Below are positions 1 to 24,161 of a stretch of 24,161 bases of DNA, one piece after another. Made by a program: the position numbers and the translations under genes. Every line of letters begins with the position of its first letter. Within the stretch, counting starts at the first letter, position 1. The notes under the pieces were generated by a model. The model searched no databases. It worked only from the letters and a program-made list of their open reading frames with translations, and was not told where the DNA came from. Source of the DNA: an uncultured archaeon (lineage in GTDB: Archaea > Asgardarchaeota > Thorarchaeia > Thorarchaeales > Thorarchaeaceae); contig CAYWJO010000050.1 in assembly GCA_964458565.1 (NCBI GenBank), positions 1 to 24,161 on the forward strand, in the 5' to 3' direction.

Positions 1-99
1 CTCTCCTCCGTTGCTTTGAAAGAAATAGAGGATTTTCAGGCTAATCATTCGTTGTGGAATCTTAGGTCTAATACTAGATGCTCTCTTCTCAGCAACCAC
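1..99 (-). CDS. Possible 5' end of a gene running off the left edge
   Basis: Open minus-strand frame from GTG 99 (VAEKRASSIRPKIPQRMISLKILYFFQSNGGE...), divergent from the 344 gene across an AT-rich spacer. Too short to assign. Confidence 0.3.
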   Translation of the reverse strand, partial: MVAEKRASSIRPKIPQRMISLKILYFFQSNGGE

Positions 100-343
100 T
101 TCAGGAACGATGTAATAATTTGCATATTAATTAGCTGCTTTAATTATGATTTCGAATAATTAAGGTCAATTATCAGAATAAAAAAGACTAAATTAAAGAG
201 AGCAAAGTGAAACAAAAACTGTAGATTGATACTATGTAGATTAGGTGGTTCACACTGATATTGTCATTATACAGAATGAAAGAAATTTGAACTATCAGAG
301 GTAAGCTTAGATAGTTTCTCGAAAACATAGTGGTGGTGATTTC

Positions 344-1303
344 ATGGAGAATAAGCACGCTAGGTACATCATACCTTTAGTATTCTCTATAATCGGGATT
401 ATCCTGACTTTCTATATTCTGGGAAATATTAGTGGTCATATTGTCAATCAATTTCCAGCATTTGACAGTGTAAGAGCTTTGCCTGGAGATGCACTAAGTG
501 ATTCAAAAATGTTAATCTACATCATGATTCCATTATACATAGTTGAGTTCTTCATTCTCGCGTTGCCTATCGCTATTATAATGCTAGTTATGAATAGAAT
601 TGCAAAGTCAGTCAGGTATACTCAGAGTGTAGTTCATATTGGTGAAAGATTTGATACGACACGCATACTTGGGAGGGCTGTTGCACCTGCCTTTTTCAGC
701 CTCTCATTCTCAGAAATAATCCTTAGTTTTGCACCTCAATGGCTGTATAATGACCCCGAGGTCCCATTGGATCAAACAGCAAGATTTCTCTATTTCACTC
801 CATTATCCTCAATTAATGGAGCATTAATCACTCTTGCAGTGGCTCTGGCTATTTACATACCAACATGGGTTCTGAATGACTCAGGAGTTGTTTCACACCT
901 TAAAACATCGCAATTGGATAACCGGCAATGCCCAGATACTCATGCAGTTGGGAAGTGGTATAGCAATTTCATATCGGGATTTGCCTTAGTTACCTACCCA
1001 ATAACAATCATCTATCAGTACTTCTACGTGCTCCTTTCGTTTCCAGAAGGCGCAGAAATACCTAGCCTTTTTCTATATTCTGCAATATGGAGCTTTAGTC
1101 TCCCTCTACTCCTGATTGCTTTCGTTATTCCAGTTGTTCTATTGCACGAGTCATTATTTGAAAAATCTTCCAAAGTGATACAAAGGATAGCAAGACGCTT
1201 AGGTGCTGGTGAAATCTACGTAAAGGACTTGGATGACGTCATGCTTGATGTTTCACAGGCACTTGCTGAAGAAGTTGATGATGAATCATATTCATTCAAA
1301 TGA
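344..1303 (+). CDS. Hypothetical multi-pass membrane protein (about 6 TM segments, acidic C-terminal tail)
   Basis: 319-aa ORF; GGTGGTGA RBS-like motif just upstream; several long hydrophobic stretches; no recognisable catalytic motif. Confidence 0.8.
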   Translation: MENKHARYIIPLVFSIIGIILTFYILGNISGHIVNQFPAFDSVRALPGDALSDSKMLIYIMIPLYIVEFFILALPIAIIMLVMNRIAKSVRYTQSVVHIGERFDTTRILGRAVAPAFFSLSFSEIILSFAPQWLYNDPEVPLDQTARFLYFTPLSSINGALITLAVALAIYIPTWVLNDSGVVSHLKTSQLDNRQCPDTHAVGKWYSNFISGFALVTYPITIIYQYFYVLLSFPEGAEIPSLFLYSAIWSFSLPLLLIAFVIPVVLLHESLFEKSSKVIQRIARRLGAGEIYVKDLDDVMLDVSQALAEEVDDESYSFK

Positions 1304-1311
1304 TGGAATTG

Positions 1312-1346
1312 AAAAAAAGGGATTAACTCCCAATTATCTGGGAGTT
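1312..1346 (-). terminator. Hairpin plus T-tract terminator for the uvrA/nucleotidyltransferase operon, between convergent genes
   Basis: Perfect 8-bp inverted repeat AACTCCCA (1325-1332) / TGGGAGTT (1339-1346), followed on the minus strand by T7 (A7 at 1312-1318). Confidence 0.6.
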
Positions 1347-1372
1347 TCATTCATATGCATCAAGAATACAGT

Positions 1373-3256
1373 CTAGAAGATCAGATCGGAGGGTATGTAA
1401 TCACGGCCTTGAGAAATCTGATAGGCGGGTTGCATCATTTCAGCAGAACTCTTCTTCGTGAAACGAAGCGGTGCCTCGGTCTGTTCAATCAACTTCATTT
1501 CCACAAACTCTCGGAGATCTAGGGGCAACCAGATGTCACTGAAGTGTGTCTTCAGATCGTCATAGGAAACCTCCTCCTTCTGCTCCAATAGTCGCAGGAC
1601 TGGTTGTGCGATGGTCTCTAATCTGTCCCATAAATACATCTCCATCTTTCGTAGCACCTCATCCAATGTTGCCAAATCCTTCCTTGGATTGGTAATCATG
1701 TCGGTGAAAATCGATTGAAACATCTCAGGATTGAGCTCCAAAGCCTGTACTGTGGACTCACGAAGTGGAACCTTGCGATTCAGTAGGACCTCAATATTAG
1801 CTAGTCGTCGGATAGCAGACATGATGAACGCTATGCTGAACTGAGGGTCTTTCTTGACGTGGATTGCCTTGTATGCCTTATTTATGAGGTCCTTGCAGAA
1901 GATGTAGTTTAGAAGAACCAGATTTTCAAGGTCTCGTGACCCGATGTTTTCCATATCCTCGTATAAGTCATGGATTGTATCATCTCGTGTGAAGGCAATC
2001 TTACTTACGTTGAATGTGGAATGCAAAGGACTACCATCTGTGACTCGCTGAATTTGTTTCCTGAACTGATCCCGTGTAAATAGGTACAAATAGACCATCA
2101 CATCATTCTCAAGTCCACCAACCATCGGTTTCTGAATCTCGTCTCTCGTGACAATTAGAAGGTCGATATCGGACTTCTCCCACACTGTATCATAAGCCAA
2201 ACTACCACCTAGAATTACTGATAGAATGTACTCGTCAGATTTTGCACGTTCAACAAAGTCATTGAGAGCCTTCTCATAGTCAGCATGTACTCTAGAGCGT
2301 TCAACGGCGCGTGGCCCCACGTGTGTTGGAATCACGTCATCAGGATTGAAGGAGTCCCAACTGAAGTGATATTGAGGCTCTTGATAGTCAATACGACCTC
2401 TCTTTGTGAGTTTTACAGGTGCTACGGTTCTTCGAAGAATTCGTCTTCTGTGCAGATGTTCCATCTCAATATATGATAAACCTCTCGGGCTGAAGTGGGT
2501 TGTTATCTCAGTACCTGTAGCGGTTCCACTATTCTCTGAGATGAAATCTAGAACCGGCTTGAATACGTCAAGTGCTATCGAGTCCATGTATTCGTATGTC
2601 ATCCGAATCTTCTGGTCCAGGACCTCCTTTGTGACCTCGCTATCAATGAGTTCATCATACAATTGTGGATACAGATCTGGTAGTAACTCTCTTCCTCGAA
2701 CTACGACCTCCCGAGGGGGATAAACATCGTTGAGGTAGCACAAGAAATAACCCAGCTCACTGAGTCCGTGAATGAGTGAGTGAAAACTGTGCGCGATGTC
2801 GTTCTTGATGTAGAGATGTTTCTCTGACTTACTCAAATCATACATTACTGCATTGTAGTAGAGTATCTGAAGGTATTCTCGGTCTCGCGTCCCCACTGTC
2901 TTATTCAGATTGTTATAAAACTCGGTGAAGGAACAGTCTCTTGAGAAGAGCAGTTTGCTCTTGTTGGCGAGAAACTGCAGGATTGTTGTTCCTCTTGGGC
3001 TCTGAATTCTTCGCATGAAGTCATCACGGTTATGGATTCGGATATCAATGGGCACTCCATTTTCGATAAGGCGAGTAATTCGATGCTTACCCTCATCTGT
3101 TATGACATACATGTTGATATTCGAACGTTCAGTCACCTCATCATACGCCATGCTACCAAAGAGGATTATTGCTAGTACTCTCTTATCCATTTTAGCCCGT
3201 TCAACAAAGCTGGAAATCGCTTCTTCGAACTGCTTCCGTACTCGTGGATCTTCCAT
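1373..3256 (-). CDS. Tandem-duplicated Pol-beta-superfamily nucleotidyltransferase-domain protein: 2 x [NTase, helical bundle, winged-helix-like], 627 aa
   Basis: Repeat 1 has ILFGSMAYDEVTERSNINM and repeat 2 has VILGGSLAYDTVWEKSDIDL (hG[GS]...DxD signature), offset by 317 aa. The repeats have matching ends (APVKLTKRG..EPQY / APLRFTKKS..QPAY). Start moved from 3328 to ATG 3256, which has AAAGGAG upstream and lies 17 nt after the uvrA stop. Confidence 0.85.
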   Translation of the reverse strand: MEDPRVRKQFEEAISSFVERAKMDKRVLAIILFGSMAYDEVTERSNINMYVITDEGKHRITRLIENGVPIDIRIHNRDDFMRRIQSPRGTTILQFLANKSKLLFSRDCSFTEFYNNLNKTVGTRDREYLQILYYNAVMYDLSKSEKHLYIKNDIAHSFHSLIHGLSELGYFLCYLNDVYPPREVVVRGRELLPDLYPQLYDELIDSEVTKEVLDQKIRMTYEYMDSIALDVFKPVLDFISENSGTATGTEITTHFSPRGLSYIEMEHLHRRRILRRTVAPVKLTKRGRIDYQEPQYHFSWDSFNPDDVIPTHVGPRAVERSRVHADYEKALNDFVERAKSDEYILSVILGGSLAYDTVWEKSDIDLLIVTRDEIQKPMVGGLENDVMVYLYLFTRDQFRKQIQRVTDGSPLHSTFNVSKIAFTRDDTIHDLYEDMENIGSRDLENLVLLNYIFCKDLINKAYKAIHVKKDPQFSIAFIMSAIRRLANIEVLLNRKVPLRESTVQALELNPEMFQSIFTDMITNPRKDLATLDEVLRKMEMYLWDRLETIAQPVLRLLEQKEEVSYDDLKTHFSDIWLPLDLREFVEMKLIEQTEAPLRFTKKSSAEMMQPAYQISQGRDYIPSDLIF

Positions 3257-3273
3257 ATGTAACAACTCCTTTG

Positions 3274-6108
3274 TTAGGAAACCTCCACGACTTTCTGGAG
3301 GAACTGACCAGTGTAGGACTGCTCGCACTTGATTATGTCCTCAACAGTACCCTCAGCGATGACTTCACCGCCTTCTGCACCTCCCTCTGGCCCAAGATCA
3401 ATGACCCAATCTGAGGATTTTATGACATCCAGATGATGCTCTATGACGATTACCGTGTTACCAGCATCTACGAGCTTATGAATCGTCTTCAGAAGCATCT
3501 TGATATCCTCCATGTGCAAACCCACGGTAGGTTCGTCCATGATGTACAAGTTGTCTTTGAGTTTCTTTAGCTTGCCAAGTTCCTTCGCGAGCTTGATACG
3601 CTGGCTCTCACCACCTGACAAGGTAGGTGCAGGTTGTCCAAGCTTCAGATAACCCAGACCAAGCTCCATCATTGTCTTTGTCTTGTGGCGGATGAGTCGC
3701 GTGTCCTTGAAGAAAGCGTTAGCCTCCTCAACTGTCATCTGAAGGACTTCACCCATGTTCTTTCCATTGTATCTGATTTCAAGAACTTCGTCAGAGTAAC
3801 GATCTCCTTTACATACCGGGCAAACTGTCTGGATATCAGGCATGTATTGCAGTTCTAACCTCACGAGACCCTCACCGTTACATTCAGAGCAACGACCTTC
3901 AGTCGAGTTGTAACTGAATCGTCCAACAGTATATCCACGATCAGTTGCTTCAGGTGTTGCTGCGAAGAGTTGGCGTATCTTGTCATAGAAACCAACATAG
4001 GTTGCAGGGGTGGAACGCGCATGTCTACCAATAGGAGACTGATCTACAATTCGTACATCCACAATATTCTCTACACCTTCAAGTCCATCCATCTTACCAG
4101 GTAATACTCGGGGGTCTCTCATATCATGAAGTAGCTTGTTACCCAACACATCCTCAATCAATGTGCTCTTTCCACTGCCACTGACACCTGTGATACAGAT
4201 GAACACACCTAGCGGAAATTCTACGTCTATTCCCTTGAGGTTGTTCTCTCGAGCACCGATGACCTTGATTGTCTTCCCGTTTGGTTTCCGAGCTTTTCCA
4301 AGATAGGGAATAGTCTTTTTCCCAGTCAGATAATGACCTGTCAAGAACTTGGGATCTTCTACTACTTGTTCATAGGGACCGTTAACAACAATCTCTCCTC
4401 CATGGACACCTGGGCCAGGTCCAATTTCTATGATGTTATCAGCCTGCCTGATTGTTTCCAGGTCATGCTCGATAACGATGACCGTATTACCTGTGTCCCG
4501 TAGGCGTTTGAGGATATTCACTATACGGTTGCTATCACGCATATGAAGACCTATCGATGGTTCATCCAAGACATACATCATCCCCATCAGTTCTGAACCA
4601 AGTTGAGCTGACAGTTTGATTCTTTGTGCTTCTCCTGCAGAAAGGGTTCTTGCACGTCTATTCAACCGGAGATAGTAGAGACCTATGTCATCGAGAAGTT
4701 GGATTCTCTTTCTCAATTCACTGATAACCTGATTACCTGCCTTCTCTTTCTCCTTCGGAACCTTAATGGAATCTACATATTCCAATAGATGGTTTATGAA
4801 ATACTCTCCAAGCTCATGGATATGCTTCCCGTCAACCGTGACCAGAATTCGCTGTCTGATGAGCTTCTGCCCTTGACACTCTGGACAGAGATGTTCAGCC
4901 ATCACCTTTCTATACCACTCGTAGCGTTCGCCTTTCTTTCTGTCATGTCGATAGAAACGATCGATGTAGTTGCATACTCCAAGATACCGAACCTTCTTGC
5001 CAGAATCACGATGTCGGTATTTATTAGGCCAATCCGGTGGTTCTTGAAGGATAAACTCCTCCTTGATACCATAGAATAGCTGATGCCTGATATCCTCAGA
5101 GAGTTCTTCAAATGGCGTATTCATATCGAATCCTAAATGCTGGCTGACGCTATACATCCAATACTTGGCATACCAAGACAAAGCTCCATCCTTGATACTC
5201 TTCTTAGGATTGATTACGATTAGTCGAGGTTCAGCCTTCAATAGAGTGCCCACTCCAAGACAGGTCTGACATGCATTTTCTGGAAGATTAGGAGAATATG
5301 CTCCCGGGAGTAGCTTATGCATGATGATGTGATGTTCCTTGCAACCAAAATTCTGATAGAACTTCTTTGCAGTCCCTTCAGGTAAGTTCACATCTGTGAA
5401 CTCGAATCTGATGAAACTGTTTCCTACATTCTTAGCATTCTCTATTGATATTGCAAATTGATGATACAGGTCTCGTTTGATGATGATTCGATCCACAAGA
5501 ACCTCAATCTTGTAATCCTTGGTTTCGTCAAGCTCTATCTTATCGTTGATGCCATGTGGTTCATCATCAATACGGATACGCTTGTAACCCTTCTGTCGTA
5601 TATCATCAAACAAGAAGGGATAATCCTCATCATGTATCTTATCCACGGGGGCAAGAATCTCAACACTTGTCCCCTCAGGTAAGGTCATGAGGTGATCAAC
5701 AATTTGGTTCGCATTACGTGTGTGGATCTTCTTTCCGCAGTAAGGACAATGAGCTTGACCTAGCACTGAGAAGAGGATTCTCATGTAGCTTGATATGTCT
5801 GTCATTGTACCAACAGTAGACCTTGGGTTTAATGTTCCAGTTCGCTGCTCAATAGCAACAACTGGTGACAGCCCAATGATTGAGTCTACATCAGCTCGCT
5901 CCAACATGGGTAGCATTGTTCGAGAAGTAGCTGACATGGATTCGAAGAACTTGCGTTGTGCTTCACTAAAAATTACGTCAAAAGCCAACGAAGTTTTTCC
6001 CGACCCCGACACGCCTGTTAAAACAGTTAATTTGTCGCGGGGGATATCCACATCTATATTCTTTAGATTATTCGTTCTAGCTCCTTTTACACTAATGTGT
6101 TCTCTCAT
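3274..6108 (-). CDS. uvrA: UvrA-family ABC ATPase (excinuclease ABC subunit A-like, divergent paralogue)
   Basis: Two Walker A motifs (GVSGSGKT, GVSGSGKS); Walker B/D-loop motifs (YVLDEPSIGLH, YIMDEPTVGLH); signatures LSAGE and LSGGE; GPGPGVHGG and GPEGGAEGG; Zn-binding CxxC pairs (CPYC, CQTC, CPEC, CSEC/CPVC). The UvrB-binding-like and insertion domains are present. Strong SD AAAGGAGG. Confidence 0.93.
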   Translation of the reverse strand: MREHISVKGARTNNLKNIDVDIPRDKLTVLTGVSGSGKTSLAFDVIFSEAQRKFFESMSATSRTMLPMLERADVDSIIGLSPVVAIEQRTGTLNPRSTVGTMTDISSYMRILFSVLGQAHCPYCGKKIHTRNANQIVDHLMTLPEGTSVEILAPVDKIHDEDYPFLFDDIRQKGYKRIRIDDEPHGINDKIELDETKDYKIEVLVDRIIIKRDLYHQFAISIENAKNVGNSFIRFEFTDVNLPEGTAKKFYQNFGCKEHHIIMHKLLPGAYSPNLPENACQTCLGVGTLLKAEPRLIVINPKKSIKDGALSWYAKYWMYSVSQHLGFDMNTPFEELSEDIRHQLFYGIKEEFILQEPPDWPNKYRHRDSGKKVRYLGVCNYIDRFYRHDRKKGERYEWYRKVMAEHLCPECQGQKLIRQRILVTVDGKHIHELGEYFINHLLEYVDSIKVPKEKEKAGNQVISELRKRIQLLDDIGLYYLRLNRRARTLSAGEAQRIKLSAQLGSELMGMMYVLDEPSIGLHMRDSNRIVNILKRLRDTGNTVIVIEHDLETIRQADNIIEIGPGPGVHGGEIVVNGPYEQVVEDPKFLTGHYLTGKKTIPYLGKARKPNGKTIKVIGARENNLKGIDVEFPLGVFICITGVSGSGKSTLIEDVLGNKLLHDMRDPRVLPGKMDGLEGVENIVDVRIVDQSPIGRHARSTPATYVGFYDKIRQLFAATPEATDRGYTVGRFSYNSTEGRCSECNGEGLVRLELQYMPDIQTVCPVCKGDRYSDEVLEIRYNGKNMGEVLQMTVEEANAFFKDTRLIRHKTKTMMELGLGYLKLGQPAPTLSGGESQRIKLAKELGKLKKLKDNLYIMDEPTVGLHMEDIKMLLKTIHKLVDAGNTVIVIEHHLDVIKSSDWVIDLGPEGGAEGGEVIAEGTVEDIIKCEQSYTGQFLQKVVEVS

Positions 6109-6117
6109 GAACTCATG

Positions 6118-6125
6118 CCTCCTTT
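6118..6125 (-). promoter_or_regulatory. Shine-Dalgarno sequence of uvrA
   Basis: Minus strand reads AAAGGAGG, 9 nt upstream of the ATG at 6108. Confidence 0.75.
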
Positions 6126-6359
6126 CATCAGTTCAACACTTAGCCTACCACTACACAGCTTTACCAGCCAAAAGAGCAGGCAATAGTGCCTGATGATAGC
6201 TTGAGGTCTCTCACGATTATGAGAAAGTAGTCTCAAGTCTGAAGGAAGGACATATAGTCATTTCGGTTGCCGTAACAAACGTATATCTGAGATATAATTT
6301 GAATTAAAAATCAAAATCCATAAGAGATGAATTGAGATCTATAGAACAGGGGAAGGTAA

Positions 6360-6743
6360 TTGGCCAAATCAAAGGAGAAGAGAAAGGAATCCAGCTTGGG
6401 TGCATTCATTATTATGTTGGCTATCACAGTGGTAATCGATGTAATCACATTCTTTGTGAGCCCAGAAGCATTCATCCAGGTCGCGGGTACATCAATTGGA
6501 TTAGCAACAGTTTTTTCGCTCATTGGATTTGTCTACTGCGTTTACTGTGTTCAAGAACAAGCTGAATATGAAATGAAGAGTGCAACTACAAGACTTGAAG
6601 GTCCGGATACAACACCTGGAGGTCAACGTAGGTTCACATGTTCTGAGTGTGGGGGGATAGGATACTACGAGATAGATGATGCCAACATCATAAACCATGT
6701 TGTCTGTAGATACTGCGGAAAACCATTCACGCCGCATGGTTAA
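6360..6743 (+). CDS. Small 2-TM membrane protein with C-terminal zinc ribbon
   Basis: TTG start after GGAAGGT; basic N-terminus; two hydrophobic helices; C-terminal CSECGG...CRYCGKPF. Confidence 0.8.
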   Translation: MAKSKEKRKESSLGAFIIMLAITVVIDVITFFVSPEAFIQVAGTSIGLATVFSLIGFVYCVYCVQEQAEYEMKSATTRLEGPDTTPGGQRRFTCSECGGIGYYEIDDANIINHVVCRYCGKPFTPHG

Positions 6744-7025
6744 ACAGATTGTGTTTCTGAATAAATCACGGATTCTTCTTCATCAAGATTTACGATCGGT
6801 TCGTGGAAGGTTTCTCTTGCTTTTTATGAGTAGTAGGATAATACTCGTTGCGATTTACTCGCAGAGAGATTCTACCTGATTTGGCCTTTGTTTTAAAAAG
6901 GATTGAAAAAACAGGATAACCTAACAGAATTAACAGATTCTCAAAAATTATAACTGATTAGTGATATTATCAAAAGGAGATGCAGAGTCATCAATAGGAG
7001 ACTCAGTAAGGTAGTTATTCGCGTC

Positions 7026-8966
7026 GTGGAGATGAAAGGTATGAAACACTCCAAGTTAATTCTAATTCTGTTTGTTCTAGTGTTTGGTGTAACAGCATCT
7101 GGAACATTCGTGATAAATTACTCATCAATTCATAAGCCTATACGAAACCAAAGTATTGCACAGTATACAGAACATACAGCAATTACTATTCTGAATGACA
7201 CGGATTTTGGATGGCAAGCTGGAAATGAATCATGGCAAGGAGAAGGCTCATCAGACCAGCCATACATAATTGAGGGACTCAACATCACAGCTGATGGTAA
7301 TTGCATACAGATTAGTGATGTTAGAGTTCACTTTATCATTCGCGATTGTCTTTTGACTTCTATCAATCCTGGATCTGGTAATGGGATGGATATCTATAAT
7401 GCAACAAATTTCATCATCGAGGATTCCATGATATCAGAAAATGACTTTGGAGTACATTTGTTGTTATGTCAGAATGTGACTTTCAATAATAACACCATAC
7501 ATAGTAATCTTGATGATGGAATATATATCGAAGAATCCAGCTACTGTACTTTGATTCTCAACCGTATTTACGATAGCTATACAGGTATCTATGGTGAGGA
7601 TTGTAGTTACGTCAATGTTACTGACAACACATTCTACCTGAATGGATATCAGGCGATATATGCTCGAATTGGTACCAACTGGACGATTGTTGAAAACACG
7701 ATTTTTGATAATGACTTTGAGGGTGTATATCTCTGGAATATTGATTATGGAATTATTTCACATAATGAGATATACAACAGCACATACAATGGTATACAGA
7801 TGTATTTCTCTGAAAATTGCACAATTGAAGACAATGTGATTCACGACAATGGTTGGTATGAAGCCCCGATGAATACCGGTTCTGGAGTCTATACAAGAGA
7901 TGCTGAGGGGGTTAGATTGATTGATAATCAGCTCTACAACAATTCTATGCATGGAGCATACATTCGTGATTCAAGTAACAATATAATTGAAGGGAATACT
8001 GTATACAGTAATTATGGATTGTTAGGTGAAGGTTGCGGAATCTACCTCTCCAATGCAGATGAAACGAGTATTATTGATAATATTGCCTATAACAATACCC
8101 AGAACGGAATAACAGGATGGTATGCGGATAATTGTACATACACCAACAACATGGTCTATGATAACACAATGGATGGTTTCGATATATCATACTCGGTGAA
8201 CTGTACACTCGAAACTAACGTAGTATACGATAATGGAGGGTATGGCATCCAGATTGCAAATGGAGACAACAATTTTATGATTGCAAATGATCTGGGTTGG
8301 AATTATCTGGGAAATGCTCTAGATGATGCAGGGGATAATTACTGGAATACCACAGTTGGTAATTATTGGAGCGATTATGAGGGACAACAACTCTATACCA
8401 TTGCAGGTTCCGGTGATGCAATTGATTACCATCCATGGTATAACCTTCTAGTAGGAATTGCAGATGCTCTCTCTTTTGAACAAGGCCAAACTGGCAATAC
8501 TCTGACATGGAATTCATCAGCAGCTAATCCAGGAGTCTATGATGTACTCGATAACGGAGTTTCCTTTGAATCTCAACCATGGGATGGTGCTGCTATTAAC
8601 ATCAATGTTGATGGACTTGATGTAGGATATCATAACGTCACTCTAATAGTGTATCATATTTCTGGTCACTTTATGAGTAGTACAACTTATGTCAATGTCA
8701 CTGCTCCAATCGTCACCACTACTACAACAACCTGTTGGAGCTGTGGAACATGTTCATCTACAACATCATCTAGCATTCCTTCAAGTTCAACTACGTGGAG
8801 CTGTACTTGTTCAACCCCACCAACACCTAGCACTACTTCAACTTCATCAGAATCTACAGCAACACAACCCACAGATGAAGCTGCAATAGTTATGTGGTTA
8901 ACAGTCGGAGGAGTAGGCATTGTTATTATTCTCGTAGTAATAATTGTAGCATCAAGAAGACGCTGA
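7026..8966 (+). CDS. Cell-surface right-handed parallel beta-helix (NosD/CASH-like) protein with Ig-like domain, Ser/Thr stalk and C-terminal membrane anchor
   Basis: N-terminal signal/anchor; GSSDQPYIIEGLNI cap; many 22-23-aa repeats (GIYI..S..CT...N.IY.N); GNYWSDY motif; T/S-rich linker; TM helix ending in RRR. The true start may be ATG 7032 or 7041. Confidence 0.9.
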   Translation: MEMKGMKHSKLILILFVLVFGVTASGTFVINYSSIHKPIRNQSIAQYTEHTAITILNDTDFGWQAGNESWQGEGSSDQPYIIEGLNITADGNCIQISDVRVHFIIRDCLLTSINPGSGNGMDIYNATNFIIEDSMISENDFGVHLLLCQNVTFNNNTIHSNLDDGIYIEESSYCTLILNRIYDSYTGIYGEDCSYVNVTDNTFYLNGYQAIYARIGTNWTIVENTIFDNDFEGVYLWNIDYGIISHNEIYNSTYNGIQMYFSENCTIEDNVIHDNGWYEAPMNTGSGVYTRDAEGVRLIDNQLYNNSMHGAYIRDSSNNIIEGNTVYSNYGLLGEGCGIYLSNADETSIIDNIAYNNTQNGITGWYADNCTYTNNMVYDNTMDGFDISYSVNCTLETNVVYDNGGYGIQIANGDNNFMIANDLGWNYLGNALDDAGDNYWNTTVGNYWSDYEGQQLYTIAGSGDAIDYHPWYNLLVGIADALSFEQGQTGNTLTWNSSAANPGVYDVLDNGVSFESQPWDGAAININVDGLDVGYHNVTLIVYHISGHFMSSTTYVNVTAPIVTTTTTTCWSCGTCSSTTSSSIPSSSTTWSCTCSTPPTPSTTSTSSESTATQPTDEAAIVMWLTVGGVGIVIILVVIIVASRRR

Positions 8967-8979
8967 ATATTTGAACATG

Positions 8980-9024
8980 GATAGATGGTGAGTATAGAGT
9001 TACCATCTATCATTTCATTTTTTT
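8980..9024. terminator. Hairpin terminator between convergent genes
   Basis: Perfect 10-bp inverted repeat GATAGATGGT (8980-8989) / ACCATCTATC (9002-9011), followed by a T-rich tract on the plus strand. Confidence 0.65.
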
Positions 9025-9048
9025 CAATTTACAAAGGTGAGAAAAATT

Positions 9049-9708
9049 TCAGATTCTGTTTTGTAAAAGGCTTATGACCTCATCATCAGGAACATCATAC
9101 CATTTCTCGTAGGCATTTGCTACCGCGAAAGAAAAGCCTCGTTCAATTCGTGGACAGATGATTTCATCGATAACACGTTCTACTCTTTTTACTGAATCAT
9201 AATGTGCTGTTGGTATAGCAACTCTGATAGTCTTTGGTTCGAATTGTCTTACAGATTCGATTGCAGCAAGCATTGTGAAACCCGATGCGAGACCGTCATC
9301 AACAAGAACAATATCCTTTTCCTTAAGATTGATTGACTTCGAGAGACCTTCATAGGCGTGCTGTCTTGATTTAATTTGAAGTTCGGTTTGTTTTCTAACT
9401 CGATCTATGGTGTCAGTGTCTAGTCCCATGCGTTTAACAAGAGATTCGTTTAGAATCATTGTTCCAAGTGAAGTTAATGCTCCAAATCCGGCTTCAGGAT
9501 TGAACGGGATCTGCATCTTCCTGACAATTATAATGTCAAGGGGGGCATTGAGTTGCTTTGCGATTGGAGCAGCCACTTCCACTCCACCATTTGGAATTGC
9601 CAAGACAACAAATCTACCAACCATTCCCTTTTCATTGAAAATCTTAGCAATTACCGTACCTGCTTCGTTCCGGGTTTTATAGCTCCAAGAGTTCTTCATG
9701 ACATTCAT
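9049..9708 (-). CDS. Type I phosphoribosyltransferase (COG1926-like)
   Basis: PRPP-binding motif IVLVDDGLASGFT, with LAIPNGG, IIVRK and PFNPEAGFGA motifs typical of the family. Confidence 0.92.
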   Translation of the reverse strand: MNVMKNSWSYKTRNEAGTVIAKIFNEKGMVGRFVVLAIPNGGVEVAAPIAKQLNAPLDIIIVRKMQIPFNPEAGFGALTSLGTMILNESLVKRMGLDTDTIDRVRKQTELQIKSRQHAYEGLSKSINLKEKDIVLVDDGLASGFTMLAAIESVRQFEPKTIRVAIPTAHYDSVKRVERVIDEIICPRIERGFSFAVANAYEKWYDVPDDEVISLLQNRI

Positions 9709-9797
9709 CTATAATATACATCTTTCACTTAGCAGTTTTCCCATTCTATTGATTCGAAATTCGTGGGGATAATATACTCGCTGTATTGGACTAAGGT

Positions 9798-10109
9798 TTG
9801 AGGCCTGTCATTTTGCCAGATAGTGGAATCACTACATATAGTATCCATAAGCAACGTTTGATTAAGCGGAAGGAGTACATCGATTGCCATTGTGGAAATG
9901 CAATCTTCATCGATGGGAGTTCAAACTCGTCTATTGGTGTAATTAATTTCTATAATAAAACAGCGAAGTGTGAATCAAACATTGGATTCATTCTTGATTT
10001 TGGTAATTTGGGAGGATGGCTTTGTCTTCATTGTGGTTCACGACATCCAAAATCAGAAACAATCTCAGATCTATTCGAGAATTGGTTGAGAGAAGATATT
10101 CACACATGA
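9798..10109 (+). CDS. Small hypothetical protein, putative Zn-binding (DCHCG...WLCLHCG)
   Basis: ORF fills the gap between genes and carries two Cys/His knuckles. Start is uncertain (TTG 9798 or TTG 9858). Confidence 0.5.
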   Translation: MRPVILPDSGITTYSIHKQRLIKRKEYIDCHCGNAIFIDGSSNSSIGVINFYNKTAKCESNIGFILDFGNLGGWLCLHCGSRHPKSETISDLFENWLREDIHT

Positions 10110-10128
10110 TATGGGTCATATCTGAATT

Positions 10129-11202
10129 TTGGATAAATGCTATTACGAACCTCAGCACAGTATAAATTTGGGTTTTCATATGGGAGATTCAAGAGATTGG
10201 CCACTTTATTCCGAGAGGGTTTTCCCCGCAAAGGGGAAACCTGCAAAAATGGGATTGATCGCAATAACTCTAGTAGCATTTGCATTCCTCATGTCGATTC
10301 TAGGGCTTTTCATTGGGGGTCGCTTAGACAGCACCACCATTGATTTCGATTTGTTACTTTCTTCTACAGCCGCAACATTATTCTTTGGAGTATTTGGATG
10401 GGGTGCACTATTCTTGAAGCATGCATACTACGATACAATAAACCATTTGAAATTCAAAGATGAGGATTCAAGAGCAAGGTATCTTGAGAGAGAAACTGTC
10501 TTCTCAGATAAGCATGTAGTAGTAGGAGTTTTCCTCACTTACAGTTTGCTTGGAGTAGCAATGTTGAGTTGGCCACTCTTTTCATCATTCTTTCCTCTGA
10601 CGTTAGAATTACTACCCTTCTTTCTTGCAGTCATAATTTCTATGGGCCTTGTTGGGATATTGGCAGTGGATGCCGTTGGAGCTATTCCAAGTTTACTCAT
10701 TCTCCCAAGAGACCTCAAGGATGATATACAAATCAATATCCTCTTGCCTGATAGGTGCGGTGGAGCAAAGTCAATAGGTGATTTTTATTTTGTATTTACA
10801 CTGTTGGTTGCCGCAATAGGGTCCCTAACTGTGGTCATTGCTAGCTCTTTCGAAATTGAGTTATACGGATATGTACTTGCGGTGTCATTTCTGATTCTAG
10901 CAATCGCAGTTTTCTTGTTCCCGCAAATGTCATTCCGCTCGGTTCTGAAAAAGGAGAAATTGAAGCGTTTAGAGGAAATCGCTGACAGAATAGAACTTCT
11001 CAGCAAACAGAATGAACAAAGTGAAACAGAAGAGGTTATGATTGCATTTATCCAAGTACAATCACTTATCATGTTGTACGGGGAGATTGAGAAGCTCAGA
11101 GAGTTCCCATTTGAGATAGGAACATTTCAAAAGGTCATTTCCACGGCTCTTGTCCCAATCCTGATAGAAATCTTAATCGCACTTCTTCAGTTTCCGTGGT
11201 AG
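10129..11202 (+). CDS. Hypothetical multi-pass membrane protein (about 6-7 TM)
   Basis: Hydrophobic helices, a PDRCGG loop, a charged coiled segment (KKEKLKRLEEI) and an EFPFE motif before a terminal helix. The likely start is the internal ATG (MGDSRDW). Confidence 0.8.
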   Translation: MDKCYYEPQHSINLGFHMGDSRDWPLYSERVFPAKGKPAKMGLIAITLVAFAFLMSILGLFIGGRLDSTTIDFDLLLSSTAATLFFGVFGWGALFLKHAYYDTINHLKFKDEDSRARYLERETVFSDKHVVVGVFLTYSLLGVAMLSWPLFSSFFPLTLELLPFFLAVIISMGLVGILAVDAVGAIPSLLILPRDLKDDIQINILLPDRCGGAKSIGDFYFVFTLLVAAIGSLTVVIASSFEIELYGYVLAVSFLILAIAVFLFPQMSFRSVLKKEKLKRLEEIADRIELLSKQNEQSETEEVMIAFIQVQSLIMLYGEIEKLREFPFEIGTFQKVISTALVPILIEILIALLQFPW

Positions 11203-11248
11203 CTCTCTTTTTTGATACATGATTGAGAGTAACAAGAAAAGAGAATAC

Positions 11249-11272
11249 GAGTCCAAGATTTAGGTTGGACTC
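11249..11272. terminator. Hairpin between convergent genes (possible terminator)
   Basis: 8-bp inverted repeat GAGTCCAA (11249-11256) / TTGGACTC (11265-11272), with T/A tracts nearby. Confidence 0.5.
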
Positions 11273-11286
11273 ACTTCCCAATCAGT

Positions 11287-12459
11287 CTACAAGTCAGCGC
11301 CACAATTCTGACATACTAGAATTCCCTGTTCAGTCTTTGCTCCGCAATATGGACAAATGACTAATACCTTCGGACCTACATGGGTAATCGGAGAAGCTGG
11401 TTGAGCTCCTGCAGCACTAGGTCCAGGACCTGGGGTTATAACCTCGTAGGCACCAGGTGTGGAGGGTGGACTAGGTCTACGGCGAGAACAAACCACAGCA
11501 CCTGCGACAACGATAAGGAGAATTCCACCTATTAGTACAAAGCCCAAGCCACCTAACTCAAATCCTTCTATTACAGAAGAAGAAGTGGGTTCAGGTGTGG
11601 ACTCAGTTGTTGAGGTTGTTGTTGATTCACTCGTCGTACTTGAGGGTTCAGGTGTGGATTCAGAAGTGGTACCAGTCGCAGTAGGAAGGTCTGTATAATC
11701 CATTCCAAGTGAAATTGTTACGGTATCAGCTTGATCAGCCGCTGAAAATACAACATACCATCGTCCATCATATGGAACGGTGAACTCTCCAAAAGTGGTT
11801 ATGTGGTAATTTTCCTTTAGATCGTACCTTATCGGAGTGCCTCCGGTAGTAAAGATGTTGTAGTTCGTCTCATCACAAAAGAAGACATCAATACCATCAG
11901 TTGAAAACCATGTTGACACATGACCGGAGATAGTGGATCCTGTACCATATATTGTTGATAACGAATAATATTCATCAGGTTCTAGAACAATTCCATACTC
12001 CGTGTGATCGTATGTAGTGGGGCTATAAGAGGGACGGTGGTCGCTTACGCTATCTGCACCAACATCAAAAGAAACAGACGATGCACCATAACGGTTAGAA
12101 AATATCGCAGCCCATGTGTCGGAATATGGTATTGTAAAATCAAATTCTGCTGTATGATAATTTACTTTTTGTTCATATACTGTTGCACTTCCTGTACTCT
12201 CCCATAGGGCTAGATTAGCTGAATCGCAGATGAAGAAGTCAAGTCCATCTGTATCGATATGGGTTTCAAAGAAACCACTGAATACAGTACCTGTGGTTAA
12301 ATAACCTCCAATATTCCACCACGAACCAGCAGATATTGTAGTGTTTGTATCCTCTATTTCCCACTCAGCAGCCTTCACCTCATGAGGGGATACAAATAGC
12401 ATAGCTGTCATTAAGCAAAACAAAAGGAAAATAATTCGTTTCTCGCGCATCAAATCCAA
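11287..12459 (-). CDS. Single-pass membrane protein: signal peptide, two tandem beta-sandwich (GOLD/emp24-like) repeats, Thr/Ser stalk, TM, Pro-rich tail, C-terminal zinc ribbon
   Basis: Two aligned repeats (DGLDFFICDSAN...FTIPYSDTW / DGIDVFFCDETN...FTVPYDGRW), STPEP-containing linker, TM followed by RRR, and CPYC...CQNC. Confidence 0.85.
   Translation of the reverse strand: MDLMREKRIIFLLFCLMTAMLFVSPHEVKAAEWEIEDTNTTISAGSWWNIGGYLTTGTVFSGFFETHIDTDGLDFFICDSANLALWESTGSATVYEQKVNYHTAEFDFTIPYSDTWAAIFSNRYGASSVSFDVGADSVSDHRPSYSPTTYDHTEYGIVLEPDEYYSLSTIYGTGSTISGHVSTWFSTDGIDVFFCDETNYNIFTTGGTPIRYDLKENYHITTFGEFTVPYDGRWYVVFSAADQADTVTISLGMDYTDLPTATGTTSESTPEPSSTTSESTTTSTTESTPEPTSSSVIEGFELGGLGFVLIGGILLIVVAGAVVCSRRRPSPPSTPGAYEVITPGPGPSAAGAQPASPITHVGPKVLVICPYCGAKTEQGILVCQNCGADL
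11587..11663. repeat. 20-bp direct repeat in the stalk-coding region (ESTPEP twice)
   Basis: GGGTTCAGGTGTGGACTCAG (11587-11606) and GGGTTCAGGTGTGGATTCAG (11644-11663), 19/20 identical. Confidence 0.85.
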
Positions 12460-12534
12460 ATCTCCGAGTATGTTCAGTCAGACACCTCAACCTAAATGGA
12501 TTTCGCAATATCAGTGTTTTTAGTTAGAATCATG

Positions 12535-12987
12535 TTATAGAGTGACTGACTCTCCTTTGGGTAAATCTGATTCTTCGAAGGGTAATACATCAAGTTGTGT
12601 GATTGAATTTTCAACGATTTGTATATACAAATCTTTATTGAAATCTACTAGCTTGCCTTCTATTGCATTATCAAGGAGGTCAGATAGCAAGGAAAAATCT
12701 GTAGATGTGAACCTATTATTAATAATCCTATTACGTTTTAGAATTCTAAAGAGTACACCATCATCATTCGTATCCTCCTCATCTGAGTAAGCAATCCGCT
12801 TACTTAGATCAGGCGAGAGAACATACCGAAGCATCGTAGAGGATAATGCATCGTAAAGAGCGGCAACACCATCAGCATCCATTCCTCTTGAGAATCTGGT
12901 AAGACCCGCACGTCAATGGAGCCACGCACGGATTAACAACTTTTCATCTGCGGGAATATTCGAATCGATTAGACCAAAGTGGAGCAA
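12535..12987 (-). pseudogene. About 150-codon hypothetical helical protein interrupted by an in-frame TGA (nonsense allele or recoded codon)
   Basis: The 12535-12882 ORF continues upstream in frame as (TTG)LHFGLIDSNIPADEKLLIRAWLH-TGA-RAGLTRFSRG-MDADG. The TGA is at 12913-12915 and GATGAG precedes the TTG at 12987. Confidence 0.6.
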
Positions 12988-13101
12988 AACTCATCGTGTA
13001 TATTAACTATTGTTATTAAATGCATAAGGTTGGTGTTCTTGGCCATCGTTTGAGGATTACTTGGTAGCAAAAGCTAATAACGGGTTCATTAAACCAGCAA
13101 T

Positions 13102-14499
13102 ATGGTGCACTTATTGTTAGAAGCCATGTCAGATGCCATTGAAGAAATCTCTTCAAAAGATGTATCGTTTGCAGATATCAGAAGAGAGAGTCAATCTGGA
13201 AATACTATTATCGTTGTCAACGGGAATCTTAGAGAATTCAAAAACGTGAGCAAAGCTGGAGCAGTAGCTCGTGTGCTTGTTGGAGAGTGCTGGGGGCAAG
13301 CATCAACTACACTTCCTCTTTCAAAAGAACTCTATGAAGAACTTCTTGAAGAGGCATTGAAACGGGCAAGAGCAAGTGCAAAATATTCCCGAAAGAACAT
13401 TGATCTGAGTAACATCCCTTCTCATGTTGATAAAGTGTTTCAAAAGGTAAAGGAAGATCCCACTACAGTACCTTACGAGGAGAAAATCGGTATAGCGCTT
13501 GAGTTGGACAAAGGTCAAAAAATAGATGATAGAGTTGTGAATACGAATGCATATCTGATGGACCAGAAACGAGATTATGCATTGGTTAACACTGTAGGCT
13601 CAAGACTAGAATGGGATGAAATCAGGACCCTATCATATATTATGTCTGTTGCCAAAGAGGGGGAGCAAACACAATTCAATGTCGAGATTGCAGGAGGCTC
13701 AGGGGGTTACGAGATAATTAGGAAAATCAATCCTGAAGAATTTTCAAAATCTTGTGCTAGCGGAGCCGTAGAACTACTGAAAGCAGACAAACCGCCATCA
13801 GGTGAATTGACCGTAATCCTAGATGGAAGCATGTCCGGTCTCATTGCTCACGAGGTATGTGGGCATGCAAGTGAAGCAGATGAGGTTGTAAAGGAAAGGT
13901 CATTTCTGACTGGATTAGTTGGTAAGCAGATAGGCACAGATATAGTTACAATGGTTGATGATGGTACCTTGAAGCAATGGGGAGGAATTCCATTTGACTC
14001 AGAAGGAACTCCCACATCTCGTACAGCCATTATAGAAAATGGAATTTTACAGGGGTATATGCATACACTCGAAACATCTGTTATGATGGGTGTTTCCCCA
14101 ACAGGAAATGGACGTGCACAGGACTACAATAGGCGTATCTTCGCGAGGATGACAAACACCTTTTTCGACAAAGGGGATTGGAAAGATGAAGAAATCATAG
14201 AAGATACGAAAGACGGTTTATACGTGATTAAAATGACCTCGGGTATGGAAGATGTTGTTGGTGGAGGTGTTCAAGCTTCAGCCCTTAAAGGCTACATCAT
14301 CAAGAATGGAGAACGTACCAAGCTAGTGAGGAGCATGACTCTTGCGGGGAAGGTTCTTGAAATATTGAAGACTGTAGATGCTGTTGGAAATACACTTGAA
14401 TTTGATGGAGGGACTTGTGGAAAAGGAGAGGAGGACTTTATACCAGTGTCCTCAGGTGGACCACATCTTAGAGCAAAAATAGTAGTTGGAGGCGGTTAA
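13102..14499 (+). CDS. tldD: TldD metalloprotease (catalytic subunit)
   Basis: HExxxH in AHEVCGHASEAD, FDSEG, TGNGRAQ, RMTNT and C-terminal GTCGK...PVSSGGP. The start may be ATG 13126. Confidence 0.93.
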   Translation: MVHLLLEAMSDAIEEISSKDVSFADIRRESQSGNTIIVVNGNLREFKNVSKAGAVARVLVGECWGQASTTLPLSKELYEELLEEALKRARASAKYSRKNIDLSNIPSHVDKVFQKVKEDPTTVPYEEKIGIALELDKGQKIDDRVVNTNAYLMDQKRDYALVNTVGSRLEWDEIRTLSYIMSVAKEGEQTQFNVEIAGGSGGYEIIRKINPEEFSKSCASGAVELLKADKPPSGELTVILDGSMSGLIAHEVCGHASEADEVVKERSFLTGLVGKQIGTDIVTMVDDGTLKQWGGIPFDSEGTPTSRTAIIENGILQGYMHTLETSVMMGVSPTGNGRAQDYNRRIFARMTNTFFDKGDWKDEEIIEDTKDGLYVIKMTSGMEDVVGGGVQASALKGYIIKNGERTKLVRSMTLAGKVLEILKTVDAVGNTLEFDGGTCGKGEEDFIPVSSGGPHLRAKIVVGGG

Positions 14500-14500
14500 A

Positions 14501-15865
14501 ATGAATATCAGAGAGATTGCAGATAAACTGATCACTCTATCACAGAAAGAGGGAGCAGATCAAGCTGAAACTTATGTTGTTTTAGCAAAGACATCTAGCG
14601 TTTACATAGATGATAATATCCCCAAGATTGCAGATGTTAAGATGGAACTTGGCATCAACGTGAAGTTCATAACAGGTAAGAAAATTGGATTTACTAGCTC
14701 AACATTACTCAATGAAACTCCAGAAGAGGTTGTGATAAGAGCAAAGAAGCTTGCTAGCCTAAGTGAAGAAGACACCAAATTCGTTTCATTACCAGAACCA
14801 CAACAGGTTTCAGGAAATCGTGAGAGGTTCTATGATAAAAAAACTGCAAATGTGTCAAGTGATGAGATACTGGAGAAAGCTATGCTTGTGGTCGATTCAA
14901 CTATATCCAATGGAATAACAGTTCCAAATGGAGTTCTACGGGCAAGCTCTGTGGACTATCAGGTGAAAAATACACAAGGTATTGATACAGGTTCAATGGG
15001 AACACAAGTCTTCGGATACTTTACTGCTAAATCAGATAAGGATGGAGCGGTAGGAGAAGGAGTACAACGATGTTGGTCTCGTGAACTAGGCAACATCGAT
15101 TTTGCAAAGATGGGAACAAAACTACAAGCTCAAGCTCTTGCGGTTCTAAATGCGGAGCCATTCAAAGCAAAGTGGGAGGACATCACTGCAGTTTTAGCTC
15201 CAAGCGAGGGTTGTGAGATGCTGGGAAATCTTGTCGGTTCAGCATGTTCTGCGGAAAATGTTAACAACCGCTCAAGTCCTTGGACTGATCGAGTTGGAGA
15301 TAAGGTCGCTCATGAGAGTTTAACGGTATACGATAATGGACAATCAGAGAATGGACTTTTGAGCGGCATTGTTGATGCGGAAGGATTTCCGACACAGAAG
15401 ACATTGTTAATCGATCATGGCGTCCTACAATCTTACTACTATGATAGCTACAACGGAAATCAGGTTGGTCTAGAGTCCACTGGGAATGGTATACGAAGAG
15501 ATTCTCGAGATGCACATGGTAGCTTCAACAATCTTCCATCCTGTGCGTCATCTACGCTTGAAGTTTCAGCGGGGAAGTATAGTGTCGAGGAATTAATAGG
15601 ACAAATTAAGAAGGGTGTCTACATCGAACATTTCGCTTGGCCTCAAGTTGATGCTATATCAGGTTCATTTTCGAATGAGATCAGAAATGCAAGACTTATC
15701 GAAAATGGAGAATTGACCACACAAATAAAGTATGCATTACTAGTTGGAAATCTCTATGAATCTATACAGAAGGAGATCCTATATGCTAAAGACCTTCAGG
15801 TGAATTCGAAACGATTCATGCCAACTATAGCGTTTTCTGGCATAGAACTTGTCGGTCAGGAGTAG
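14501..15865 (+). CDS. pmbA: TldE/PmbA (non-catalytic partner of TldD)
   Basis: GADQAE N-terminus, DAEG, STGNG and SGSFS motifs; no HExxxH. ATG lies 1 nt after the tldD stop. Confidence 0.9.
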   Translation: MNIREIADKLITLSQKEGADQAETYVVLAKTSSVYIDDNIPKIADVKMELGINVKFITGKKIGFTSSTLLNETPEEVVIRAKKLASLSEEDTKFVSLPEPQQVSGNRERFYDKKTANVSSDEILEKAMLVVDSTISNGITVPNGVLRASSVDYQVKNTQGIDTGSMGTQVFGYFTAKSDKDGAVGEGVQRCWSRELGNIDFAKMGTKLQAQALAVLNAEPFKAKWEDITAVLAPSEGCEMLGNLVGSACSAENVNNRSSPWTDRVGDKVAHESLTVYDNGQSENGLLSGIVDAEGFPTQKTLLIDHGVLQSYYYDSYNGNQVGLESTGNGIRRDSRDAHGSFNNLPSCASSTLEVSAGKYSVEELIGQIKKGVYIEHFAWPQVDAISGSFSNEIRNARLIENGELTTQIKYALLVGNLYESIQKEILYAKDLQVNSKRFMPTIAFSGIELVGQE

Positions 15866-15867
15866 GC

Positions 15868-16659
15868 TCAATTACTCAGATGCTTCAGATGTTTAACATC
15901 ACCCGTTTGAAAAATCATCTGGTGATTTGTAGGAAGATTGACTATGAGAGAGCCGAACTCATTGATATCTATAGCCGTCCCAGTAATTTGAGAGCCACCA
16001 TCATCAACCAATACATCTCTCCCAAGAGTAGAGCTGTATTTTCGCCATTCTTCAAGGATAGGACTTAGTGATTGAGTTTTATGAAGTTCTTTCAGCCGTG
16101 ATGTAAATGCAGATAAAAACCGACAAAGGACTTCTTCGATTTCTATTACCTGACCTAATTCTTCAATAATCGTTGTTGCTGAATCAGACAAGGAGGTGGG
16201 TAGGTTCGCCATCGAAAAATTGAGATTAAGACCAATTCCAATTATAATGAAAGTCTGTTTATCAACAATCATTTCACTCAAAATTCCACCAATTTTCTTT
16301 TCATAAAGAAGGATGTCGTTTGGCCACTTCGCCTTAACAGGAATTGATAATGCATTCAAACTGTATATGATAGCATTAGAAGCAACTAATCCTAAACAAG
16401 GCAGTTTTTCCACAGATAGACTTGAAGGGAATCCAAATGAAAAATACAAACCTCCTGAGGGGGATAACCATGTCCGATTAAATCGCCCTCTTCCCTCAGT
16501 TTGCAGTTCGGATATTATGATAACATTCTGAGATTTGTCTTTGGAGAGATATTCTTTCAATACATCATTAGTGGATGTAACCTCATCAAAAATATGGAGA
16601 GAAAACATTGGCTCCAGAGTTTCAATGCATCTCTGAATTTTTTCCGTATTTAGACCCAT
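15868..16659 (-). CDS. birA: Biotin--protein ligase (class I, no N-terminal HTH)
   Basis: STND, QTEGRGRFNRTW, KWPNDI, KKIGGIL and GIGLN motifs, with a C-terminal SH3-like domain (TGDV). Confidence 0.93.
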   Translation of the reverse strand: MGLNTEKIQRCIETLEPMFSLHIFDEVTSTNDVLKEYLSKDKSQNVIIISELQTEGRGRFNRTWLSPSGGLYFSFGFPSSLSVEKLPCLGLVASNAIIYSLNALSIPVKAKWPNDILLYEKKIGGILSEMIVDKQTFIIIGIGLNLNFSMANLPTSLSDSATTIIEELGQVIEIEEVLCRFLSAFTSRLKELHKTQSLSPILEEWRKYSSTLGRDVLVDDGGSQITGTAIDINEFGSLIVNLPTNHQMIFQTGDVKHLKHLSN

Positions 16660-16756
16660 TTAATCACAACGTTCCAAATCCAATGTTTGAATTTATCTAA
16701 CCACTTAATTCTTATATTGAATGTGGAGCTGACCTTTTTTGGTTGAGGAGTAGTCA

Positions 16757-17590
16757 ATGACTAGTCTTGCTGGAGCAATTATTCTCAAGGACATCAATAA
16801 AACAGTCCTTTTCAAAAATAGGGACCTTGAGAGAGGGGATTTCAAAGAAGAAATCTTCTACGATATTGATTGCTTTGGCATCAGAGGTCTTGATAGAAAT
16901 TCAGGAAGCTCAGTAGGATTAGGAATTGGTGTTAATAGGTACGGACTAGCTGTAGCCAATACCCACGTACTAGCATCATCTAACCCATCCTATGATATTC
17001 TTACAGAACAAATATTGATGTTTGCCAAGGATGCTGAAGATGGCCTTGCGATGACTGTTGATCATCTGAAGAAAGGACGTCAATACCAGTGGGGAAATCT
17101 GGTTCTTGCTGATAGTGATTCAATGTTGGTCATTGAGATTGCAGATGGTGAGCATTCCATAGAGTGGTCTGAGAGGAAGGTTCTAAGAACTGGACATCAT
17201 ATCATGTTAGATACAGAGGACGAGATAAGAAAGAACTCGGAGGAATTTGGACTTGATTCGTATTATGATGATTCGTCAACGCGTTTCAATAGAGGGTATG
17301 AACTTCTTCGTGGAATTAACAATATGAATGCGGTTTTTTCATTGCTTCAAGACCATGGTGATGCACCTGGTCAAAACTCGATCTGTAAACATTCCACCTC
17401 TTCAAAAGACCTGGGTACCGCAGCAAGCTATGTGATTGAAGTTGATCACGAACAAGATACTGGTCGACCAAAGATTGTGTTTCACGTGTGCAGAGGAAAT
17501 CCCTGTGAAACAGATTTTGTATCCGTTCCCTTGATATTTCCAGCAGATGAAGATATTATGAAAAGAGCTAGAGAGATGTTTTTCAGGTAA
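16757..17590 (+). CDS. Ntn-hydrolase-fold protein related to peptidase C45 / isopenicillin-N acyltransferase, with atypical active site
   Basis: FKNRD, GIGVNRYGLAVAN, SICKH and GNPCE motifs; GAGGAG RBS. Confidence 0.75.
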   Translation: MTSLAGAIILKDINKTVLFKNRDLERGDFKEEIFYDIDCFGIRGLDRNSGSSVGLGIGVNRYGLAVANTHVLASSNPSYDILTEQILMFAKDAEDGLAMTVDHLKKGRQYQWGNLVLADSDSMLVIEIADGEHSIEWSERKVLRTGHHIMLDTEDEIRKNSEEFGLDSYYDDSSTRFNRGYELLRGINNMNAVFSLLQDHGDAPGQNSICKHSTSSKDLGTAASYVIEVDHEQDTGRPKIVFHVCRGNPCETDFVSVPLIFPADEDIMKRAREMFFR

Positions 17591-18875
17591 TATCCGCAGA
17601 TTCCTTTGGTTTCTTAGCTCTAACCAACTCGATGTCTTTTCTAGATTCGATTTCTTTTTCCTTATTTCTAAAGAAGAGATAGAGCATAATGACTGCGATG
17701 ATATAGAGACCGGAAACAAGTAAATATGGTTCACGGTAATATCCAGCGGCTAAGAGGGCACCTCCGATATTAGCTGCAATTCCGCGTACAAGAGAGTCGC
17801 CTGCTCGTGTCACACCCATTGCTGTTGCACGCTCCTCCTTCTTCAGTCCCTCCATGAAGAAAGCATTTGATACAGGCCAAGCCATATTCATCAAAACATT
17901 TCTGGAGATATAAGCAATTACTGCAATTACCAAGAAATCCGCGTATGATATCATCAATAGAAATGGAACTGAAAGTGCTTCTGTGATTATTATCGTCTTT
18001 ACTTTTCCGAACCTGTCAGACAGTGCAGGTGCAAGAAAGTTACCTGCGGCAAGTATTACCATGTTTATCGCGAATATGATTCCAATGAGTTCTGAACTTG
18101 CTTGAAATTCATTCTTGAAGAAGAGATTGAAATATAATACGATGACTCCTGCGCCAAGTCCGACTGTAGATACATAAAGAGAGTACTTGCCAATGAAACC
18201 CCAATTTGTAACGTTACTCAGCTGCATGTTGATGTGGGTTGATTCTGCAGGTTTGTCTAGGCTCATCATTGTAACAAGGATTAGTGAGAAGGCTGATGGA
18301 ATTAAGCTGAGAAGTAGGGTCAACTGAAAAGACTGTGCAGTTGTGAGATAAGCAGGTATGATTATCTTGAGGATGCCTGGAAGATATCCTCCAACTAGAT
18401 TTCCAATTAACACAGCAAGTATACTTACACCACTATTAAAGGCAAATAGATGTGCTCTTTCCTCATCTGTCGATTGATCAGTAATGTAGGGGGACCAGGC
18501 AACCTGTGTGAATGCACCCGCGATTCCGATAAAAACCTGAGAAGACAATAAGCTGATTTCATCAAGGATAGAATATTGAATAAACAGAGAAACAAAGGAT
18601 ATAGTGGATGCTAGAACTATAGTTTTCCATCTACTAGTACGATCTACGATCATTCCTGCAAAAAAAGCTAAAGCGGCAGTGGCAAACATAGACACCGAGA
18701 GAAAGAATCCGAGAAAGTCTTCTGAGAAACCTCGGGCTTCCATGTAGAGATTGAAGATAACTCCACTAATACCGAAAGAGAAGGCATTGAATGCTCCGAG
18801 TGTGATGTACAATCGAGCATCTCGTCTGAAAAGCCGGATTTTACCGATGTAGCTCAATCTCGGTTTATCAGACAT
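17583..18875 (-). CDS. Major facilitator superfamily transporter
   Basis: About 12 TM helices; motif A variants GMIVDRTSRW and LSDRFGKV; EERA motifs in both halves. Start moved to ATG 18875 (GGAGA 9 nt upstream). Overlaps the convergent neighbour by 8 nt. Confidence 0.92.
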   Translation of the reverse strand: MSDKPRLSYIGKIRLFRRDARLYITLGAFNAFSFGISGVIFNLYMEARGFSEDFLGFFLSVSMFATAALAFFAGMIVDRTSRWKTIVLASTISFVSLFIQYSILDEISLLSSQVFIGIAGAFTQVAWSPYITDQSTDEERAHLFAFNSGVSILAVLIGNLVGGYLPGILKIIIPAYLTTAQSFQLTLLLSLIPSAFSLILVTMMSLDKPAESTHINMQLSNVTNWGFIGKYSLYVSTVGLGAGVIVLYFNLFFKNEFQASSELIGIIFAINMVILAAGNFLAPALSDRFGKVKTIIITEALSVPFLLMISYADFLVIAVIAYISRNVLMNMAWPVSNAFFMEGLKKEERATAMGVTRAGDSLVRGIAANIGGALLAAGYYREPYLLVSGLYIIAVIMLYLFFRNKEKEIESRKDIELVRAKKPKESADIT

Positions 18876-19016
18876 CTTAGTCATTCTCCAGAAGGAATTA
18901 GATATCGGGTTGCAAAATATGTGACCTATATTCATTCCGAAATGAACAAACCTTGGTATATCGTGAAAATTACGATTGTCGAACATGAATTCGGTGTCTA
19001 ACGTGTATAGCGATGC

Positions 19017-19023
19017 TTTTATA
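19017..19023 (+). promoter_or_regulatory. Candidate archaeal TATA box for the ABC transporter operon
   Basis: TTTTATA about 50 nt upstream of the GTG start; a GGAGGT RBS follows. Confidence 0.4.
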
Positions 19024-19074
19024 GCACTGTTGTTACTATGAATTACTATCGCGAATCACGGAGGTTATAACCTA

Positions 19075-20703
19075 GTGGAGAGAACAAGACTAATCGCGAT
19101 TGTGTTGATTCTAGTCGTCATCGGTGGCGGAATCGTAGGCTTTATGCTTCTGAGTACACCGCCCGTTCAGGAAGAGAAAGTAATTATCTTCGGAACGACT
19201 GATTCAGTGGAGGCGAGTATAGACCCAGCACAATCATATGACTACTTCGGATGGGAAATTATCACATCCCTCGGAGCAGGTCTCGTAGAAATCATTCCTG
19301 GAACATCAGCTAGCGCAGACGATATTAGAGGCGCATTAGCTGAGTCGTGGACTGTAAATCCTGCTGGAACCCAATGGACATTTAATCTAAGGACCGGCCT
19401 GGTATTTGAAGATGGAATGCCATTCAATGCAACTGTTGTTAAATATTCATTCGATAGGAACATTGGTATGGCACTTGAAGATGGACCACAACTCAATATG
19501 GGTTATGGAGACATCATCGATGAGGTGGTTGTTGTAAGCAACTATGTCGTCAGGTTTGACCTGAACTTTGCTTTTTCACCATTCCTTCAATTGATGTCAT
19601 GTGCAGCATCATACATTGTACATCCAGACTATGCACCCTTAGCCAACTATGTCCCTTACAATGCCACAGTACCAATTCGTGAGAGACACCCCAACGGTCT
19701 GGGACCATACTTACTACAAAACTGGACCCGAACAGGTGGATCTGACACTGAGATGAGGTTGGTAAAGAACCCGAACTACTGGGATCCAACACTGCCAAAG
19801 AATGACATGGTCATCATCAAGTTCTACCAGTCTGATGCAGCATTAACAGCTGCTATGACAGGTGAGGAGATTGATGTCGCTTATAGGCACATGACCCCAG
19901 TACAAGTGAATTCATTCAGAGATGATACAGATTTCATAGTATGGGATGGTGTGGGAGCATCAATTCAATACATGTGCTTCCAGCAGAACATCTATCCATA
20001 TAATGAAACACCAATCAGGCAAGGTATTGCCGCAGCGTTGAATCGAACAAACTTGGCGGCAACAGTCTTTCAGGGAACAGTTGATCCTCTATACAGTATA
20101 GTACCATATGGAATGGCATACCACAAGCCATCATTCGAGGTACACGGAGTTGCTAACTACACATTCACCCAGCAACAACTAGCGCTGTATGGATACAACT
20201 CGACTAACAAGTTGCAAGTTCACCTCTGGTATGAGAGCTCTGGCCACTATCCATCAAGTCTGCTTCAAGCACAAGTCTACAAGAGCGATCTTGATGCCAG
20301 TGGCGTAATCACTGTGACCTTGCATGGTGTTGAGTGGGCAACATTCCGTCTGCAAAGAAATGCAGGTTCAATGCCTGTATTCATTTATGGATGGTATCCG
20401 GATTTCATCGATCCAGATAACTATGGGTTCCTGCCATTTGCATCCTGGCTCAATCTAGGATACAATGAAACATATCCTCAGGGTGGTATAGACCAGTATG
20501 ACCTATGGGTTGAAGGTCGTTCAGCTAGCACATCTGCTGGTAGGCAAACTGCATATTATGCACTACAAGACCTACAGGCAGAGGAGTGTTCAGTTATTCC
20601 ACTCTGGCAGGGCAAGAGTACAGCAGTATCAACAGATAGTATCGGTGGTATCGTCCTCGACATCACTGTCAACTGGAGACACTGGTTACTCACAATAACA
20701 TAA
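19075..20703 (+). CDS. dppA: ABC transporter substrate-binding protein, family 5 (dipeptide/oligopeptide/nickel)
   Basis: N-terminal TM anchor; SIDPA; LAESW...WTFNLR.GLVFEDGMPFNA..VKYSFDR family-5 signature; GLGPY; KNPNYW; GWYPDFIDPD. Confidence 0.93.
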   Translation: MERTRLIAIVLILVVIGGGIVGFMLLSTPPVQEEKVIIFGTTDSVEASIDPAQSYDYFGWEIITSLGAGLVEIIPGTSASADDIRGALAESWTVNPAGTQWTFNLRTGLVFEDGMPFNATVVKYSFDRNIGMALEDGPQLNMGYGDIIDEVVVVSNYVVRFDLNFAFSPFLQLMSCAASYIVHPDYAPLANYVPYNATVPIRERHPNGLGPYLLQNWTRTGGSDTEMRLVKNPNYWDPTLPKNDMVIIKFYQSDAALTAAMTGEEIDVAYRHMTPVQVNSFRDDTDFIVWDGVGASIQYMCFQQNIYPYNETPIRQGIAAALNRTNLAATVFQGTVDPLYSIVPYGMAYHKPSFEVHGVANYTFTQQQLALYGYNSTNKLQVHLWYESSGHYPSSLLQAQVYKSDLDASGVITVTLHGVEWATFRLQRNAGSMPVFIYGWYPDFIDPDNYGFLPFASWLNLGYNETYPQGGIDQYDLWVEGRSASTSAGRQTAYYALQDLQAEECSVIPLWQGKSTAVSTDSIGGIVLDITVNWRHWLLTIT

Positions 20704-20715
20704 AATAAGGTATCA

Positions 20716-20754
20716 AAGTGCTGTTTTTTAGCAGCACTTCTCCTTTCTTTTTTT
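20716..20754 (+). terminator. Hairpin plus T-tract after dppA (partial terminator or mRNA stabiliser)
   Basis: AAGTGCTG (20716-20723) / CAGCACTT (20732-20739), followed by CTCCTTTCTTTTTTT. Confidence 0.6.
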
Positions 20755-20824
20755 AGCAACACATCACGTTTTCCGATGACCTTAAGTTAAGGTTTGATTT
20801 TTTATGGGAATGGATGTGGATTAA

Positions 20825-21841
20825 GTGTCCCTCAGATCGTATATCGTAACCAGAATCCTGCTCACAATTCCTATGATAATGTTTTTACTAACACTGGTTT
20901 TTCTGATTCTTCGAGTGATTCCTGGAGATCCAGCGCTTCTGCATTTTGAGAAGAATGTAGATCCACAAACTCTAGCAGATTTTCGTGCACGACTAGGTCT
21001 TGATGTCCCAATTTGGGAGCAATATATCAACTATCTAGTAGCTCTATTCCAAGGAGACTTGGGGAAATCTATGCATAATTATGAACCAATCTCCATCCAC
21101 ATTGCAGATAGATTTCCGGCAACACTAGAGCTGGCAATCTATTCTATGCTGTTTGCGGTACTCTTGGGAGTCGCAATGGGAGTACAATCTGCTAAGAGAT
21201 ACAATAAACCTGCAGATCATGGCATCCGTTTCTTTGGTATTATAACCTATGCAATCCCTGTATTCTTTCTGGGAATGATACTTCAGACAATCTTTGGTTT
21301 CTGGTTAGATGTACTGCCAGTAAATGGGATGTTTGATACCAGATATGAGGCATACCGACCAGAAAGAATCACAGGAATGATGACCTTTGATGCAATACTT
21401 ACGGGTAATTTGACAGGTTTCGTTGTGGCATTTCGTTACTTATTGCTACCAACAATAACACTTGGCACGATACTCTGTGGAATATTTATCCGTTTAACGA
21501 GAACTAACATGATAGAAACCCTAAGGAAAGATTTTGTAATTGCAGGTCAAGCGAGAGGTCTTTCTGATGGTACTATCACATACGGATACGCACTCAGAAA
21601 CGCATTCCTCCCGATCCTTACAATGATAGGTTTGCAATTCGCAACGCTTCTTGCTGGTGCAGTACTGACTGAAACGACATTCGAATGGTTAGGATTGGGT
21701 ACATACCTAGTAGACAGGATAGAACATAGAGATTATACCGGTATACAGGGCGTCGTAGTTTTCTTTGGTATTCTTGTGACGATGGTCACTCTATTAATGG
21801 ATTTGCTATATGCGTACCTTGATCCCAGAGTTAGATTGTAG
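20825..21841 (+). CDS. dppB: Dipeptide/oligopeptide ABC permease
   Basis: IPGDPA, GDLGKS, RFPATLEL, EAA-like loop (DFVIAGQARGL), ALRNA, GAVLTET and YAYLDPRV. Confidence 0.95.
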   Translation: MSLRSYIVTRILLTIPMIMFLLTLVFLILRVIPGDPALLHFEKNVDPQTLADFRARLGLDVPIWEQYINYLVALFQGDLGKSMHNYEPISIHIADRFPATLELAIYSMLFAVLLGVAMGVQSAKRYNKPADHGIRFFGIITYAIPVFFLGMILQTIFGFWLDVLPVNGMFDTRYEAYRPERITGMMTFDAILTGNLTGFVVAFRYLLLPTITLGTILCGIFIRLTRTNMIETLRKDFVIAGQARGLSDGTITYGYALRNAFLPILTMIGLQFATLLAGAVLTETTFEWLGLGTYLVDRIEHRDYTGIQGVVVFFGILVTMVTLLMDLLYAYLDPRVRL

Positions 21842-21851
21842 AGGTGAGAAG

Positions 21852-23582
21852 ATGTCTGAAGATAATAACAAAAGACCGCTAATTGTAAGTGGTATTTTCC
21901 TCTTTGTCAGAGCTAAGACAGGAAAACTATCGCAAGAATCAAGAAAGTGGAAAATTTCAGTCGGAATACTCGCCATTTCTGCTATAATCATCGTTTCAAG
22001 TCTTATCACATTGGCATTTAGATCAGACAGTGGTTGGGGAGTTCAGGTCACGATTGGGACTGTAATAATAGGAATAGTCGTCTGGATTGGAAACATTCTA
22101 ACTAAGTACAAGTGGAAGAAAGAAACAGTGTTCTTCACAGTCCCACTGCTGCTTATTATACTGTTAATTTTCTTGATAGGGTCTGTCGGACTTCCCTACG
22201 TTTATGTTGCAGCAGCAGCTTTGGATATGATACATTGGCCTGTTTTAGTTGGTGGTGGTCTCATCATAGTGCTAGCTATCTTCCTGAATGAGAAGATGGG
22301 TGAGGGTTTAGAGAATGAGAAAAGAAGCTTAAGAGTATTATTCCAGTTTACGCAATTAATAGCAGTACTGACATTATACATTGTGTATATCTCGATAATG
22401 AGTGCACCAATTGGTGTTTTGAGTACGATAGATTTCCTATTTGTGATATTGACCTTTATCATAGGTATTATTCTATGGACTTCTAGATCTATGGTCAGGT
22501 GGGAAATCAAGAATATTTCAATCAAGGTTAGAACCAGACACATCTGGTTTATAGTATTTTGTCTTGCAATTGGAGCAATTGCTTATCCATTGATTGTGAA
22601 TATACTACCTCCGGAAATTATTGTTTATAACAGTAACAGACTAGACATTCAACCCTCACACATCTTGACATTTTTCATTTACACGTGGTCTACAATTGTA
22701 GGTGGTGGTTTAGTTATCACATCAATCGGTCTTCTTTTCTACGAGGGATATCCTCTCTTGAAAGACAGAGGACCACCAGGGATTGTTACGATAGCAGGAT
22801 TTGTTATCGTTTTAGCAATCCTATACATGACCTTCATAGCATATTGGATTACTCCATTTGATCCGTTTTACATTAATAGCGGTCATACATTGGAGCCACC
22901 TTCCCCTACTTATCCACTAGGGACAACACAGTTGGGACAGGATATGCTTAGCCGGGTACTTGCTGGAGGAGCAACGATGTTCCAAGTCGCAATTCTGTCA
23001 GTGATCGTATGTTTCACAGTCGGAGTTCCAATTGGTCTTTATGCCCCATATAAGGGTGGTTTTACCGACAGGTCAGTTGGTTTAGTTATGGATAGTATAT
23101 TCGCATTTCCAGGGCTCGTCCTTGCCATCGCAATTACTGCAATGCTTGGACCAGGAGTAGTGAATATGGCTGTTTCCATAGCTGTAGTGTATGTTCCTTC
23201 TTACTTCAGAGTGGTTCGGAGTCAGGTACTCACCATTAGAGAATTACCATATGTTGAAGCAGCAATTGTAATGGGGGCAAAAGACCGTGATATTATATTC
23301 AGATACATCCTACCAAATGTATTACCATCTGCAATAGTATTGATGTCGATCAATTTTGCAGATGCAATATTAACTGCAGCAGGACTGACTTTCATTGGTC
23401 TGGGACCGCCTGTCGAGATACCTGACTGGGGTTGGGATCTCACATTTGGTTTCGACAACATGGTTGTTGGATATTGGTGGGAAGCAACATTCCCAGGTCT
23501 TATGATAGTGTTCTTGGCACTTGGATTCACATTTGCAGGTGAGGGGCTCAATGAAATACTCACGCCAAAACTCCAGGAGTGA
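21852..23582 (+). CDS. dppC: Dipeptide/oligopeptide ABC permease with long N-terminal multi-TM extension (576 aa)
   Basis: C-terminal half has PLGTTQLGQDMLSR, YVEAAIVMGA, ILPN, LTFIGLG, PDWG and GEGL. Start is ATG 21852 after GAGGTGA. Confidence 0.9.
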   Translation: MSEDNNKRPLIVSGIFLFVRAKTGKLSQESRKWKISVGILAISAIIIVSSLITLAFRSDSGWGVQVTIGTVIIGIVVWIGNILTKYKWKKETVFFTVPLLLIILLIFLIGSVGLPYVYVAAAALDMIHWPVLVGGGLIIVLAIFLNEKMGEGLENEKRSLRVLFQFTQLIAVLTLYIVYISIMSAPIGVLSTIDFLFVILTFIIGIILWTSRSMVRWEIKNISIKVRTRHIWFIVFCLAIGAIAYPLIVNILPPEIIVYNSNRLDIQPSHILTFFIYTWSTIVGGGLVITSIGLLFYEGYPLLKDRGPPGIVTIAGFVIVLAILYMTFIAYWITPFDPFYINSGHTLEPPSPTYPLGTTQLGQDMLSRVLAGGATMFQVAILSVIVCFTVGVPIGLYAPYKGGFTDRSVGLVMDSIFAFPGLVLAIAITAMLGPGVVNMAVSIAVVYVPSYFRVVRSQVLTIRELPYVEAAIVMGAKDRDIIFRYILPNVLPSAIVLMSINFADAILTAAGLTFIGLGPPVEIPDWGWDLTFGFDNMVVGYWWEATFPGLMIVFLALGFTFAGEGLNEILTPKLQE

Positions 23583-23588
23583 TGAGAT

Positions 23589-24161
23589 ATGAGTAATTTA
23601 CTCGAGATCAGGGATTTAACAGTGGAGTATGTGACACGTCGTGGTACTGCAAGAGCAGTTGATCAAGTAGACCTCTCACTAAAAGAGAATAAAATTCTTG
23701 GGCTTGCCGGAGAATCAGGTTGTGGTAAATCGACACTTGGTAGAGCCATTATCCGATTGGTTCCATATCCAGGCCGGATTGTAAAGGGGAAGATATCACT
23801 CAATATTCGGGAGGATATTGTTTTCAAAGATAAGATAATCCCCAAAGGCGATGTGCCAATCTTGGACCTAAATGAAGAACAGATGAGGATGCTTAGAGGA
23901 AACGAAATTGCCTATATTTTCCAAGACCCTATGACATCATTAAATCCCTTGATTACAATTCAAGATCACTTCATTCAGATTCAGAAAGCGCATGATCCTA
24001 AAATAGAGAAGGAAACTGCAATTGCCCGTGCAGCAGAAGTTATCCAGGATCTTGGAATACTACCAGAAAGGCTCAAGGACTACCCACACCAATTTAGTGG
24101 GGGGATGCGTCAGAGAGTCATGATTGGATTGGGGCTCGTATTAAGACCCCGCCTGATTATT
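23589..24161 (+). CDS. dppD: Dipeptide/oligopeptide ABC ATPase, truncated by the window end
   Basis: Not in the ORF track; translated manually as MSNLLEIRDLTVEY...GLAGESGCGKST...IFQDPMTSLNP...YPHQFSGGMRQRV. Confidence 0.95.
   Translation, partial: MSNLLEIRDLTVEYVTRRGTARAVDQVDLSLKENKILGLAGESGCGKSTLGRAIIRLVPYPGRIVKGKISLNIREDIVFKDKIIPKGDVPILDLNEEQMRMLRGNEIAYIFQDPMTSLNPLITIQDHFIQIQKAHDPKIEKETAIARAAEVIQDLGILPERLKDYPHQFSGGMRQRVMIGLGLVLRPRLII

Follow-up and report, generated by a model that had tools for sequence, protein, structure and literature searches.

The window (the whole stretch of DNA that was analysed, 24,161 nt from a Thorarchaeota genome) carries on its minus strand a uvrA paralogue followed, after exactly 17 nt (3273-3257), by a tandem nucleotidyltransferase (NTase) gene, the two sharing one terminator. 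The first-pass annotation had described co-oriented genes at this distance, each preceded by a Shine-Dalgarno sequence, closed by a single hairpin/T7 terminator and flanked by oppositely directed genes, and all of these elements were found in place:

6109..6235, minus strand: conserved structured 5' leader (alignments A4-A6, covariance model R1)
6118..6125, minus strand: Shine-Dalgarno of uvrA, AAAGGAGG, 9 nt before the uvrA ATG
3274..6108, minus strand: uvrA paralogue, 944 aa plus stop (coding 6108..3277; TAA 3276-3274)
3266..3272, minus strand: Shine-Dalgarno of the NTase gene, AAAGGAG, inside the 17-nt gap, 9 nt before the ATG
1373..3256, minus strand: tandem NTase gene, 627 aa plus stop (ATG at 3256, coding to 1376, stop 1375-1373)
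2321..3256, minus strand: NTase unit 1, aa 1-312, GS...S-N-I-N, putatively degenerate in catalysis
1376..2320, minus strand: NTase unit 2, aa 313-627, GS...S-D-I-D, motif intact
1312..1346, minus strand: terminator, hairpin AACTCCCAGATAATTGGGAGTT at 1346-1325 (9 bp) and T7 at 1318-1312
344-1303 and 6360-6743, plus strand: flanking ORFs, opposite to the gene pair

A TATA-like box (CTATATG, 6257-6251) lies just 5' of the leader. The locus is a self-contained operon composed of a promoter, a structured leader, the uvrA paralogue, the tandem NTase/winged-helix gene and a terminator, and the flanks of the window hold housekeeping genes (TldD/PmbA, biotin ligase, transporters) or genes without a family match. 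Pfam scans of the window detect no uvrB or uvrC, in agreement with the initial reading; in this genome both occur only on contig C15, in a separate uvrB-uvrA-uvrA-uvrC cluster, from which the NTase gene is absent. The module therefore comes in addition to an ordinary set of uvr genes. Between uvrB and uvrA, the C15 cluster also encodes two proteins, one without any Pfam match and the other small, with a weak Penicillinase_R-type match below the cut-off.

UvrA is among the best-studied DNA-damage sensors and its known partners are UvrB and Mfd. The window protein is a full-length UvrA, scoring 1089.1 bits on TIGR00630 (cut-off 729.8) over residues 5-925 and lying just under the cut-off of the stricter NF001503 (1130 versus 1147). 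It contains the UvrB-interaction domain (PF17760, residues 133-237, E 1.2e-23) and the insertion DNA-binding domain (PF17755, residues 294-394, E 1.5e-13), both sets of Walker A, signature and Walker B motifs are intact, and the Cys motifs of the zinc modules are retained in the NTase-linked UvrAs; domain set, ATPase motifs and zinc-module Cys motifs are thus shared with canonical class I UvrA. The UvrB-binding domain has positions that are invariant in all 32 aligned clade members, and 8 of the 23 clade-specific UvrA positions fall inside it (Fisher p = 0.013); at position 259, the clade has a His where a Cys is otherwise conserved. Judged from its sequence, the linked UvrA is not degenerate and has the full class I architecture.

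All NTase-linked UvrAs (36/36), including that of the window, nevertheless lie on one side of a single branch (SH-aLRT 100, length 0.33-0.35), across from both the canonical and the class II UvrAs, and the window protein does not group with uvrB/uvrC-linked copies. References were taken from annotated collections (E. coli, Bacillus, Aerococcus, Prevotella and a Streptomyces class II copy), and the tree is taken as unrooted, its midpoint root falling inside the NTase-linked group, so that we make no firm claim on a donor or on the direction of transfer. A related-locus search with the UvrA as query yielded nothing beyond close orthologues and a single spurious Kocuria match, and hence no bacterial canonical references. 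On TIGR00630, NTase-linked UvrAs score 1067-1140 bits versus 1237-1371 bits for uvrB-linked, tandem or fused full-length copies. Unlike canonical class I proteins, they thus form a separate long-stemmed clade whose genes stand beside an NTase gene and never beside uvrB or uvrC. The early description of this UvrA as "divergent" therefore stands with regard to its separate clade and fails with regard to degeneracy, given the high TIGR00630 score and the presence of PF17760 and PF17755. The main groups of the NTase tree are those of the UvrA tree. A single uvrB was detected in 11 of the 14 module-carrying genomes that were searched.

The pairing itself is strongly conserved, as expected if the two genes form a module of their own, which had been proposed from the window alone. 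An NTase of the family adjoins UvrA in 31/31 Asgard loci with a readable flank and in 10/10 bacterial loci examined (including Chloroflexota, Armatimonadota and Bacillota), with members as distant as E about 1e-35, and UvrA and NTase are the only genes common to all 32 loci compared. In the commonest form, the NTase gene precedes uvrA, often overlapping it by 1 or 4 nt: UvrA lies directly downstream in 19/19 single-unit Asgard loci, the gap ranging from -4 to +5 nt in the 14 loci with two complete genes. The reverse order, UvrA then a duplicated NTase whose first unit is apparently dead, is that of Thorarchaeota and one Heimdall-labelled lineage, and here UvrA lies directly upstream in 12/12 tandem loci. 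In a 13th tandem locus (L077), both genes are present as broken copies. In some bacteria, a whole NTase unit is fused to Sigma70_r2 and r4 domains (an ECF-type sigma) directly upstream of UvrA. Fusions of NTase to UvrA were not found; the search for longer proteins gave no match above 663 aa, and none of the best 150 matches among 1.84 billion representatives exceeded 657 aa, both weak negatives. Distribution is patchy: of 400 Asgard genomes, 40 match the NTase. One far-removed tandem NTase, P0070 (identity about 30%, on a bacterial contig of 4.96 Mb), is not beside a UvrA and has the live/dead order reversed, so the pairing holds for the core of the family and not for every remote relative. 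Comparative sequence analysis thus shows that a distinct UvrA clade and a KNTase-like NTase/winged-helix protein constitute a conserved two-gene module in Asgard archaea and bacteria. Adjacency in other genomes, a single clade of linked UvrAs and a separate canonical uvr cluster were the comparative checks named in the first-pass annotation, and each turned out in favour of a self-contained module. We found no published description of this pairing in a literature search; the one UvrA mention in a HEPN paper is an entry in its reference list.

The window NTase consists of two units, each a Pol-beta NTase domain with a helical bundle and a winged helix (Pfam PF18765, PF01909). The AF2 model (pLDDT 90.8, pTM 0.89) places a C-terminal winged helix in each unit, and in a Foldseek search it ranks closest to 3c18, a structural-genomics protein of unknown function, followed by KNTase/ANT(4') at a TMt of about 0.72, then HalB, and then LinB, ANT(6) and ANT(9). 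Matches to 6nmk, 6un8 and 1kan (probability 1.00, TMt 0.69-0.73) comprise the NTase fold and the helical substrate-binding domain. The NTase domain plus helical bundle is thus shared with ANT(4')-Ia, ANT(4')-IIb, LinB, ANT(6), ANT(9) and 3c18, as is the GS...DxD motif in unit 2. KNTase works as a dimer with its sites at the interface, which fits a single-chain pseudo-dimer in the window protein. The latter differs from the drug NTases in its low identity (about 13-15%), the extra C-terminal winged helix of each unit, its duplication with one apparently dead unit and its link to UvrA; with 17.5 bits on the NCBIfam ANT(9) model (cut-off 340), it does not belong to any named resistance enzyme family.

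The two units have distinct catalytic motifs. In 38 orthologues, unit 1 reads NxN in 34 (DxN in 3, NxD in 1) while unit 2 reads DxD in 35 (DxG in 3), and family-wide GS plus DxD is kept in 179/201 units. Heimdall-labelled tandem forms carry SNIN plus SDIG, and the NTases found inside biosynthetic clusters (P0347, P0356) carry SNIN and look catalytically dead. From these motifs, unit 1 is predicted to be dead and catalysis to be gone altogether in some lineages. Nucleotidyl transfer could therefore not be the universal output of the family, given the loss of the Asp pair in several lineages, and the cluster-embedded and Heimdall-labelled forms argue likewise that drug nucleotidylation is not its universal function. 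We also considered whether E145/K146 of unit 1 could complete the live site of unit 2, an idea that was dropped because single-unit members do not conserve the Glu. The proposal that the NTase replaces UvrB as the effector is not supported by these comparisons, because the UvrB-binding domain is kept, a uvrB elsewhere in the genome could serve this UvrA and the Asp pair is lost in several lineages.

The neighbourhood of the pair suggests what it might act upon. In one Asgard locus (L048), the NTase gene is preceded at 16 nt by a gene for an ArsR-winged-helix plus GyrI-like protein, homologues of which occur in a total of six Asgard loci; a GyrI-like/Cass2 gene directly precedes the pair in a bacterial locus (L116), with DinB_2 and GNAT genes close by; and in Dictyobacter a divergent TetR gene lies upstream of the pair. 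In L071, an alpha/beta-hydrolase gene separates uvrA from the NTase gene (the gap of L073 being equal in size), and another follows UvrA in an Armatimonadota locus. An NRPS/radical-SAM cluster surrounds the co-oriented pair in L119 and a sibling contig, as does a radical-SAM/carrier-protein cluster in Defluviitaleaceae. A UvrA-like gene in a biosynthetic cluster is known to mark self-resistance to DNA intercalators (PMC10413001). The flanks of the window itself, by contrast, hold no drug-related neighbour. From these recurrent neighbours (GyrI-like, TetR, alpha/beta-hydrolase, NRPS/radical-SAM), in a small survey of raw occurrences, we infer a link to genotoxic small molecules. Among the functions initially listed for the pair, the drug-related one thus has the best contextual support.

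In this respect, the module resembles the class II UvrA-like proteins (DrrC, Ecm16, MtrX and UvrA2 of D. radiodurans), which are likewise UvrA paralogues apart from uvrB and uvrC; some clade members likewise lie in biosynthetic gene clusters, and the role proposed here is likewise protection from DNA-binding natural products. Class II proteins, however, have lost the UvrB-binding domain (PMC10413001) that the NTase-linked clade keeps, no NTase partner has been described for them, and in the tree the Streptomyces class II copy lies with the canonical UvrAs, across the branch from the NTase-linked ones. In searches against PDB entries, the window UvrA scores 601 bits with 2vf7 and 459 bits with 7sh1, versus 939 bits with canonical UvrA.

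We tentatively propose, as the likeliest reading and one with a reasonable chance of being correct, that the module may protect DNA against genotoxic small molecules, with UvrA and the NTase/winged-helix protein as dedicated partners. A UvrA dimer would scan DNA for places where genotoxic small molecules, bound or covalently attached, distort the helix. The NTase/winged-helix protein, a homodimer in single-unit forms and a single-chain pseudo-dimer in the window, would stay at the DNA through its winged helices and a contact to UvrA, possibly via the retuned UvrB-binding or insertion region. The KNTase-like pocket at the dimer interface could bind NTP and/or the small molecule, which would be nucleotidylated in most lineages and only bound or sensed where the Asp pair is lost. 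The outcome would be tolerance of DNA-targeting xenobiotics or natural products; the paralogue could still hand lesions over to the single UvrB of the cell, and a leader RNA that sequesters the Shine-Dalgarno sequence would gate expression.

A complex prediction with NTase 1-617 and a UvrA fragment (115-400) lends weak support to an NTase-UvrA contact: the median ipSAE is 0.47 (runs 0.63, 0.03 and 0.47), and passes at 0.60 or below are wrong more often than right unless the guess was likely beforehand. The best control gave 0.00, the partner pLDDT is at least 67 and the runs share at least 41% of contacts; the mark used is reached by 58/80 solved complexes and 2/110 mismatched pairs. A bolder version, which we regard as unlikely, is a UvrB/UvrC-independent "sense-and-tag" mechanism: UvrA would find the adduct or genotoxin, its retuned UvrB-binding domain would recruit the DNA-docked KNTase-like enzyme, the molecule or lesion would be nucleotidylated, and a ligand- or protein-responsive leader RNA would act as the switch. 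If true, this would be a new DNA-protection chemistry common to bacteria and Asgard archaea.

Alternatively, the NTase could be a one-component regulator, its NTase/helical domain sensing a ligand and its winged helix or fused ECF sigma controlling transcription of the uvrA paralogue, in which case the pair would be a regulator and its target gene and not a complex. BirA is a precedent for an enzyme-derived ligand sensor. The modelled C-terminal winged helix on each unit, the sigma-70 fusions directly upstream of UvrA and the conserved TCTCA...TGAGA near-palindrome near the promoter of tandem loci suit a transcription regulator at least as well, and the first position of the NTase gene in the common operon form and the loss of the Asp pair in several lineages also fit. 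Yet a pure sensor would not usually keep GS plus DxD, as 179/201 units do, overlapping stop and start codons together with matching tree groups are rather the pattern of genes for stoichiometric partners, some loci already have dedicated regulators (ArsR-GyrI, TetR), and in the window form the NTase gene lies downstream of uvrA. We consider regulation a serious possibility, though probably not the correct one.

It appears improbable that the pair serves nucleotide excision repair as a specialised branch dealing with endogenous or environmental lesions and not with drugs. The paralogue would load UvrB, and the NTase would modulate this step (for instance through AMPylation of UvrA or by tagging DNA ends) or couple it to transcription, in line with the retained UvrB-binding domain, zinc-module Cys motifs and both ATPase sites, with one uvrB in most module-carrying genomes searched and with sigma-70 fusions that could tether the system to RNA polymerase. 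However, the spread across Asgard genomes is patchy, a housekeeping repair branch would not be expected inside biosynthetic clusters or beside GyrI-like, TetR and hydrolase genes, and the folds closest to that of the NTase belong to small-molecule NTases rather than to enzymes that modify protein or DNA.

A role in anti-phage or anti-plasmid defence, UvrA sensing foreign or modified DNA and the NTase signalling or acting as effector, seems very unlikely. NTases do occur in Hailong and MntA-type systems, the distribution is patchy over both bacteria and Asgard archaea, and a NotI restriction-modification pair adjoins one locus. The C-terminal half of UvrA also matches PADLOC mad3 of the MADS system (265 bits), but only over residues 616-937, the UvrA-type ABC half, and there is no MADS-type methyltransferase, nuclease or kinase among the Pfam-scanned genes around the pair. 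HalB of Hailong, MntA of MntA-HepT and AbiEii are Pol-beta fold NTases with weak HMM and fold matches to the window NTase, which is nonetheless far below the cut-offs (HalB 24 versus 190 bits, MntA 26 versus 60 bits) and has UvrA and unrelated genes as neighbours where HalA, HepT or AbiEi would be expected; PADLOC gives only weak candidate-family matches for it (PDC-S09, PDC-M05A). A toxic effector such as a nuclease or a pore is absent, most of the flanking genes are metabolic, tblastn with one bacterial NTase member found no homologue in 72,556 plasmids or 50,697 phages, and the UvrAs of Thorarchaeota and Heimdall-labelled lineages are 77-88% identical, which is slow for a defence gene. Finally, an ordinary uvrA lying by chance beside an unrelated NTase gene is refuted by adjacency in 41/41 readable loci from two domains of life and by the single clade of the UvrAs.

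The clade would represent a third kind of UvrA, full-length and locked to a dedicated KNTase-like/winged-helix partner, whereas DrrC and Ecm16 lost the partner-binding domain; it spans Chloroflexota and Bacillota to Asgard archaea and sits in natural-product gene clusters in places. If the two proteins bind, the pair would reveal a new output for UvrA-type damage sensing and provide a new marker for mining DNA-targeting natural products. The tandem NTase also offers a clean case of a dead/live pseudo-dimer enzyme.

The leader would add a new candidate to the very few cis-regulatory RNAs known from Asgard archaea. In its predicted fold, CCUC (6206-6203) pairs with the GGAGG of the uvrA Shine-Dalgarno, which is invariant across the leader alignment. 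In alignments A4-A6, 87-92% of cells are paired versus 34-52% in slid controls, and helices 3-5 show compensatory changes. Comparison with 4227 Rfam families gave no match to the leader, the only hit being at chance level (E 0.72) and located outside it. The covariance model matches only in front of tandem-type uvrA genes, including sequences outside its building set. The leader also contains a near-palindrome (TTTCTCA 6226-6220 ... TGAGAGA 6213-6207), whose TCTCA...TGAGA core is conserved in sequence in the tandem loci without covariation, just downstream of the TATA-like box, where their transcripts probably begin.

The layout ascribed to the window in the first-pass annotation (two co-oriented genes 17 nt apart, Shine-Dalgarno sequences, a closing hairpin with a T7 run and opposed flanking genes) is correct in every detail, and a structured leader lies ahead of the first gene. 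The features of the pair, which comprises a uvrA paralogue and a KNTase-like nucleotidyltransferase (NTase)/winged-helix gene, are:

6109-6235, minus strand: structured 5' leader of uvrA, 110-130 nt, with the same position in loci L065-L077, L082 and L087
6108-3277 (stop 3276-3274), minus strand: uvrA paralogue, ORF of 944 aa
3256-1376, minus strand: NTase gene, ORF of 627 aa, exactly 17 nt after uvrA
9 nt ahead of the ATG of both genes, minus strand: Shine-Dalgarno AAAGGAG(G)
1346-1312, minus strand: terminator (9-bp hairpin and T7) closing the pair

The ORFs on both sides of the pair are on the opposite strand. The window is contig C50 of a 3.73 Mb genome (93% complete), and near-identical homologues are labelled Candidatus Thorarchaeota.

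The module is real and conserved across two domains of life. With the tandem NTase protein as query against 400 Asgard genomes, full-length tandem orthologues are found in Thorarchaeota and one other family (records labelled Heimdallarchaeota), and single-unit homologues of about 310 aa (27-33% identity) in four families. UvrA is directly upstream in 12/12 tandem loci, 77-85% identical to that of the window (both genes are broken in a 13th, L077), and directly downstream in 19/19 single-unit loci, with 49-54% identity over full length and 43-49% where a contig end shortens the protein; where both single-unit genes are complete (n = 14), the gap is -4 to +5 nt. Further afield, a search of 1.84 billion representatives with the unit profile gives 186 clusters (50% identity) at E <= 1e-30, named members belonging to Ktedonobacteraceae/Dictyobacter, Roseiflexaceae, other Chloroflexota, Armatimonadota and Defluviitaleaceae. 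The next gene is UvrA in every one of the ten bacterial contexts that could be read; among these are the most remote members (E 1e-35 to 1e-62) and two in which the whole unit is fused to a sigma factor of ECF type. The adjacency, proposed from a single locus, is thus kept in tandem, single-unit and bacterial loci alike; NTase and UvrA are the only genes common to all 32 loci compared, and the flanks of the Asgard tandem and single-unit loci, mostly 3-5 kb per side, showed neither uvrB nor uvrC. That the pair is a functional two-gene unit seems to us almost certain. The first-pass annotation knew of no characterised system with this pairing, and the literature searched likewise yielded no description of the module. 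The sole exception to the pairing is a remote tandem form, which has no UvrA neighbour in the one context read (L099). These remote proteins (P0068, P0069 and P0070, the last at L099 5001-6896) are about 30% identical; in them unit 1 is live (SDID), and unit 2, which reads TNIN, SSID or TDIN and has lost the GS motif, is degenerate.

The window UvrA scores 1089 bits on TIGR00630 (cut-off 730) and falls slightly below the stricter NF001503 cut-off (1130 vs 1147). Pfam places PF17760 (UvrB interaction) and PF17755 (insertion, DNA-binding) in it, the two sets of Walker A, signature and Walker B motifs are intact, as are the zinc-module Cys motifs, and, judged from its sequence, it is a complete class I-type UvrA. 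It is not the only uvrA of the genome, since contig C15 carries a separate canonical cluster (uvrB, two small genes, uvrA of 1336 bits, a second uvrA of 1272 bits, then uvrC) and contig C21 a 1629-aa double UvrA, class III-like (L045 2613-7502, minus strand); only one uvrB was found per genome. In maximum-likelihood trees of 54 and then 59 sequences, all NTase-linked UvrAs (27 from Asgard archaea and 9 from bacteria, together with the second UvrA at the bacterial metagenome locus L117) fall on one side of a branch of length 0.33-0.35 with an SH-aLRT of 100. Across it lie the Asgard UvrAs that are uvrB/uvrC-linked, tandem or fused, and with them those of E. coli, Bacillus, Aerococcus and Prevotella and a Streptomyces class II copy, so that the NTase-linked copies do split from canonical ones as a single clade. 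Scores on TIGR00630 are likewise bimodal (linked copies 1067-1140 bits vs 1237-1371 for other full-length copies).

Within the linked clade, tandem-linked UvrAs are nested among the single-linked ones, beside the pair L046/L047 (SH-aLRT 98 in the first tree, 85 in the second). The L047 NTase is identical to a protein of Heimdallarchaeota AB_125 and has S-N-L-D. The NTase tree recovers the same main groups, units 1 and 2 joining L046/L047 (SH-aLRT 93), and this shared placement fits an origin of the tandem form by duplication and order swap within the Asgard archaea. For the remote tandem family, the opposite order of live and dead units and the lack of a UvrA neighbour suggest an independent duplication.

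Pfam detects two Pol-beta NTase domains in the NTase protein, and a confident AlphaFold2 model built from 41 homologues (pLDDT 90.8, pTM 0.89) consists of two copies of an NTase domain, helical bundle and winged helix. For each unit, the closest Foldseek match is the uncharacterised 3c18, with which a profile search of PDB sequences concurs (E 4e-10), followed by kanamycin nucleotidyltransferase ANT(4')-Ia (TMt about 0.72), HalB, ANT(4')-IIb, LinB, ANT(6) and ANT(9). The unit 1 motif is GS...S-N-I-N in 34/38 orthologues; unit 2 has S-D-I-D in 35/38 and S-D-I-G in the three others, which match Heimdall-labelled loci. From the doubled unit of the model and the NxN of unit 1, the protein is thus predicted to be a pseudo-dimer in a single chain, with no more than one of its sites live.

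Whether this protein contacts its UvrA can be approached from the UvrB-binding domain. Clade-specific positions (at least 90% conserved in the linked clade, at most 10% shared with other UvrAs) are enriched in this 139-residue domain (8/23, Fisher p = 0.013; 5.8 per 100 residues vs about 1-2 in most other domains), and His replaces a conserved Cys at position 259. The domain thus appears to be kept and retuned, not lost. For contact between the two proteins, a predicted complex of the tandem NTase and UvrA residues 115-400 gave weak support. Its median ipSAE of 0.47 (best control 0.00) falls in a range, <=0.60, where most passes are false if the prior is not high, and one of the runs scored very low (0.63, 0.03, 0.47). 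Partner pLDDT was at least 67 and contacts agreed between runs to at least 41%; the mark applied is reached by 58/80 solved complexes and 2/110 mismatched pairs. Because gene coupling is tight and the trees match, we hold the prior fairly high, and it is reasonably probable that NTase and linked UvrA physically act together.

The leader came to light in an alignment of nine Thorarchaeota loci over the stretch ahead of uvrA. A TATA-like box is followed after about 20 nt by TTTCTCA-N5-TGAGAAA, then by a CCUC that pairs with the Shine-Dalgarno GGAGG within a long stem with compensatory changes. In the alignment, 91.8% of cells are paired (39-52% with partners slid) and 11 pairs are changed on both sides, a number reached by 0/500 shuffles; helices 4 and 5 hold eight pairs with compensatory changes among 16 sequences, and for the leader of the window the folding energy is -45.1 kcal/mol (z -2.7). 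A covariance model matches sequences outside its training, with 75 and 55 bits in two more Asgard loci (one Thorarchaeota-labelled, one Promethearchaeota-labelled) and 35-52 bits in the Heimdall-labelled loci, always directly ahead of uvrA. It has no match ahead of the single-unit, bacterial or canonical uvrA loci searched, the leader being limited to the UvrA-then-tandem-NTase form, and an Rfam search returned no family. In 12 locus records (two for each of six distinct places) the near-palindrome matches exactly; the window version has TGAGAGA and a 6-nt spacer. The core of the near-palindrome, TCTCA...TGAGA, keeps its sequence and does not covary, as a site bound by protein would, and is a candidate for such a site.

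What does the module do? The recurrent additional genes near the pair are all of a small-molecule kind. In L048, a gene for a 289-aa protein that joins an ArsR-type winged helix to a GyrI-like/Cass2 effector-binding domain (3313-4182) lies 16 nt upstream of the single-unit NTase, a spacing that would make a three-gene operon, and homologues bring the gene to six Asgard loci in all (L049, L050, L052, L055 and L062). One bacterial locus has a GyrI-like/Cass2 gene directly upstream and DinB_2 and GNAT genes nearby, and a Dictyobacter locus has a divergent TetR upstream. A 278-aa alpha/beta-hydrolase (GESYG nucleophile elbow) separates uvrA from the tandem NTase in Heimdall-labelled L071 (5836-6672, minus strand), L073 has a gap of equal size, and a similar gene follows UvrA in Armatimonadota L079. 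Biosynthetic-type clusters enclose the pair, co-oriented, in two bacterial lineages, one with NRPS (C-A-T-C and A-T-C), B12-radical-SAM, radical-SAM, ATP-grasp and aminotransferase genes (L119 1-20900 and a sibling contig), the other, in Defluviitaleaceae (L118), with GNAT, carrier-protein, PLP-decarboxylase, radical-SAM and DHQ-synthase-like genes. For self-resistance to DNA intercalators, a UvrA-like gene within such a cluster is an established marker (PMC10413001); the known proteins of that kind lack the UvrB-binding domain, whereas the linked clade keeps it. We tentatively read the biological role as tolerance of DNA-targeting small molecules. A simple drug-adenylylating enzyme is countered by dead S-N-I-N motifs in the NTases of the NRPS cluster, by Heimdall-labelled tandem forms without an intact DxD and by degenerate units family-wide (22/201). 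Since the catalytic motif is lost in several lineages, the function shared by the family must, going by the motifs, lie in binding or scaffolding, to which most lineages add catalysis.

Alternatively, the NTase/winged-helix protein might regulate the adjacent uvrA. The winged helices, the sigma-70 fusions and the conserved near-palindrome at the promoter make regulation, with or without enzyme activity beside it, a serious candidate role. A pure regulator-target pair we consider rather unlikely. A repair branch unrelated to drugs appears doubtful beside the small-molecule neighbours, and anti-phage defence most improbable.

Several observations touch the other UvrAs. In the C15 cluster (L044 255-11971), a 314-aa gene without Pfam match follows uvrB on the opposite strand. 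Next, ahead of the tandem full-length uvrA pair, comes a 194-aa gene whose Penicillinase_R-type match is weak and below cut-off, and the uvrC match spans one TGA upstream of a 549-aa ORF. Both uvrA genes are fused in one frame of about 1920-1975 aa in G091, G085 and G019, three genomes that belong to other Asgard families. The C21 double UvrA shares a 4-nt overlap with a squalene-hopene-cyclase-like gene of 345 aa (prenyltransferase alpha-alpha toroid) and has HD-domain genes close by; this double UvrA is present in most Asgard genomes searched, 3-9 kb away from the NTase-UvrA pair in G328 and G353. In L117 (2342-6301), a single-unit NTase precedes two successive UvrA genes, the second extending past the fetched locus and being sister to the first in the tree. 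The remaining window genes are housekeeping: a beta-helix surface protein, a phosphoribosyltransferase, a TldD/PmbA pair, a biotin ligase, an MFS transporter and a peptide ABC transporter. The 646-aa right-handed beta-helix (NosD-like) protein (7026-8966, plus strand), with its N-terminal signal or anchor segment, Thr/Ser-rich stalk and C-terminal transmembrane anchor, is probably a surface (S-layer-type) protein, and the two overlapping TldD/PmbA-family metallopeptidases (13102-15865, plus strand; 465 and 459 aa) form the usual heterodimer pair.
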